The notes: generated by a model not told the origin, from the letters alone. Positions 1 to 64,000 are shown, numbered from the stretch's first letter. The stretch: DNA of 64,000 bases from a virus (IMGVR_UViG_3300020191_000008:1-64000), one strand, 5' to 3'. Numbers and translations: made by a program.

Positions 1-2
1 AT

Positions 3-98
3 CAATTTTCTGATCACCCTATTTTAGCTAATGAAATCATTAACGAGGTCACTTATCTAAATTCACATCATCACGATAAACTGGAAATACAAGTATAA
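3..98 (+). CDS. possible 3' end of a gene entering the window
   Basis: Frame 3 is open from the window edge to TAA at 96-98 (QFSDHPILANEIINEVTYLNSHHHDKLEIQV*). It is short, so it could be chance. Confidence 0.3.
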   Translation, partial: QFSDHPILANEIINEVTYLNSHHHDKLEIQV

Positions 99-673
99 TT
101 TACAATAAATTATCATAATTTATTCTTTTTATTTATACCCTATTTTTTATTCCTTTTTATACAGTATACCATAAGGTAATATATAGAGTAATACATAATA
201 GAGATACAACAAGAAAACAAGATAAAATAAAGGTTTATAAGGAATTAACCTAAATAAAGTGATTTGGATAGGATAGTGGCTGTTGCTCTAAAAAATAAAT
301 AATGGCAATTTAGTCACTTTTTGCCCCATTTTAGCCAACAAAAGCAAATAAAAGCATACAAAAAGGCTGGCTAGTCAACAAAATTTTATAAAAACAAGGG
401 GTCTTATTATATTTTTTTATAATTTGTATGTATTAGCCCTAGGGTAAACACAAAGCACTGGCCTATTTTTTTAAAAAAAACCAAATAAAGCGCGATTTTG
501 CCCAATTCTAGCAAATAAAAACAAATAAAAGCTGGCCCCCAAACTAGCCCCAGTTTGATTACATCTTAGCAAATAAGCTAGTAGTGTCAAGCCTAATAAT
601 GGCCCCAAGTTTGCCAAATATTTTTGCAAATAATAATAGCCCAAGCCAGCGGCTTACTGTATAATATATTTGT

Positions 674-931
674 ATGCAAGAAGAAGATAGCCAACAAAAT
701 AAATTCGATGTAAACTTGAGCAAGGACACCCAAGCCAACTTAAAAAAACTTTTTGCTATTAATAAGCCCTTTGCTGAATTAAGGAGCGACGATGCAGAAA
801 ACATAAGCAAGCAAACCAAGGCAAGATTAAACAAAATTATTTCAAATAATAAGCGCGAGCTTAATAAGGTTACTTTGTGGGCCAAATATAAAATCTTTAT
901 TGACAAGATTGTAGCTTTTTTTGTCAAATAA
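674..931 (+). CDS. hypothetical protein (85 aa)
   Basis: ORF with TATAAT 8 nt upstream of the ATG, lying in an otherwise non-coding AT-rich block; no recognisable motif. Confidence 0.35.
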   Translation: MQEEDSQQNKFDVNLSKDTQANLKKLFAINKPFAELRSDDAENISKQTKARLNKIISNNKRELNKVTLWAKYKIFIDKIVAFFVK

Positions 932-974
932 TAAGGCCCAAGGTTGTACGATTTTGAGCCAAATAATGCCAAAT

Positions 975-1015
975 AAAACACCCGCCCCCTAAAAACCAAT
1001 AAAGAGGGACGGGTG
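975..1015 (-). terminator. intrinsic terminator for leftward transcript
   Basis: Minus-strand RNA stem CACCCGUCCCU/AGGGGGCGGGUG followed by UUUUAUUU, downstream of the 1063-1179 ORF. Confidence 0.65.
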
Positions 1016-1062
1016 AATTATATTATGGAACAACAATAACAAGTATACCAACAGAAATAAAT

Positions 1063-1179
1063 CTAATTAAGCAAATAAGTAATAAGCTTAGTAATCAAAA
1101 TGCCCATAAAAGCGATGCTTAAAAACACAAGGCAAGCAAACACTACATTCTCAAAGAAAGCACGGTCTTGATCTTTCAT
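1063..1179 (-). CDS. small membrane protein (38 aa; not in ORF track)
   Basis: Hand-translated MKDQDRAFFENVVFACLVFLSIAFMGILITKLITYLLN*. It has one hydrophobic segment, its own promoter and a terminator. Confidence 0.65.
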   Translation of the reverse strand: MKDQDRAFFENVVFACLVFLSIAFMGILITKLITYLLN

Positions 1180-1185
1180 GCCCTC

Positions 1186-1213
1186 ATAGTAATACATAAT
1201 TGCAATTGGTCAA
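1186..1213 (-). promoter_or_regulatory. sigma70-type leaderless promoter
   Basis: TTGACC-N16-TACTAT-N6-ATG(1179). Confidence 0.7.
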
Positions 1214-1319
1214 GCAAAAATGTCGAATTTTGTTCCAAATAAAAACAAATAAGAGCAAGCAAAAATTGCCCGTTTTTTTAAATATGAACAAATAAACACA
1301 TTTACCCCCCCTAGGGGTT

Positions 1320-1346
1320 CAGCTGTCTGGAAATTCCAGACAACTG
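1320..1346. terminator. 13-bp hairpin downstream of 1377-1643 gene
   Basis: CAGCTGTCTGGAA-A-TTCCAGACAACTG with one mismatch (G:U on the minus-strand RNA); no clear U-tract. Confidence 0.4.
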
Positions 1347-1376
1347 CCTCCGACGGGGGTTGGGCGGGATCACGCC

Positions 1377-1643
1377 TTACTTGGTGGGATCGTCACAGGC
1401 GGGACCAACCTCGCCAGAGCGACCTTGGGATTCGAAGAATTCCCCATCGCACATGCACAACCACCAACGAGATCTGCGAGCATCTTTCACCTTGAATTTG
1501 AAGAGTTCGACATTTTGGCCTCGACCAACTGCATCCACCCAAGCTTCCTTGGGAGTGGAACCAAAACCCTGATTGAGAAGCCCAACCCCAAAAGGGCAAG
1601 CATTTTTAACAGAGCGAACGACATAGTGTGTATAGGTAGCCAT
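1377..1643 (-). CDS. hypothetical early protein (88 aa)
   Basis: ORF directly behind a leaderless promoter. Confidence 0.7.
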   Translation of the reverse strand: MATYTHYVVRSVKNACPFGVGLLNQGFGSTPKEAWVDAVGRGQNVELFKFKVKDARRSRWWLCMCDGEFFESQGRSGEVGPACDDPTK

Positions 1644-1649
1644 GGGGGA

Positions 1650-1677
1650 ATAGTAATAGAATCAAATCTTTTTACAA
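1650..1677 (-). promoter_or_regulatory. sigma70-type leaderless promoter
   Basis: TTGTAA-N16-TACTAT-N6-ATG(1643). Confidence 0.65.
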
Positions 1678-1750
1678 GTAAAATCTGATCTTTTTTTATT
1701 CATTTTTGTGCTTTACTTTGGGGCTTTCTATAGTATAGGAAAAATCGCTC

Positions 1751-1825
1751 TAAGTCACTGATTAGTAAGGAGTTAGGGCTGCGCCCCCGCCGCTCCGCTC
1801 TAACTCGCTGATATTCAACGAGTTA
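1751..1825. repeat. paired-palindrome unit U1
   Basis: TAAGTCACTGATTAGTAAGGAGTTA (1751-1775) + 25-bp GC-rich spacer + TAACTCGCTGATATTCAACGAGTTA (1801-1825). Confidence 0.95.
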
Positions 1826-1836
1826 GGCGGGATTTT

Positions 1837-2079
1837 TTATTTATTTTTTTCTTGTATTCCTTTGCCTTTTTCTTTCCTTTGGTGGAACCAAGATTCTCCA
1901 TAGACAATGCCCTTTCTTTTGAAGAAAGCATCGCAAGCCTTGCTTATCTGCTCAGAAGTACCGCGAGGGATAGCGTCATAAACCCCAAAGGTTTTTTGCG
2001 TTGCTATTTTTGCAGTGCCGCCATTTGCCACAGCCTTCCAGTCTGAATTGTCGTAAGTTTTCATTGTTTTTATTTCCAT
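1837..2079 (-). CDS. hypothetical protein
   Basis: Last gene of a coupled leftward operon; alternative start MKTYDN at 2064. Confidence 0.65.
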   Translation of the reverse strand: MEIKTMKTYDNSDWKAVANGGTAKIATQKTFGVYDAIPRGTSEQISKACDAFFKRKGIVYGESWFHQRKEKGKGIQEKNK

Positions 2080-2273
2080 TTATAGTTATTAGAGACAAAC
2101 TCCCTGCCAAGTTCAATTGCTCCATGCAAAGATGTTTTGATACTTGTTTCTGTGCCTTCCTTATACCAAGTGAACCGGTAATCATCGCCATTTTCTTTGA
2201 CAAAGGTAAACCAAGGGCGTTTGTATTTGTTTGAATCCTTGAGGATTATTTTGGGTGTTTTGTTTTTAGTCAT
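2070..2273 (-). CDS. hypothetical protein (67 aa)
   Basis: Overlaps both neighbours by 8-10 nt, typical of translational coupling. Confidence 0.7.
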   Translation of the reverse strand: MTKNKTPKIILKDSNKYKRPWFTFVKENGDDYRFTWYKEGTETSIKTSLHGAIELGREFVSNNYKWK

Positions 2274-2556
2274 TTAGTTGTTCCTTTCCACATTCGATGA
2301 AGTGCATATGCTGCCTAGCATATTGATAGACCGTATTCATTGCTTCTTTAACCTCTTCCCTTTCTGAAAGAGCTTTATCCCAAGCCCCGTCTCCGTGAGG
2401 GTAGTAGTCTCTTTGATGGAAAGTTGTATCATAAAGGAGTTTGATTTGCGCTTCGCTTACAGCTTCAAACAATTCGTTGTATTCTTCGCGTAGCCTGTCT
2501 TCGCCTGATCCATTCATATGGAGGAACGGCATTGTGTATTTCTTAGTCATTTTCAT
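2266..2556 (-). CDS. hypothetical protein (96 aa)
   Basis: Coupled ORF with TATAAT upstream. Confidence 0.75.
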   Translation of the reverse strand: MKMTKKYTMPFLHMNGSGEDRLREEYNELFEAVSEAQIKLLYDTTFHQRDYYPHGDGAWDKALSEREEVKEAMNTVYQYARQHMHFIECGKEQLND

Positions 2557-2629
2557 TTTTCTTTTTTAAAGATTATATAAAGCAAAGCGATAATGATGTT
2601 ATATAAAGTCTCTATCCAATTGCTTTCGT

Positions 2630-3343
2630 TCATTTTGGTTCAACTACAAAACCTGTTTGATCTTTTTTTGCAAGACCTTTTTCGACAAGGCCAACGATCA
2701 CGCCCTTTGGATCTAGGAAACGGAGGTCCGTATCGTCTCCATTAACCACGGGATGGCCAAGATATTTTTCAGGGAGTGAACCACGGAAAACAACTGCCAC
2801 ATTGCCACCCTTATTCAAGATCCTTCTCATTCGATCATTGCTTGTTTCTTCAGAGCGGGAAAAGGTTAGGGAGTAATTTTTTGGCATTTTGCCATCAAGG
2901 AATTTGTGCATCCTGTAGCTACCTTTGGTGTAATCATAAAAGGCCAGATCAGGGAAGTGATCAAAAATGCTCTTGCCCTCAAAAAAGAATTGTTTTGCTT
3001 CCCAAGGAATATCAGAAGTTAGATTAAGACGGACGCAAGGCGTTTTATCATACTTCCGTGCCTTCTTTGCTCCAACAGTAATTTCTTTGTGAAGTTGGGC
3101 CATAAAAGTCTCGCGGTGTTGAAACAAGAATTTGGTTTTATTGATTCGCGCCTTTTGTACGTTCTTCATGATTCCACGTCCCGCCGTATTAAGGCAAGCC
3201 ATAGAGCAACCTTTACTTGCCCAGTGGCAAGTGTTGAAGCCAGAAAGCTTTGAAGGTGAGAGATGGATACCATAAGTGACATAACCATAAGCTAATCCCT
3301 TGATTGTTTTGCTGTTTCCTGAATTGAGTAATTTCATGCCCAT
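2630..3343 (-). CDS. Gp88-like phage protein
   Basis: Motifs NTCHWASKGCSMACLNTAGRG, VRLNLTSDIPWE, FYDYTK, YSLTFSRSE, GDDTDLRFLDP and VGLVEKG, recalled as the GP88 family. Confidence 0.8.
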   Translation of the reverse strand: MGMKLLNSGNSKTIKGLAYGYVTYGIHLSPSKLSGFNTCHWASKGCSMACLNTAGRGIMKNVQKARINKTKFLFQHRETFMAQLHKEITVGAKKARKYDKTPCVRLNLTSDIPWEAKQFFFEGKSIFDHFPDLAFYDYTKGSYRMHKFLDGKMPKNYSLTFSRSEETSNDRMRRILNKGGNVAVVFRGSLPEKYLGHPVVNGDDTDLRFLDPKGVIVGLVEKGLAKKDQTGFVVEPK

Positions 3344-3455
3344 AACGCTGTCTATTCTTCACAAAAATGAGCCTGCACCAAGCTTTTTTTTGATTTTTTA
3401 TTATTTAAATTTAGGGTTGACAGCCTAGTTTTTTTTGATATGGGAAAAAACCTCG

Positions 3456-3530
3456 TAACTCACTGATTGATAGGGACTTAGGGCCGCGCCCCCGCCGCTG
3501 CGCTCTAACTCCTTGATACTCAACGACTTA
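3456..3530. repeat. paired-palindrome unit U2
   Basis: TAACTCACTGATTGATAGGGACTTA (3456-3480) + 25-bp spacer + TAACTCCTTGATACTCAACGACTTA (3506-3530). The spacer is 23/25 identical to that of U1. Confidence 0.95.
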
Positions 3531-3551
3531 CAGCGATTTTTTTTTATTGAC

Positions 3552-3592
3552 AAAAGAAAAGCCCCGCCCCCCATGCAGAGGAGACGAGGCTT
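3552..3592 (-). terminator. intrinsic terminator after DUF932 gene
   Basis: Minus RNA AAGCCUCGUCUCC...GGGGGCGGGGCUU (G:U-rich stem) followed by UUCUUUU. Confidence 0.7.
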
Positions 3593-3608
3593 GCTATGAT
3601 AAAGGAGA

Positions 3609-4400
3609 CTAAGCAGGAAGAGCGAGCGCCTTGTCCTCCTCAGTAATTAGGGAAGGATTGGCAACTCTGTCAAGAATATTTTGTGCCTCCATTGTCATGC
3701 GGGGCAAGTGCATGACATTATTGGCAGTCAAATTCTTGTAAGACTCTGTCACGGCATTGAAGATATTCCAGAGTGTCCCACGGTATTCGTGGAAGGCTCC
3801 CTTGGTTCCGTTCACATCGACTCCACCATTTTGAACAAGATCAAGGAAGTCTCCAATCTTGGTGGGCTTGATAAGACCAGCCTTGAGAAGCTTGTTAATC
3901 ACTTCAACCTCGTTGGCTTCGGTGTTTTTGTAAGTCTCAATGCGCTTGCCTTCATTGTCCCAAGTCTGCTGAATAGACTGGATAGCCTTGTTCATGATAG
4001 AGGGGAGTTCTGAAAAGATGTTGCGAGTGTGCTTGCGTGACAAGGTAATGTCAGAGGAGAAGCAAAGATTCTCACAAACAAGCATTGAAGAACCAACTGC
4101 TACAGAGCTGGCAAACTTTTGATTGTGGGAGTTGCGAAGTCCAAAAACAAGCTCGCGATCTGTATTGTCGAAGTCGGACTTGCGGATAGAGAAACCAGAG
4201 AAGCAATTCATGCCACCTTCTGAAATGCCATGTTCTTCCTGCTTGATTTCGAAACCGTTGTTTCCCAACTCGCGCTTGGCAATATCGACCAATTCGTGGT
4301 GGTCGATAGGGAAGTGACGCGCACCCATAGGCTCAGGCTTTTCGATTTCCTTAAGTTGATCGTAGCTGACTTTGTTGGAGGAATAGATAAGGTTTTTCAT
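3609..4400 (-). CDS. DUF932 family protein
   Basis: Motifs PIDHHELV, GLRNSHN, VGSSMLVCENLCF, RKHT and TLWNIFNAVTE match the DUF932/DUF945 pattern. Confidence 0.8.
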   Translation of the reverse strand: MKNLIYSSNKVSYDQLKEIEKPEPMGARHFPIDHHELVDIAKRELGNNGFEIKQEEHGISEGGMNCFSGFSIRKSDFDNTDRELVFGLRNSHNQKFASSVAVGSSMLVCENLCFSSDITLSRKHTRNIFSELPSIMNKAIQSIQQTWDNEGKRIETYKNTEANEVEVINKLLKAGLIKPTKIGDFLDLVQNGGVDVNGTKGAFHEYRGTLWNIFNAVTESYKNLTANNVMHLPRMTMEAQNILDRVANPSLITEEDKALALPA

Positions 4401-4405
4401 AGTAC

Positions 4406-4426
4406 TTGTAGTTGTAGTTGTAGTTG
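4406..4426 (-). repeat. (CAACTA)3 tandem repeat in 5' UTR of DUF932 gene
   Basis: Plus strand (TTGTAG)3TTG immediately upstream of the start codon. Confidence 0.85.
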
Positions 4427-4456
4427 AATGTCAGAGACCGTCTCTGAACTGGGGAA

Positions 4457-4485
4457 AGTCTAAACCTTTTTTTTCTTAATGGCAA
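4457..4485 (-). promoter_or_regulatory. sigma70-type promoter for DUF932 gene
   Basis: TTGCCA-N17-TAGACT with an A-tract upstream. Confidence 0.75.
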
Positions 4486-4678
4486 CACCTTTTTTGCTTT
4501 TTTTGTTCTTTTTTTTGCTCCAACAATGCCAAATATTTTTGCAAATAACTTGACAAGCCGAAAAAAATGCCGCCAACAATGCCAGATATTTAGACAAATA
4601 AACAATAGGGCTCCACTAACATTAAGCTAAGGTTAAACAAATAAAGGCCAAATATTTACTTGACATGCCTCTGCATCA

Positions 4679-4797
4679 TAAGCCACTGATTCTCAATGAG
4701 TTAGAGTTATAGAAAAACGCTCTAAGTCACTGATATTCAATGAGTTACGGCGATCCGCCCGCCCCTGCCCGCTAACTCACTGATACTCAACGACTTA
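4679..4797. repeat. paired-palindrome unit U3 with an extra third box
   Basis: Boxes at 4679-4703, 4723-4747 and 4773-4797. The last two are 50 bp apart around a GC-rich spacer; the first sits 44 bp upstream across an AT-rich spacer. Confidence 0.95.
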
Positions 4798-4830
4798 CAA
4801 CGATTTTATTTTTTTTGTCAAGTCAAGAAA

Positions 4831-4854
4831 AAAAGCCCCAAAAAAGGGGCTTTT
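4831..4854. terminator. bidirectional intrinsic terminator
   Basis: AAAAGCCCC-A6-GGGGCTTTT flanked by A and T runs. Confidence 0.75.
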
Positions 4855-4887
4855 ATTTTTTATATTATTTAAATTTTAATTATTATT

Positions 4888-4927
4888 AAGGCGGCTCCCC
4901 GCCAAGCGATAAACGAGGAGCCGCTTT
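4888..4927 (-). terminator. hairpin directly after ParB-like gene stop
   Basis: AAGGCGGCTCCCCG...CGAGGAGCCGCTTT imperfect stem. Confidence 0.55.
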
Positions 4928-4932
4928 AACCA

Positions 4933-5976
4933 CTAACCAAATTTAGCATAAGTTTCAATAGCATTTTTCAAAACTTTTACATGCGAATCATGTCTTCTAG
5001 AAGATCGAAAGCTGCCTTGTTGAGAAGCAAAGTTATAGCTTGCAAAATCCGTTAGATTAATTCGACTTGATAACTGGTTCCCTGTTGTTGTAACTCTTCC
5101 ATATTGAAGGGCTGCAATTATTTGTTTTTTATCATAATTAGACATGCCAGAATTCCTGTTGTTATCACTAAGGAGATCGAACAAACCAGCCCAAACTGTG
5201 CCGCCCCATTTTTGATAGTTCATTTTTGGGAATACTTCTTTTACGATATCAATAACATCTTTTAAAATTTTAAGGGCTTTCTTTTCTTTTTCTTCTCGCC
5301 GCATCTGAAGGGATTCAAGGTTAGCCCATGTATTTTTTATCCAATGATTATGAATAGAAGCGATTCTACATCCTACATCAACAGGCTTGTTGTTCGCTGG
5401 ATTACAAGGAGTGAAGCCAGCATCAAGGAAAAATTCAATGATTGTTTTTCTATGCTCCTCATCTCTGATTTCAGGGCAGCGATCAAGCTCAACAATTTTA
5501 CCCCAGAACATGTCATTTATGCTCCATGATCTTTTGCGGGATGCATCGTTGGCCTCTAAGCAGCGGGTGACCGCAGCTTTTGTATTTACGATACGGCAAA
5601 GAATTTCTTCTTGCTGGTTGGCGCAACAGCGATGCTGACCATCAACGATTTGATAATAAAATTTATTATTGTGTTTAATTTTATATACAGCAGGAACATC
5701 AAAATTTGCCATATCGAATTTTTTGGCAATGTTCTGAATTTGTCTTTTGCTTGCTGTGCGTTGATAGGATTTGTCAATTCCAAGATATTTTTTGGGAATG
5801 ATCGCTAGCTTCTGGTTGCAAAGAGTTGTTTCTTTGAATGCCTTGGTTATTCCTTCTCCTCCTAAGCCATAGGAGCATTCCTTGCCATCTACAGTGAAGG
5901 TTTCTTTTGATGAGGCATGAGATTTAATCTCTTTTGAATAATCCTTTTTAGTTGTGGTTTTTGTTTTGGTTTTCAT
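4933..5976 (-). CDS. ParB/Srx-like N-terminal (DGQHR) domain protein
   Basis: YQRT...IQNIAKKFD...YQIVDGQHR motif. Start moved to MKTKTK (5976), behind an A/C-rich leader, to avoid overlap with the lysozyme gene. Confidence 0.75.
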   Translation of the reverse strand: MKTKTKTTTKKDYSKEIKSHASSKETFTVDGKECSYGLGGEGITKAFKETTLCNQKLAIIPKKYLGIDKSYQRTASKRQIQNIAKKFDMANFDVPAVYKIKHNNKFYYQIVDGQHRCCANQQEEILCRIVNTKAAVTRCLEANDASRKRSWSINDMFWGKIVELDRCPEIRDEEHRKTIIEFFLDAGFTPCNPANNKPVDVGCRIASIHNHWIKNTWANLESLQMRREEKEKKALKILKDVIDIVKEVFPKMNYQKWGGTVWAGLFDLLSDNNRNSGMSNYDKKQIIAALQYGRVTTTGNQLSSRINLTDFASYNFASQQGSFRSSRRHDSHVKVLKNAIETYAKFG

Positions 5977-6038
5977 GGTTTTTGGTTTTTGTTGTTTTTG
6001 TTGATTACTAGGAATGGTGCCTAGCAAAATTTTTTGTT

Positions 6039-6611
6039 TTAAATTTCCCCTTTCCATAGCGAAAGCTCCCAAGCTCTGCGCCGCTCTAATCCTTTGCGAA
6101 CCTTTCCTCCTGCTCTACGGTATAGAGGTAAAATCTTTTCAACGCTTTTATAGTTGCCAGAGTTTAGGCGATCTTTCCCATTCACAAGCTTCCTGAGATT
6201 TGTCAGGCCGCAATTGAAGGTGAAAGAGGTCAAAGCATTCAGTTGATTGTCTGAAAGCTTCACTTGAACTTCCTCGCGCACTTTTGCTTTTACTTTGTTC
6301 ACTTCTTTTCTGAGTAAGGCTCTTGCTTGCGGCTCACTTATCCAACCTTTTCGGAGTGCTCTTTTGTCAGTGCACCCGTAACCTATTGTTCGGACTCCCG
6401 CGCAGCAGTAGTATGGGCGAGGTTTGAAGCCTTCGAAGTGAACGAGGCCCTTCTCAAGTTCCTTGTCCCAATTATGACGCTTGACCAATGGAAAGACCAG
6501 AAGGGGGCGGTCTGTCACGTTGTGAGTGATGACAAAGGCGGTTTGCCCTTGGCATCCGAAGAATACCAAGAGCGTGAAGATTGCTGCTAGAGTAAGAATG
6601 AAAGTTTTCAT
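6039..6611 (-). CDS. GH24 (T4/P1-type) lysozyme with N-terminal hydrophobic anchor or lipoprotein-like signal
   Basis: HFEG...PY..CAGVRTIGYG, LSDNQLNALTSFTFNCG and GLERRRAWE; catalytic E60-X8-C69-X5-T75. Confidence 0.9.
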   Translation of the reverse strand: MKTFILTLAAIFTLLVFFGCQGQTAFVITHNVTDRPLLVFPLVKRHNWDKELEKGLVHFEGFKPRPYYCCAGVRTIGYGCTDKRALRKGWISEPQARALLRKEVNKVKAKVREEVQVKLSDNQLNALTSFTFNCGLTNLRKLVNGKDRLNSGNYKSVEKILPLYRRAGGKVRKGLERRRAWELSLWKGEI

Positions 6612-6817
6612 GACCTTGAAGCTTCTCTGATTTTCTGAATCATACGCGCCGCATCAGCGCGGGAGATAATAGGGGAAGTCCAGACGGATGGCCCGACCTT
6701 CACCGATGCGATTGGCTCAAAGTATTGGCACTGCTTTGGGTAAACCTCAAGTCTAATATTCTCGTTTTGGTAGACTTTACAGAGGCCCTTTCGTGTGACT
6801 GTGTAGTTTTTGGACAT
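6608..6817 (-). CDS. hypothetical protein (69 aa)
   Basis: Stop overlaps the lysozyme start (ATGA); has its own promoter. Confidence 0.8.
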   Translation of the reverse strand: MSKNYTVTRKGLCKVYQNENIRLEVYPKQCQYFEPIASVKVGPSVWTSPIISRADAARMIQKIREASRS

Positions 6818-6823
6818 GAAGGG

Positions 6824-6852
6824 ATTTTACTGGAATTTATTGAGTGGAACAA
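6824..6852 (-). promoter_or_regulatory. sigma70-type leaderless promoter
   Basis: TTGTTC-N17-TAAAAT-N6-ATG(6817). Confidence 0.7.
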
Positions 6853-6879
6853 GTTTTTTTTGCATCTTTTTTTAATTTC

Positions 6880-7062
6880 CTAAAGGTATTCTTTGACGTA
6901 ACTACGAGCATCGTCAAGATGTTCTGCATCGTCGAGCTCGTTAAGAATTGCTGCCTTAATCTTCTCAATCATTTCAGGAAGATCAGACTTACTGAACTCT
7001 AGATGCTCAATCCCCTCGCAGTAGTCGAGGATAATGTTTTGGATCTTATCTGTGTTGGACAT
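6880..7062 (-). CDS. acidic hypothetical protein (60 aa)
   Basis: Start reassigned to MSNTDK (7062), preceded by TATACT-N6. The longer track ORF crosses a promoter and another gene. Confidence 0.7.
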   Translation of the reverse strand: MSNTDKIQNIILDYCEGIEHLEFSKSDLPEMIEKIKAAILNELDDAEHLDDARSYVKEYL

Positions 7063-7068
7063 GGGCGG

Positions 7069-7097
7069 AGTATAAAGGAAAGCCTTAAAAAAGAAAA
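7069..7097 (-). promoter_or_regulatory. leaderless promoter
   Basis: TTTTCT-N17-TATACT-N6-ATG(7062); the -35 is weak. Confidence 0.6.
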
Positions 7098-7117
7098 GCT
7101 TTTTCTGCATCTTTTTT

Positions 7118-7249
7118 TTATTGGATGCAGAACCACCCAAGATTTTTGGGGTCCATCTTAGAGATCCATGCTTCACACTCTTCGCGTGTGCCTGAGAACT
7201 CGGCATCCTTAGAGTAGTTGTGGTATACTGTGTATGTCTTTGTTTTCAT
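7118..7249 (-). CDS. small hypothetical protein (43 aa; not in ORF track)
   Basis: MKTKTYTVYHNYSKDAEFSGTREECEAWISKMDPKNLGWFCIQ*, preceded by TATACT-N6-ATG. Confidence 0.7.
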   Translation of the reverse strand: MKTKTYTVYHNYSKDAEFSGTREECEAWISKMDPKNLGWFCIQ

Positions 7250-7255
7250 GAACGT

Positions 7256-7284
7256 AGTATAGCAGAACCTCAGGGGATTAGAAG
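7256..7284 (-). promoter_or_regulatory. leaderless promoter
   Basis: CTTCTA-N17-TATACT-N6-ATG(7249) with an upstream A-tract. Confidence 0.6.
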
Positions 7285-7366
7285 ACTTTTTTTTCATTTT
7301 TAAACATTTTTTTTCTTAGAAAAAAGCTTGACTCTCCTCTTGTTTACTATAAAGAAAAATTCTTTG

Positions 7367-7441
7367 TAAGTCGTTGATACTCAATGAGTTACGGCTCGCG
7401 GCGGGGCCGAGGCCCGTAACTCGTTGTCGTTCAGTGAGTTA
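7367..7441. repeat. paired-palindrome unit U4 (spacer apparently inverted)
   Basis: TAAGTCGTTGATACTCAATGAGTTA (7367-7391) + 25-bp G-rich spacer + TAACTCGTTGTCGTTCAGTGAGTTA (7417-7441). Confidence 0.95.
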
Positions 7442-7547
7442 CAGCGTTTTTATTTTTTATTGTTTTTTTATGGTGAAAGGCTTGACATTATCGCGATTCT
7501 GTCAGAAAATGAGGTGACACCCTGAAACCAAGCACACTAGGTCAAGA

Positions 7548-7580
7548 GAAAACCCGCCAGCCTCCGAAGAGACTGACGGG
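7548..7580 (-). terminator. intrinsic terminator
   Basis: Minus RNA CCCGUCAGUCUC-UUCG-GAGGCUGGCGGG-UUUU (UUCG tetraloop). Confidence 0.85.
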
Positions 7581-7600
7581 CCACACACACTAGACACACA

Positions 7601-8020
7601 CTAGAAAGCTTTTTTAGGGAATAGGAGTCTGAAGAAGTGCCACAGGGAAAACAAGCGACCTTCGATCTTGGCGATGCCTGACACGTGGAGAGTGCGGTAC
7701 TTCTCAACAAAGCCATCATCCAAGTCAATGCACTTAGCCGTGAGGCATTTACGGTTGTCATCGCTCATCCAAATCCTTTCAATGTCCTTGATGATGAAAC
7801 GGCGGACTCCGTCGAACTTAACGGAAGAAGAGTTGTTTGTGTGGTAGGTGACAACCCGACCAATGACTCTCACGCATAACTCGTCAGCTGTCTGACGGTA
7901 CAAGTCTAGCAATGAACTCTTGGACTTCGAGAGAAGCTTAAGAGAGGAGTAAGATAAACCCAAAAGGCTAGCCAAGATTACAGGGAGGAACGGATTAGTG
8001 ATGATGTCTTGTAGTGTCAT
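7601..8020 (-). CDS. membrane-anchored protein with possible WYL-like domain
   Basis: Start MTLQD (8020) avoids overlap with the upstream gene. N-terminal hydrophobic helix, then VTY...GVRRF...LTAKCID...YRTLHVSGI, resembling the WYL pattern. Confidence 0.55.
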   Translation of the reverse strand: MTLQDIITNPFLPVILASLLGLSYSSLKLLSKSKSSLLDLYRQTADELCVRVIGRVVTYHTNNSSSVKFDGVRRFIIKDIERIWMSDDNRKCLTAKCIDLDDGFVEKYRTLHVSGIAKIEGRLFSLWHFFRLLFPKKAF

Positions 8021-8061
8021 AACGAGTTTATTTTGGTTTAGATTTTGGGTTTGGTCAAGAT

Positions 8062-8277
8062 TTATTTTCCATATACGAAGCGGAGTTCCTTGCTCCACTT
8101 TTCGACCATTTTGGCTTCGTGACCGTTAGGCTTCTTGATGGCAACGGGAAGCCATTTGTTGATCATGCGCTTGAGCTTGCGCTCTCTCAACCACTCGCCC
8201 AAGTGAATGCCGATAGCAAAAGGAAAAGTGATGATGATGATGGCCTTGTTGATGAGGTTCTGGTTTTTGAAGTTCAT
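8062..8277 (-). CDS. small membrane protein (71 aa)
   Basis: Hydrophobic AIIIITFPFAIGIHLG segment; in operon. Confidence 0.7.
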   Translation of the reverse strand: MNFKNQNLINKAIIIITFPFAIGIHLGEWLRERKLKRMINKWLPVAIKKPNGHEAKMVEKWSKELRFVYGK

Positions 8278-8314
8278 GGTGTTAGCTTAGTGTTTTTGGG
8301 TTAGTTGTAAAGAT

Positions 8315-8476
8315 TTATTTTGATTTTTTAAAGACTACCTTGCCAGCTTCTGCGGTGGCGGCCCAGTCGATAGGGTTTGCCTCGCGCTTCTCTTGGCACT
8401 CGTCGTTCCACTTGGCTTGACTGGCTCTTGCGGATTGAAGTCTCTTGTAGTAGTTGCTTGTCTTGGTTGCTTTCAT
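8315..8476 (-). CDS. small hypothetical protein (53 aa; not in ORF track)
   Basis: MKATKTSNYYKRLQSARASQAKWNDECQEKREANPIDWAATAEAGKVVFKKSK* behind a leaderless promoter. Confidence 0.7.
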   Translation of the reverse strand: MKATKTSNYYKRLQSARASQAKWNDECQEKREANPIDWAATAEAGKVVFKKSK

Positions 8477-8482
8477 GGTGGA

Positions 8483-8512
8483 AGTATACTTGATTTTTTG
8501 GGGGTTCGTAAA
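8483..8512 (-). promoter_or_regulatory. leaderless promoter
   Basis: TTTACG-N18-TATACT-N6-ATG(8476). Confidence 0.65.
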
Positions 8513-8537
8513 GAAAAAAAGAATTTATTTTTTTTCA

Positions 8538-8792
8538 TTAGTAAATGCTGGCTCTTAGCTTAATGACTGGCACCAACTCTTTGGCTGGTGTTTGGTTTTG
8601 CGTGTGTTGCTCAAGTGCGCTTTGAGCTTCTTCCACCCACCTTGCAACAGGCAGGTGAGTCATGGCTGATACCATTACTGAGTCAGCGTTTAATGTACCG
8701 TGTGCATTTGTGAAGTAAAAGCAACCGCTGCCGTTACCGCCTTCTATCTCAAGCCCAAGGTGGGAAATTGCTTTGTTAATTCTTGCTCTCAT
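8538..8792 (-). CDS. hypothetical protein (84 aa)
   Basis: Likely start MRARINK (8792); first gene of the leftward block. Confidence 0.7.
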   Translation of the reverse strand: MRARINKAISHLGLEIEGGNGSGCFYFTNAHGTLNADSVMVSAMTHLPVARWVEEAQSALEQHTQNQTPAKELVPVIKLRASIY

Positions 8793-9002
8793 ATCTGGAT
8801 AGAGCATGAAGCAACGAGCCCACAATTAAAAGCTTTTTTTTGCATAAAATGCATTTTTATTTAGGGGAGGGGTTTTTTGAAAGTTTTTGACTTTTGCACT
8901 TGACACACAAAGCGCGGGGGGTGGTGAACACTATAAGTAAACTTTTTTTATAACTAATGGGGGATGCGCCATATAATAAAATATAGCTACATGTTTAAAA
9001 GC

Positions 9003-9007
9003 GTGTA
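9003..9007 (+). promoter_or_regulatory. GTGTA candidate phage-sigma (late) promoter motif
   Basis: First of 11 GTGTA copies lying 9-26 nt upstream of start codons (others at 14639, 16618, 19950, 22882, 24191, 26283, 37646, 44353, 47727, 50384). Confidence 0.6.
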
Positions 9008-9021
9008 ATAAATAAAAACAA

Positions 9022-9696
9022 ATGGCAAAAGAAAACAGCTTATTGTTGGGTCATATAGAATTAACTCCTAAGCAAAAGGAATTTTATGATATAATGACGG
9101 ATGAGAAAACGCGGATTGTGTTTTTGGGAGGGCCAGCGGGAACAGCGAAGACGTTTCTTTCTGTTTATTCTGCTTTGGATTTATATAATAATGACAAAAA
9201 CTTAAAAATATTGTATTTACGTAGTGTTGTGGAGAGTGCGGATAGGGGGATAGGTTTTCTGAAAGGAGATATGGATGATAAGTTTGGGCCATATATGGCA
9301 CCGCTTTTAGATAAGATTGATGAGTTATTGAATAAGCCAGAGAAAGAGCAATTAAAAAACAAAAGGGTACTGGAAGCAGAGCCGATTAACTTTTTGCGCG
9401 GATGTACATGGAGGGATAAGGTAGTTATTGTTGATGAGGCTCAGAATATGAGTGTGCGTGAATTGACTACTGTTTTGACTAGGATAGGTCGTGGTGCGAA
9501 GTTATTTATATGTGGAGATAGTTTGCAGAGTGACATTAGGAGTAGTGGTTTTGATAAGTTGAAGAATTTATTTAAAGATAGTGTTAGTTCCAAAAAAGGG
9601 GTGTATAGTGTAGAATTTGGTAAAGAAGATGTGATAAGAGATAAAATTATCAGTTATCTTGTAGAAAAAATTGAATTATTAGCCCCAAAACAATAA
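9022..9696 (+). CDS. phoH: PhoH-family ATPase
   Basis: GPAGTAKT Walker A, GFLKGDMDDK, FLRGCTW, VIVDEAQN, LTRIG, GDSLQSD. Confidence 0.95.
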   Translation: MAKENSLLLGHIELTPKQKEFYDIMTDEKTRIVFLGGPAGTAKTFLSVYSALDLYNNDKNLKILYLRSVVESADRGIGFLKGDMDDKFGPYMAPLLDKIDELLNKPEKEQLKNKRVLEAEPINFLRGCTWRDKVVIVDEAQNMSVRELTTVLTRIGRGAKLFICGDSLQSDIRSSGFDKLKNLFKDSVSSKKGVYSVEFGKEDVIRDKIISYLVEKIELLAPKQ

Positions 9697-9704
9697 AATT
9701 TGAT

Positions 9705-10079
9705 ATGAATAAAGTTTTCTGTTCTTCCTGCGGCCACAAAAATGTGTATGAAGTGGTCAAACCAAAATTTTGTGCGGCGTGTGGCACTCAAATTGGAGTT
9801 GTTGCGGCTACTCCAGCGAAAAGAGAAGTGGTAGCAGAGATTGAATATGAAGAAGAGACTCCTCGCTCTTTTGATTTACGGAGATTAAAAAACGATATTG
9901 TGGCTGAAGCTAATACAAACAAAACAACATTAACAGACTTATGGAAATCTGCTACTCCTGAAGATGCTAGCAGGGGGAATTTTTCTAGGCCAGCGCCCAA
10001 CTTACCTGATGGTGAGGCAATGATTAAACAAAGCCAAGCAGATTGTGCATCTTCTAGAGTTCAAGATATTGATGGATAA
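9705..10079 (+). CDS. double zinc-ribbon protein
   Basis: FCSSCG...KFCAACG; preceded by TTGAAT-N17-TAAAAT-N5-ATG. Confidence 0.8.
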   Translation: MNKVFCSSCGHKNVYEVVKPKFCAACGTQIGVVAATPAKREVVAEIEYEEETPRSFDLRRLKNDIVAEANTNKTTLTDLWKSATPEDASRGNFSRPAPNLPDGEAMIKQSQADCASSRVQDIDG

Positions 10080-10746
10080 AAGGTATGAAGACCTTGTTCC
10101 AGAAATTGAAGAGCTTTTAAATAGATATAGATCTAAGTGGCAACTTAACTCCATAGCTTGGTTGGATTATGATGATGTTTGTCAGATAATCCGCACTCAT
10201 ATCTATAAAAAGTGGCATTTGTGGGATCAGAAGAGAGCATTTAAGCCTTGGGCTTCTATGTTGATTAGTAATCAGATAAAGAATCTGATAAGGAATCACT
10301 ATGGAAACTTTGCAAAGCCGTGTTTGCGGTGTTCCTTTTATTTGGGGGGAGATGAGTGTGGTTTTACAAAGAGTAGAGAGCAGGATGAAGAGTGTGAGGA
10401 TTTTGCTAAATGGAAGAATAAAAAACAAAATGCTTTCAACTTAAAAATGCCAGTATCTTTGGATTCATTAATATCTGTTAAAGATAGAATAAATGAAGAT
10501 GAGTTAGACTATGATAAGAAAGTGGGCAAGATACATGATTTAGTAATGGATCAATTAAATGAAAAGCACAAAGAAATATATAAGCTTTTGTTTATAGACC
10601 ATGAAGATGAAGTGAAGGTGGCTAAGAAGTTTGGATTTAAGAGAGATACAAGTAAAAGAAAAACACCTAGATACAAACAAATAAACAATCTCAAGAAGAA
10701 GTTTTATAATATAGCAATAAAGGTGATAAAAGAGGAGGATTTATAA
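10072..10746 (+). CDS. phage sigma70-family-like factor with 4-Cys insertion
   Basis: Region-2-like DYDDVCQ..WHLWD..FKPWASMLISNQIKNLIR and region-4-like HTH at the C-terminus. Start MDKRY overlaps the upstream stop. Confidence 0.7.
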   Translation: MDKRYEDLVPEIEELLNRYRSKWQLNSIAWLDYDDVCQIIRTHIYKKWHLWDQKRAFKPWASMLISNQIKNLIRNHYGNFAKPCLRCSFYLGGDECGFTKSREQDEECEDFAKWKNKKQNAFNLKMPVSLDSLISVKDRINEDELDYDKKVGKIHDLVMDQLNEKHKEIYKLLFIDHEDEVKVAKKFGFKRDTSKRKTPRYKQINNLKKKFYNIAIKVIKEEDL

Positions 10747-11804
10747 TGATATACGATTTAACAGAGGAGCAGAAAGAGGAGATTTTAAAGTTATTTAAAA
10801 AGAACCCAGATTTAATGTTTATAACCCGCAAAATATTTAATGATGAGACTATTGATGGGAGGTCTAAACAGGGTAGGGCAGTAAGGAAGTTCTTAGCTGA
10901 ACAAGATAAAAAAGCAAAAACAACCCTTGCCCCCAAAGTAGAGCAAATTCATTTAACAAAAGAACAAAAAGAGTTCTTGATGACTGACAATATTGAGGTT
11001 GGCATGAATGCGCTAGAAATAGCCCGACTCACTTTTAAAGATCGTGATGTCCAGCCATTAAGCATGAAGCATAGAATCATTGTTGATTTTTTAAAAACTT
11101 ACAGGCCAGAGATTGTAGATGATAATGAGATTGTTACAAAAGAGAAGTGGACTCCACCTAAATCTATAAACAGAGCTATTGTTAAGATAAATAACTTCTG
11201 TGGTACTACTTTAGAGGAACTAAACCTCCAAACAAAACAAAAAAAACTAGTAGAGCAATTAATTCTTTATTTTAAAAGCCCCCGTTTTAACCATTTTATT
11301 AATCAGTATGTTACTCTAGCTGACAGAGACTTGTTTGAAAGTGAGTTTGTCCGTGCTGTTTGGGACAAGCCAGACCTCACTAACGACGAATTGAATCTGT
11401 ATGTGACTGTGTGTGCCAACTACGTGCGCCAAAAACACATCCAGCAGCGCATTGACAAGCTTAATGCACTACTAGACGACCAAGACAATGAAAGGGACAT
11501 CACAATGCGTCTGACGGAGATTATCAAGGCGACTAGTGAAGAGCTTAACCAGTGCGAAAAGCGGATTGAATCCTTGACAAAAGACTTGAATGGCTCTAGA
11601 ACTGCTAGGCTGAAGGCTAAAGGAGAGGAGAATGGATCTATCTTTGCTTTGGTTGAAGCTTTCCAAGAGCGTGAAGAACGTGACCGTATGATCATGATGG
11701 CTGAACTTCAAAACAAATTAATTGAAGAAGAGGCAGATAGGCTTGAGAGTATGGATGACTACAAAGCACGAGTGCTTGGCATATCTAAAAAAGAATTGTT
11801 ATGA
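10746..11804 (+). CDS. coiled-coil protein, candidate terminase small subunit
   Basis: Coupled, in the operon with the large terminase; long helical C-terminus. Function inferred from position only. Confidence 0.45.
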   Translation: MIYDLTEEQKEEILKLFKKNPDLMFITRKIFNDETIDGRSKQGRAVRKFLAEQDKKAKTTLAPKVEQIHLTKEQKEFLMTDNIEVGMNALEIARLTFKDRDVQPLSMKHRIIVDFLKTYRPEIVDDNEIVTKEKWTPPKSINRAIVKINNFCGTTLEELNLQTKQKKLVEQLILYFKSPRFNHFINQYVTLADRDLFESEFVRAVWDKPDLTNDELNLYVTVCANYVRQKHIQQRIDKLNALLDDQDNERDITMRLTEIIKATSEELNQCEKRIESLTKDLNGSRTARLKAKGEENGSIFALVEAFQEREERDRMIMMAELQNKLIEEEADRLESMDDYKARVLGISKKELL

Positions 11805-12754
11805 GTGAATTTGTTTGCAGAGAGTGTGGTAAGTCTTTTGAGAAGCGTAGGGGTTTTCACGCCCATCTTAAAGCGCATAGTACTTCTATTGGAGAATATT
11901 ATGTTGAGCATTATGCTAAAAGAGACTTATACACAAACGAACTTCTGCAATTCAAAAACTACGACCAATATTTCACAGAAGACTTTAACAATGTAGATAA
12001 TTATTTATCTTGGTTAAAAACAACTTCCCCAATCAAAGCAAAAAACCACTTAATCAAATATACTCGCAAAAGATTTGAGAACAAGGATGTTAAGTTTACT
12101 CCACCAGACTTATACTACATGTTGGCTCAAATGCCCAATATTGATTATTACCGCAAAATGTGGAGATCTTACTCTGATTTTTCTGAAGATTTGGGCATAG
12201 AATCTTGGTTTAATAAAAACTTGCCCAAAAACTTTTGGGAACAAGACATTAAAGATATGCAAATATTTATCGATACTAGAGAACAAAAGCCTCTCAGGTT
12301 CGATAATAGTATGAAGAACAAGTTGGACTTCGGTGATTATACCGCAGCAGGAGAATATTATTCAAAAACCTTTATAGATAGAAAAGCTCAAGATGATTTT
12401 AGACAAACCTTTGGAAAAGATATTGAACGCTTCAGGCGCGAAATGGATCGTTGTGTCAAGTTTAATTCTTACATGTTCATTGTTGTCGAGTCATCTATTG
12501 AGAAAATCGAAGAAGACAACAAAGTATCGAAGTTTAAATCGAACTTAGGTTACTTGTGGCATAATGTTCGTAGTCTGATGATAGACTACCCAGAAAATAT
12601 TCAATTTATTTTTGCATACTCAAGAGCAGGAGCAAAGAAAATTATACCCAAAATACTATATCATGGCCAAAACTTATGGCATGTTGATGTACAATACCAC
12701 TTAGAGAAAAAAGTTCATGGCATGGCAGAAAGGAAAACAGCGGTATCGAAATGA
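11801..12754 (+). CDS. C2H2 zinc finger + ERCC4 (XPF/Mus81-like) nuclease
   Basis: CRECGKSF..RRGFHAHLKAH; IDTRE, GDY, IDRK..DDF motifs. Confidence 0.85.
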   Translation: MSEFVCRECGKSFEKRRGFHAHLKAHSTSIGEYYVEHYAKRDLYTNELLQFKNYDQYFTEDFNNVDNYLSWLKTTSPIKAKNHLIKYTRKRFENKDVKFTPPDLYYMLAQMPNIDYYRKMWRSYSDFSEDLGIESWFNKNLPKNFWEQDIKDMQIFIDTREQKPLRFDNSMKNKLDFGDYTAAGEYYSKTFIDRKAQDDFRQTFGKDIERFRREMDRCVKFNSYMFIVVESSIEKIEEDNKVSKFKSNLGYLWHNVRSLMIDYPENIQFIFAYSRAGAKKIIPKILYHGQNLWHVDVQYHLEKKVHGMAERKTAVSK

Positions 12755-14609
12755 TTACTCCGCACGAGAGTTTAACTCTTATTTAAGAACACTTGATGGC
12801 GACCTTCCCGACGAAGAGGCCAAGTATTTATTATACAAGTTCTTAAGGGCTAATATAGCATTTACCTCCGAATTATTTTTGGGGGTAAAATTATTTCCTT
12901 TCCAAGCAATGGCCATCAAGGGAATGATGGTATCAGACTACTCTATGTTCGTATTCTCACGGGGTATGTCTAAGACTTTCTCTACAGCTATTTATGTGTT
13001 ACTTGAATGTCTACTGAACCCCAATGCTAATATTGGTGTTATTGCAGGTAGCTTTAGGCAATCAAAACAGATCTTCCAGAAGATGGAAGATATCCTTAGT
13101 AAGCCAGAGGCAAAGCTCGCAAAAGAATGCGGAGTTAAAATAACAAAAGGTACTGACCAATGGACTTTAAAAATTGGTAATAGCCGCGCTATAGCTTTGC
13201 CGTTAGCTAATGGAGAACGACTGCGTGGATTTCGATTTAATAGGATTGTGTTAGATGAGTTCTTAACAATACCAGAAAAGATATTCAATGAAGTTATCAT
13301 ACCATTCCTTGGAGTTGTAGAAAACCCAATTGAAAGGGAGGAACTGCATAAACTAGAATCCCGCCTAATCGACAAAGGCGAGCTGAAAGAGGAAAATAGG
13401 TATGTATGGCCTAACAACAAATTAATAATCCTTTCATCTCCGTCATTCAAATTCGAATACATGTACAAACTCTACAAAAAGTATGAGGGGCTAATATTTG
13501 GAGAATTCGATAGAGACGATGAGGAGGATGAGCAAGCGGCTGATGATGCATATAGATTAATTATGCAATTGAGTTATGATTGTGCTCCTACAAGGTTATA
13601 CGATCAAAACCTGCTTAAACAAGCTAAGGCAACTATGTCTGAGATGCAGTTCAAGAGGGAATTTGGGGCACAGTTCGTAGATGAGAGCGATGGTTACTTT
13701 AGATTATCTAAGATGGCGGCTTGCACCATCATGGATGGAGAATTTCCTGCTGTTGAGGTAGTTGGGAATCCAAGTGATGACTATATTCTTGCTTTTGACC
13801 CCAACTGGGCTGGTAACACAAGTGCAGACCACTTCGCAATGCACGTATTTAAGGTTCTGAGGGACGAACAGAAGATTTGCCTTGTTCATAGCTACGCAGT
13901 GGCTGGAGTGTCCTTAAAAGACCATATGAGGTATTTCTTATATTTAATTGAAAACTTTAATATTGTCGGTATATGCGGTGACTATAATGGAGGGGTACAA
14001 TTTATAAACTCCTGCAATGAAAGTGAACTGTTTAAAAAGGCTAAAGTTGATATTGGAGTAATTGAAGTTGAGCTAGAAAAACCAGATCAGTGGCATGGTG
14101 ATATTATGCAGTTCAAGAATCAATACAACCAAAAGGAAAGAAAATATTGTATTTTAAGAAAGCCAACATCTAATTGGATTAGAAATGGTAATGAGATGTT
14201 ACAAGCAGCAATAGACCATAAAAGAATATTGTTTGGTGCTAGAGCGGTAGACGATCATTTTGATCAACAAAGAAAAAAGAACATACCTATTGAGGAAATT
14301 AAGTGGGACCACAGGATTACTGCTTCATCTAAAGGAGCTAAGATGATTGATTTAATTGATCATCAGAAAAGTATCATTGAACTTACAAAGTCAGAATGCG
14401 CCAACATTGAGGTTGCTACAAACCCACAAGGATCTCAGTCATTTAACCTGCCCCAAAACTTAAGAAGACAAAAGGGACCGAATAGAGCACGTAAAGACTC
14501 TTATTCTGCTTTGATTCTAGGAAATTGGTTTGCTAAAGTGTATTTTGACTCTCTTCATGTTACTCCAGAGAAAAAACCTGTTTCTACATTTATTCCATTC
14601 ACAATTTGA
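12717..14609 (+). CDS. terL: terminase large subunit
   Basis: Walker A SRGMSKT, Walker B IVLDE, ERLRG, nuclease AFDP and KDSYSA; precedes the portal gene. Confidence 0.92.
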   Translation: MAWQKGKQRYRNDYSAREFNSYLRTLDGDLPDEEAKYLLYKFLRANIAFTSELFLGVKLFPFQAMAIKGMMVSDYSMFVFSRGMSKTFSTAIYVLLECLLNPNANIGVIAGSFRQSKQIFQKMEDILSKPEAKLAKECGVKITKGTDQWTLKIGNSRAIALPLANGERLRGFRFNRIVLDEFLTIPEKIFNEVIIPFLGVVENPIEREELHKLESRLIDKGELKEENRYVWPNNKLIILSSPSFKFEYMYKLYKKYEGLIFGEFDRDDEEDEQAADDAYRLIMQLSYDCAPTRLYDQNLLKQAKATMSEMQFKREFGAQFVDESDGYFRLSKMAACTIMDGEFPAVEVVGNPSDDYILAFDPNWAGNTSADHFAMHVFKVLRDEQKICLVHSYAVAGVSLKDHMRYFLYLIENFNIVGICGDYNGGVQFINSCNESELFKKAKVDIGVIEVELEKPDQWHGDIMQFKNQYNQKERKYCILRKPTSNWIRNGNEMLQAAIDHKRILFGARAVDDHFDQQRKKNIPIEEIKWDHRITASSKGAKMIDLIDHQKSIIELTKSECANIEVATNPQGSQSFNLPQNLRRQKGPNRARKDSYSALILGNWFAKVYFDSLHVTPEKKPVSTFIPFTI

Positions 14610-14655
14610 AAAGTTATAAAGTAACTTTTATAACTTTAGTGTAACAATTTGTGAC

Positions 14656-16617
14656 ATGGCAAAACGTAAGTATACTAAGAGGTCTGAGTATTGGGAAAAA
14701 TTCAAATCTAATACTCCCAATAATAATCTTGAAGAATTAACAAGACAATCTCTTGCCGAAGAGTTTTCTCCAGAATTAGTCGGAGAATCTCTTTATGAAA
14801 CAACTGCTTCTAGGCTTTCTGATTCTAGTAAGCGTTCTAGTTCAAGAACTAACAGTGTTACTCAGAGTTATACTAAAAACAGATTCAAGAATATTGATGA
14901 TGGTTTATTGCCATTTGATTACTCCCGTGATTCAGTAGATGTACGTGATGCTATTCAGCTATGTCAGAAAGCTTACTTTAACGTACCAGCTTTCCGCAGT
15001 ACTATTGATATGTTATCTGATTTCGCTGATTCTGACCTTTATCTAGAAGGCGGTTCTGATAAATCAAGGAACTTTATTAATGCTTGGTTTAAAAGAATTA
15101 AAATACACGATATTAAGTCACAATACTTCCGCGAATACTATAGGTCTGGTAATGTGTTTATGTACCGTGTAGATGGTAGGATTAAAACAAATGATACTGG
15201 TAGGGTTTTAGAGACTTATGGTGCAACTAAAAGTGTGCCTATCCCTATTAAGTATTTAATCATGAACCCTACAGATATTGCTACTAAAGGTTCTATTTCA
15301 TTTAATGATTTTCAATACTTTAAAGTTCTTACTCCATATGAGATTTCTCGACTCAAAGATCCCAAAACTGATCATGAGATTGAGATGTACAACTCTTTAC
15401 CAGAAGATGTTCAAGTAAGAATACAAAATAACACTGCTACTACAACTGAGCGTTTATACATAAAATTAGCATCTGAACTACTACATGTAGTGTTTGCCAA
15501 AAAACAAGACTATGAGCCGCTTTCTGTTCCATATGCTTTCTCTGTCCTTGATGACATCAATAAGAAATTAGAACTTAAGAAAATTGACCAAGCTATTTCT
15601 CGTTCTATTGAGAATGTTGTTTTGTTAGTTACTATGGGTGCAGAGCCTGATAAGGGTGGAGTTAACCATAAAGCCCTGTCTGCTATGCAGAATATCTTTA
15701 AGAACCAAAGCGTTGGTCGTGTTCTTGTATCTGATTATACCACAAAAGCCGATTTTATTATTCCTGATCTCCGAAAAGTAATTGGTCCAGAAAAGTATGA
15801 AATTTTAAACCGTGACATCCAAGAAGGACTTCAGAATGTTTTACTTGGGGATAACAAATACGCAGATGGACAACTTAAGATGAAGATCTTTATCCAGCGT
15901 CTTGAAGAGTCTCGTCAGCAATTTATTCGTGATTTCTTGCAGCCAGAGATCCGTCGAATTTGTAAAGCGGCTGGTATGCGTTCTTGGCCAGAGGTTAATT
16001 TTGTTAAGACTGATACTCTTGATAATTCAGACATGACCAAGCTTGCTACTCGCATGATGGAGCTTGGAGTACTCACTCCACAACAAGGAATGGAAGTTGT
16101 TCATAATGGAGTATTCCCAAAGGCAGAAGATCTAATGTCTGCCCAAGAATCTTTCAAAGAGCAGAGGGAAGAGGGTTACTACATGCCTCTTGTAAATAGC
16201 ATTAATCTCTTTCAAAACGAGGAAGATTCCGAACAAGAACCTCAAGAACAAGCTGCACCTATAGCTCCTTCTGGTGGTCGCCCCATTGGAGTATCTAATT
16301 CTAACTTCTCTAAGAAACATATTGTTGAAGCTACTAAAATGGTTAGTGAGTTTGAATTGAGAGCTTACCGCGACTTTGCTCTTAAGTTTGGTTTAGAAGA
16401 ACTTGATGAAGATCGGAAAGACTTAGTTTCTCGCGCTTGTGAATCAATCATTGTTTCTAAGCCATCAAAAGAGTGGGATGAAACACTATCTAATGTTGTG
16501 GAGAATCTAGATAACCTTTCTGAGTTAAATGTTGACCCTGAAGTTCTAGATATGGGCTCTAAGCATCAGCTTGACGATATGTCTGCTGCAATTTTATATC
16601 ACTCAACTAAAATTTAA
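14656..16617 (+). CDS. portal protein
   Basis: 653 aa between the terminase and the protease/capsid genes; YYRSGNVF segment typical of portals. Confidence 0.8.
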   Translation: MAKRKYTKRSEYWEKFKSNTPNNNLEELTRQSLAEEFSPELVGESLYETTASRLSDSSKRSSSRTNSVTQSYTKNRFKNIDDGLLPFDYSRDSVDVRDAIQLCQKAYFNVPAFRSTIDMLSDFADSDLYLEGGSDKSRNFINAWFKRIKIHDIKSQYFREYYRSGNVFMYRVDGRIKTNDTGRVLETYGATKSVPIPIKYLIMNPTDIATKGSISFNDFQYFKVLTPYEISRLKDPKTDHEIEMYNSLPEDVQVRIQNNTATTTERLYIKLASELLHVVFAKKQDYEPLSVPYAFSVLDDINKKLELKKIDQAISRSIENVVLLVTMGAEPDKGGVNHKALSAMQNIFKNQSVGRVLVSDYTTKADFIIPDLRKVIGPEKYEILNRDIQEGLQNVLLGDNKYADGQLKMKIFIQRLEESRQQFIRDFLQPEIRRICKAAGMRSWPEVNFVKTDTLDNSDMTKLATRMMELGVLTPQQGMEVVHNGVFPKAEDLMSAQESFKEQREEGYYMPLVNSINLFQNEEDSEQEPQEQAAPIAPSGGRPIGVSNSNFSKKHIVEATKMVSEFELRAYRDFALKFGLEELDEDRKDLVSRACESIIVSKPSKEWDETLSNVVENLDNLSELNVDPEVLDMGSKHQLDDMSAAILYHSTKI

Positions 16618-16631
16618 GTGTATAACATTTT

Positions 16632-18155
16632 ATGGATTTAAAAGATTTTGAGGTAAGTAGCTTTGATTGTAACATTAAAGCTCTCAAACAGACTGACTAC
16701 GAGAAGTTCGGAGTATCAGAAGGATCTATCGCAGAGGCAGCTAAATCTCTACTTCCAGAAGATTTTGACCCGTCACAGAATGTTGATGTTTTGCCTGTTG
16801 TCTTCAACTTAGCTTTAGTTAATGAGTTTAACAAGAACGGAGACGGTATTGATTCTGAAACAGCCGTAGCAGCAGTAAAAAGATTTATTAATAAGCCAAT
16901 TAACATTGAACATAAGAAGCATAAAATTGTAGGGCATATGATTAACGCTTCTTTCTCTGTTGATGAGTATGATTTTAAAGATAACGCTATTGAATCATAC
17001 GCTGACAAAAAAGAGCCTTTTTATATTAATGCTGCTGGTTTAATTTACAAAAATATTTTTCCAGAGTTAGCAGAAGCAATTGAAGAAGCTGCCAAAGAAG
17101 AAAATGAAGAATATCAAAGTATTGCTACTAGTTGGGAACTTGCATTTAAGAACTATAAAGTCGTCTATGGATCTAATAGATTGGACGAGTGCCAAGTTGC
17201 CGAAGGTTCACAGGCAGAAGAGTTAAAGCAATATGTAAAGGGCTTTGGAGGCAAAGGTATGGACAAAGATGGAACTCCTGTACATCGATTAATTCATGGT
17301 GAAACTTATCCTTTAGGAGCGGCATTGACATATAAACCTGCTGCTAGAGTTAAAGGAGTTTATACTTCAGAACCAGAGAAAAGTGAAAACAATGTTGATA
17401 ATTCTTTAGCAGAACAAGATAATATTAATATTAAAAATTCCCTAAACAATAAAAACACTGTAACAACAAACAAATTCGATATTTTTGATATGGATAAAGA
17501 ACAATTCGAAACATTAATGACACAAGTTGCAGAAAGCGTAGCTTCCGTTGTCAAGAAGGACGATCAAGCCAGCTCCGTTGGCGAGATTATGCGTGATGCT
17601 CTTACTGAGCATTCCGAAAACTGGAAATCTAAAGTTCAACTTGAAGCAGAAGCCCGTGAAAAGGCTGAAGCAGATCTTGCTGAAATGAAAGCTTCTTTTG
17701 AAGCTGTTCAGTCAGAACTCACTTCTCTCAAATCTGAGATCGAAGCTCAAGCTGCTGTTGAGTTATTTAACTCTCGCATGAACTTTATCGACTCCACTTA
17801 CGAACTTACTGAGGCAGAGCTTCAGTTAGTCGTAGATGAGTTAAAGGTTGTTGAGGCTTCTGAGGAAGCTTTTGATGCCTTTAAAGGGAAACTTTCTATT
17901 CTTTTTGCAAGCAAGACCAAAGAGGCCATTGCTGCTCAAGAAGAGGCTGTTAAAGCTAAAATCGAAGAAGCTATTGCTTCCAAGATGGCTGAAGAGGCTA
18001 CTGAAGAGCAAGAAGAAGTTAAGGCTAGTGAAGATGAGCTGGAAGTTGAAGAGGTTGAAGCCCCTTCTATTCCTAACAACAACGCTGAGGCCTCAGAACA
18101 AATCTCTTTAGTTGAAAAACTAAAAGAAAACTTCTCTGTTGAAGTTACTAAATAA
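16632..18155 (+). CDS. prohead protease-scaffold fusion
   Basis: N-terminal NKNGD/INIEH...SWE protease-like domain; C-terminal Glu/Ala-rich coiled coil. Confidence 0.75.
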   Translation: MDLKDFEVSSFDCNIKALKQTDYEKFGVSEGSIAEAAKSLLPEDFDPSQNVDVLPVVFNLALVNEFNKNGDGIDSETAVAAVKRFINKPINIEHKKHKIVGHMINASFSVDEYDFKDNAIESYADKKEPFYINAAGLIYKNIFPELAEAIEEAAKEENEEYQSIATSWELAFKNYKVVYGSNRLDECQVAEGSQAEELKQYVKGFGGKGMDKDGTPVHRLIHGETYPLGAALTYKPAARVKGVYTSEPEKSENNVDNSLAEQDNINIKNSLNNKNTVTTNKFDIFDMDKEQFETLMTQVAESVASVVKKDDQASSVGEIMRDALTEHSENWKSKVQLEAEAREKAEADLAEMKASFEAVQSELTSLKSEIEAQAAVELFNSRMNFIDSTYELTEAELQLVVDELKVVEASEEAFDAFKGKLSILFASKTKEAIAAQEEAVKAKIEEAIASKMAEEATEEQEEVKASEDELEVEEVEAPSIPNNNAEASEQISLVEKLKENFSVEVTK

Positions 18156-18178
18156 AAATCTAATTACAAATAAATATT

Positions 18179-18757
18179 ATGGCTAATGAAATTACTAACT
18201 TGTTGCCTTTCCGTCAATATGATGACAACGATGTTGTCAACATGTTCGCTATGGAAGGTACAAATAAAGGGGCAGGACTTATTGTTAAAGTCTCTGCCGC
18301 CAACCTTAACGAAGATCTTGTTGATCTCGTCGATGGTGGAGGCGAATTCCTGACTTCTCAGGGTAACGCTTATTCTCCACTTTCTGTTAACCCACTTCGT
18401 GTGGAAGCTGCTGGATCTGGAGATTCTGCTCTTGGAATTCTTCTTCGTGACGTTCGTGACACTGACGAAAACGGTGAGAAACTTCGTTTCTACCCACAAA
18501 AGAAAGAAGAGCTTCAGTGCGTTCTTTCTGGAGAGTCCGTCCCTGTTGCAACCAAAGGTATCTTCACTTTCATGGATGATGCATTTACTGGTTCTGTTGT
18601 TCCTGCTGTTGGAACTGACGTTTATGGGCACGCTGGTGGAAAACTTGGTGTTGCTGGTGGTACTGCTGTTAAAGTCGGTCAAGTCCTTGCAACTGGAACT
18701 CGTGCTGCTGGTGATACTCACGCAGGAGACTACGCAATCGTTAACATCAACCTCTAA
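18179..18757 (+). CDS. capsid decoration/cement protein
   Basis: Gly/Val-rich 192-aa protein directly before the MCP, with the same high-expression codon bias. Confidence 0.65.
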   Translation: MANEITNLLPFRQYDDNDVVNMFAMEGTNKGAGLIVKVSAANLNEDLVDLVDGGGEFLTSQGNAYSPLSVNPLRVEAAGSGDSALGILLRDVRDTDENGEKLRFYPQKKEELQCVLSGESVPVATKGIFTFMDDAFTGSVVPAVGTDVYGHAGGKLGVAGGTAVKVGQVLATGTRAAGDTHAGDYAIVNINL

Positions 18758-18772
18758 TTTTACTCACAGATT

Positions 18773-19888
18773 ATGAAAATTACTATTAAAAGAACTGAAG
18801 ATCAGTTAGCCCTTGTTCGCGCAATGGGTTCGAATAATCGTGAGGAGGCTTACGAAGCACAGGCAGCTGTTGCAGAACTTCTTGGACCTGTGGTCACTGA
18901 AGTTATCAACAACGCTGTGACTGTTGGAAATCTTTTCACCACCCTGACTTATCAGGCTGATGATAATCCATCTCTTCCTCTTGACCTTTTCCACGATGTT
19001 ACTGAAGAAGATTATGTACAGGTTTATTCCCAGCAAGTCGCTGGTGGACTTCCTTACAACCAAGTCTTCCCAGCTCATAACGAGCTGAAGTTTAGCACTT
19101 ACACTCTCGACAGCGCACTCGCTTTCGACCGTAAGTATGCTAAGAAGGCTCGCGTTGATGTGGTTTCCAAGACCTTTACTCGTATGGCTCAAGAGGTTAT
19201 GCTCAAGCAGGAGCGCACTGCGTTCAACGTGCTTGCTACCGCTCTCGTTGGTGGAGATAGCCTCACTGCTACCGAAGGAGATCATATTATCTCTGCCGCA
19301 GGATCGACTCTGCTTCTTGATGACTTGAATCAGTTGATCACTACCTCTAAGCGTATCAACAGCTCTTTCGTTGGTGGTACTCCAGTTGGTGGTTCTAAAG
19401 TTGGTGTGACTGATTTGCTTGTTTCTCCTGAAGCAGTTGCAGACATTCGCGCCATGGCTTACAACCCAATCAACACCACGAAAGCTCTTGGTGGAACTAT
19501 CTCTACCGATGCTGCTTCTAATGGACTTGCTGCTCCAGAAGATCTTCGCTCTCAGCTTTATAGCGGTGCTGGTCTTCCAAGCTTCTATGGTATCAATATC
19601 ATTGAAGTTCTTGAAATGGGTAGTGGACAGCGTTTCAATAAGATCTTTGATGCTGTTAAGGGTAGCGTGAGCTTCACTGAAGCTTCTGATCAGATCCTTA
19701 TCGGTATCGACCGTTCTCGTGACGCTCTTATCCGTCCTGTTGTTCTTGACGAAGGTTCAACTGGTGAACTCAACGTTCTCGTTGACGACCAGTTCTCTGT
19801 CCGTCAGAATAAGATTGGTTACTATGGTAAAGTTGAAGAGGGTCGCGTCTGTATTGACGACCGCGCTCTTTGCGGAATCATCCTCTAA
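18773..19888 (+). CDS. major capsid protein (HK97-fold inferred)
   Basis: 371 aa, strong codon bias, canonical position, followed by a strong terminator. Confidence 0.85.
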   Translation: MKITIKRTEDQLALVRAMGSNNREEAYEAQAAVAELLGPVVTEVINNAVTVGNLFTTLTYQADDNPSLPLDLFHDVTEEDYVQVYSQQVAGGLPYNQVFPAHNELKFSTYTLDSALAFDRKYAKKARVDVVSKTFTRMAQEVMLKQERTAFNVLATALVGGDSLTATEGDHIISAAGSTLLLDDLNQLITTSKRINSSFVGGTPVGGSKVGVTDLLVSPEAVADIRAMAYNPINTTKALGGTISTDAASNGLAAPEDLRSQLYSGAGLPSFYGINIIEVLEMGSGQRFNKIFDAVKGSVSFTEASDQILIGIDRSRDALIRPVVLDEGSTGELNVLVDDQFSVRQNKIGYYGKVEEGRVCIDDRALCGIIL

Positions 19889-19908
19889 TAGAGGTTTCCT
19901 AAATTTAG

Positions 19909-19939
19909 GAGTCGCCCTACGGGGCGGCTCTTTTTTTTT
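19909..19939 (+). terminator. intrinsic terminator after MCP
   Basis: GAGTCGCCC-TACG-GGGCGGCTC-T9. Confidence 0.9.
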
Positions 19940-19971
19940 GATTTTTTTAGTGTAATAGTTTATTATAAGTT

Positions 19972-20343
19972 ATGGCAGATCAAGAAAACCTACAAGGGTT
20001 CCATTTTGCTGATGGAAAAAATCACGAAGACAAAGGCGAAAGAATTGAAAAAGCTAGGGAGCTTGAAGATCTACTAGGGATTAAAGATATGAACCCCTAC
20101 AAAACTTTAGATAAAGAAATATTTGCTGAAACTTTAGCTTCTATGTCTATTTCTCAGATGACTGAGTTAGCTCAAAGGGTTGGAATTTCAGGAATGGAAA
20201 TGGGGTCTAAACCTTCTTTGAAAAAGGCATTAGAGAAATCTTTTGATATTTATTTGAGGCAGCACAATGTTTCTGTTGCTGGATCACCTAAACCAGTAAT
20301 CTCTACTGAAGACCCAGAAGTTAAGAAGCTGTTTGAGCTATAG
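19972..20343 (+). CDS. hypothetical protein
   Basis: ORF in the head-completion region with a GTGTA motif upstream. Confidence 0.8.
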   Translation: MADQENLQGFHFADGKNHEDKGERIEKARELEDLLGIKDMNPYKTLDKEIFAETLASMSISQMTELAQRVGISGMEMGSKPSLKKALEKSFDIYLRQHNVSVAGSPKPVISTEDPEVKKLFEL

Positions 20344-20380
20344 AGTTCCCTAAATGCTTGTTTTGCTGTAAGATTATTTA

Positions 20381-20902
20381 ATGAATGATCTTGGCTCACT
20401 AGCAACAAAAATAGTCAATTACGAATTTTCAGAAGATAGACAGAGGTTTCCTGTGTCTTATGTTTCTGGTTGGCTTGAGACCAACATTGGAGAACTTAAT
20501 GGCCTCACCAATGAAGAATTTTATGTTAATGATACTGGTGCTATAGAAATTGCTACAGGATCAGGTTTATTACCAATTGAAGAAAATATTCTTTCCACAC
20601 TATATCAGATTCACTACTATGAGAAAGCAGCTAGGGATTCTCTGCGTGGATTTACTTATGGGGGAGATACTGACTGGATTACCCTCAAAGAAGGTGATAC
20701 TACTATTCAGAGACAAAACAAAAACTCCGTTGCTAAAACATATAGAGATTTAAAGGTTGATGCTACTGATAGGCTAAATGATTTGGTAGGACGTTATAAC
20801 CAATACAAGTCTTCTCCATTGCAGGTATTTGGTCGAGATGGAATTGAGCCAATTGACAGCATTGATTCTTATCAACCTACAAGCTCTTATAGATCATACT
20901 AA
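20381..20902 (+). CDS. putative head-tail adaptor
   Basis: Position and size; function inferred. Confidence 0.55.
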   Translation: MNDLGSLATKIVNYEFSEDRQRFPVSYVSGWLETNIGELNGLTNEEFYVNDTGAIEIATGSGLLPIEENILSTLYQIHYYEKAARDSLRGFTYGGDTDWITLKEGDTTIQRQNKNSVAKTYRDLKVDATDRLNDLVGRYNQYKSSPLQVFGRDGIEPIDSIDSYQPTSSYRSY

Positions 20903-21351
20903 TGGCTTCACTACTTACATCTGCTCAAAAGTCAGCAATACAAAGTGCATTAAGCGAAGTACACGATACTTTTGCCAGAGACATTTATGTCTACATAGAA
21001 AAGAAGGTTACTACGAGACCTGCTAATTTGAACTACAATCCATTGTACGGCAGGACTAAGGATGATTCTAAGTTGAGTTCGCAAACTACGCTAGTCAAGC
21101 ACACAGTGCAAGCTAGGGTCAGCTACGCGCCAAATCAGGGCGAGTCTATTATAGACGCTGGGGCACAATTTAATTTAACCGCTTCTCATGGTAAAGTGAG
21201 AATAAAAGTTGATTCAGATGGTTACGAAAAAGTAAAAGATTCTACTAGGATTGAAATTGATGACAATTTATTTATTGTAGATACTGACGCAAAAAATGTG
21301 GGGCCATTCTCGACTCAATACTATACTGTATTCCTTAAAAGAGAAAACTAA
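20902..21351 (+). CDS. putative head closure protein
   Basis: Coupled, beta-rich 149 aa; position-based. Confidence 0.55.
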   Translation: MASLLTSAQKSAIQSALSEVHDTFARDIYVYIEKKVTTRPANLNYNPLYGRTKDDSKLSSQTTLVKHTVQARVSYAPNQGESIIDAGAQFNLTASHGKVRIKVDSDGYEKVKDSTRIEIDDNLFIVDTDAKNVGPFSTQYYTVFLKREN

Positions 21352-21995
21352 TGGCTAAACCGTTTATATCTGCGACTAAATTTAAAGTTACTGTAAATCA
21401 AGCTGATCTCCTTCAAGAGATCACTGCTGGTAGAAATGGTAAGGTTACTGGACGAGAAATAAGAAAGTATGTTTTGCCAATTATTGAAGAAGCTCAAGAA
21501 AAATTAATTAAAGATTTTTACAATCATTCTGTTACTAAGGAGATAAAAGCTGGGCCGACTGCTTCTAACAGCTCTGGCACTTTGAATGGTTATGGTAACC
21601 TTTTTTCATTTATTGGTTTTAATAAAGGAGAAGACCCAATAGCAGCAATTGGCAAAGTTATAAGACAAAAGCTTTTAGTAACAGTTAGGGCAATCTCTAA
21701 TGGAAGGTTTAGAATATCTATAGCTAACCCCCCTTCCAAAGAGGAGTTTTTTAGCGTATCCCAAATACCTTGGGCAAGTGGTTCTAGCTGGGCAGAAGGA
21801 ATAGAAAAGGGAATGTCTAATTTGGGCTCCTTCTTATATAAAGAACGTGGAATTCGCGGTTCTTCTGCTGGTTCTTTCTCTAGATCAGGCACTGGTATTC
21901 AGATCAAAAATAATTTAAGGGCTGCTAGCTTCAGGACTCAGCCTTACATATCTAAATTAGTAGATAAGTTCTATAAAGATGTTACAAAATTTTAA
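21351..21995 (+). CDS. putative neck protein
   Basis: Basic protein between the head closure and tail terminator genes. Confidence 0.5.
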   Translation: MAKPFISATKFKVTVNQADLLQEITAGRNGKVTGREIRKYVLPIIEEAQEKLIKDFYNHSVTKEIKAGPTASNSSGTLNGYGNLFSFIGFNKGEDPIAAIGKVIRQKLLVTVRAISNGRFRISIANPPSKEEFFSVSQIPWASGSSWAEGIEKGMSNLGSFLYKERGIRGSSAGSFSRSGTGIQIKNNLRAASFRTQPYISKLVDKFYKDVTKF

Positions 21996-21998
21996 AAA

Positions 21999-22877
21999 AT
22001 GAAAGCTCAATTTGATCAAAATTTATTGTCTAGTTTTTACTTGTGGTTAGAGAATCGTTTGTTAAAATCTGACACAAAAGCTTATCTTACGGGATTAGAA
22101 AATAATTTTCGTTATGTGGATTTCGATGACATTCCTACTGATATGGTTGGGTATCAGGGGGAATATCGACAGCTTGTAGCTGATTATGACGTTGATGTGG
22201 TTAATTCTGGTTTTTTTGTTGGAAATGCTTTTATTACAGGAGATTCTAGCGCTAACGGAAGCGTATATACAGATTACAATAATGGCCGCATCTTATTCCC
22301 TTCGGCTTCTGGGACTGGGTTGAGCGTTTCTGGCACGTATTCAGTAAAGGAGGTTAATACTTATATTTCTCATGATGATGATCTAGAATTTTTGGTACAC
22401 TCTGATTTTATTGAGAATGGTCAAGATTCTCCTTATTTTTACAATGAAACTGGAATTCTTGATAAAGGATCTTATTTCCTTCCAGCCTGTTTTATTTCCC
22501 TAGCTTCTTCTGAGAATGAAGAGTTTTCATTTGGTGGAGAAGAAAATACTCAAAGTAGAGTCCGTGTTATGGTTCTCACAAAAGATTCTTATATTTTAGA
22601 CTCTGTGATTTCTAGACTTAGAGATACCGTAAGGGAAAAGGTGACTCATGTTCCTTATGAGGATTTTCCATACGCTTATTCTTATTCTGTTAAGGATTTC
22701 CCTTATACTTATACTGGTATTGTGGGAGATCAAGGAGATAGTCCATTATGTTCTTATATTGATCGCGTTACTGCTTCTAAGGTTGTTTCTGAAGCTTTGC
22801 GGGAAAAACTCAATAAAGATTTCTCTATAGCATTCTTAGATTTTGATTTATCGACATATCGTTTCCCAAGATTATGA
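21999..22877 (+). CDS. putative tail terminator/completion protein
   Basis: Immediately before the tail tube gene; acidic. Confidence 0.5.
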   Translation: MKAQFDQNLLSSFYLWLENRLLKSDTKAYLTGLENNFRYVDFDDIPTDMVGYQGEYRQLVADYDVDVVNSGFFVGNAFITGDSSANGSVYTDYNNGRILFPSASGTGLSVSGTYSVKEVNTYISHDDDLEFLVHSDFIENGQDSPYFYNETGILDKGSYFLPACFISLASSENEEFSFGGEENTQSRVRVMVLTKDSYILDSVISRLRDTVREKVTHVPYEDFPYAYSYSVKDFPYTYTGIVGDQGDSPLCSYIDRVTASKVVSEALREKLNKDFSIAFLDFDLSTYRFPRL

Positions 22878-22911
22878 TCTAGTGTATTTAATGTAAACCT
22901 TTTAATTTAAT

Positions 22912-24132
22912 ATGGCTTCAAGAACAAGAGTAATTTCACAGAATAAAGCAGTATATGTTACACCCACTGGTTGGGATATTACTGGTACAGGTGGTAAGTA
23001 TAAAATGGTAAGTGGTCATCAACTACACAGGGTTGATACTTTATCATTTGATATGGATTTGGCTGGCGCTCGTCAAGATGTTAGAGAATTTGGACAATTA
23101 GCAAGAATCGGAACTGTTTCTCTTACTGAGATTAACCCTACTCTTAGTTTCGGTTATTTTTTAGGGGACGGAGAAAATGAGTTAGCCCTTGGATTTACCA
23201 AATCAAAGACTGGAGTAGGTGGTTTTACTGGCCAAATGGCTTCTGGTATGTTGGTCGAAGATCCAATTCTTTCAGAAAGAAATGTTTTTGTCCTAACTGC
23301 TACAGAAGGAGGAGATGCCTTTAACTCGGATGTTTACGAAACTGAGGCAGAAAGTCATGATGTAGTAGGATTTGGAAACTGCTTTGTTAGTAGTTATTCT
23401 GCGAACTTTAATGTTGGAGAAATCCCACGAGCCGACATTGAAATGCAAGCTTCTAATATTGTTTTTTGGACAGGGATGCATTCTGGTTTGTATAGTCCTT
23501 CCCTAAACTTAGAAGGCGAAAGAGACTTCACTGGCGTTGTTAAACTCCCAGCTCCTGATACTGGGAGCATGGACACTCTTGTTCTTAGGCCCCAAGACGT
23601 TTCTATTTCCTTCTCTAAGCAAGGCATGATTACGGGTGATGGATCAATTAAAGGTATTGGAGGAACTACTAGTTTCAACGATCTTCCCGTTCAAACCGCT
23701 TCTGTTGAGCTCCCATTAGCCCGTGAAGTTATTGAGTCTCTTGGTAACGAACTTGCTTACGCAAAACTTCTTGAGTTCCCAATTGATGTTACCTTGAGTG
23801 TTAGCGCGTTAGTACGTGAGTTTGGGGCTGGAGCACTTGAATATGCTCTCACTGGAACAGCTGGAAATATTGAGACTAATGTTACCTTGAATGTAACAAA
23901 TGGATCTTCTACTAGGATGAAGTATGAGCTCAAAAAAGCGGTTTTAGATAATCAGTCTTTCTCTCAGGGATTAGATGATAACGAAACAGTTGATCTCACT
24001 TTCTCCGCTCAAATCGGAGGAGCTACTACAGATGATCAAGGAATATTCTTATTCAACAAGGACAGTGTAAACGCCCCTCCTTTCAATGTTGTAAGCGGTG
24101 AAGCTCATGCTAATCAACCGATTTCAGTATAA
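22912..24132 (+). CDS. major tail (tube) protein
   Basis: 406-aa Gly/Thr/Ser beta-rich protein with its own GTGTA motif and terminator, upstream of the chaperones and tape measure. Confidence 0.75.
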   Translation: MASRTRVISQNKAVYVTPTGWDITGTGGKYKMVSGHQLHRVDTLSFDMDLAGARQDVREFGQLARIGTVSLTEINPTLSFGYFLGDGENELALGFTKSKTGVGGFTGQMASGMLVEDPILSERNVFVLTATEGGDAFNSDVYETEAESHDVVGFGNCFVSSYSANFNVGEIPRADIEMQASNIVFWTGMHSGLYSPSLNLEGERDFTGVVKLPAPDTGSMDTLVLRPQDVSISFSKQGMITGDGSIKGIGGTTSFNDLPVQTASVELPLAREVIESLGNELAYAKLLEFPIDVTLSVSALVREFGAGALEYALTGTAGNIETNVTLNVTNGSSTRMKYELKKAVLDNQSFSQGLDDNETVDLTFSAQIGGATTDDQGIFLFNKDSVNAPPFNVVSGEAHANQPISV

Positions 24133-24155
24133 GTTGTAAATAAATTCAAATAAAC

Positions 24156-24190
24156 AAACAAGCCTCATCGTAAGATGGGGCTTGTTTTTT
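24156..24190 (+). terminator. intrinsic terminator after tail tube gene
   Basis: AAACAAGCCTCATC-GTAA-GATGGGGCTTGTTT plus a T-run. Confidence 0.9.
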
Positions 24191-24206
24191 GTGTAATAAA
24201 TAGGGA

Positions 24207-24578
24207 ATGAAAGTTTATCAAAGAGTAACTGGACATGAAAAATCAATTACAAATTTCGAAGTTGTAGTCGATGATACTTATTCTGGATTTTCTATACTCG
24301 CTGGGACAGCAACAGAAGAAGGCGACGATTTAACAAATATTTCTTACGGATTCAATGGCTACGAAGGATATATTTTTGATTTTTCTGGTCGGTTTGTTGG
24401 GGGTTACTCTAAAGATATCCCAATAAATATATCAGTTCATATGAAAGATGATAATACTTATTCTTACTTCATAAACGATGCTTTAATATGTAATAATATG
24501 GATGGGATTACAGGATTCAACAGCATTGAATTTAACAAACATGGAGATTCATCTATATTTATCGAATATATAGCCTAG
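24207..24578 (+). CDS. hypothetical beta-rich virion-associated protein
   Basis: ORF with a GTGTA motif upstream. Confidence 0.7.
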   Translation: MKVYQRVTGHEKSITNFEVVVDDTYSGFSILAGTATEEGDDLTNISYGFNGYEGYIFDFSGRFVGGYSKDIPINISVHMKDDNTYSYFINDALICNNMDGITGFNSIEFNKHGDSSIFIEYIA

Positions 24579-24625
24579 TAAGAATTGAATTATCTTTTTT
24601 TTTACTTATAATAAATAGTAGAAGT

Positions 24626-25414
24626 ATGAAAGACCTGTATTCGTTTGAGATCAAAAGAAAAGTCAAAGAAAAAATCGCTTACAATAAGGAAGATAAAAAT
24701 GGTAAGATTGTAGAAGCCTTTAAGACTAAGACTAAAACACTTTCCAACAAGGTTATTTTTAAAAAACCTTCTTTTTCAGACATTGAAGATGCCGAGTTTT
24801 TTTACGGCCAAAAATACAATGAATTTATTAATTCTGGTTATCTAACTAGACTCATGCTCAATAAGAAAATTGGAGACATGGGGGGATCTTCTTCCAAACT
24901 TTCCGACGAACTTATTCAAAAAGCATTCTTAGATAATCTAGAAGCATCAAAAGTAATTGAGTTTTACGAAGGTCAAAAGGGATTAAATAAAGAACAGGAA
25001 AGCAAACTTTCTGAAGCAAAGAAGACATTCGCATCAACACAAAAAACCATCTCAGATTTCGAGTCTTTTCATAGGAGCCAATATGACCAAACAGCAGAGG
25101 CAAAAGCTGAACAAAAGATAATTGAGTGGTTTATTTTCAATTTTTCATTTTATGAGGATGAGATAGACGGAAAAAAAGAAGAATTCCCTATTTTTGAAGG
25201 GGATTACTATGAAGATAAAAGATCTCATTATTTAAGCCTATGTGAAGATGAAGAAGATATTGAAGATAAATCATTATTGAAGAATAAAGGAATTTTTGAT
25301 CAATCTTTTGAAACCTTGGCTAAAGTAGCTAACCTGTGGTATAACAAAATGGGTTCTAATCAAAAGGAAATTGAGAAATCTTTGGAAGAAGTTTTTCCTT
25401 TAATTGATGAATAA
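24626..25414 (+). CDS. putative tail assembly chaperone 1
   Basis: Helical acidic protein between the tube and tape measure genes. Confidence 0.5.
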   Translation: MKDLYSFEIKRKVKEKIAYNKEDKNGKIVEAFKTKTKTLSNKVIFKKPSFSDIEDAEFFYGQKYNEFINSGYLTRLMLNKKIGDMGGSSSKLSDELIQKAFLDNLEASKVIEFYEGQKGLNKEQESKLSEAKKTFASTQKTISDFESFHRSQYDQTAEAKAEQKIIEWFIFNFSFYEDEIDGKKEEFPIFEGDYYEDKRSHYLSLCEDEEDIEDKSLLKNKGIFDQSFETLAKVANLWYNKMGSNQKEIEKSLEEVFPLIDE

Positions 25415-26282
25415 AAAAGACTCCAAAATATCTCTGCTTCTTTTGGATATTTTGCGAGGTTACAGTAAGTTTCAACATAAATCAAAAACTTATTACCTGA
25501 AGCATTCTACTGTTTTTAATTCTTTAGAGCTAGAGGAGTATGAGTCTGAATGTTTAGATTCAGCCCTCAAAAAAGGCATTAAGAGTGAAAAGCAGCTCAT
25601 AGAGATGGCCATTAAAAGGAAATCTTGGTCTTCTTTAGAAGAGGATAAAATTAAAAATCTGAAGTGGGTAATTGAGAAGTCAGAATCAGCGGCTTCTAAA
25701 ATAGCCGATAACATGGCAAGAAAGTCATTTGAAGATTCGGTTCTCAATCAAAAAAAAGAACTACATGAGCTTGAATCTAGAAGGCACAGTTTGATCGCTC
25801 ACAGTGCTGAGAGCTTCGCTGCAAGGAAAAGAAATTATAAGGAACTAAGTTCTAATTTATTTGAGGACTTAGAGATGAAGAAAGAAATTTGTCAGGATGA
25901 TATTTTTCTTATAATGGGGTCAATTAATGAGAAATTAGAAGAGATAAACAACTATGATAACATGATTAATATGTCTTATCATTATTTATTTTTTGACGTT
26001 TATTGCCTAATGTACCGTCAACCAAACGAAATGATTGATAAAACCATTTACGATATAACAAACTGGCAAAAGACTCTGCTTTCTTGTGCTTCTGTGCTTT
26101 TGAGTAAACTGAAGAACTATGATGTTCCGAACCATGTATCAGAAGATGCTATAAAGCTTTATCAATATTCTCCAAAAGACAATGACACAAATAATCCCGA
26201 AAATAAAGTAACCCATGGAGTTGCAGATTTAAGGGAAAAAATGGCTCAAAAACAAGGCAAGCTTACTGCGGAAGATTTTTAA
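25404..26282 (+). CDS. putative tail assembly chaperone 2
   Basis: Directly precedes the tape measure gene. Confidence 0.5.
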   Translation: MMNKKDSKISLLLLDILRGYSKFQHKSKTYYLKHSTVFNSLELEEYESECLDSALKKGIKSEKQLIEMAIKRKSWSSLEEDKIKNLKWVIEKSESAASKIADNMARKSFEDSVLNQKKELHELESRRHSLIAHSAESFAARKRNYKELSSNLFEDLEMKKEICQDDIFLIMGSINEKLEEINNYDNMINMSYHYLFFDVYCLMYRQPNEMIDKTIYDITNWQKTLLSCASVLLSKLKNYDVPNHVSEDAIKLYQYSPKDNDTNNPENKVTHGVADLREKMAQKQGKLTAEDF

Positions 26283-26297
26283 GTGTATTAAATTAAG

Positions 26298-29200
26298 ATG
26301 GCAGCTCCAATTAACCTTAACGCTAATCTTAACATAAATTCCTCTAGCATAAATGCGTCTGCGAAACAGGTGCAACAAGCTTTAGGCAGAATCACAGGAC
26401 AAGCTTCAGAATTTCAAAAGTCTTTAGATGCTTCTACTGCTCGTGTCTTTGCTTTTGGAGCTACTACTAGTATTATTAATGGGATAAATCAGTCTTTTAA
26501 GAAGCTAATCAGTACTACTATTACAGTACAGGCTAAATTGACAGAGATAAACTCTATTTTAGGCGCTGGAGCCTCAGAATTCAATAATTATAGAAACTCT
26601 ATATTCAAAGTCGCTAAAAGTACGGGGCAGTCTTTTCAAACTGTAGCAGATGGAGCTGCTGAATTAGCTCGACAAGGACTTGGAGCTGCTGAAAGTGCTA
26701 AAAGATTAGAGGCTGCTCTAGTACTAACCAGAATATCTGGTTTAGGAGCACAGCAATCAGTAAAAGCATTAACTGCGGCAATGAACGGATTCACATCCGC
26801 AGGCTTAACAGCAGAGCAAGTTATCAATAAGATCGTTGCTGTAGACACGGCCTTTGCTGTATCTGCTCAAGACCTTGCGGATGGATTCAGTCGGGCAGGT
26901 TCCACCGCCGAAGACGCTGGAGTTAGTTTCGAAGAGCTTCTTGGTTTAATTACAGCCGTAGAACAGAGGACTGCACGAGGAGGGGCTGTTATTGGTAACG
27001 CATTTAAATCAATCTTCACTCGTTTGAGTCGAGGTTCAACTATTGAGGATCTTAAAGCTCTTGGGGTAGAAATTAATGCCAATCAATCAGGAGTCCAAAA
27101 ACTTCAAGCTCTTTCTAAAGCTCTGGAGCAAGTTGCGGACCCAACTGTAGCGAGTCAGATAAAAGAGTTAGCGGGTGGAGTGTTTCAAATTAACGTTGTT
27201 AGTTCTGCCTTAAAAGATTTAGGATCTGATGCTTCTATTTTTGCGAGAGCTACTGAAACTGGGTTAAATGCCACTAACGAAGCTACGAAAAAAAACACAG
27301 ATTTAAATAAGACATTACTGGCTCAAATTAACAGTTTGACAGTGTCTATTACGAGTTTTGCAGAAAAGCTTGGTAGTATCACTTTTGGTCCTCTTTTGGA
27401 AAATTTAGTTTCACTAGCCACAAAATTATCAGAAGGATTGGATAGTGCTCTCGACCCAGAAAAAGGCAGTAAATTTATTCAAGGTATATTTAAAGTTATT
27501 GGTGGTTTTATATCTGGTCCAGGATTAGCTATCTTTACAATTGCTTTCGCTAAGATATTTAAAACAGTTATTAAGTTCGCCAAAGAAGGATTTAAGACTG
27601 TTATGGAAATAGGTTCCGCTACTGAAAGAATCAAACAAATTGAAGGTGGTCTGATTGGTTTATTACAAAAGGATGCAGGCTTAAGAGAGACACTTCTTAA
27701 TACTACCGCAACTCAAGCTCAAAAAGAACAAGCTGTAATCTCTGCAATCCGACAAGAAAATATGTTGTTAGCTCAACAAGAATCTCTTGTTGCTAATATT
27801 TCTAATATAGCTAGACAAAGAGGAGTGACTGGATTTGATTCAAGCACAGGTTCCTTTAAAGGTAAAAGAGGAAGACGTTATGCTGCTGGAGGAGCTGGCG
27901 AAATGGAGCCTAACTTGATGACCGCCATGATGAATGAGGCTAGAGATGCTCCCGCTGGAGCAGTGCCTTATGTTACTAATTTTAGAGGTAGTCCTGCGGT
28001 GATGAACACTTCTGAAATGCAAGTAAAAATTGGTGGTAGAGAGGAAATACTTACGGCAGATCAAATTCCTAGATTTAACGGAGGTAGCGGAAAGAAGAAA
28101 CAATATAAAGGGAAAAAAGCGTCAGCGAAAGGGACTGATATTAAGAATGATAAAGAACTTGGAGATCGTTTCGTATTTTTGACTCCCCAAATAGACGAAA
28201 GAAGTTCTTTCGGTCCAATGACGGTGGATAAGACAAGGCACAAAGCGACTCATCAAATTCATGGAATAAAGTCATCTCAAATTAAATCAATATCTGACAA
28301 GGAAGAAGATACACTTGAATCTAAAGTTAGAAATAGTTTGTTTAAAGAGGCTTCTGATTGGACTTCAAGAATAAGGCCATTGGATAAATCTGCACCAATA
28401 TCCGAAATAGAAAAAGGGTTTGATACTATTCGTGGGGCTAAAGGAGCTTTGAACGGTGCTATTGGATCGGCATTTGAAGTGGGCATAAGCAAGTCTTTAA
28501 AATATGAGGGTAGAGAAAGAGATGCGGGTGGTGATTTTGATGTTAGAGGAGGGCCAAATATCAGCAAAATTCAAAAGCTTTTTGGGATACGTCAGACTAT
28601 TGGTGATTTTAAAAATTCTAGCTCTGATGGAAACAAGAGATCATTCATCAGAAAAGTTAGAAGAGAAAAAAATGCTGGAGCATTTACCGAAAACGAAGTT
28701 AGAGAACAAACTGCTAAAATTAGCGAAAGAGAAGGAATTCCTCTTAGAGTTGCACGTAGGAAAGCAACTAGCGCACAAAGAGCGAGCAGAAACCCTAGCA
28801 GTAACGCAAAAGGCACTATAAGTAATTCTAGGCTAGCTGCTAGAACTGGCATCCGCCGTTTTGCAAAAGGCTCTCCGACAAAATCTATTTCTGATGTCAC
28901 AAACGCATCAGAAACTCGACAAAAAATAACTCTTGACTTATCAACAGTTCAGAAAGAAATAAAAAGAGTAAATGAAGCATTCGTAGAGGCTAGCAAATCA
29001 GCTAAAAAAAGTTCTGCGGGAATCAGGGCAGCAGCAGAAGTAAAAGCTCACTCTCTAAAAAAGCTAGGTGAGATTTATAAAATAAATACAAAAACAATAA
29101 CCGCAGCAGCTAACGCCGAAAGAAAAAGAAATTCAATAATTTCAAGGGGCGTTAAGGGTGCTACCAAAAAAGGGATAGCAGGAATTAAAGCTTCGGGAGG

Positions 29201-30866
29201 TTTAGGGGTTGGATTTGCTCTTAGTGCGATAGGAACGGGTTTAGATTCTTTGGGTAGAGACGAAGAAGGTAATGAAACAGATAATGAATTTGGGAAAGCA
29301 GCTAGAGTTGCTGGCAAAACAGCCAGCTTTGCTGCAACTGGTGCAATGTTTGGAGGCCCCATAGGAGCTGCGGTTGGTGGAGCTATTGGACTTGGCTTGG
29401 GTCTTTTCGAAGAAAGTAAAAAGACAGACGAAAGAAAAGCTGAAGAAACAGACAAAAGAAATAAGTTAGACTCTAGAGTGGAAATCTCTAAAAGAATGCA
29501 GGGTAAGTTATCAGAATTTGGAGATATTGATCAACAATCTGTTCAATTGAAGAACTTGTCTTTCAGGACTGGAGATACTAGTCTAGATATTTCTAGTGAA
29601 TTAAAAAGAGCAAAAGAGCAGTTAGATAAATCAGCAGATAGTGGAGAGGGATTTTACGAAGCTCAAAAAGCTTATAATACTGTATCTAAGAAAGTAGCAA
29701 AATTGCTTGGTGATAAAGATGGGATTCAAGCACTTTATGCAGAAGGCGCTAAAATAAAATCAGAACTTAAATCTTTGATGAGTGAAAATGCTGGAGCTAC
29801 CCTAAAGAAACAGTTGTCACAAGGGCAAGACGAAGTAGACACAAGATCAGCTTTACTCAATCAGATGGTCGGATCAGACCCAGCAAGCCAAGCAAGAATA
29901 GAAGAACTTAAGAGAAAAAATCAAATAGACAATCAAATTTTGAAAACCGCTGGTGCAAAAGCTAATCAATTAGATTTGCAAGCGCAATTGTCTGGAACAA
30001 CCGATCCAGCTCAAAGAGCGGAGATAGGCAAACAATTAAAGGAAGCTGGTAAAACTTTTAATGCAAGTGTCCGTCAAAGTGCTAATTTCCTAGTTAGCAA
30101 ACAAATGGAAATCTCTAGACTTCTTGAGCAAGGAGCTAAAGAAAGAATTAATCTAGAAGGAAATGTTCTTAGAGGAGTATTTGCTGACATTACTAAAGGT
30201 GTGAGAGAAGGTCCATTTAACCTTGACGAAGTAACTCAGTTTGGGAAAGACTTTAAATCAGCAAAAACTGATGAAGAAAAAGCTGAAATTATCGCTTCCT
30301 TCAATACTAATGTTCTTGGAAAGTTTGGAGGAAATAAAGCAATGCAAGATTTTCTAAGCAAGATGGCTGGATTTCTGCCTAATTCAGAGAATGATAAAAG
30401 TAACATGGTTACAAGCCAAAAAGAAATAGACCGCATTACAGGCAAAACGGTAGTCACAGGAGGAGAGCGGCAGTCTGACAGAGATACGTTTATATCACTT
30501 GGTCAAGGAGGCGTAGCCAAAAAAGCTTTGAAAGACTTTAATGATAGGATGGCGGGGTTACAAGCAGAGTTTGATGCCGTATCAGAATCAATAAAAACTT
30601 TCTCTACAGAATTCAATGCTGGCCCTGTTGTAGACTCAGTAAAGGCTACGGCACGTAAACTTAACCAGTTCGCCTACGAGACTTCGAAAGTACCAGAAGC
30701 ATCAAAAAAACTTGTAGACATTTCCAAGAGAGCAGTGGCATTAGCGGGCGTAGCGGAAAAAAATATTGCAGACCAAGAAATAAAACTAGAAGAGTTAAGA
30801 AGTAGGCTTGAAAAAGTCGAACTTGATAAAAAGAATATAACCAATAATCTGGGTAATGGAGGGTAA
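26298..30866 (+). CDS. tape measure protein (TP901-type core)
   Basis: 1522 aa, Ala/Gly/Lys-rich. Core motifs AELARQG, TAAMNGF, DLADGFSRAGS and GNAFKSIFTRL; hydrophobic GA..GA.IG stretch. Confidence 0.92.
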   Translation: MAAPINLNANLNINSSSINASAKQVQQALGRITGQASEFQKSLDASTARVFAFGATTSIINGINQSFKKLISTTITVQAKLTEINSILGAGASEFNNYRNSIFKVAKSTGQSFQTVADGAAELARQGLGAAESAKRLEAALVLTRISGLGAQQSVKALTAAMNGFTSAGLTAEQVINKIVAVDTAFAVSAQDLADGFSRAGSTAEDAGVSFEELLGLITAVEQRTARGGAVIGNAFKSIFTRLSRGSTIEDLKALGVEINANQSGVQKLQALSKALEQVADPTVASQIKELAGGVFQINVVSSALKDLGSDASIFARATETGLNATNEATKKNTDLNKTLLAQINSLTVSITSFAEKLGSITFGPLLENLVSLATKLSEGLDSALDPEKGSKFIQGIFKVIGGFISGPGLAIFTIAFAKIFKTVIKFAKEGFKTVMEIGSATERIKQIEGGLIGLLQKDAGLRETLLNTTATQAQKEQAVISAIRQENMLLAQQESLVANISNIARQRGVTGFDSSTGSFKGKRGRRYAAGGAGEMEPNLMTAMMNEARDAPAGAVPYVTNFRGSPAVMNTSEMQVKIGGREEILTADQIPRFNGGSGKKKQYKGKKASAKGTDIKNDKELGDRFVFLTPQIDERSSFGPMTVDKTRHKATHQIHGIKSSQIKSISDKEEDTLESKVRNSLFKEASDWTSRIRPLDKSAPISEIEKGFDTIRGAKGALNGAIGSAFEVGISKSLKYEGRERDAGGDFDVRGGPNISKIQKLFGIRQTIGDFKNSSSDGNKRSFIRKVRREKNAGAFTENEVREQTAKISEREGIPLRVARRKATSAQRASRNPSSNAKGTISNSRLAARTGIRRFAKGSPTKSISDVTNASETRQKITLDLSTVQKEIKRVNEAFVEASKSAKKSSAGIRAAAEVKAHSLKKLGEIYKINTKTITAAANAERKRNSIISRGVKGATKKGIAGIKASGGLGVGFALSAIGTGLDSLGRDEEGNETDNEFGKAARVAGKTASFAATGAMFGGPIGAAVGGAIGLGLGLFEESKKTDERKAEETDKRNKLDSRVEISKRMQGKLSEFGDIDQQSVQLKNLSFRTGDTSLDISSELKRAKEQLDKSADSGEGFYEAQKAYNTVSKKVAKLLGDKDGIQALYAEGAKIKSELKSLMSENAGATLKKQLSQGQDEVDTRSALLNQMVGSDPASQARIEELKRKNQIDNQILKTAGAKANQLDLQAQLSGTTDPAQRAEIGKQLKEAGKTFNASVRQSANFLVSKQMEISRLLEQGAKERINLEGNVLRGVFADITKGVREGPFNLDEVTQFGKDFKSAKTDEEKAEIIASFNTNVLGKFGGNKAMQDFLSKMAGFLPNSENDKSNMVTSQKEIDRITGKTVVTGGERQSDRDTFISLGQGGVAKKALKDFNDRMAGLQAEFDAVSESIKTFSTEFNAGPVVDSVKATARKLNQFAYETSKVPEASKKLVDISKRAVALAGVAEKNIADQEIKLEELRSRLEKVELDKKNITNNLGNGG

Positions 30867-30868
30867 TA

Positions 30869-32413
30869 ATGAGCTTAATAGTAAATAATGTTATTAATTC
30901 CAGTTCTCAAATAAGTTATTCTTATTTAGGGGGAGAGGAGATTTTTGGCTATTTAATTAATTTAAATTATACAATAAAAACTGAAGATATTTCTTTTGAT
31001 AATGATGATGGAGTTTTATTGACAGGAAGATCTGCAATTCGTCAAGCTTATAAAAGAAAGAATATCACAGCTAGAATAGCTGGAGATGAAATATTAAATG
31101 GATTAATAACTCAAGTTTCTTTTTCTGAAAGCTCCTTAACTGGAGAAGACATAGTAACCATATCAATAGAAGAAAGAAGAAGGTTGGATGATTATAGTTC
31201 TAAAACTTTTTCAAAATATATTCCTAGTCCACATTTATTGACAGAGTTTTCAGAAAAATATACTTTCTCAAGGTCTGATTCTAGTTATAGTTATAACAGA
31301 GATATATCCATTAAATATGCTCAAGATTTAGGAGATCAATTTTTAAATAACGCTAAAGCCTTCTTAACTAATTATTATTTTTCTAATAGGCCATCTATTG
31401 GTTATTATGAAGATGGCATTTCAGAGAATGCTAGATTTAACGAAGGGTATAATGGAACTTTAACAGAGACTATAGACTTAGTAAACTTGTCTGTATCTTT
31501 GAATGAAGTTTTTAATTCTTCGTTTATCTTTGATTCTGAAGGAGTTTCAAAAGACATTGATATATCGTCAAGTATCGACGATAAAGGTTATTTGAATAAA
31601 CAAATTTCTGTTAAATTGACTTCTTTAAGATACGATTCTCAGAATATTTTAGAAGAAGCCATAGCTAATACAATAGATCAAATTATATCTGATGAAGAAT
31701 CAGATTTCGGAAAACCCTTTTCTATTGAAAAGGGAATTAAAAAAGACTCCAATGTTGCTGACTTAACAATTCAATTTTCAACAGACCCGAAACTAACAAA
31801 AGAAAACTTAGTTACATATACTTGTGAGAAAAGCAAAGATCAAGCTTTTTTTACGTATACTTTGGCTGTTACATATAAATCAAAGGGGCCTAATGTACTA
31901 GAAAGGTATAACAATACAGTTTCTCTATGGGAATCTTCAAAAGATAAAAATGAACCCAAAGTATTGAGACTATTTTCTGAAGCTACTTCTATTTACGAAA
32001 AATCAAGATCAGCTAGTTTAAATAAAAGTGAAGGAACTATTACTGAAAATATAATCTTTTCTACAGATGAAAATTATGATTCTTCGGGGTTACCAAGTGG
32101 AATTATAAAATATGCAATTAATGTATCCAAACAAGAAAAAATAAAAAGAAATTCTGTTGTTTTGGATTTAATTAATTTAAAGCAAAAATTGGTAACTTCG
32201 AATTTAGATCGTCTTGGGTCTGCTTCTGTAACAGCTACTGCTGTTTGTGATCAAGCTTATGGAATATTTCACGCAAAAGATTTTTTAGCCTCTAAAACTT
32301 CCGAAATAAATGACTCTTTGGAAGAAGAAGCTTACTATGCGACAGCTGATGTAATCCAAATTGATTTATCAAATGGTAGTGCAACTCGTGTAATAAACTA
32401 TATAATCGCTTAA
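30869..32413 (+). CDS. tail tip/distal tail protein
   Basis: Follows the tape measure gene; Ser/Tyr/Thr beta-rich. Confidence 0.55.
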   Translation: MSLIVNNVINSSSQISYSYLGGEEIFGYLINLNYTIKTEDISFDNDDGVLLTGRSAIRQAYKRKNITARIAGDEILNGLITQVSFSESSLTGEDIVTISIEERRRLDDYSSKTFSKYIPSPHLLTEFSEKYTFSRSDSSYSYNRDISIKYAQDLGDQFLNNAKAFLTNYYFSNRPSIGYYEDGISENARFNEGYNGTLTETIDLVNLSVSLNEVFNSSFIFDSEGVSKDIDISSSIDDKGYLNKQISVKLTSLRYDSQNILEEAIANTIDQIISDEESDFGKPFSIEKGIKKDSNVADLTIQFSTDPKLTKENLVTYTCEKSKDQAFFTYTLAVTYKSKGPNVLERYNNTVSLWESSKDKNEPKVLRLFSEATSIYEKSRSASLNKSEGTITENIIFSTDENYDSSGLPSGIIKYAINVSKQEKIKRNSVVLDLINLKQKLVTSNLDRLGSASVTATAVCDQAYGIFHAKDFLASKTSEINDSLEEEAYYATADVIQIDLSNGSATRVINYIIA

Positions 32414-32414
32414 T

Positions 32415-34010
32415 ATGCCTAATTCTATAACATATGGTAGTTACTCATTCCCAGAACCTCTCCCATTATTTGCGGAACAGGATCAATCGGTTAATTTGGG
32501 CGGACTGTATGATCATAGTGCGATTAATGTAAACATAATAGGTTATTTTACTGGAGCAGATTTAAGTGGGCTTGATTTGCAAAAAATGCAAATGATTAGT
32601 GGCTTTTTAAATGAATACCAAGATTTAACTATAACTGTCGGCAACGAATCTAAAACATGCCCCAAAGCTTTTGTTCAAAATATTGATTTTGGAGAAAGTG
32701 ATTCAACCACATTCCAACCGTACAACTTAACTGTTACATATTATTCTGGAGAAACTTTTTCTGAATATTTTAGAGTTACTCAACCTGAAAATAATTGGTC
32801 CTATTCAGAAGGTGAAAATAAAGTCATAACGGCAACACATAGAGTTTCTGCAAAAGGCTTAAAAGTAGATGGAGATAGTGCATTCGATAATGCTAAGAAT
32901 TTTGTTAATGAAAAATTAGTTGGGTTCGAAAATATATCTTTATTTAATGGTACTGGCAATGCTTTTCTAAAATCTAGAAATGAAGATATTGATTTAGCAG
33001 AAAATTCTTACACAATTACTGAGGTATATTTATATTCTTCTTCTGATAGGCCCATTTCGAATAAAGGTATTTTAGACGTTTCTACGTCCATTTCTTATAA
33101 TTCAGAGCAACAGTTATCATTATCTGTTCAGGGGAGCTTACAGGGGAGGATAGATGCCAATACGGGCATTCAAGAGGGATTACTGTCTACTGGAGATTTT
33201 TCTGCTGAACAAGCTACTGATATTGCAGTTAATGCTTTAGCGAATTCTTATTCTCAATATGAGTCTGGAGTATATAGTTTTGTTTCTAACGGTCCCTCTT
33301 CTTTTAATTATGATTTAAATACTGGATCTAATTTATTAAACTTCAGCTTTTCTTTTGAAGATGCTGAAAATTTAGATTTAATTAATGAAGAAGTTCTGCA
33401 TAAATATAGTTCTTCTGTAAGCGTTTCTAAAGATTCTTCTATTGCTAATATCAGTGTTAATGGTAATTTGAGCTATAGAGGAACTTCGATTATCGACAGA
33501 GCAGATGATGAAAGTTTAAATGAAAGATTTCTCGCTGTTGAGTCAGCTTACTCTGAAGTAGATCAATATTCTATAGCTAAGTCTTCTTTCCAAGAATTTA
33601 CGGGAGTTGCTACTGGATACGAATTTTTATCTTCTTACATCGACTCTGAACCTGAAAATTTTAGCATTACTAAAGATCCTATTGAAAATACAATATCTTA
33701 TAATTATACTTATAGTAACTCTATTGATTTTTCGAATGGAACTTTAAATAATTTAAAGTTAACAATAAAAGATAAAAAACCTTTGGTTGTTGTCAATGTT
33801 CAAGAAACTATTAGTGGATTTGAAGCTGCTGAAGTAATATCTAGAAGCTTGGGCGAGTACTCTGTTTCAGCTAGCGCTAATAATCAAGGAGAAGATTTGG
33901 ATACATTAAAAGATATTGTGTCTGGATATTGTAGCGGGAAATTTTTCCAATCTGAATCTTATGATACTGGGCAAAATTCAATATCTTATAATTTGCAAAA
34001 ATATTATTAA
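32415..34010 (+). CDS. tail tip protein (possible paralog of previous)
   Basis: Similar size, composition and repeating beta pattern. Confidence 0.55.
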   Translation: MPNSITYGSYSFPEPLPLFAEQDQSVNLGGLYDHSAINVNIIGYFTGADLSGLDLQKMQMISGFLNEYQDLTITVGNESKTCPKAFVQNIDFGESDSTTFQPYNLTVTYYSGETFSEYFRVTQPENNWSYSEGENKVITATHRVSAKGLKVDGDSAFDNAKNFVNEKLVGFENISLFNGTGNAFLKSRNEDIDLAENSYTITEVYLYSSSDRPISNKGILDVSTSISYNSEQQLSLSVQGSLQGRIDANTGIQEGLLSTGDFSAEQATDIAVNALANSYSQYESGVYSFVSNGPSSFNYDLNTGSNLLNFSFSFEDAENLDLINEEVLHKYSSSVSVSKDSSIANISVNGNLSYRGTSIIDRADDESLNERFLAVESAYSEVDQYSIAKSSFQEFTGVATGYEFLSSYIDSEPENFSITKDPIENTISYNYTYSNSIDFSNGTLNNLKLTIKDKKPLVVVNVQETISGFEAAEVISRSLGEYSVSASANNQGEDLDTLKDIVSGYCSGKFFQSESYDTGQNSISYNLQKYY

Positions 34011-35386
34011 TGAGTGATACGGGTTTATATTTTGTAATGCAAGAGAGTCTTGGTTCTAACCAAAGATTGTCTGCTTTTTATGATTTTAATTATTCTTCTG
34101 ATGAGATAGATATATTAGGCGCTGGGTCAGATTTTACAGGAGTTCTGCTTAATAATGAATTAGTAAATCAACCTTCATTACATACAGGTTATGTTTTAGG
34201 TTCATATGAATCTTCTGAAATCGATGCTAACAATAATCTTCAAACTTTATTGGCTAACAACAAGCTTCCGTTGACTTCTGGAAACTTGAGAATACCTTTA
34301 GATGGTTTAAATGCCAATGATATTTCAGTCATTATAGATTTTGAATTCGAAGGTGCTGTAGATGATGGTGTTTTATTGGGCTGCTTTAAAAAAAGAAAAG
34401 AAAGTGCAAGTTTTAATTCTTTTGATAACTCTGAAGGATTCAATATAGGAATCACTGATAGGGGTCATTTGTTTTGCCAAACCTATGGTCCAAATGGAGA
34501 TTCTGTTGATGTCATTACAGATATTGAGTTATCTAAAAGAAATGTTATTGGTGTGTCTGTTTCTGAAAGTACTTTATCTTTAGGGACTTTTGATTACTTT
34601 AATAATATTGTACGTTCTGTTGATATACCAGTTGATGGAGATTACATTTACCAAACTGGATTCTTGAATTTTGGTGGATCAGATAATTATTTTAGATCTG
34701 AAAGCAATTCAGAAGAAACATTTAGTGGTAGTTTACATAATCTTGCTTTGTTCTCTGGATATTTGGAGCCTAGATTTCTCAAGCAACTTTCAGAAGGTAT
34801 TCTTGGTGATTATTTTTATAACGGTCCAGTCGAATCTGAATCTCAGAGAGTGACAGGTTATAGCGATGTTATTGTATATAAAACAGGAGTTACTGGTTAT
34901 GAGTATACTTCTACTGGATCTCTAACAATTGCCACAGGTAGAGAATACTTTACAGGCAGTTTTTCTACGAATTCTTCGGAAACGAAGAAGGAGGGAGAAC
35001 GTTTTTACAAATACTATACGTTAAATAACGGAGATACTGAGACATTTTATAAAGAAGAAATTGGCCAACTACATTCTGAATCTGGCTACATTTATTATCC
35101 TACAGGAGAGGATGCTTATGATACTTTGGGTTTAAATGACATATCGGAGTCAATCCAAACTTACGTGGAAACTACTGGTATTGAACAAGGGTCTGCTACA
35201 ATAAATCTTTATGGTAGAAATGCTCTCACAGGAATGTTGAACGAAGTTAGTGGGGTAACTACTACTGCTCTCTACGAAACAGTGTCAAGTTTCTCAACAC
35301 CTTCTTCTGGCGTAAATTTAGGTCATGAATCAGAAGATTTTAAAAAGAATTTTATTTATTACATAGGAACAAGAGATGAATTTTAA
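34010..35386 (+). CDS. tail protein with LamG/concanavalin-like segment
   Basis: FNIGITDRGHL...LNFGG...FSGSLHNLALFSGYL resembles a LamG-3 domain. Confidence 0.6.
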   Translation: MSDTGLYFVMQESLGSNQRLSAFYDFNYSSDEIDILGAGSDFTGVLLNNELVNQPSLHTGYVLGSYESSEIDANNNLQTLLANNKLPLTSGNLRIPLDGLNANDISVIIDFEFEGAVDDGVLLGCFKKRKESASFNSFDNSEGFNIGITDRGHLFCQTYGPNGDSVDVITDIELSKRNVIGVSVSESTLSLGTFDYFNNIVRSVDIPVDGDYIYQTGFLNFGGSDNYFRSESNSEETFSGSLHNLALFSGYLEPRFLKQLSEGILGDYFYNGPVESESQRVTGYSDVIVYKTGVTGYEYTSTGSLTIATGREYFTGSFSTNSSETKKEGERFYKYYTLNNGDTETFYKEEIGQLHSESGYIYYPTGEDAYDTLGLNDISESIQTYVETTGIEQGSATINLYGRNALTGMLNEVSGVTTTALYETVSSFSTPSSGVNLGHESEDFKKNFIYYIGTRDEF

Positions 35387-37640
35387 TTACATTTTATCAA
35401 CTGGAGACTCTACTATTTCAGGAAGTTCTTATAGTATTCTTGAAACAAATCAACTAGCATTCAAGCAAAATGAGTATTCTTCAATAAAATATTACATGTT
35501 GGAGGAAGATGGTAGAGCTAAGGACAACTCTTTTCATTTTGACTCTTCTATTATTGAAAGTGGATTTTCTTCTTTGGTTTCATTAAATTCTCAAACTTTG
35601 GTGGAGGGAAATTTTGAAGTATCTACTGGTAGAAATCAATATTACTATACAATTACTGATAGTGGTAATTATACGATAGATATAGAAAATTCAGATAATA
35701 AATTTATTTTTGACTCACTTATACCAATTGATGATGATTCTGTTATATATTACGAAGGTAGAGATTATTCAATACCATTTATACAAGAAAAAACTGGAAT
35801 TGCTATAGGTTCTTGGAGTGATTCTTTAGATGATTTATTGACTTCGGTTGATTCTGTAGACACAACCGCTGACATCGCAGAATTACAGGAGAAGTATTTT
35901 TTATTTTTTAATGGACAAAAAATATCAGATTTTTCTGCCGCCACTGACTTGGACGATGCTTCAGGTATTATGTTTGCAATGCCGAGAAAAACAAAAATAA
36001 ACGATGTCTATGGTTCTGCCGCAGATATTTATGGTAGCGGATTTATTGATAATCAAGTTGATTTTTATTTGAATGGTATGAGGCAAGACCCGCAAGATGC
36101 TTTGCAGTTATATACTGGGGTGGGTATGATACAAACGGGCGTTAGTTCTTCTATTTCGATAAAAACAGTTTCTACTGATAACTTTTTAGTGGGAGAAGTG
36201 TTAAATTTAGAAAGAAACGATCAAGTCTCTAAAGATGTAACTGTTGAAGAAGCTGAACCGATTCATGGCATAGAGGTTGAAGAAGACATTTTTGAACAGG
36301 GTGATACAATTGATACTACTGTGATAGGGGCAGCGTCAAGATCTTTTAGATCAAACAGGAAAAACTTCTTAAAAGTTTCGGACAATAGTCTCCTTTCTAT
36401 AGGAGATGGATCAAATGACTCTGAGTTTTCTACGTGTTTTTGGGTTAAAATTCCTCAAAATGGAAGGTTTCTTTTTCAAAAGGGTGGATTCGGTAAAGAA
36501 GAGTACGTACTACAAGTATACGCAGATTATATTTCGTTCGAAATATATGATCAATCAGGATTCCAATCAAGGATACAGGCAAAAACTTTAGAAGGTATTG
36601 ACTACAATATATGGAATCATATTTCAATTACTTATGATGGAACAGCAAGTCAAAATGGAATTGACATTTACGTAAATGGAATTAGTTACCAATGTGATAA
36701 ATTTGAAAAAGGATCGTATTCTAGTTCGAACGACTTAGATGGAGAACTTTATATTGGATCATATTATCCATATACTTCAATGCTAACACGTTATTCTGAC
36801 TGTAAAGTAGCTGACTTTAGATTTTATGATTATCAATTAACTTCTGCTAACATAACTGATTTGTCAGACTATAGTAGCACTACTAATCCAACTACTGGTC
36901 CCATTTTATGGTTGTTCAGAAACGAGGATAGTTTAGATGATTATAGCGGCAACGAATTAGACGCAACTGAAGGTAACTCTAATTATAGCACGTTTTTCTC
37001 AACTGACGGTCCTTTTGTTACTTTTTCCATCAAAACTGATCTTTATGAATGGTGGCAAAATGCAGATTCTGCGGGAAAACATGCTTCTATTAATATAGGG
37101 ACAGCTGAGTCTACTATTAGTGGACCTAATAGTTTGAATGCATGGCATCAAACTGCTAGCGGTTCTACTACTTATACTCCAGCAAGTCTTCCCGTTGAAC
37201 CCAAAACCTTTGCGGCCATTTGGAGAATGGATGACGGAGCAGATTTGGATTCTATATTTGGAGAGATTTTAACTACAGAGGGTGGTAAGACTAGTTTTGA
37301 ATTAGATACAATTGGCTCTAATGATACAATATTGTGGAAACATAATGGATCATCTCCTTTAGATAGGAGATTTTCTGAATTAGGGATAAATCTTGATGAA
37401 TGGAATAGCATGGTTTATACTATTTATGATTCTGGACAAATAAAATTATGGATAAATGGGGAAAATGTTCCTTATAATTATTATGAAGAAGGCGTACTAT
37501 CTCAAAATGTGGGTTCTTTTATAAAATTAGGAGAAGATGCTTCTTTTGCTGTATGCATTATTTCTAGAAGAGAATGGAGTCAGACAGACGTAAATTCATT
37601 TCATAATAATGGAAACTTTGTAAAATACGAAGATTTTTAA
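35376..37640 (+). CDS. tail/receptor-binding protein with two LamG-like domains
   Basis: FSTCFWVK...WNHISITYDG...IYVNG...ADFRFYD, plus a second WNSMVYT...KLWING domain. Confidence 0.75.
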   Translation: MNFNYILSTGDSTISGSSYSILETNQLAFKQNEYSSIKYYMLEEDGRAKDNSFHFDSSIIESGFSSLVSLNSQTLVEGNFEVSTGRNQYYYTITDSGNYTIDIENSDNKFIFDSLIPIDDDSVIYYEGRDYSIPFIQEKTGIAIGSWSDSLDDLLTSVDSVDTTADIAELQEKYFLFFNGQKISDFSAATDLDDASGIMFAMPRKTKINDVYGSAADIYGSGFIDNQVDFYLNGMRQDPQDALQLYTGVGMIQTGVSSSISIKTVSTDNFLVGEVLNLERNDQVSKDVTVEEAEPIHGIEVEEDIFEQGDTIDTTVIGAASRSFRSNRKNFLKVSDNSLLSIGDGSNDSEFSTCFWVKIPQNGRFLFQKGGFGKEEYVLQVYADYISFEIYDQSGFQSRIQAKTLEGIDYNIWNHISITYDGTASQNGIDIYVNGISYQCDKFEKGSYSSSNDLDGELYIGSYYPYTSMLTRYSDCKVADFRFYDYQLTSANITDLSDYSSTTNPTTGPILWLFRNEDSLDDYSGNELDATEGNSNYSTFFSTDGPFVTFSIKTDLYEWWQNADSAGKHASINIGTAESTISGPNSLNAWHQTASGSTTYTPASLPVEPKTFAAIWRMDDGADLDSIFGEILTTEGGKTSFELDTIGSNDTILWKHNGSSPLDRRFSELGINLDEWNSMVYTIYDSGQIKLWINGENVPYNYYEEGVLSQNVGSFIKLGEDASFAVCIISRREWSQTDVNSFHNNGNFVKYEDF

Positions 37641-37672
37641 TATCAGTGTAATTAAATATAGATAATATTAAT

Positions 37673-40192
37673 ATGCCAAGCCTCAACGAAGAAAGAAAAG
37701 CTATAACTGGTTTAGAACTTAACTTTTCTAGTTCTGGTAGTAGTCATTCTGCCACAATTACAACAGTTTTAAATGCTAAAGATTTATCAGACAATGAATC
37801 TGAATTAGGTTCTTTGATAGGACATGGCGCAGGAAGAACAACTTTTTCGAATCCAACAATTGGCAAGCTACTGCAAAATTTTATTGAAGTAGAAAGAACT
37901 GTAAGTCAGGACGGTGATAAAAAATCTATATCTATAAAATATGAAGATATTACTTCTTTAAAATTAAAGTCTCATTGCTTTGTTGTTAGGGGTAGAGATT
38001 CGCACCCCCAAGATAAAGGATTTTCTGCTGGATTAAACGCTGCCTCTTCTCGTTTTACAAGGAGAAACTTGGATAATAGTGGGAATAACCTAACTAACTT
38101 AGGTTCTTCTAACCCAATTAATCAAATAAATTCTAGTGGAGCTGGAGAATATGCCTTCATGCCATACTTTAGTGAGCTGCCAAATTCACCAATAACAAAT
38201 CCAGATCAAAAATTTCCTTTACGTCAACCAAGGAAAACTGGAGCGGCAATTATTATTGGGAATGTTTATAATGAGGAAAGTTCTGTAACTTCAGATGGAG
38301 ATAAAACTTCTCTAGTTTATCAAGATGGAGAATTGATAGAAGAGTTCAGCTATAATGAAGAAAAGATATCTTTACATTACAAAAAAAATCCAGATTTGGC
38401 AAGCTATAATATAAAAGTTGGATATACGTTATCTGAAGCTAAAAAAGGTTTTGCTTCAGCTGGAATAGCTATTGTCGGTTTACCAGAGTCTAGTGGAAAT
38501 AAAGTTTTGTTTGATGTTTCTGGTAGTTTAGATTCTGTTTTATCAGCTATTGCCTCCAAATACGGATACTACTGGTTTGTTGATCCATTTCAAGCAGGAG
38601 TTATACGATTTGTTAATTCGTCTGCTGCTTCTCAGTTAATTGTCACAAACCCGTTGGAGCAATCTGGTTCAATACAATCAAAATATTTGAATGCTTCTTT
38701 TACGGAGAATTTTCTTACTCCTAAAATAGTAAATGCGTTCAGTTCTACGATTGAAAAACAAAAACAAACTTTTGAGTTTGGAGATGGACAGAGGTATACT
38801 AGGTTTGAGAGATTTGATCCTTCTAAAATCCTTTCTCAAACAAAGATAGACTCAAGTATATTTGAAGCGTTTTATGGATTATTCTTATCTGGACAATTAA
38901 CGTCATCAGACATTTTTGATGTAATCGCTATCGTAATTACACAAAAATTAAAAGACAAAATAAAATGGGGTGAAAGTTGGGAGGATTCAAGTGTTATAAA
39001 AGAACAAGAACTTCTTAGTTTTAAGGAGGTGGCCCCTGCAACTCAAGATAGAAAGAACATGAAAAAAAGCCTTAAAGAATCTGGATCTGCTTTAAATCTT
39101 GAGGACGCGAAGTATATACTATTAAAAAAGAGACTAAAAAAAGTTAATAGACCTTCAGGTTTGGAATTAAATGGAATTGTACAAGATGCAATGTCTGTTT
39201 TGTTCAATTCTATTTATACCAGCAAAAGAATTGGTCGTTTCAAAGCTAAAAGAATGCAATGGGGAAGTTCTCCAATGAATATATCTGGACCCCATATTCT
39301 CACAACGGGAAAAGTTGCAAAAATTAAAGAAGTGGATCAACTTCAATCTTTAGATAATCTTTTACAAAGAATGGGTAAACCAGATTTGCTATTGAATGAA
39401 TTATTTGATGAGACTGGCAATGGTGAGTATGGTTTTGTTGGCACAGTAACAGGTAATCAAAAACAAATGTCGGACGCTGAGAAATCGGACATTGATTATT
39501 CAAAAATAAGTTCAGATAATTATGCTTTTATTCAAAACACAACAAGTCAAAAGATGTTTCTAGCGATCAAAGAAGACTTAATAGATGAAATTTCAAGACT
39601 TGTTTCAGCTTCTATAAGAATATTTAAAGAAGCTTTAGAGGCAAAATCCGAAAGCACTATAAAAAGCATGAAAGCTTACTATACTAGATCAAAAAAACCA
39701 ACTGACGAACCAGAAACTGAAGAGACGAAAAAAGAAGAAGAGGCAAGAACAAACAGAATAGCGGGGCTTACTGCTATTCAGCAAAGCTTAGATGAGGTAG
39801 GAGAAAGATTCGATATTAAGTATTTTAGCTTGAAAACTAATGGAGCTAGTGGTGACCCTACATCACCAGTAAACCTTGATGTCAAAAATGGGAAAATATC
39901 TGACATATTAGCCCTTGAAAATTCAAACTCTTATTCAAGACAACCAAGGAGTTCTCAAAGTTCAAGTAGGACTATAGTAGGACTAAGCTTGCCGACATCT
40001 TTTAAAATTACTTTATCGTCAGTTTCGGTAAGTCTAAGTGGCTCTGGAGTAACTACAACGATTAATGAGTCAACGAAAAATCTACTACCATTAGATGACT
40101 CTTTAATTATAGACTCTAACTCTAAAGCTACGGTAAGTAAGAATTTCTATGGAAGACTTAAAGCTAATCAGAAGAACTTCTTAGGACTGTAA
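37673..40192 (+). CDS. putative tail hub/central tip protein
   Basis: 839 aa, last gene of the structural run; YGYYWFVDP hub-like segment. Confidence 0.55.
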   Translation: MPSLNEERKAITGLELNFSSSGSSHSATITTVLNAKDLSDNESELGSLIGHGAGRTTFSNPTIGKLLQNFIEVERTVSQDGDKKSISIKYEDITSLKLKSHCFVVRGRDSHPQDKGFSAGLNAASSRFTRRNLDNSGNNLTNLGSSNPINQINSSGAGEYAFMPYFSELPNSPITNPDQKFPLRQPRKTGAAIIIGNVYNEESSVTSDGDKTSLVYQDGELIEEFSYNEEKISLHYKKNPDLASYNIKVGYTLSEAKKGFASAGIAIVGLPESSGNKVLFDVSGSLDSVLSAIASKYGYYWFVDPFQAGVIRFVNSSAASQLIVTNPLEQSGSIQSKYLNASFTENFLTPKIVNAFSSTIEKQKQTFEFGDGQRYTRFERFDPSKILSQTKIDSSIFEAFYGLFLSGQLTSSDIFDVIAIVITQKLKDKIKWGESWEDSSVIKEQELLSFKEVAPATQDRKNMKKSLKESGSALNLEDAKYILLKKRLKKVNRPSGLELNGIVQDAMSVLFNSIYTSKRIGRFKAKRMQWGSSPMNISGPHILTTGKVAKIKEVDQLQSLDNLLQRMGKPDLLLNELFDETGNGEYGFVGTVTGNQKQMSDAEKSDIDYSKISSDNYAFIQNTTSQKMFLAIKEDLIDEISRLVSASIRIFKEALEAKSESTIKSMKAYYTRSKKPTDEPETEETKKEEEARTNRIAGLTAIQQSLDEVGERFDIKYFSLKTNGASGDPTSPVNLDVKNGKISDILALENSNSYSRQPRSSQSSSRTIVGLSLPTSFKITLSSVSVSLSGSGVTTTINESTKNLLPLDDSLIIDSNSKATVSKNFYGRLKANQKNFLGL

Positions 40193-40960
40193 TTTCTTTA
40201 AAGCAGCTCTGATTTTACGAGCCTCTTTTGCTGGGATGTCTGAGAAATCATTCCAGTCCTTAGCATCTGGATTTTTATATTTTTCTTCAGTCCACAGCTT
40301 TCTTAAAAGAACTTTGAAGTCTTCAAAAGATTCTCCATTCATTTCATCAACAAATGTCATCTTGAGTTGAACTATAGGAGACAATACAGATACAGAATCA
40401 ATCTCATCACTTGATGCTTCAATGTAGGGTGCATTCATTGCATCTTTTGATTTGTCTATCTCATCTGCTCCTACAATGTGGATATTTAGGAAGTTTCGCA
40501 CACATCTTACAAAAGCTCTATTACAAGCAATAGTTTCTAAAAACTTTGCCGCGAAAGACCCTGTATTTTGAAGTGTTGCATTAGCCACATCTTGGTAGAC
40601 AATACGTTCTTCGTTGCTTTCATAGTTTGGAGACCAAATGATCTCACAGCTTGCGATTACATAAGTATCGCTTAAATGGTCGGTCTTAAAAGAAACGCCC
40701 TCAAAACCTCTAAGGCGAGCAAGCTCTTTAATCCCGCCCAACATAATCAAAAGCTGTTTATCATCTAAACCTTCTGAAGAAGTAGGGACATCTTTTTTAC
40801 GAGCTGTAAACCAATCTTTATTGGGGTAAAGAAATTCTGGCTTAATCATCGCCCTCCAATTTACAGAGCCATCATCGTTAAACTCGTACTCAGCATTTTC
40901 TAGAAGGCCATGTTTGTTTCGCTTATAAACGTCAGGACCGTAAATCTTTTCTTCACTCAT
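40181..40960 (-). CDS. putative Rad52-like single-strand annealing protein
   Basis: LGGIKELARLRG...DVANAT..N...ETIACNRAFVRCVRNFLNI resembles the Rad52/Sak-like core. Confidence 0.5.
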   Translation of the reverse strand: MSEEKIYGPDVYKRNKHGLLENAEYEFNDDGSVNWRAMIKPEFLYPNKDWFTARKKDVPTSSEGLDDKQLLIMLGGIKELARLRGFEGVSFKTDHLSDTYVIASCEIIWSPNYESNEERIVYQDVANATLQNTGSFAAKFLETIACNRAFVRCVRNFLNIHIVGADEIDKSKDAMNAPYIEASSDEIDSVSVLSPIVQLKMTFVDEMNGESFEDFKVLLRKLWTEEKYKNPDAKDWNDFSDIPAKEARKIRAALKKLQS

Positions 40961-40961
40961 T

Positions 40962-42071
40962 TCAATCGGTGTAAACCATAAGTTTCTCTAAGTCAATGAA
41001 AATATCGTCTAAATTTTCTTTTCCGTTCGCTTCAAAAAGAGAGTGGTATGCCTCGCCATTTTTCATGTATATGGAGTAAGATCTAATTTTGAAGTTTTTC
41101 TTTGGAAGTTTAATTTGTTTTTTATTTAATTCTATCTTCTCAGCATCTTCAATTAATGCTATTTGATAATCAAAAAACTTATACCTTTCTTCATTTAAAT
41201 TTTCTTTGCTTGTGCAAAACAGCCGCAAGGATAAGCCTTTATTTTTAACTTTTTTGATAAAGTCTTCATCGAAACGATCAGAGAAATAATTAACGCAGTT
41301 TATATTTTTCTGATTTAATATTTCATCACCTAAAGGTTTATTTGTGACAATTGATATATTATTATTTCTGAAGAGATGAATACAATTTTCTTCATTATGA
41401 AGCAAGTCGAATCTAAGGACTACATTTTTAGAAGATACTTGATACTTATTGTCAGGGATAATGTGAATCAACTTTTCTTTAAATTTATCCCCTACATAGA
41501 GGGTTTTGTGAGAACATTTATTCTTGCCTAGCTTTTTTAAGATAGCATTAGCAATCTCTTCTGGTTTAATTAGATTGATTTTTTTGGGGTTTTCTTTTAA
41601 AGAGTACGAGGGTTTTTCTTTATTCCTGTGAGACTCAATTAATTTATGATTTTTTTTATGCCCCCAAACTGGCCCACATGTAGAAGCATATGTGTGAGCG
41701 TAAATTGCTACTATTGGTTTGTTAAAAGAAGAAGCAATGTGTACTGGAAGACTATCAATACCAACATGCATCAATGCATTTTTAATTATATAAGCGGACT
41801 GCTTTATATTTAAGGTGGGAACGAATTTTGTAGCGTTTTTTATTGTTGGCTCTTTACCAGAACCTATTTGAATAAAATTAATTTCTGGAGCTTGCTTTTT
41901 TACCAAGACAATAACTTCTTCCCAATAATCGTATTCTTTAGATTGAACTTTATTGTCATTGTGGATGGTGATATAATTATCATAAAGTATTGGAAAGAAG
42001 TGAGGTTTTAGATATGGTTCTCCAATTTTTACTCCCAAGTCTTTTGCGTAAACTTCTACTAAGTGGCTCAT
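40962..42071 (-). CDS. GT9-like (heptosyltransferase-type) glycosyltransferase
   Basis: KEYDYW, IQIG, HVGIDSLPVHIASSFNKPIVAIY motifs. Confidence 0.8.
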   Translation of the reverse strand: MSHLVEVYAKDLGVKIGEPYLKPHFFPILYDNYITIHNDNKVQSKEYDYWEEVIVLVKKQAPEINFIQIGSGKEPTIKNATKFVPTLNIKQSAYIIKNALMHVGIDSLPVHIASSFNKPIVAIYAHTYASTCGPVWGHKKNHKLIESHRNKEKPSYSLKENPKKINLIKPEEIANAILKKLGKNKCSHKTLYVGDKFKEKLIHIIPDNKYQVSSKNVVLRFDLLHNEENCIHLFRNNNISIVTNKPLGDEILNQKNINCVNYFSDRFDEDFIKKVKNKGLSLRLFCTSKENLNEERYKFFDYQIALIEDAEKIELNKKQIKLPKKNFKIRSYSIYMKNGEAYHSLFEANGKENLDDIFIDLEKLMVYTD

Positions 42072-43780
42072 TTTAATCTAAATTGTGTTTTGTCTTTGCC
42101 ATTATGATTGTAACTGTATGTTTTTTGAGTCATACAGTGAGGCAGGAAAGCCATATCAAAAAGACCTTCATGACCACCTCTACCTTCAAGAACGTATAGA
42201 TCTTCGAAAGAGCTTGAGTATGGAATTACTTTGTGTACAAAGGGGTTATCGTTAATTAAGTCGTAAAATTCTGGTTGAGTTACGAAGAATATTTTTTTAT
42301 CAGGGTAAAGCTGACTCAAGTTTTCTATTAATGAATTGGCCATCAATACATCTCCAGCTGACCTTGGTAGAACAACTGCGATTCTATCTTCCAGTGGAAC
42401 GTCTTTAAGGAAGTCTTGTATTGATAGCCTTGTTTCTTTAGATTTTTCTTCTTCTTTTTCTTCTTCAGAGGTTCTTAACTCTACCGACTTAATAAAGTTT
42501 TTTAATTTCTCTACGGTATTTTCAACCGAAAAGTTTTCTTGGACATATTTCTTTCCAGTTTCAATAAGCTTGTGTTTGGATTCTTCATCCATCTCATAAA
42601 CTTGTTGTAGCCTTTCGCAAATACTCTCTGGACATGTTGTAGCTTTTATAAACTGGGTGCTTGGTTCTCTATACTCGTTCCAAGCTAGAGGGAGTCCTCC
42701 TTGATGCTCATACGCTGAATCAGTGCCGCAAGAATAGTCTGTGACGAGAGTTATCAAGCCAGCAGCTTTAGCCTCTTGGATTGGTAGCTCCTGCCCTCCA
42801 CTTGTGAATGGGTGGCAGTAAACATCCATCATGTTATAGATTTCGTTTAACTCTTTCTCGCCTACTCCTTTGCCGCTGTTTTTTGTTTTTACAGATTTTT
42901 CGGAACCACATGAAGAACAATTTTTGTCTTCACCAGAGTAAGGTTGGATGAAATAATCATCGCACTTATGACACACATAAGTTGACAAAACACTTCCGTC
43001 TTCAAGATCTTTTTCTTTTAAATATCTTGGTATATCCCATCCATGTTGCTTCTCGCCCCAATCCGTGTGGAGTAAGAGTTTTGCTTTTACTTCTGGGTTT
43101 TTGGATTTGAATTTCTTAAAACCTTCTAGAATATTTGGAACTGATTTTCTTAATTGATTTTTGAATACAAAACCAATAACGAAATTATCACTAAGGCTAT
43201 GCAAATTTCGTAGGTCATCTCTATTTTCCAATGGTTTAAAGTGGCTGTAGTCAACAGCGCCATGCACAGTCTCTACAGTTTCATGACCAAGCTCTTTCAT
43301 TGCTTCTTCTGCGAAGCTCGCCCAAACAAGCATTTGGTCACATTTCGGTTCTGTCTCTATTGCTTGCTGTAGGATAGGTAAGCTATCCAGAGTTGTCCAA
43401 ATGATTTTTTTTGTTTTATTCCACCAAGGCTTTTTCTCGTATTCTCTAAATGCCCAAATATCCTCAATGCCCAAAAATACGTCTGGATTTACTTTTTCTA
43501 CAATCTTGTCGATAGTATAAAACCCATATTGAGCAGCCCTTTTCTTTACTGGCTCTTCCTCTATTGCCTTTAAGATTTTTGGGTCAGAAGGGTATGTGCC
43601 GTAAGATTCCCAAGGTGTATTGATATCTCTGCCATAAGGCACTCCATTGGCAGCTTCGATAACTTCAATGTCTGGATCACGGTAAAGAGCGAGGAGAATA
43701 TTTTTCATATTCTTCCCAAACCCCGTTACCATGCGGGAGTAATTAGATTGAACTAAGACTTTAATTTTAGAATGGGACAT
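42068..43780 (-). CDS. GT4 glycosyltransferase with zinc-ribbon insert and C-terminal GT9-like domain
   Basis: TGFGK, HGAVD, MDVYCHPFTSGGQELPIQEAKAAG; CHKC...CSSC; LPRSAGDVLMA. Start MSHSK (43780). Confidence 0.85.
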   Translation of the reverse strand: MSHSKIKVLVQSNYSRMVTGFGKNMKNILLALYRDPDIEVIEAANGVPYGRDINTPWESYGTYPSDPKILKAIEEEPVKKRAAQYGFYTIDKIVEKVNPDVFLGIEDIWAFREYEKKPWWNKTKKIIWTTLDSLPILQQAIETEPKCDQMLVWASFAEEAMKELGHETVETVHGAVDYSHFKPLENRDDLRNLHSLSDNFVIGFVFKNQLRKSVPNILEGFKKFKSKNPEVKAKLLLHTDWGEKQHGWDIPRYLKEKDLEDGSVLSTYVCHKCDDYFIQPYSGEDKNCSSCGSEKSVKTKNSGKGVGEKELNEIYNMMDVYCHPFTSGGQELPIQEAKAAGLITLVTDYSCGTDSAYEHQGGLPLAWNEYREPSTQFIKATTCPESICERLQQVYEMDEESKHKLIETGKKYVQENFSVENTVEKLKNFIKSVELRTSEEEKEEEKSKETRLSIQDFLKDVPLEDRIAVVLPRSAGDVLMANSLIENLSQLYPDKKIFFVTQPEFYDLINDNPFVHKVIPYSSSFEDLYVLEGRGGHEGLFDMAFLPHCMTQKTYSYNHNGKDKTQFRLK

Positions 43781-44345
43781 CGTCATCGTCATCCTCAACA
43801 ACTGAGGCTTTTGGCTTTGGTTTTTGGTAAGTTTTTTGTGGCTGTTCTTGTTTGTAGGCTTCTGATTGGGCAACCAGACTTTCTTTAATGTAGCCTTCAA
43901 GAAGGATGGCTAAACACTCAGCTTCTCCTGCTTCAATTGGGAGCTTGAAGAATTGCGAAGAATTTTTTGTAACTGTTAACCCCCAAGCTGGAGATTTGAA
44001 GGTTTCTTGACCATCTTTGTTTTTAATAATGCGATTTTTATCCCAAGGAGTGAGTTTAATAATGGTGGTTTTATCTTCAGTTTTATGAAAACCAACAAAA
44101 GGAATGCGTGTTTTCATGCAAGACAGAAATTCACCAGCCTCATTCTCTGTTAACTTGATCGTTGTAGATTTTTCTGGATTTTTTGCATTTTCTTTAAAAG
44201 AGCCTGTTTTCCGTTCATCATTCCAGCTGTGTTGTAAAATCATTGAGACAAAAAGCACAGGCTTACCGTTCCTGTCTTTAGTGGAATCAAAGGTGAAGGC
44301 AGATCCAGTATTTTTAGCGTTTGGTTTATAAAGTGTAAATTTCAT
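43767..44345 (-). CDS. ssb: single-stranded DNA-binding protein
   Basis: Aromatic/basic beta-rich core, Q/P/K linker and an acidic tail ending EDDDDDVPF. Confidence 0.7.
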   Translation of the reverse strand: MKFTLYKPNAKNTGSAFTFDSTKDRNGKPVLFVSMILQHSWNDERKTGSFKENAKNPEKSTTIKLTENEAGEFLSCMKTRIPFVGFHKTEDKTTIIKLTPWDKNRIIKNKDGQETFKSPAWGLTVTKNSSQFFKLPIEAGEAECLAILLEGYIKESLVAQSEAYKQEQPQKTYQKPKPKASVVEDDDDDVPF

Positions 44346-44383
44346 AGAAAAAGTGTATTCTTATTTAGATAATCTATTGTATC

Positions 44384-45409
44384 ATGGCATTTACAAAAAT
44401 TCAACCTCAACAACTTCAATTACCTACTTTTTTGAGTAATAGTGGGGATATTACGTTTACTGACAATGTGACTGGAGTAGATGCGAATATAAGTAGGAGT
44501 TTAGATGGCGATTTTGAAATCAATGGTACATTGACTATTTCTAGTAATGAGGTTATTACAACGTCTAATAGTAATACCACGTCTTCTTCTAATATTATTT
44601 TAGGTGGGACAAACAACAGTATTACTGGAACAAATAATGTTTTGCTAAATGGAACAGCTAATACTTCATTCTCTGGCAATTATAATGTTTTAATAAATGG
44701 TTCTTTAAATGACTTTGGCGCTAGTGGACAAAACAATACTATTCTTGCTGGTAGACAGTGTTCTTTCGATGATCAAATCACTGGTTCTGTAATTCTTGCG
44801 GACCACAAAACTATAGAAACCAATGACAAAAATCATTCTTTATTAGTTTCTTTCGACAGCGGAATTGAATTTAAATCTGTAAATAGTGGCGTTGTATTTT
44901 CTGATGATGCAATTTTTAATGATCTTGTTGAGTTTAATGATACTGTTAATCTCAATTCAAGTTTGAATGTTGGCGATGTCGCAACTTTTTCTGGATCAAC
45001 TACTATTGAGAATTCTTTAGATGTCACTGGGAATTCAACAGTAGGAAACTTAAATGCAACTGGAAATTTAGGGGTTACTGGAACTGCTGAATTTGGTGGA
45101 ACTGTTGATATAGATAATACCCTTACCCTTCAAGATAACTCAGAAGCAGCATCGCAGACTTGGGTTAACGAAACGGGAGTTAGATTAAAAATCTCTCACG
45201 AAAGTCATGCCGCCTTACCAACATACTTAAATACAGCTTACTCTAATTCGTTTGGAACAAATTCTTCAAATATATTGAACTCTGGACAGCCTGTAACTGG
45301 GTTTTTATTAGTTGATACTGTCGCGAACCCAGACGAAGCGAAATTAGTTTTTGTTACAGATTCTTTTACTGGAGCATTAGATTTTACACAATTTCAATAT
45401 ATTTCTTAA
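44384..45409 (+). CDS. fibre/spike-like protein with beta-helix-type repeats
   Basis: Asn/Thr/Gly repeats (ILGGTNN.ITG, NVLL.G; LDVTGN.TV, LGVTGTA.F); isolated on the + strand. Confidence 0.65.
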   Translation: MAFTKIQPQQLQLPTFLSNSGDITFTDNVTGVDANISRSLDGDFEINGTLTISSNEVITTSNSNTTSSSNIILGGTNNSITGTNNVLLNGTANTSFSGNYNVLINGSLNDFGASGQNNTILAGRQCSFDDQITGSVILADHKTIETNDKNHSLLVSFDSGIEFKSVNSGVVFSDDAIFNDLVEFNDTVNLNSSLNVGDVATFSGSTTIENSLDVTGNSTVGNLNATGNLGVTGTAEFGGTVDIDNTLTLQDNSEAASQTWVNETGVRLKISHESHAALPTYLNTAYSNSFGTNSSNILNSGQPVTGFLLVDTVANPDEAKLVFVTDSFTGALDFTQFQYIS

Positions 45410-45789
45410 TCTAAATCTATCTTTATCTTTGATGTTTCGATAGTCTTTTTTCTATCTGAGATGTGTTTTTTACCAACTTTCTTCTCGTAGTCGTTAAAGG
45501 CTTGTCTTTTAACTGGATCTTCTCCACCATTAGATTCTGCTCTTTTCGATGAAAGTTCTGCTGAGTAGTCTAAAACATCTCCAACCGTACCCTTCATTTT
45601 ACCAGTCTTTTCTACAAATTGATTATGATTCCATGCGTCTTCTTTTGTGTCTATTGAAGCGTGGGGGATCGTGAAAACCCTTTTCCATTCTAAACCAAAC
45701 TCATCAATATAAATATGCTCTTCGTTCATTGTTTGAACGATCTCTTTATATTCTTCTGTATTTGGGTTTTTGAATATGTAGATTGGCAT
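45406..45789 (-). CDS. FmdB-like protein (Cys-less zinc-ribbon-type N-terminus)
   Basis: MPIYIFKNPNTEEYKEIVQTM resembles the FmdB/MPxY phage family. Confidence 0.6.
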   Translation of the reverse strand: MPIYIFKNPNTEEYKEIVQTMNEEHIYIDEFGLEWKRVFTIPHASIDTKEDAWNHNQFVEKTGKMKGTVGDVLDYSAELSSKRAESNGGEDPVKRQAFNDYEKKVGKKHISDRKKTIETSKIKIDLD

Positions 45790-45790
45790 T

Positions 45791-46873
45791 TTAGTATATT
45801 TTCTCTAGGATTTTTTCAATGGTCTTTTTGTAAGTAAACTGTTCTTGCAGTTTTAATCCTTCTGTATTTTTGGATTTGGCCATTTGAACAGATTTATCCA
45901 TAGCACTACTGATTTCTTGACCGTTTAAACGGTAGTATTGTCCTTGATTGAATTGACCTCCCTCTCTGAAGAACAAGTTATCATAACAAGGTTGCTTTCC
46001 AATAGGATCTAATAGTATAGCATTATCTTTGTTTGCCCAGTCTTTATGGGAGGTACAATTACTTACAATAGACCATTTTCCTAGTGCTGTAGCATTGAAC
46101 GATGGAAGATTCCAACCTTCTCCATTTGACAAACCAGAAAGGTCAATATCAATGGCGTTGATAACTTCATTTACCTCGCTGTTTGTTTTGAGTCGAGGCA
46201 AAAAGTTTACGTTTGAGTATTTTTGATTGTTCATTGATTGAGCAATCAGTTGGTTCATTTTATCTTGTTTAAGAAATGGATTTCCAACCAAGCAAGTAAG
46301 TTGATACCTTGGGTTGTTACCAAATTTATTGCACCAAAGTTGTATAAGAGCTTGAGTGTTTTTCCTACGCTCCATTTTGCCAATCAATCCGAAATGTATG
46401 ACATCTTCCCCTAAGTATTCTTTCCCTGTCTCGTGAAAATCTGGGTCAAATCCCAATGGTACATAGGATACATTATCACAGCCTTTTTGTTTGAATATAT
46501 CGGCTGCTTCAGAGCAAGAGAAGAAAACATGATTCTGAGCTTTCACAATCGCAATCTCCTCGTCTGTTGGCGAGTCAACTTCGTAAAAAGTGTATAGGAA
46601 CTGGTTGTCTCCAATTTTCTTTTCTGAACCATTGATATGCCAAACCTTCAGTGTGGGAGTTGATCTCTCTAATTTTTTTAAATTATTTAAAGATTTATCT
46701 TCAAGATACTTTGTATACTCATCAGGAAGACGATCAAAAGCAGACAAGTCAACCTTGCTTAGTGGGAAAATATTTAAATCAATATCTTTCTCTTTTAATT
46801 CTCTTAGAAAGTTTAAAGACACATTTCCTAAACTTAAAGAGTTAAACGGTGCGTCGAAATTTAGTTTATGCAT
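45791..46873 (-). CDS. GT4 glycosyltransferase
   Basis: YVPLGFD, IGKMERRKN, NGEGWNLPSFNATALGK. Confidence 0.85.
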   Translation of the reverse strand: MHKLNFDAPFNSLSLGNVSLNFLRELKEKDIDLNIFPLSKVDLSAFDRLPDEYTKYLEDKSLNNLKKLERSTPTLKVWHINGSEKKIGDNQFLYTFYEVDSPTDEEIAIVKAQNHVFFSCSEAADIFKQKGCDNVSYVPLGFDPDFHETGKEYLGEDVIHFGLIGKMERRKNTQALIQLWCNKFGNNPRYQLTCLVGNPFLKQDKMNQLIAQSMNNQKYSNVNFLPRLKTNSEVNEVINAIDIDLSGLSNGEGWNLPSFNATALGKWSIVSNCTSHKDWANKDNAILLDPIGKQPCYDNLFFREGGQFNQGQYYRLNGQEISSAMDKSVQMAKSKNTEGLKLQEQFTYKKTIEKILEKIY

Positions 46874-47453
46874 TTTTTTTAATTTGCTTTTTAAATTCTT
46901 CTAATGTTTTGTCGTGTATGTTTATACATCCTTGAGCAGAGATGCCTATCTTGTCTCCAATATTCTTCCAAGTTTCTAACTTACCTCTCTCTCCAGCAAA
47001 GTATCTTTCTTTAAAAATAATTTTAACTCTTTCGTCTTTGTGGCCATTTATTAAGTTAATAATTTCAGAAAAACTTTCTTTAATTTCACAGCTCTCATCT
47101 GGATGAAGATCTTTTGATTCTTCAGCGTAATCAATAGATTCAAAAGACAAAATTTTTCTGCTATTTTTCTTAGCTGTTTTTCTACTCAAGCAAAGATATT
47201 TAGCTTTATTCCCAACATGAGTCGAGAACTTGGCTTTTTTTTCGTCATAGTCTAATGCTGCCTTGTATATAATATAATCTTTGTCATCGATAATGTCAGC
47301 AATATCATCAGGAGGAAGAGATTTGGAAGCATATCTTCTAACCATGTCAATATAAATACCAGAGTGCCGATCTATAAGCAAACCTAATGCCTCCTCATTA
47401 TCATCTTCTTTAATTAGTTCTGTTAACTCTGGGTCGCTAGCCTGATAATCCAT
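46866..47453 (-). CDS. phage sigma70-family factor
   Basis: Region 2 (EALGLLI...YKAALDYDEKKAKFSTH) and region 4 (ERYF...TWKNIGDKIGISAQ). Confidence 0.85.
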   Translation of the reverse strand: MDYQASDPELTELIKEDDNEEALGLLIDRHSGIYIDMVRRYASKSLPPDDIADIIDDKDYIIYKAALDYDEKKAKFSTHVGNKAKYLCLSRKTAKKNSRKILSFESIDYAEESKDLHPDESCEIKESFSEIINLINGHKDERVKIIFKERYFAGERGKLETWKNIGDKIGISAQGCINIHDKTLEEFKKQIKKNA

Positions 47454-47508
47454 TCTTGATAAAGCTATACTCTAAGAAAATTAAGAAATTTCAAGTAAAT
47501 TTTTTTTG

Positions 47509-47536
47509 TTGACAGATTTTTTTTACTCCGTATAAT
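47509..47536 (+). promoter_or_regulatory. consensus sigma70 promoter
   Basis: TTGACA-N16-TATAAT with perfect hexamers, pointing into the long palindrome and nrdB. Confidence 0.8.
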
Positions 47537-47558
47537 AACGTAACGGAGTCAACGAAGG

Positions 47559-47648
47559 TAAGGGTACGTAACCTAACTTCGCTGTTAGGATACGTAACCT
47601 TACGTAAGGATACGTACCTTTACTGCGCTGTAAGGGTACGTATCCTTA
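47559..47648. repeat. ~90-bp imperfect palindrome with five TACGTA boxes
   Basis: TACGTA at 47565, 47591, 47601, 47611 and 47637 (spacing 26-10-10-26), symmetric about 47603/47604. Confidence 0.92.
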
Positions 47649-47679
47649 TTAATACTCTCTTCGTTCGTATTAATAAGGA
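47649..47679. other. AT-rich hairpin next to the palindrome
   Basis: (CCTTA)TTAATAC...GTATTAATAAGG stem, overlapping the palindrome's right end. Confidence 0.6.
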
Positions 47680-47743
47680 GGCTTTGCCAACTTTTTTCAT
47701 TTTTATCTTGCCCATTTCGTCAGGTTGTGTAAATAGATGAGAC

Positions 47744-48715
47744 ATGATTTTTGAAGAGCAAGTATCACGCAAGCCTGACCACTATTCTTGGGCAGGGGAA
47801 TTCATCGAAGCAATGCATAATGGTTTTTGGACCGACAAAGAGTTTAGTTTTGCTTCTGATATTCAAGACTTCAACGTGTCTCTTTGTGAAAGAGATAAGG
47901 AGATAATTGTGAGAACACTCTCTGCTATTGGGCAAATCGAAGTAGCAGTGAAAAAGTTTTGGAGTAAGTTGGGCGACAATTTGCCACACCCTTCTTTAAG
48001 TGATTTAGGCTTTGTTATGGCGAACGTAGAAGTTATTCACAACAATGCTTATGAGCGGTTGCTTGAGGTTCTAGGATTGGAGGAGGTGTTTGAAGAAAAC
48101 TTGAAGCTCGACTTTATTGAGGGGCGAGTAAACTATTTGCGTAAATATACCCACAAGTTTTATAAGAATAACAAAAAGCAGTATGTTTATGCACTTATCT
48201 TATTTACCCTTTTTGTGGAGAACGTTTCTTTGTTTTCGCAATTCTATGTAATCAATTGGTTCGCTCGTAATAAGAATGTTCTTAAGGATACTGATCAGCA
48301 AGTGAAGTATACTCGTAATGAGGAAAATCTACATGCTATGGTTGGAATGAAGATCATCAACACTATTCGTGAAGAGCATCCTGAGTTCTTTGATGAAGAG
48401 TTGGAAGAGCGTATTCTTGATGAGGCCCAACAAGCTTTCAAGGCAGAAAGCAAAATTGTTGATTGGATGATTAATGGAATTCGTGAGAAGGGTCTGAACG
48501 CTATCGTTCTTAAAGAGTTCATTAAAAACAGAATCAATGATTCTTTGGACAAAATCGGCTTCAAACAAGCTTTTGATGTTGACAAAAACCTGCTTAAAGA
48601 CACAATCTGGTTTGAAGAGGAGTTGCTTGGCAATAATGCCACAGACTTCTTTTATGCTCGACCCGTCGAGTATTCAAAAAATTCCCAGACGTTCAACGCA
48701 GACGACTTGTTCTAA
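47744..48715 (+). CDS. nrdB: ribonucleotide reductase class I beta subunit (class Id-like)
   Basis: FW, QIEVAVK, EVIHNNAY, ENVSLFSQF, EENLH; C-terminal DFF.RPVEY.K...DDLF. Confidence 0.95.
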   Translation: MIFEEQVSRKPDHYSWAGEFIEAMHNGFWTDKEFSFASDIQDFNVSLCERDKEIIVRTLSAIGQIEVAVKKFWSKLGDNLPHPSLSDLGFVMANVEVIHNNAYERLLEVLGLEEVFEENLKLDFIEGRVNYLRKYTHKFYKNNKKQYVYALILFTLFVENVSLFSQFYVINWFARNKNVLKDTDQQVKYTRNEENLHAMVGMKIINTIREEHPEFFDEELEERILDEAQQAFKAESKIVDWMINGIREKGLNAIVLKEFIKNRINDSLDKIGFKQAFDVDKNLLKDTIWFEEELLGNNATDFFYARPVEYSKNSQTFNADDLF

Positions 48716-50362
48716 ATGACAGATTACTATTGGTTAAATGAGGACTCAAGGCTATTCCTTGAGAGAGGATATCTTAAAGGCGCAGAAACTCCAGAACAGA
48801 GGATTCGTGACATCGCAGATACTGCTGAACAGTATCTCAGTATGGACGGTTTCGCTGACAAATTTGTGAGTTATATGAAGCAAGGGTTCTATTCCCTAGC
48901 TTCTCCTGTGTGGTCTAATTTTGGGCGTGAACGAGGTTTACCCATTTCTTGTAATGGAGTTTACGTCCCAGATAGAATGGATGGTATTTTAGCCAAACAA
49001 TCAGAGGTTGGAATGCAGACTAAACATGGTTCTGGCACTTCAGCTTATTTTGGAGATCTTAGAGAAAGAGGTGCTCCAATTAATTCTGGAGGTGAATCTT
49101 CTGGTTCAGTGCATTTTATGGAGTTATTTGATAAAGTGGCCTCCGTAGTTTCACAAGGAAATGTTCGTCGAGGTTCTTTTGCTGCATATCTTCCTATTGA
49201 GCATCCTGACATCAAAGAGTTTCTTCGCATCAAGAGTGAGGGCAATGCAATCCAAGAAATGTCTTTCGCAGTCACTGTTACTGACGAATGGATGGAGAGC
49301 ATGGTTAATGGTGACCCAGATAAACGTCAAATTTGGGCATCTGTTATTAAGAAGCGATTTGAAACAGGATATCCATATATCTTCTTCCAAGATACGGCTA
49401 ACAAAAATGCCCCTGATTGTTACAAGGATCAAGGGATGAAAATTTACGCTTCCAACCTTTGTAATGAAATCTCCTTACCTTCTAAGGAAGATGAGTCTTT
49501 TGTTTGCTGCTTGTCATCTCTAAACCTTGTCAGGTGGGAAGACATAGAAAAAACGGATGCCATTGAGACTCTAGTGATGTTCCTTGATGCCGTTATGGAG
49601 GAATATATTGTAAAAACTAAAAACATTCCGTTCATGGAATCTTCTCATAACTTTGCCAAGCGTCACAGGGCTTTGGGTATGGGTGTGCTGGGTTGGCACT
49701 CTTACCTTCAAAGCAAAATGATTGGTTTTGAAAGTATGGAGGCTAAAATGCAGAATAGTTCAATTTGGAAGACTATCCGTAGTCGGGCAGACAAAGCTAC
49801 AGCAGAATTAGCAACTGGTTTAGGTGAACCTCTCTATTGCGAAGGCTACGGTCGTAGAAACACTACAACTTTAGCTATTGCACCAACTACAAGCAGCTCC
49901 TTTATTTTGGGACAAGTATCTCCATCTATTGAGCCTCTTAATTGCAACTATTTTACAAAAGATCTCGCTAAAGGTAAGTTTACTTTTAGAAATCCATATC
50001 TCAAAACTGTTTTAGCTGAAAAAGGCAAGGATGATGACGATGTTTGGATGAGTATCCTAGAAAGAGGCGGATCAGTACAACATCTTACTTTCTTGTCTGA
50101 GGAAGAAAAAGAAGTCTTTAAGACTTTCGGAGAGATTTCTCAAAAAGAAATTGTCATACAAGCTACTCAAAGACAAAAGTATATTGATCAAGGGCAGTCT
50201 CTAAATATCATGGTAGCTCCAAAGGCTCCTGCAAAAGAGGTTAATCAATTATTGATTTATGGCTGGCAGAATGGAATCAAAGGATTTTACTACCAGAGAA
50301 GTGCTAATCCTAGCCAAGAATTAGCAAGATCTATGATGGAATGTAAATCTTGTGAAGGATGA
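48716..50362 (+). CDS. nrdA: ribonucleotide reductase class I alpha subunit (no ATP cone)
   Basis: PISCN, VSQGNVRRG, SNLCNEI, APTTSSS, DQGQSLN, YYQR, C-terminal CKSCEG. Confidence 0.95.
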   Translation: MTDYYWLNEDSRLFLERGYLKGAETPEQRIRDIADTAEQYLSMDGFADKFVSYMKQGFYSLASPVWSNFGRERGLPISCNGVYVPDRMDGILAKQSEVGMQTKHGSGTSAYFGDLRERGAPINSGGESSGSVHFMELFDKVASVVSQGNVRRGSFAAYLPIEHPDIKEFLRIKSEGNAIQEMSFAVTVTDEWMESMVNGDPDKRQIWASVIKKRFETGYPYIFFQDTANKNAPDCYKDQGMKIYASNLCNEISLPSKEDESFVCCLSSLNLVRWEDIEKTDAIETLVMFLDAVMEEYIVKTKNIPFMESSHNFAKRHRALGMGVLGWHSYLQSKMIGFESMEAKMQNSSIWKTIRSRADKATAELATGLGEPLYCEGYGRRNTTTLAIAPTTSSSFILGQVSPSIEPLNCNYFTKDLAKGKFTFRNPYLKTVLAEKGKDDDDVWMSILERGGSVQHLTFLSEEEKEVFKTFGEISQKEIVIQATQRQKYIDQGQSLNIMVAPKAPAKEVNQLLIYGWQNGIKGFYYQRSANPSQELARSMMECKSCEG

Positions 50363-50400
50363 ATTTCCCCAAGGTTTGGTTTTGTGTATATACATGCACT

Positions 50401-50502
50401 ATGACCGAACCAGAAATTAATTTTACAGACGAGGTAGAACTCGACGAAACAATAGCATTTATACTTGATCGCATCGACGAAGCACAATTCGAAGAAGATT
50501 GA
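50401..50502 (+). CDS. very acidic small protein (33 aa; not in ORF track)
   Basis: MTEPEINFTDEVELDETIAFILDRIDEAQFEED*, with GTGTA 12 nt upstream. Confidence 0.55.
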   Translation: MTEPEINFTDEVELDETIAFILDRIDEAQFEED

Positions 50503-50581
50503 TTTAGTATATTTGCATTGTCTGAGAATTTCCAGTACCCAAGTCGGGGCTAGAAAAACAAAAACTAACTAAAATAGTAGT

Positions 50582-51004
50582 ATGACAATGATGATAAACA
50601 AAATGATGGCTCCTTTCGTTTTCGAAGGAGATATATTTAAGCGCATGAATCAAATTTTCGAAGAGAATCGTGCTAATCCATATCGTGGCTCAGAGCCTTA
50701 CGATATTTATAAGAAAGACGACTCTTTTGTTGTTGAATTTGCGCTTGTTGGTCTAGACTCAGAAGACATTAGTGTCTCTGTTTCTGGCCAGACGTTAAAA
50801 ATTGAAGCAGAATCTAAGCAAAATGACGAGGTTTCTGAATTCTACCACAAAAAAATATCTCGACGCTCCGTCAAGAAGCACTTCACATTGCACGAGAGTA
50901 TCGACAAAGACTCCATTGAGGCTGAATACAAGAATGGCCTATTGAGAGTCAAATTACCTCTTGAAAAAGAGGAAAAAAAAGATATAATGATCAAAGTTAA
51001 GTAA
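50582..51004 (+). CDS. small heat-shock protein (Hsp20)
   Basis: PYDIYK...VEFALVG...A.YKNGLLRVKLP alpha-crystallin motifs. Confidence 0.95.
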   Translation: MTMMINKMMAPFVFEGDIFKRMNQIFEENRANPYRGSEPYDIYKKDDSFVVEFALVGLDSEDISVSVSGQTLKIEAESKQNDEVSEFYHKKISRRSVKKHFTLHESIDKDSIEAEYKNGLLRVKLPLEKEEKKDIMIKVK

Positions 51005-51026
51005 AGCTTTGAGGTGACTTATATCG

Positions 51027-51064
51027 CTCCTTCTGGGTTTTGCTTGCCCAGAAGGAGTTTTTTT
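51027..51064 (+). terminator. intrinsic terminator after Hsp20
   Basis: CTCCTTCTGGG...CCCAGAAGGAG-T7. Confidence 0.9.
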
Positions 51065-51727
51065 ATGTTACAAGGATTAGAAAGAGATTTAGGTATATTT
51101 AAAAAGTATTATAATTTGCTAACCAAGATTGATCAAAGATTTATAAAAAATCTTATTAACGAAACCAATAAAATTGATGGATGGTTATGCAATTATCAAA
51201 TTCCGCTAATGTGGTCTATTTTTTCGACTCTTCAGGGAAAAGCTGTTGAAGTTGGATGTTGGAAGGGGAGAGCTACATTTGCTTTCAAAGCAGAAATTCC
51301 AAAAGATCAATTTGAATTATTTTGTATAGATCCATTTTTGGGATCAACAGAACATAAAGAAGATTTGCAAGGAAAGTCAACAAGAATGGACTTTGAGGAA
51401 AATTTAAAAAGCAGAGGAATATTGGATTCCATAAACATCCTTGAAGAATACTCAAAAGATGCTGCGGAAAATTTTGAAGATAATTCTTTAGATTTAGTAT
51501 TTATTGACGCAGAGCATGATTATGAGAATGTAAAATTAGATATATTATCATGGGCTCCAAAATTAAAATCAGGTGGAATTATTTGTGGTCATGATTACCC
51601 AGAACCCAATAAAAAAAATGCAGGTTTTGAAGGATTAGCTCAAGCTGTAAACGAAGAGGTGAGAGATAGTGATGATTTTAATGAGTTTTCGTATCTTTGG
51701 GGTATCTGGGGAGCTTACAAGAAGTAG
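51065..51727 (+). CDS. class I SAM methyltransferase (Methyltransf_24-like)
   Basis: VEVGCWKGR, IDPF, DLVFIDAEHDY, LKSGGIICGHDY. Start moved past the terminator. Confidence 0.9.
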   Translation: MLQGLERDLGIFKKYYNLLTKIDQRFIKNLINETNKIDGWLCNYQIPLMWSIFSTLQGKAVEVGCWKGRATFAFKAEIPKDQFELFCIDPFLGSTEHKEDLQGKSTRMDFEENLKSRGILDSINILEEYSKDAAENFEDNSLDLVFIDAEHDYENVKLDILSWAPKLKSGGIICGHDYPEPNKKNAGFEGLAQAVNEEVRDSDDFNEFSYLWGIWGAYKK

Positions 51728-51730
51728 TTT

Positions 51731-52465
51731 ATGAAATTTTCTAATCTCAGCTTATGTTTAGTTGTGGCCAATTCAGACGACTGCTTAGAAAGATTTTTCA
51801 AATGGAGTTTGTCAAGATTTGAAGAAATCATAATTGTTAAGTCAGACTCGGAAGATCAAACAGATCACATCTTGGATAAATACGAGAAGTCTCATGGAAG
51901 TCAAATACAAGTTCACTACAAAAAAATAAAAAATATTGCAGATCAAAAGCAATACTGCTTAGATCTATCCAAAAAAAACTGGAGGCTTATTGTAGATGCA
52001 GATGAAATTTTTGAAGAAATTGATTTTAATTTTTTAATTTCAAGGTTAGAGGAGCAAGGGATTGATGCTGTTTGCTTTCCAAGATATAATCTGCAAGTTG
52101 ATGAGCAGCATTTTCAACCAGAAGGATACCCAGATCTTCAAATTAGGCTTTTTAAATCAAACGTATCTTTTTCACTTGACCCAATTCATGAAACTCACCA
52201 CTCTATGATTGGATATAAAAAGATAGGAGCATTAAGCGATACTCACATCATTCATTGGGGTCATATTAGGAGCAAAGAGCAGAACTTGTGGAAAAGTAAT
52301 ATGAGGAGAAAGTATGCTAATACAGATTTGTGCGATGGAGAAGGATTAAAGCAGACAGAAAATTGGTTCTACGAGAGAAACAAAATTCTTGGACTTGACG
52401 ACAATACTACTCCATTACCAGAAAAAGTAAAAAATTACGTCAACCGTTTTAGTAAGAAAAAATGA
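51731..52465 (+). CDS. GT2 glycosyltransferase
   Basis: SDSEDQT, WRLIVDADE (DxD), PD.QIRLFK, IHE, IIHWG. Confidence 0.88.
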   Translation: MKFSNLSLCLVVANSDDCLERFFKWSLSRFEEIIIVKSDSEDQTDHILDKYEKSHGSQIQVHYKKIKNIADQKQYCLDLSKKNWRLIVDADEIFEEIDFNFLISRLEEQGIDAVCFPRYNLQVDEQHFQPEGYPDLQIRLFKSNVSFSLDPIHETHHSMIGYKKIGALSDTHIIHWGHIRSKEQNLWKSNMRRKYANTDLCDGEGLKQTENWFYERNKILGLDDNTTPLPEKVKNYVNRFSKKK

Positions 52466-53205
52466 AAAATATAGGAATAGTAACTCCTAATTACTTAGGC
52501 ATTGGGGATAAAGTTCAGTTTGCTAGTATTCCAGAAAATTTTTATAAAAATTATGGTGAAAAATTAATAGACCTTTCTAACTGTTGGGTTTATGATCATA
52601 ACCCATATATTCTAAGAAATTCAGAACCGAAGAATACTGTATCTTTCTGGAACCAACCTTATAAGTATGATAATTATTTGAATAGATTTGATTATTTAAA
52701 TTCTTTACTAAAGATTGAAAAAATGTTTTGCAGAACTCCTAGATTATACAAGCATGAAGATCCTAGCAATGTAATTCATAATAAAGTCTGCATCCACGCT
52801 CAAGGCAAGAGCAGTGGTCACACTCTTTCAAAAGAAATTATAGAGAAGATAAAAGAGCGTTATAGTCAATACGATATTTACCAAATTGGCGGTCAACAAG
52901 ATATTGATTGTGGAGTAATTGATTGCAGAGGATCTGGCATGTGGGAAATGGTTGAGCATATTGCCACCTCTGCTGTTTTCATAGGAGTTAATAGTGGGCC
53001 TATGAATATTGCCACCTGCTACCCTCATATTAATAAAAAAATAATTATTAATCTAAATTCTGGTGAATTTACCCAAGAACAAGTTGAAAATTTTCATCCA
53101 TTATCAATTAAACATCATTTGTTTGCTTGGATTGATTATGGTTGGCAGTATTATAATGATACTAGTATTGATATTGGCTGCACATATTCTTACAATAAAA
53201 TATAA
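52462..53205 (+). CDS. GT9-like glycosyltransferase
   Basis: GIGDKVQF, YQIG, FIGVNSGPMNIA. Confidence 0.75.
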   Translation: MKNIGIVTPNYLGIGDKVQFASIPENFYKNYGEKLIDLSNCWVYDHNPYILRNSEPKNTVSFWNQPYKYDNYLNRFDYLNSLLKIEKMFCRTPRLYKHEDPSNVIHNKVCIHAQGKSSGHTLSKEIIEKIKERYSQYDIYQIGGQQDIDCGVIDCRGSGMWEMVEHIATSAVFIGVNSGPMNIATCYPHINKKIIINLNSGEFTQEQVENFHPLSIKHHLFAWIDYGWQYYNDTSIDIGCTYSYNKI

Positions 53206-53207
53206 AA

Positions 53208-53927
53208 ATGAAGAAAGAAGAATTAATTTTAGCTATATTAAGTGAGCTAAGACCTTACTCAATGCCATACCTTATGAATAGGTATGGAAATAAAGCTGAG
53301 GATGGAGGATACGCATTACTTAAAAATTTTGCAGAAGAATCTCAAATTATTTATTCTTTAGGCGTTGGCTCCATTGTCCAGAATTATCTTTTTGAAATTG
53401 AAATGGCTGGTTATGGCAAAAAAGTTTTCATGTATGATGATAATTTAGAAAAGTTGCCTCAACATTTTGAGAATCTTTTTTATAAAAAATGTTTTGTTTC
53501 TTCGAAAAATGCTCTTGAGCATATTAAAGAAAATGGTCACGAAGACGAAAGAGACATGCTTGCACAAATTGATATTGAAGGTGGCGAATACGAATTAATT
53601 TCGAATATTGATTCGTCCTATTTCAAACATTTTTCTCAACTAACTTTTGAATTTCATGATTTGCATGATCCAACAGAAGAGATGCTTAATGTTTTAAAAA
53701 AAATAAATGAACATTACTACATGTATCACATTCATGCAAACAACCACTCTAACAAGTTTGATTCTGTATTTGGTGTTATGCCAGAAGCAATAGAAGTTTC
53801 TTATGTTAGAAAAGACAAGGTTCCTTTTACTCCTTATTATTGCAAACTACCAAGACCATTTCCTCTAATAGATGTTCCATGTTGTAGATTCAGACCAGAT
53901 ATTACACTAAGATGGTGGTGCTCGTAA
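53208..53927 (+). CDS. FkbM/Methyltransf_22-like methyltransferase
   Basis: EDGGY, IYSLGVG, QIDIEGGEY, QLTFEFH, HIHANN, EVSYVRK. Confidence 0.85.
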   Translation: MKKEELILAILSELRPYSMPYLMNRYGNKAEDGGYALLKNFAEESQIIYSLGVGSIVQNYLFEIEMAGYGKKVFMYDDNLEKLPQHFENLFYKKCFVSSKNALEHIKENGHEDERDMLAQIDIEGGEYELISNIDSSYFKHFSQLTFEFHDLHDPTEEMLNVLKKINEHYYMYHIHANNHSNKFDSVFGVMPEAIEVSYVRKDKVPFTPYYCKLPRPFPLIDVPCCRFRPDITLRWWCS

Positions 53928-53940
53928 TATAACAAATATT

Positions 53941-54282
53941 ATGATAAAAATTAAAGTCGATGAAGGATACGCTTTTGATTACTTAGCTATTTTAGAAGTT
54001 AAAAAGAATAATCATCCAGAACAAACAGAACCTTGGCTTAATTGCTCCGCTTATTTATCAAGTCAATTTTCTAAAGATTTTTGGGATGATTTAATTTCAT
54101 CCAAAGAATATGAAGATATGGTTCTAGTTAACCAGAAAACTTTTGATGCAGTTGACCAAGCTCGTTATGGTAAAATAACTGCCAAAGAAGTTGATGATTG
54201 TAATATGGAAAGATATAATGCTAAACAAAGATTTAGGAATAAATTTTTTCCAGAAAGTGATCAATTAGAATTTAAAACATGA
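53941..54282 (+). CDS. hypothetical protein typical of phage glycosylation clusters
   Basis: N-terminus IKVDEGYAFDYLAILEVK resembles the DUF6165-like family (recalled, unverified). Confidence 0.6.
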   Translation: MIKIKVDEGYAFDYLAILEVKKNNHPEQTEPWLNCSAYLSSQFSKDFWDDLISSKEYEDMVLVNQKTFDAVDQARYGKITAKEVDDCNMERYNAKQRFRNKFFPESDQLEFKT

Positions 54283-55307
54283 AGAAAGTAATCATCACAG
54301 GAGTCACAGGACAAGACGGCAGTTTTATGGCTGACCACCTCTTGAAGAATACGGAGCACACCATTGTTGCTGGTGTTCGTAGACTAAGCGTTAAGAATCA
54401 TGATAATATTTCTCATTTAGTTAATCACCCTCGCTTCAAGCTAATTGACTTAGATGTTACTGATTCTGTAAATACAGAAGATGTCATAGCTAAAGAGAAG
54501 CCAGATTATTTTATTAATTTTGCGGCTAATTCTTTTGTTGGTGTTAGTTGGACTCAACCTGCTAACCACATGAATACAAACGCTATGGCTGTAATGTACC
54601 AGCTTGAGGCGATTCGCAAACATTGCCCTAAATGCCGTTATTATAATGCTGGTTCCTCAGAGGAGTTTGGGGACGTTTTACATTCTCCACAATCAGAACT
54701 TCATCCTTTGCGACCAAGAAGTCCTTACGGTGTTTCTAAGGCTAGCGCGAGGCACATGGTAAAAGTATGGAGAGATTCCTACAATTTGTTCGCTATTCAA
54801 GGATGGCTGTTTAACCATGAAGGAACTCGTCGCGGAGAAGAGTTTGTAACTCGTAAGATTACCAAAAACGTAGCTCGTATTAAAAATGAATATATTAATG
54901 GTGATTTTGAGCCTCTTGAATTAGGTAATGTAGATGCCAAGCGAGATTGGAGTGATGCTGAAGACTTTGTCAAAGGTGTTTGGCTAATGCTCAATCAAGA
55001 ACAGCCAAAAGAGTACGTCTTATCTTCAAATGAAACTCATACCATCCGTGAATTCGTTGAGGAGGCTTTTAATTTCGCAGGTTTTGGTTGTGAGAAGTGT
55101 CGCTGGGAAGGGCGTGGAGTTAATGAAAAATATTACCACGAAGATAAGGTTCTAGTACAGATCAATCCTGAGTTCTATCGTCCTGCTGAAGTAGACCTGC
55201 TTCTAGGAGACTCCTCATTAGCAAGAAGAGATCTTAGCTGGAACCCTCAGACTGATTTTCTAGAATTAGTCAGAAAAATGGTTGCTTGTGATCTGAATCA
55301 ATATTAG
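54279..55307 (+). CDS. gmd: GDP-mannose 4,6-dehydratase
   Basis: ITGVTGQDG, SSEEFG, PRSPYGVSK, LFNHE, FVTRKIT, LGNVDAKRDW, YRPAEVDLLLGD. Confidence 0.95.
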   Translation: MKKVIITGVTGQDGSFMADHLLKNTEHTIVAGVRRLSVKNHDNISHLVNHPRFKLIDLDVTDSVNTEDVIAKEKPDYFINFAANSFVGVSWTQPANHMNTNAMAVMYQLEAIRKHCPKCRYYNAGSSEEFGDVLHSPQSELHPLRPRSPYGVSKASARHMVKVWRDSYNLFAIQGWLFNHEGTRRGEEFVTRKITKNVARIKNEYINGDFEPLELGNVDAKRDWSDAEDFVKGVWLMLNQEQPKEYVLSSNETHTIREFVEEAFNFAGFGCEKCRWEGRGVNEKYYHEDKVLVQINPEFYRPAEVDLLLGDSSLARRDLSWNPQTDFLELVRKMVACDLNQY

Positions 55308-55310
55308 GAT
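55282..55310 (+). promoter_or_regulatory. leaderless sigma70 promoter for recombination/replication operon
   Basis: TTGCTT-N17-TAGGAT-N6-ATG(55317). Confidence 0.7.
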
Positions 55311-55316
55311 TGGTCT

Positions 55317-55763
55317 ATGCCAAGAGGTAAGAGGACATGCCCCAAATGCTCTGCCTTATGCTCTACCCGTTCTCACGAGTGTGAGTGCGGGTTTAGTTTT
55401 AAAAATCAAAAAAAATCACCTAAAAAGCCTACATATTACAAGGAAAAAATAGATTTCGTGAAGAGGATGCTTGGTGGTCAGCGTTCCATTAGTGCAAAGT
55501 TGGACATGATTACAGCAGCTAAGGTCTTCAAGAGATTTGAAAACGATGTAGATTTTTTACTGAAAGTCAAACCTCCCTTCAAATTAGACGGTACAATAAA
55601 GTACTTTTTAAGCAGTGATGGCTTGGCTTACTTGGACAAAAAATACAAGGAATTTCACTACAAACCAAAAAACTCAGAAAAAATGGTTGACCACAAGCTC
55701 AAAGTGGGAGAAGATAGAGTGATCGAAAAAAGAAAAACCCTGAGAGATTTTTTAGATGAGTAA
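55317..55763 (+). CDS. zinc-ribbon hypothetical protein
   Basis: CPKC...CECG. Confidence 0.75.
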   Translation: MPRGKRTCPKCSALCSTRSHECECGFSFKNQKKSPKKPTYYKEKIDFVKRMLGGQRSISAKLDMITAAKVFKRFENDVDFLLKVKPPFKLDGTIKYFLSSDGLAYLDKKYKEFHYKPKNSEKMVDHKLKVGEDRVIEKRKTLRDFLDE

Positions 55764-56883
55764 GAAGAGTGAAAAAAGCAAAGTTGGGACTTCGGAGTTT
55801 ATGTCGAAGTTTTTTGAAAGCAATAAGGAATTCCACTACAATTTTGAAGATACTGCGGAATCATACCTTGCCTCAACTGGCTCCATGATTTTAGATAAGT
55901 TTATCGGAGGTGGTTTGGGAGCTGGTCTACAGCGTTTTATTGGATGTAATGAGGGAGGCAAAACCAACGAAGCTCTCCATGTTATGAAGAACATGTTGGA
56001 GACCGTAGAGAAAACAAAGGGCCTCTACATCAAGGCGGAAGGTCGTTTGTCAAAAGATATCCAAAAGCGGTCTGGATTGAAATTTGTTACTGATCCTAGT
56101 GATTGGGAGCTTGGAACTTGTCTCGTGTGGGAGTGTCATATTTACGACACTGTTTTTGATGGTCTTAGAGAATTACTAAAAAATAATCCAGAAAAAGAAA
56201 GATTTTGCATTGTCATCGACAGTATGGATGGCTTGCTTCCTAAATCTGATTTAGCTAAAACCACTAGTGACGCAGCAAAAGTCGCAGCAGGTGCAGCTTT
56301 AACTTCAGACTTCTTAAAGCGGGTTAGTCTTGGTATGGGTAAATTTGGTCATATGTGCATAATGATCTCTCAGGTTCGGTCAACTATTAAGACGAGTCAG
56401 TATGCCAAAGGTGATCCAAACAATCAAACCAATTCTAGCGGTGGCAATGCAGCATTACATTATCCAGATTGGATTATTAACTTTGAAAAAAGAAATCAAG
56501 CAGATTTAATCCTCAAAGACCCAAAAGCTAAACCTAGCCCAGAGAACCCAATCATTGGGCATTATGCTAAAGTGCTAATCCAGAAATCCACTAACGAAAG
56601 TACTGGAATGAGGATTAGGTATCCAATTAAGCATGGTCGCTCTGATGGTAAGTCAATTTGGATTGAGCGTGAGATTATAGAAATGCTTCTTATGTGGAAT
56701 TTTATTGAGAAGTCTGGATCTTGGTTTAAAATCGACGAAGAGCTTCTGGATTACCTCAAGAATAGAGGGATCGATATCAACGAAAAATATCAGGGAATGC
56801 AGTCTTTGTATGATCTTCTTGAGAACAATGAAGAAGTACAAAAAGGCATGAGGTTCTTCATTGCAGAAAATGTATTCTCATGA
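55756..56883 (+). CDS. recA: RecA/UvsX-like recombinase
   Basis: STGSMILD..GGG, GCNEGGKT, YIKAEG, VIDSMD, ISQVR, SGGNAALHY, SGSWF. Confidence 0.9.
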   Translation: MSKKSEKSKVGTSEFMSKFFESNKEFHYNFEDTAESYLASTGSMILDKFIGGGLGAGLQRFIGCNEGGKTNEALHVMKNMLETVEKTKGLYIKAEGRLSKDIQKRSGLKFVTDPSDWELGTCLVWECHIYDTVFDGLRELLKNNPEKERFCIVIDSMDGLLPKSDLAKTTSDAAKVAAGAALTSDFLKRVSLGMGKFGHMCIMISQVRSTIKTSQYAKGDPNNQTNSSGGNAALHYPDWIINFEKRNQADLILKDPKAKPSPENPIIGHYAKVLIQKSTNESTGMRIRYPIKHGRSDGKSIWIEREIIEMLLMWNFIEKSGSWFKIDEELLDYLKNRGIDINEKYQGMQSLYDLLENNEEVQKGMRFFIAENVFS

Positions 56884-57287
56884 TTTTTTTAACGACAACA
56901 GGTCGTGAACAAAAGCTCAAGAATTCCTCTAAGTACTTAATTGATTGGGACAAGAAGTGTCGCAGTAAGATTCAGAAAAGGGTAAAAGATCTTTTGCACC
57001 GACATTGGATCTCTGATATTGTTTTTGAAGAGCTGCCTGTTCTTGGAACAAGGATGACCCTTGATTTTTATAATGCTAACAAAAAACTAGCAATAGAAGT
57101 TGATGGTAACCAGCATTACAAGTTCAACAAATTTTTTCACTCTAATTCTAGACAGAATTTTTTATCTCAACTACAAAGAGATGAGAAGAAGGAATATTTT
57201 TGTGAGATTAACCAAATTAGGCTTGTAAGAATACTAGAGAAGGATATTCTTGACCAAGACCTTCTTAAAAGGCTTGAGGTAATATGA
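56880..57287 (+). CDS. DUF559/Vsr-like PD-(D/E)XK endonuclease
   Basis: LDFY...LAIEVDGNQHY...RDEKK. Confidence 0.85.
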   Translation: MIFLTTTGREQKLKNSSKYLIDWDKKCRSKIQKRVKDLLHRHWISDIVFEELPVLGTRMTLDFYNANKKLAIEVDGNQHYKFNKFFHSNSRQNFLSQLQRDEKKEYFCEINQIRLVRILEKDILDQDLLKRLEVI

Positions 57288-57505
57288 ATAATTTTGACAA
57301 GACAGACAATACGTTACCAAAGAGTGTTCTCACTAAGCTGTTTGATTGCACGGGTTCTCCAAGTGGTAGCAATAAAGGGTTTTTCCTTTTTTACATCAAC
57401 GACTTAGGACAACCAACATTTGCGACTAAAACAGACAATAGCTGTGTAGATATGGCTCTTACAAAATTGGTGGAGATATCTTGTGAGAAGGAGGTCGGAG
57501 AATGA
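57284..57505 (+). CDS. hypothetical protein
   Basis: Coupled ORF between the endonuclease and helicase genes. Confidence 0.75.
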   Translation: MNNFDKTDNTLPKSVLTKLFDCTGSPSGSNKGFFLFYINDLGQPTFATKTDNSCVDMALTKLVEISCEKEVGE

Positions 57506-59049
57506 TTCATAGCATGGATCTAGAGAAGACTGTGCTAAAAGGTCTTTTGCAACACCCCCATAAGTGGGCTGAAGTTTCAGTTTTTTTAAATGAAAAAGAT
57601 TTTTTTAGTGAAGACTCTCAAGTTCATCTTTCTATCTTTAAGTTGATCCGCAATGCGTTGAACAATGCAGAGACAATAGATGACACGATACTTATTCCAA
57701 GATTAGAGCAGCTAAAGGTTAGTTTTCCAGATAGTATTGATTTACCAGAGTATATTCGGTCTCTAGTATACCACAAGATAACAGAAGAAATTTTTATTTC
57801 CTCAGTCAGAGAATTGAAGAAGTTTTCTGCTCGTCGTGAGATTTATTATTCTTCTAGAAATGTCGCCTCTTTTGTTAAAAAAGCTGATCCAGACTTGAAG
57901 TATTCTGAGATCATAGATAAAGCAGATGAGATATATAATAAGAACATAAAAGAGTTTGAGTTCAATGATGAAGGTCCAATCAACCTTTTCGACATCATGG
58001 AAGAGTTGGTTGAAGATAGGGGTAATAACCCTGTTGAAGAATCTGGCTTAATGGGTCCACACCAGAGGATCAATGACATTTATGGATCTTTACTGCTTGA
58101 GGGTAATATCTCTGTTATTGTAGCTCGCTCTGGAGTTGGTAAAACTCAGTTCTGTATGGATTATACTACTAGGACTGCGGCTAAGTACGACATCCCTGTT
58201 TTACACTTTGATAATGGAGAGATGAGTGAAGAGGAACTTACTCTTCGTCAGTGTTCCGCTATGACAGGCATTCCCATTTACCTCTTACAAAGCGGCAAAT
58301 GGAGAACTTCTAGCTATAAGGATTGGACGGTAGAAGAGGTTGTAGCAAGAGTTCGTAGTGCTTGGGATCAGATTAAATCTGGCAATATGAAATTCTATTA
58401 TGAAAATGTTGCTGGCATGTCTGCTGAAGAAATGTGCTCTTACCTAAAAAGATTTTACTATTCTAAAGTGGGCAGGGGGAACAAAATGATTTTTAGTTTT
58501 GATTACATCAAGACTGACTTTAATAACCTTGGTAAGAATGAGGGTTGGCAGCAAGTGGCTTCAATGGTTCACTTGTTCAAGCAGACAATTCACAGGGATC
58601 TTTGTTTTGATGGCAAGCCTTGTGTATCAATGATGACTTCTGTTCAGGCCAATAGACTTGGAATTACTGGCAATCGTGGTGCAGATGCAATTGTTGATGA
58701 TGAGAGTGTCGTTTCCCTTTCTGATGGCATTACTCAATTCTGTTCTCACTTGTTTTTGCTCAGAAGAAAAATTCCAGATGAGATACATGAAGATGGAGAT
58801 CGCTTTGGTACTCATAAGTTGGTCAATCTAAAAGCAAGACACTTGGGCAAAGAAGCTCTACGTGCAATTAATCCTGTTGAAATGCCAGATGGATCTAATC
58901 GTAAAAACTTTATCAATTTAAATATTGAAAACTTTAGAGTTGAAGAGAGAGGGGATCTGCAAGACGTTGTGAATTCAATAAATAATGTTGATGTTAATTT
59001 GCAGGAGGGTGAGTTGAGTGACGATATACCAATGGTCCTTTCAGAATGA
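57502..59049 (+). CDS. dnaB: DnaB-like replicative helicase
   Basis: ARSGVGKT, FDNGEMSEEE, FDYIK, SVQANR, SLSDGI. Confidence 0.92.
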   Translation: MIHSMDLEKTVLKGLLQHPHKWAEVSVFLNEKDFFSEDSQVHLSIFKLIRNALNNAETIDDTILIPRLEQLKVSFPDSIDLPEYIRSLVYHKITEEIFISSVRELKKFSARREIYYSSRNVASFVKKADPDLKYSEIIDKADEIYNKNIKEFEFNDEGPINLFDIMEELVEDRGNNPVEESGLMGPHQRINDIYGSLLLEGNISVIVARSGVGKTQFCMDYTTRTAAKYDIPVLHFDNGEMSEEELTLRQCSAMTGIPIYLLQSGKWRTSSYKDWTVEEVVARVRSAWDQIKSGNMKFYYENVAGMSAEEMCSYLKRFYYSKVGRGNKMIFSFDYIKTDFNNLGKNEGWQQVASMVHLFKQTIHRDLCFDGKPCVSMMTSVQANRLGITGNRGADAIVDDESVVSLSDGITQFCSHLFLLRRKIPDEIHEDGDRFGTHKLVNLKARHLGKEALRAINPVEMPDGSNRKNFINLNIENFRVEERGDLQDVVNSINNVDVNLQEGELSDDIPMVLSE

Positions 59050-60095
59050 CTGACTACAAATCTGTTTTAGAAGATCTTGGCTATCGATTAAAAGATCACG
59101 GGTCTTACTGGAGAACCAGTGCGGTTTACAGGTCTGGAGATAACTCTACAGCGTTACAGATCTACAAAGATACTGGTGTTTGGAAGGATTATGTGGAGGA
59201 TTCTATGTTTCTTCCTTTTGAGGCTTTACTTAAAAAAACCCTCAATACTAATGATAAGAGTGTTTTAAGTTCTTATTTGAAGAGCGATAGTGTAAACATA
59301 TATGAACGCGCTACTAAGAAACACCTTTTGAGTGAAGAAAAAACATTTCCAGATTCCTGTTTGAATCGCTTGCTACCTCATTACGACTTTTACCTAAACA
59401 GGGGTGTATCAGAAGATACTTTGAAAAAATTTAGATGTGGCTTGGCTATGTCTGGCAAAATGTATCAGCGAGTTATATTCCCTATTGTTCGCTCTGACGG
59501 CAAGATACACGGCTTTTCAGGTCGTAAGGTAACAGATGACCCCAGACCTAAGTGGCTTCACAATGGGAGGTGTTCTGACTGGTTTTATCCATACTATTCA
59601 ATAGATGAAGTTGCTGGCGCTATTGAAGAACATCGTTGTGTCTATATTGTAGAATCTATTGGAGACTGTATTTCTTTGTTTGATTCTGGAGTAAGGAATG
59701 TTCTTGTTTCTTTTGGATTGAATATCTCTCCAAAATTTATCTCAAAGCTACATTCTCTTCCATTGGATAAAATTTTTATAGCCTTTAATAATGATTTTAA
59801 TTCAGATTCCAATAGGGGTTTTGAAGGTTCTATTAAGTCTATATTTAAGCTTTGTGATCAAATCGATTTTGACAAGATATTTTTCTCTCCACCTCCAGAA
59901 AACGATTTTGGTGATATGAATGAAGATCAGATTAATAAATATGTTGAATATTGTTCTTCTACTCAACATAATGAATCAATGGCTAACGTTATTGATTTCG
60001 CCAAAGAGATGAATAAACGTGGGGTCAATAAAACTTTCTCTAGTAATTTAAGGAAGTTTGAGAAGAAATTCGACTTCCATTATGGAGAAATCTGA
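59046..60095 (+). CDS. dnaG: DnaG-like primase (Toprim)
   Basis: RVIFPI...GFSGR, PKW, IVESIGD, FNND, NDFGD. Confidence 0.88.
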   Translation: MTDYKSVLEDLGYRLKDHGSYWRTSAVYRSGDNSTALQIYKDTGVWKDYVEDSMFLPFEALLKKTLNTNDKSVLSSYLKSDSVNIYERATKKHLLSEEKTFPDSCLNRLLPHYDFYLNRGVSEDTLKKFRCGLAMSGKMYQRVIFPIVRSDGKIHGFSGRKVTDDPRPKWLHNGRCSDWFYPYYSIDEVAGAIEEHRCVYIVESIGDCISLFDSGVRNVLVSFGLNISPKFISKLHSLPLDKIFIAFNNDFNSDSNRGFEGSIKSIFKLCDQIDFDKIFFSPPPENDFGDMNEDQINKYVEYCSSTQHNESMANVIDFAKEMNKRGVNKTFSSNLRKFEKKFDFHYGEI

Positions 60096-61128
60096 AAATA
60101 AGCCCTTATCTGCATCAAGAATAAAAACGATGCAAACCTGCACTTGGCAATATTGGGCGAAGTACCACTTACGCTTGCCAGATAAGTCCAATCATGGATC
60201 TCTCCGTGGAACTATTTGTCACGCTATTTTTGAAAATCTAGGAAACCCTAGACATAGAAAGCATTACAGGGCAATAATAAAAGCCCAAGATATTAATGTT
60301 AGTCCTCCTATTAAGAGGATGGTCGATGCTTATGCAAAAAAGTATGAGATAGATGACTTTGAAAATATGGATCTAATCAACAAGATGACAGTTGAAGGTC
60401 TAAATTTTGATTTCTTTGGGGATACAAATGGAAAGCCTACGGAATCCATTTCAGAGAAGGATTTTGATATTTCTGTGAAAGAAGGAGACAAGGATTACAG
60501 AATATTAGGGTTCATAGATAAACTTTTCTTATTTAAAAGAAAAAAAACTGCAATCATCAGGGACTTTAAAACTTCCAAAAGCATTTTTGAGGGAAAGGAA
60601 TATTCAGATAACATGCAGGACTATATGTATTGCCTTGCTGTAAAATATTTATATCCAGAATACCTCAAACGTAAGATGGAATTTTTATTTTTAAAGTTTG
60701 ATCTTGAGGGCGAAGGCTGCTTAGAAATGGAGCCCTTGGACGATTTGGATTTAGAGGGCTTTGAATACTTTCTTACTGACGTACAAAAAGTCATTAACAA
60801 CTTCAGTGAAAAAACTGCAAAGAGTGGTTTGGCTTGGGATAAAGGATATCCAGCAAAAGAAGACGGTTTCGCGGGTAAGATTGTTTGCGGTAGAGCTACT
60901 CACGTTGGTCAGTTGAAAAAAAATGGAGACTTGATGTGGCACTGCCCATTTAAATTTCCTTTCGACTATTATCACCTACTTGGAGAAGATGATAAGTTCA
61001 TAAAGTCTTCTTACGCAAAAAAAGATTTGCAAGAGATGTTGGATGATGGCAAGGGAGTCAGGATTGAGAAGAAAAAATACGCGGGTTGTCCAGCTTTTTC
61101 GTTTGACATGGACGAGGATCTTCTCTAA
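60082..61128 (+). CDS. PD-(D/E)XK (RecB/Cas4/AddB-like) exonuclease
   Basis: LSASRI...C.WQY, GT.CH, GFIDKL, IRDFKT, Q..MY; C-terminal Cys cluster. Start MEKSEN (60082). Confidence 0.85.
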   Translation: MEKSENKPLSASRIKTMQTCTWQYWAKYHLRLPDKSNHGSLRGTICHAIFENLGNPRHRKHYRAIIKAQDINVSPPIKRMVDAYAKKYEIDDFENMDLINKMTVEGLNFDFFGDTNGKPTESISEKDFDISVKEGDKDYRILGFIDKLFLFKRKKTAIIRDFKTSKSIFEGKEYSDNMQDYMYCLAVKYLYPEYLKRKMEFLFLKFDLEGEGCLEMEPLDDLDLEGFEYFLTDVQKVINNFSEKTAKSGLAWDKGYPAKEDGFAGKIVCGRATHVGQLKKNGDLMWHCPFKFPFDYYHLLGEDDKFIKSSYAKKDLQEMLDDGKGVRIEKKKYAGCPAFSFDMDEDLL

Positions 61129-61131
61129 GAT
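61103..61131 (+). promoter_or_regulatory. leaderless sigma70 promoter for polymerase operon
   Basis: TTGACA-N17-TAAGAT-N6-ATG(61138). Confidence 0.8.
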
Positions 61132-61137
61132 CAAGTC

Positions 61138-61839
61138 ATGATACCTCTCTTCAAGAGTCAGTACAGTATAGGTAAGTCTATATTGACTACAGAGAAAATA
61201 TTAGACATTGCCAAAATAAACTCTCTAGAAAGAGTGGTAATGGTAGAAGATTCGTTTTATGGGTTCAGGATTTTCAATCAAGTATTTCAGGAAGAGGGCA
61301 TCCCACTGGTTTTTGGGTTGAGGATAAATGTGTTACAAAATGAGGGAGATATCAATGAGAAGCCAAGTAAACTTGTTCTCTTTGCGAAGAACAATCAAGG
61401 AATACAAGATCTGAAGAGGCTTTATTCAGATGCTTCTTTAAGCGATAAGAATTCCTTGATTTTATCTGCCTATAGGGATAAAGATTTTGAGAATCTAAAG
61501 GTATGTGTTCCTTTTTATGACTCTTACATTTTCAATAATTTATTTTTCTTTGGTCTATCTCATATTGAGATAAGTCATTTAAACCCGACTTACTTTATTG
61601 AAGACAATAATCACCCTTTTGATTTTCAGATTAGATCGGTTATCAAAGAGCTAAATGTAAAAACTCAGATGGTCAAAACTATTCTTCATCATAATAAAGA
61701 TGATTTTGAGGCTTTACAAATGTACAAGGCTGCTTGCAGTAGATCTGGAGGCAAGTCTCCAACTTTTCAAAACCCAAACTTAAATCACTTCTGTTCAGAC
61801 GAGTTCTGCTGGGAGTCTTATAAAGATGCTACCACATAA
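61138..61839 (+). CDS. stand-alone PHP domain of DNA polymerase III alpha
   Basis: SQYSIGKS, LVLFAKNNQGIQDLKRLYS match the DnaE N-terminus. Confidence 0.85.
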   Translation: MIPLFKSQYSIGKSILTTEKILDIAKINSLERVVMVEDSFYGFRIFNQVFQEEGIPLVFGLRINVLQNEGDINEKPSKLVLFAKNNQGIQDLKRLYSDASLSDKNSLILSAYRDKDFENLKVCVPFYDSYIFNNLFFFGLSHIEISHLNPTYFIEDNNHPFDFQIRSVIKELNVKTQMVKTILHHNKDDFEALQMYKAACSRSGGKSPTFQNPNLNHFCSDEFCWESYKDATT

Positions 61840-62440
61840 TCAAAAATATTTAGTTTTCGACACGGAGACTGAGGGTCTTAATCTTCATTCCTCTCGTACT
61901 TGGCAAGTTTCTTGGTTGATTTGTCAAGGCAATAAGATAATCAAAGAGAATGATAGATTTATTAGTCACAAAGATCTACAAATAAATAAAAAGGTAGAGC
62001 ATTTGACTGGTTTTAGTTGGGATAAGTATAATGAGAGGAAGGAGCCTTTGAAGAAAGTTTGGGCTGATTTTAAAGCTGATTTGTTTAACCCAGAATACAA
62101 AGTTGTTGGTCAGAACTTGCTTGGCTTCGATGTTTACATGGTAGCTGGGATGCAGAGATTATTAGGGGAGACCCCAGATTACTCTTACCTTGAACGAATC
62201 TATGATACTAGAGCTTTGGGAAAGGCTTATAGGGAAGATCTAGACAAGCCTAAAACCAACATGCTTAGTTGGCAGTATAAAATAATTCATGACAGATCTC
62301 TTAAAGCGAGGGTTTCTCAGAATCAGTTATTGAAGTTTTTTGGAATTGAATTTGAAGAGGAGAAGCTTCATGATGCACTGTATGATAACAAGATGTGTTT
62401 CAAGGTTTTTTCGGCACTTAAAAAAGAAATGAATTTATAA
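61826..62440 (+). CDS. DEDDh 3'-5' exonuclease (epsilon-like)
   Basis: VFDTETEG, GQNLLGFD, YDT, LHDALYD. Confidence 0.9.
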   Translation: MLPHNQKYLVFDTETEGLNLHSSRTWQVSWLICQGNKIIKENDRFISHKDLQINKKVEHLTGFSWDKYNERKEPLKKVWADFKADLFNPEYKVVGQNLLGFDVYMVAGMQRLLGETPDYSYLERIYDTRALGKAYREDLDKPKTNMLSWQYKIIHDRSLKARVSQNQLLKFFGIEFEEEKLHDALYDNKMCFKVFSALKKEMNL

Positions 62441-64000
62441 TGTTTGAAGATTTTACAGTATATGATGATTGTGAACCTGCTGGAGTAGAACTTCCTAAAA
62501 CAGAGGTTTCTTCAAAAGTTTTGCAAAGCTTAGGTCTTGGTGAAAACAGCTCTACAAAAGAAATTATGTATGAGTTAACTCGCAAGGGTTTACGAGATAA
62601 GGGGATCACTAAATATAATAATAGAGATGCTTACTACGTAAGAGCCAAACAAGAATTGGAGACTTTTGAGGAGCTAGGGTTTACAGATTACATTTTGCTC
62701 AATTGGGATGTACTAAATTTCTGCCACGAGAATCATATTCCTACGGGAGCAGGTCGAGGATCTGCTGCTGGCTCTCTTGTTTTATATTTATTGGGAGTAA
62801 CTAATATTGATCCAATACCTCACAACTTATTCTTTGAGCGTTTCGTTTCAAAGAGTCGCGCTAAAAAAGTTTACGATAAGAGAAACAAGGAGTTTCTTGT
62901 TGGCAGTCTTCTTCCTGATGTTGATTCAGACATTAGTTATGAGCAGAGACAAAAGGTTATTCAGTATATTGAAGACAAACACAATGGCAGGACTGCAAAA
63001 ATTTTAACATTCAATACTTTTAGTTCCAAACTTTGTATTAGAGAAGCGACAAAGTATTTTGATGAAGCAAAAGAGGATCAGGCTAATTTTGTTAGTGACA
63101 TGATCCCAAAACTCCATGGCAAAGTTTCTTCTTTAGAGAATGCTAGAGAAGAGAATGAGAAGTTTGATCAGTGGGCAAAAAATCACAAAAGAACTTTTGT
63201 TAACGCCAAGAGAGTAGAGAATTTAATCAAGAACACTGGAGTCCATCCTTCTGGTATCGCGATCTGCTCGCAATCAATTGGCGATGTAGTTCCATTACAG
63301 AGAACTAAAGATGGAGATTTAGTTACTGGGTACAATATGCATGATGTTGCTGACCTGATGGTTAAGTTTGATATTCTTGGATTGAGGACTTTAACTATTG
63401 CTCACAGGACTTGTGAGAAGATAGGAATCAACATAGATGACATAGATCCCAATGATTCTTTTATTTATGAAAAGCTTCAAGATTACAACCATCCAGAAGG
63501 TCTTTTCCAAATTTCTGCTGACACAAACTTTAGAGTTTGTCAGGAGGTAAAACCACAAAATCTAAACGAACTTTCTGACGTTGTGGCTCTAGCACGGCCC
63601 GGAGCTCTACAATTTGTTGACGAATATATCACTCAAAAAGTGTCTCTCAAAAAGAGTGGATTACATGAAGATTTAGATGAGATTTTGTCTTGGTCAAAAA
63701 ATGTAATTCTATATCAAGAGCAATTGATGCAGATCGCAAATAAGGTTTTTGGTTTAACCTTGGAAGAAGCAGAGACTCTCCGTCGAATTGTTGGCAAGAA
63801 GAAGGTTGAGGAGATGCCTAAGTGGAAAGATAGAATTTATGATGCCGCAGAGGATTTAGGTTTGGATGGTGTAATTAGTGATTTCTACTGGACTGCACTT
63901 CAAGCTTCGGCAGATTATTCTTTTAACAAGTCTCATAGTTTTGCTTATGCTGAGTTAGCTGCTAAAACAGTTTATTTGAAATACAAGTATCCTAGAGAGT
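62440..64000 (+). CDS. dnaE: DNA polymerase III alpha catalytic part (truncated by window end; not in ORF track)
   Basis: Hand-translated from ATG 62440: GAGRGSAAGSLV, FERF, LPDVDSD, GVHPSG, KFDILGLRTL, RPG, FNKSH; open to the edge. Confidence 0.95.
   Translation, partial: MFEDFTVYDDCEPAGVELPKTEVSSKVLQSLGLGENSSTKEIMYELTRKGLRDKGITKYNNRDAYYVRAKQELETFEELGFTDYILLNWDVLNFCHENHIPTGAGRGSAAGSLVLYLLGVTNIDPIPHNLFFERFVSKSRAKKVYDKRNKEFLVGSLLPDVDSDISYEQRQKVIQYIEDKHNGRTAKILTFNTFSSKLCIREATKYFDEAKEDQANFVSDMIPKLHGKVSSLENAREENEKFDQWAKNHKRTFVNAKRVENLIKNTGVHPSGIAICSQSIGDVVPLQRTKDGDLVTGYNMHDVADLMVKFDILGLRTLTIAHRTCEKIGINIDDIDPNDSFIYEKLQDYNHPEGLFQISADTNFRVCQEVKPQNLNELSDVVALARPGALQFVDEYITQKVSLKKSGLHEDLDEILSWSKNVILYQEQLMQIANKVFGLTLEEAETLRRIVGKKKVEEMPKWKDRIYDAAEDLGLDGVISDFYWTALQASADYSFNKSHSFAYAELAAKTVYLKYKYPRE

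Follow-up and report, generated by a model that had tools for sequence, protein, structure and literature searches.

IHF-assisted promoters of phages are exemplified by the H' site and PL of lambda and by Pe of Mu, and classical IHF sites are single, asymmetric and provided with an upstream A-tract, which in the lambda H' site is separated from the consensus by a gap of about 9 bp. In the BIME-1 or RIP (RIB) mosaics of E. coli, two inverted REP palindromes flank an IHF site. Dispersed phage operators, represented by the C1 operators of P1, the stoperators of Cluster A mycobacteriophages and the 17-bp palindromes of Cluster O, are single short sites bound by a phage repressor. The IHF consensus itself is WATCAR-N4-TTR, that is WATCARNNNNTTR (PMC9519438). 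In T4-type phages, PeSL (promoter-early stem-loop) cassettes have been described by Arbiol et al. 2010 (PMC2839356) and Comeau et al. 2014 (PMC4122927), and these papers mention neither palindromic boxes nor IHF. Tandem AATCAACGACTTA repeats of the Stenotrophomonas phage DLP6 are visible in a published Table 1, where they are not discussed as a motif (PMC5349666).

The window, i.e. the whole 64-kb stretch of viral DNA analysed here, contains four units of 75 bp, each consisting of a 25-bp box, a 25-bp spacer (about 89% GC) and a second 25-bp box. They are present exactly where the earlier note placed them: unit 1 at 1751–1825 (boxes 1751–1775 and 1801–1825, spacer 1776–1800), unit 2 at 3456–3530, unit 3 at 4723–4797 and unit 4 at 7367–7441. 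A solitary ninth box, missing from the earlier list, occupies 4679–4703 as a third box 19 bp to the left of unit 3, with one mismatch to the box consensus; neither this box nor the units have an assigned strand. Nine boxes in 64 kb (box consensus, at most three mismatches) compare with 0.17 expected by chance, and none of 100 shuffles of the window reached this number. The consensus scan of the whole window revealed no box past 7.5 kb, in agreement with the former remark that the core genes carry no copies. The two boxes within one unit differ from each other, while the spacers of units 1 and 2 are identical at 23 of 25 positions. The spacer of unit 3 is C-rich on the + strand, and that of unit 4, which has a near-identical counterpart in the relative L066, is G-rich on this strand and hence inverted with respect to units 1–3. 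On the + strand, all four units are preceded by an A-run and followed by a long T-run (a T-rich run at 1833–1850 after unit 1, T9 at 3537–3545 after unit 2).

The units divide a leftward accessory cassette array (1377–8825, − strand) composed of small ORFs together with GP88-like (2630–3343), DUF932 (3609–4400), ParB-like (4933–6072), lysozyme (6039–6611) and WYL-like (7601–8020) genes. Opposite to the array and divergent from it lies a rightward conserved block with PhoH (9022), a Zn-ribbon protein, a sigma-like protein and the large terminase. Intrinsic terminators of the ordinary type occur on the − strand between the DUF932 gene and unit 2 (3559–3592), between the ParB-like gene and unit 3 (4831–4854), and after the gene 7601–8020 (7551–7582), where unit 4 lies beyond the terminator in the gene direction. 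Three units are entered by promoter-like elements of the + strand: at 1712–1739 into unit 1 (TTTACT, 16 nt, TATAGG, then an A-run; family geometry), at 3417–3444 into unit 2 (TTGACA, 16 nt, TATGGG, then A6), and at 7328–7355 into unit 4 (TTGACT, 16 nt, TAAAGA, then an A-run; −35 hexamer at −39, family geometry). The −35 hexamer of the unit 2 element starts 39 bp before the box, and −39 is the family peak (65 arms). The most conserved gene of the array has a predicted fold similar to a stand-alone WYL domain, not to a palindrome binder. The window phage encodes a tape-measure protein of 1522 aa, and its matches to cultured phages are only distant.

Scanning of relatives, proposed in the earlier note, demonstrated that the units recur as a large family: about 120 stretches of contigs from uncultured viruses contain 345 of them, of which 290 are distinct. 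The start-to-start spacing of boxes is exactly 50 bp in 314 of the 331 pairs lying 48–54 bp apart, an invariance partly built in by the collecting pattern, which demanded a 25-nt spacer; a relaxed rescan allowing any spacing gave few exceptions (eight of 49 bp and five of 51 bp), and the reversed control pattern gave no matches in this rescan. Mean GC of the spacer is 0.89 family-wide, its layout is a G-run followed by a C-run, and the conserved stretch of the unit extends from −4 to +80. The flanking A/T tracts, previously noted beside the boxes, are pronounced in the window, yet many members of the family do without them: T-runs of at least five follow only 30–50% of units, with no preference for the sense direction even directly after a stop codon. 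With 81% of the total sequence coding, 307 of 345 units are nevertheless intergenic, and the upstream stop is nearer than the downstream start (within 30 bp in 35% vs 11% of units). The units are limited to the accessory array beside PhoH and, in a complete genome of 148 kb, to two short clusters. No match to them was found in cultured phages, Rfam contains no matching family, and the scan of genomes of 185,579 species returned only phage-like MAG contigs and one chance match. MAG bins with related contigs are labelled Flavobacteriaceae and Verrucomicrobiales, groups without an IHF consensus known to us; to judge from the TTGACA-type promoters, the host may be a different one, of the proteobacterial type. 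These rigid 75-bp elements are a large family in uncultured marine phages, apparently not described previously.

The full 13-mer of the IHF consensus is present on at least one strand in 385 of 580 boxes, and its core TCAR-N4-TTR in 562. None of 2000 permuted consensus patterns reached 385 (mean 1.3, maximum 241). The motif was compared with more than one consensus sequence, which brings some multiple-testing risk. Box position 18, the sole degenerate conserved position, is occupied only by A or G, as the consensus demands. The “free” centre triplet is mostly TAC, GTA, TTA or TAA and so completes the WA of one half-site, which occurs in about 75% of boxes vs about 34% expected from base composition. 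In the window, eight of nine boxes carry the perfect 13-mer, always on the − strand, i.e. the gene strand: at 1751–1763 and 1801–1813 in unit 1, 3456–3468 and 3506–3518 in unit 2, 4679–4691 in the solitary box, 4723–4735 and 4773–4785 in unit 3, and 7367–7379 in unit 4. This half-box match, as well as the inward-facing promoters, had been missed in the earlier note.

The match has its deviations. One third of boxes are without the full 13-mer, and G20-A21 (T5-C6 on the other arm) are also conserved inside the N4 of the consensus, which may point to another protein. If the lambda H' geometry of the 1IHF complex were doubled symmetrically, TGA and TCA would be about 5 nt apart; in the boxes, the half-sites overlap and these triplets are 3 nt apart, and therefore one IHF dimer cannot read both arms canonically. 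An A-run does exist at −10 to −6, at 19–23 bp from the W of the consensus, which is not an H'-type distance. Genes of the HU/IHF family were found neither in the complete unit-bearing phage, nor in the partial relative G002 (43% complete), nor in DLP6, and for the Zn-ribbon and sigma-like proteins, the conserved neighbours, cultured phages gave no homologue; together, these data point to a host factor as the box-binding protein. The suggestion of selection for a protein–DNA geometry is supported by the invariant bases, the rigid spacing and the absence of RNA-type covariation. The accompanying statement that the boxes share the same DNA face does not agree with simple arithmetic: for average B-DNA, 50 bp would correspond to 50/10.5 = 4.76 turns, which leaves the two boxes roughly a quarter turn apart in phase.

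The inward element TTGACA-N16-TAnnGn with an A-run occurs at the fixed position −39 in 123 of 300 units (about 41%), is preceded by T/A runs, and lacks the final T of its −10 hexamer (TAnnGn). Its polarity is pronounced: the spacer is G-rich on the promoter’s strand in 72 vs 18 cases, the promoter is antisense in 45 vs 9 cases when located between tandem genes, and the gene beyond the unit is opposed to it in 85 vs 54 cases.

We suggest that the units represent host-IHF-bound architectural boundary elements between early gene cassettes and not a recombinase system, a proposal based on sequence to which we give about an even chance. The 25-bp box would be a quasi-palindromic docking site for a host DNA-bending protein of the IHF type, composed of two overlapping inverted copies of WATCAR-N4-TTR. 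The unit would combine two such sites as a direct repeat, 50 bp centre to centre, leaving the 25-bp GC-rich core largely protein-free; two 35-bp IHF footprints and a 15-bp linker would give about 85 bp, corresponding to the conserved stretch. We infer that IHF binds to the units, and the bound unit may fold the DNA between neighbouring early/accessory cassettes into a fixed nucleoprotein structure, placed after the end of the upstream gene (often past its terminator) and before the promoter of the next one. About four in ten units lie directly downstream of a promoter-like element firing into them, usually against the gene direction. Possibly, the unit serves the early region as an architectural boundary or insulator and in promoter control, as a regulatory cassette of the PeSL kind based on IHF sites. 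Exchange of cassettes and homogenisation of spacers may then be side effects, with the conserved 75 bp offering patches of homology.

A bolder version of this proposal, which we regard as doubtful, is a phage-private “double IHF clamp”: marine phages (and, with other geometries, many freshwater and T4-like ones) would recruit two host IHF dimers per rigid 75-bp module at every early-cassette boundary, and a chiral double U-turn plus an antisense promoter over the G-rich core would insulate the cassettes. If true, the clamp would block read-through or supercoil diffusion, or keep host silencers from spreading along AT-rich phage DNA, and would time early expression. It would then be a viral boundary element of a new, chromatin-like class, and would drive cassette shuffling as well.

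The boxes could be operators of a phage-encoded dimeric regulator of unknown family (e.g. a repressor for early-transcription shut-off), with the IHF resemblance being coincidental or reflecting a convergent DNA-shape readout. This is unlikely: the dyad symmetry with invariant bases, the extra conservation of G20-A21 outside the IHF consensus, the operator-like centring of box a at about +17 of the inward promoter where it is present, the lack of boxes in bacterial chromosomes (phage-like MAG contigs excepted) and the genome-specific spacers all agree with it, but about 35 ORFs, neighbouring or conserved, gave no HTH, RHH or other DNA-binding family, the WYL-like fold of the most conserved array gene is not that of a palindrome binder, and the same 13-mer occurs in the unrelated T4-like phage DLP6, which is without the two tested neighbour proteins. 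Quite unlikely is a unit that acts mainly as RNA, either a bidirectional intrinsic terminator or a gene for an antisense small RNA of about 95 nt (promoter, long hairpin, U-run and G-rich apical region). The boxes are DNA motifs and not RNA stems: compensatory covariation is absent, with pairing of variable positions at or below chance both within and between boxes, so the box1:box2 RNA hairpins proposed before are not supported as the selected feature. In units oriented by the promoter, the transcribed strand shows no excess of G-U over A-C. The units do fold well (z-scores −2.5 to −5.5), those of the window have A-runs before and long T-runs after them, the inward promoter at a fixed distance would give a G-rich transcript, and T-runs fed by a promoter somewhat exceed the others in length (4.1 vs 3.5). 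Nevertheless, 59% of units have no inward promoter, T-runs of at least five follow only the 30–50% of units noted above and are indifferent to sense, ordinary separate terminators already adjoin three of the four window units, and no Rfam family matches. Identity with intrinsic terminators was rejected on the same grounds of covariation, G-U asymmetry and the facultative, not sense-biased U-tract; individual copies, among them those in the window, could still act as terminators.

Gene content between the units indeed varies among relatives while the units persist, a point that the earlier note proposed to test; the ParB-like cassette, for one, is found in different slots bounded by units. Several homology blocks begin or finish exactly at unit edges (homology to L066, L043, L010 and L098 stops at 3531, the edge of unit 2), assemblies often break at unit regions, and spacers are homogenised within a genome (7.4 vs 11.4 mismatches; 0 of 300 permutations). 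These features would suit units that serve as sites of a system for recombination or mobility (attC-like, REPIN/RAYT-like or MITE-like) dedicated to moving gene cassettes, yet such a system is very improbable. A role of the units as special break points is not supported: the rate of homology breaks is 0.71 at units vs 0.57 at other long intergenic gaps (per gap, 0.58 vs 0.55), a modest elevation, and the break points are spread over flank and unit and are not sharp. The complete 148-kb relative G003, which has seven units, contains no tyrosine or serine recombinase (integrase, resolvase) and no Y1 transposase; in the Phage_integrase domain search it was negative, while all control genomes scored. 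A tyrosine-recombinase spacer would not fit into a 3-bp centre, and the 2-bp stagger of serine recombinases does not go with an odd length. Moreover, the cassettes have their own promoters and terminators, and the data are accounted for by ordinary homologous recombination between repeats of 75 bp.

Three known types of repeats were rejected on separate grounds. Integron attC sites do not fit, since G003 has no IntI-type Phage_integrase domain, the sequence is conserved, and variable positions pair at or below chance. REPIN/BIME (REP doublets) do not fit either, given the absence of Y1_Tnp in G003 and the species-genome scan with its phage-like MAG contigs and one chance match. A CRISPR mini-array would not have spacers of 89% GC with a G-run/C-run design, homogenised per genome, or boxes that differ within one unit. 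An injection-stop signal, also considered earlier, is not supported: that of T5 is a different structure, formed by 131-bp inverted repeats with eight DnaA boxes in the untranslated part of the terminal repeat (10.1101/866236), and nothing alike is seen here.

Like the dispersed phage operators, the units are many intergenic copies of one (putative) protein-binding motif, but they are rigid pairs confined to one region, and no repressor candidate was found. With BIME-1/RIP they share the nature of dispersed intergenic repeats, often at the 3' ends of transcription units, in which IHF-type sites and structured GC-rich DNA form a fixed mosaic; in the units, however, the IHF-type sites are outside and the GC core inside, and the elements are phage-private, absent from bacterial chromosomes and have no RAYT. 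Each position that the 13-bp consensus of IHF sites specifies finds its match, the two purine degeneracies included, and, as in the IHF-assisted phage promoters, the sites adjoin phage early promoters. Differences from classical IHF sites are the overlap of two inverted consensus copies in one palindrome, the conserved G-A inside N4, the pairing at 50 bp around a GC-rich core, and the many repeats per genome.

An independent parallel is provided by the cultured phage DLP6 (KU682439.2), which contains 24 exact copies of TCAACGACTTA (control, 0); every copy inspected is preceded by AA, which makes the full consensus. Most copies form tandem pairs at a distance of 25 bp, with a GC hairpin and a sigma-70-like promoter behind them; the consensus directly adjoins the A-run, and DLP6 has no full 25-bp box. 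The likeness to the units comprises the 13-mer itself, with CGAC/CGAG in the place of N4, the 25-bp periodicity, and the intergenic location beside a GC hairpin and promoter. In contrast to the units, these are direct single half-sites that share the orientation of the genes and precede the hairpin and promoter, and no palindromic boxes flank the GC element.

The PeSL cassettes are also among the closest known systems. Both are repeated intergenic regulatory cassettes concentrated in a hyperplastic accessory region, where for the units cassette differences between relatives were found, and both are tied to gain, loss and replacement of small genes. The sigma-70-like promoter of PeSL, which lies behind an AT-rich tract, resembles the promoter-like element found with part of the units, although the −10 of the latter lacks the final T, and in both the GC element runs from polyG to polyC. 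In PeSL the promoter drives the downstream ORF, whereas that of the units is facultative, inward-pointing and usually antisense or opposed to genes; the stem-loop that acts as a terminator in PeSL has a possible counterpart in the spacer, which is just 25 nt long, lies between the boxes and goes with the facultative T-run. The invariant core of the units, two IHF-type palindromes of 25 bp at a rigid 50-bp spacing, is a further difference from PeSL. The best reading of the units is that they are a variant of PeSL-type cassettes.

The earlier note had claimed four two-box units in this DNA, at 1751-1825, 3456-3530, 4723-4797 and 7367-7441 (units 1 to 4), and all four are present at exactly these positions. 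Each has the same layout: an A-run, a 25-bp box (box a), a 25-bp GC-rich spacer, a second 25-bp box (box b) and a T-run. A scan of the 64 kb with the box consensus detected nine boxes against 0.17 expected by chance; the ninth is a solitary box at 4679-4703, outside the four units, and the scan finds none in the remaining 56 kb. The genes flanking the units all lie on the minus strand and include GP88-like and DUF932 genes, a gene with a weak ParB-like N-terminus, a lysozyme gene and small ORFs. A separate operator-like repeat occupies 4520-4670, between unit 3 and the promoter of the DUF932 gene: AATGCCAAATATTT is present three times and ACTTGACA(A/T)GCC twice ahead of that gene. Promoter-like hexamers occur very near start codons on the minus strand at 1640-1690 and 3344-3380 (for example, TTGTAA, 16 nt, TACTAT, 6 nt, ATG for gene 1377-1643), so leaderless or nearly leaderless mRNAs would be expected; no Shine-Dalgarno sequence is visible ahead of several array genes.

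The window is phage DNA, with genes for PhoH, sigma-like proteins, the large terminase, a 1522-aa tape-measure protein and ribonucleotide reductase; a search for tRNAs found none. Near and distant DNA searches against cultured phages gave no match to the window, tblastn of the Zn-ribbon and sigma-like proteins against them gave no homologue, and the large terminase matches proteins of Bacillus and Clostridium phages at no more than 23-25% identity. Judged by these comparisons, cultured phages are distant relatives only. The Zn-ribbon protein (CxxC...CxxC; 9705-10079, plus strand) and the sigma-70 region-2-like protein (10045-10746, plus strand) are both conserved, and their genes always follow PhoH, adjoining the unit array.

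The element, which the earlier note had proposed to scan for in relatives, belongs to a large family: the two-box pattern recurs in uncultured viral contigs, where at least 119 stretches match it. The collected loci hold 345 units (290 distinct) with a mean spacer GC of 0.89. Since these loci were collected with a pattern fixing the 25-nt spacer, which builds in part of the invariance of spacing, any distance was also allowed; the box spacing is then exactly 50 bp in 314 of 331 close box pairs, and a reversed control pattern has no match. According to our own crude greedy ORF calls, 307 of the 345 units are intergenic although coding sequence makes up 81% of the DNA; they occur between tandem, convergent and divergent genes, and the stop codon upstream is nearer to them than the start codon downstream. 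The complete 148-kb relative (G003) has seven units in two short clusters. No description of the 75-bp element was found in the literature. Among 185,579 bacterial and archaeal species, matches to the pattern are confined to two MAGs, in which the contigs concerned are phage-like, apart from one chance match. A host regulon motif was rejected, the nearest bacterial MAG (G001, 4.1 Mb) having boxes on a phage-like contig only. Its contig C42 begins at window position 8802, with 83% identity from there onward, and its sole unit lies at the end of another short contig; since many related viral contigs also end in a unit region, the units seem to break assemblies.

The conserved information resides in DNA sequence rather than in RNA structure. 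Box positions T1 A2 A3, T9, A17 and T23 T24 A25 are near-invariant, and at the variable positions no compensatory pairing was found, either within a box or between the two boxes (observed not above expected). With units turned to the direction of their promoter, G-U mismatches (247) are as frequent as A-C mismatches (223), so neither strand is selected for RNA folding. An RNA hairpin is thereby rejected, both the box1:box2 pairing that the earlier note had suggested and pairing inside a single box, and Rfam at gathering and permissive thresholds matches no family to the units. Termination is likewise rejected as the core function, because T-runs are facultative (five or more T after only 30-50% of the units) and lack a sense-direction bias even where a unit directly follows a stop codon. 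Separate ordinary terminators adjoin three of the four window units.

A search of the literature for the half-box turned up a paper on DLP6, a cultured T4-like Stenotrophomonas phage (KU682439.2), in whose Table 1 TCAACGACTTA precedes terminators (PMC5349666). The motif appears in this terminator table without being discussed as a motif (PMC5349666). The DLP6 genome has 24 copies of this 11-mer (control 0), with AA ahead of every copy displayed. Most of them form tandem pairs 25 bp apart, placed between a stop codon and a GC hairpin followed by a sigma-70-like promoter (TTTACT...TATAAT). The derived sequence AATCAACGACTTA perfectly matches the consensus of the bacterial DNA-bending protein IHF, WATCARNNNNTTR (PMC9519438).

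In the marine family, the full IHF 13-mer is present on at least one strand in 385 of 580 boxes and its core in 562; 2000 permuted consensus patterns all fall well short of this level. The sole degenerate conserved box position holds A or G only, as the IHF consensus demands, and the centre triplet, seemingly unconstrained, is in most boxes TAC, GTA, TTA or TAA, which completes the WA of one half-site. Boxes a and b of a unit have their perfect sites on one strand in 93 cases and on opposite strands in 16, so two quasi-palindromes in direct repeat make up the unit. In the window, eight of the nine boxes carry a perfect 13-mer, all on the minus strand, which is the gene strand. Conservation in the family spans -4 to +80, which would correspond to two 35-bp IHF footprints with a 15-bp linker. 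The strand of the IHF site is linked only weakly to other polarities (spacer 76:55 and 49:55, promoter side 50:27, gene strand 87:56). Two observations count against IHF: G20-A21, inside the N4 of the consensus, is conserved too, and the overlap of the two half-sites exceeds that expected of a symmetric IHF site.

Many units are coupled to promoters. In 123 of 300 units we found an inward-facing element consisting of T/A runs, cTTGACA, 16 nt, TAnnGn and an A-run, whose -35 hexamer begins 39 bp ahead of the box; 30 units have it on both sides, and in the window promoter-like elements of this kind accompany units 1, 2 and 4 on the plus strand. The spacer is G-rich on the promoter strand in 72 cases versus 18, and between tandem genes the promoter is antisense to the genes in 45 versus 9. 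If active, such a promoter would centre box a near +17 and would yield a G-rich RNA of about 95 nt ending at the T-run.

A host protein is the simplest candidate for the binder, because no HU/IHF-family gene was found in the complete unit-bearing phage, the partial relative G002 (43% complete) or DLP6, the conserved neighbours lack homologues in cultured phages, and Pfam and PHROGs scans of about 35 ORFs revealed no DNA-binding domain. A phage-encoded binder was set aside on the domain scans of these ORFs. Beside the triple-box site, the gene at 4933-6072 (minus strand) weakly resembles ParB in its N-terminal part (PHROG E 1e-3) and is also weakly DUF6551-like; this family is present in only eight loci, in differing unit-bounded slots, and thus cannot supply the general binder. 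The most conserved gene of the accessory array is that at 7601-8020 (minus strand): 41 loci contain 43 copies of it, most of them directly following a unit. It has no Pfam or PHROG match, and its AlphaFold model (pLDDT 80) weakly resembles the WYL domains of BrxR, CapW and PafBC (Foldseek E 5e-3); the gene may encode a free-standing WYL-like protein, perhaps a decoy with an anti-defence role.

Relatives keep the gene order GP88-like, unit, DUF932, unit, lysozyme, unit, WYL-like gene, followed in the opposite direction by PhoH, Zn-ribbon and sigma-like genes. Genes between units do vary while units persist, a check suggested in the earlier note: the genes differ, and the ParB-like cassette changes slot. 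Several homology blocks begin or end at unit edges, and, of the informative comparisons, homology breaks in 71% of those spanning a unit-bearing gap, 57% of those spanning another gap of at least 100 bp and 19% of those spanning a short gap. For unit pairs with one common flank, mismatch is intermediate at the near box (0.28) and almost random in the spacer (0.40-0.43 versus 0.47 for random pairs), which indicates spread rather than sharp break points. Spacers differ at 7.4 positions within a genome and 11.4 between genomes (0 of 300 permutations), which indicates gene conversion or recent copying. The dedicated recombinase system envisaged earlier is unlikely, since G003 encodes no tyrosine recombinase, serine recombinase or Y1 transposase; ordinary homologous exchange between conserved 75-bp patches suffices to explain the data. 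Such exchange at repeats was likewise proposed for PeSLs, the promoter-early stem-loop cassettes of T4-type phages (PMC2839356, PMC4122927). The missing enzymes also bear on two known repeat types: attC was rejected for want of a tyrosine recombinase in G003 and because the sequence is conserved without compensatory pairing, and REPIN for want of a Y1 transposase there and because the bacterial scan yielded only phage-like MAG contigs and one chance match. A mini-CRISPR was rejected because the GC-rich spacers have a common G-run/C-run design and are alike within a genome, and because the two boxes of a unit are not identical. The analogy with the T5 injection stop was set aside after comparison with the T5 description, and with it the proposed injection pause.

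We consider the units most likely to be a boundary and control element of an early cassette array bound by host IHF, giving this sequence-based reading about an even chance. If host IHF does bind such a module wherever two cassettes of the early or accessory array meet, uncultured marine phages, as a large group, rely on a nucleoid protein of the host for the organisation of their first-expressed genes and probably for the timing. Many of these genes (DUF932, ParB-like, SprT-like, WYL-like) resemble genes with anti-defence or takeover roles. The same reading would provide a concrete cis-element for early regulation in phages without a cultured representative, and would explain the assembly breaks and cassette shuffling in unit regions. 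The tandem sites of DLP6 offer a laboratory system for a direct test of the IHF idea. Three described systems come closest: classical IHF sites at early promoters of phages; the BIME-1/RIP mosaic of E. coli, which has the inverse layout of the unit; and the PeSL cassettes, in which a promoter is combined with a polyG/polyC stem-loop and which, unlike the units, have neither palindromes nor IHF sites (PMC2839356, PMC4122927).
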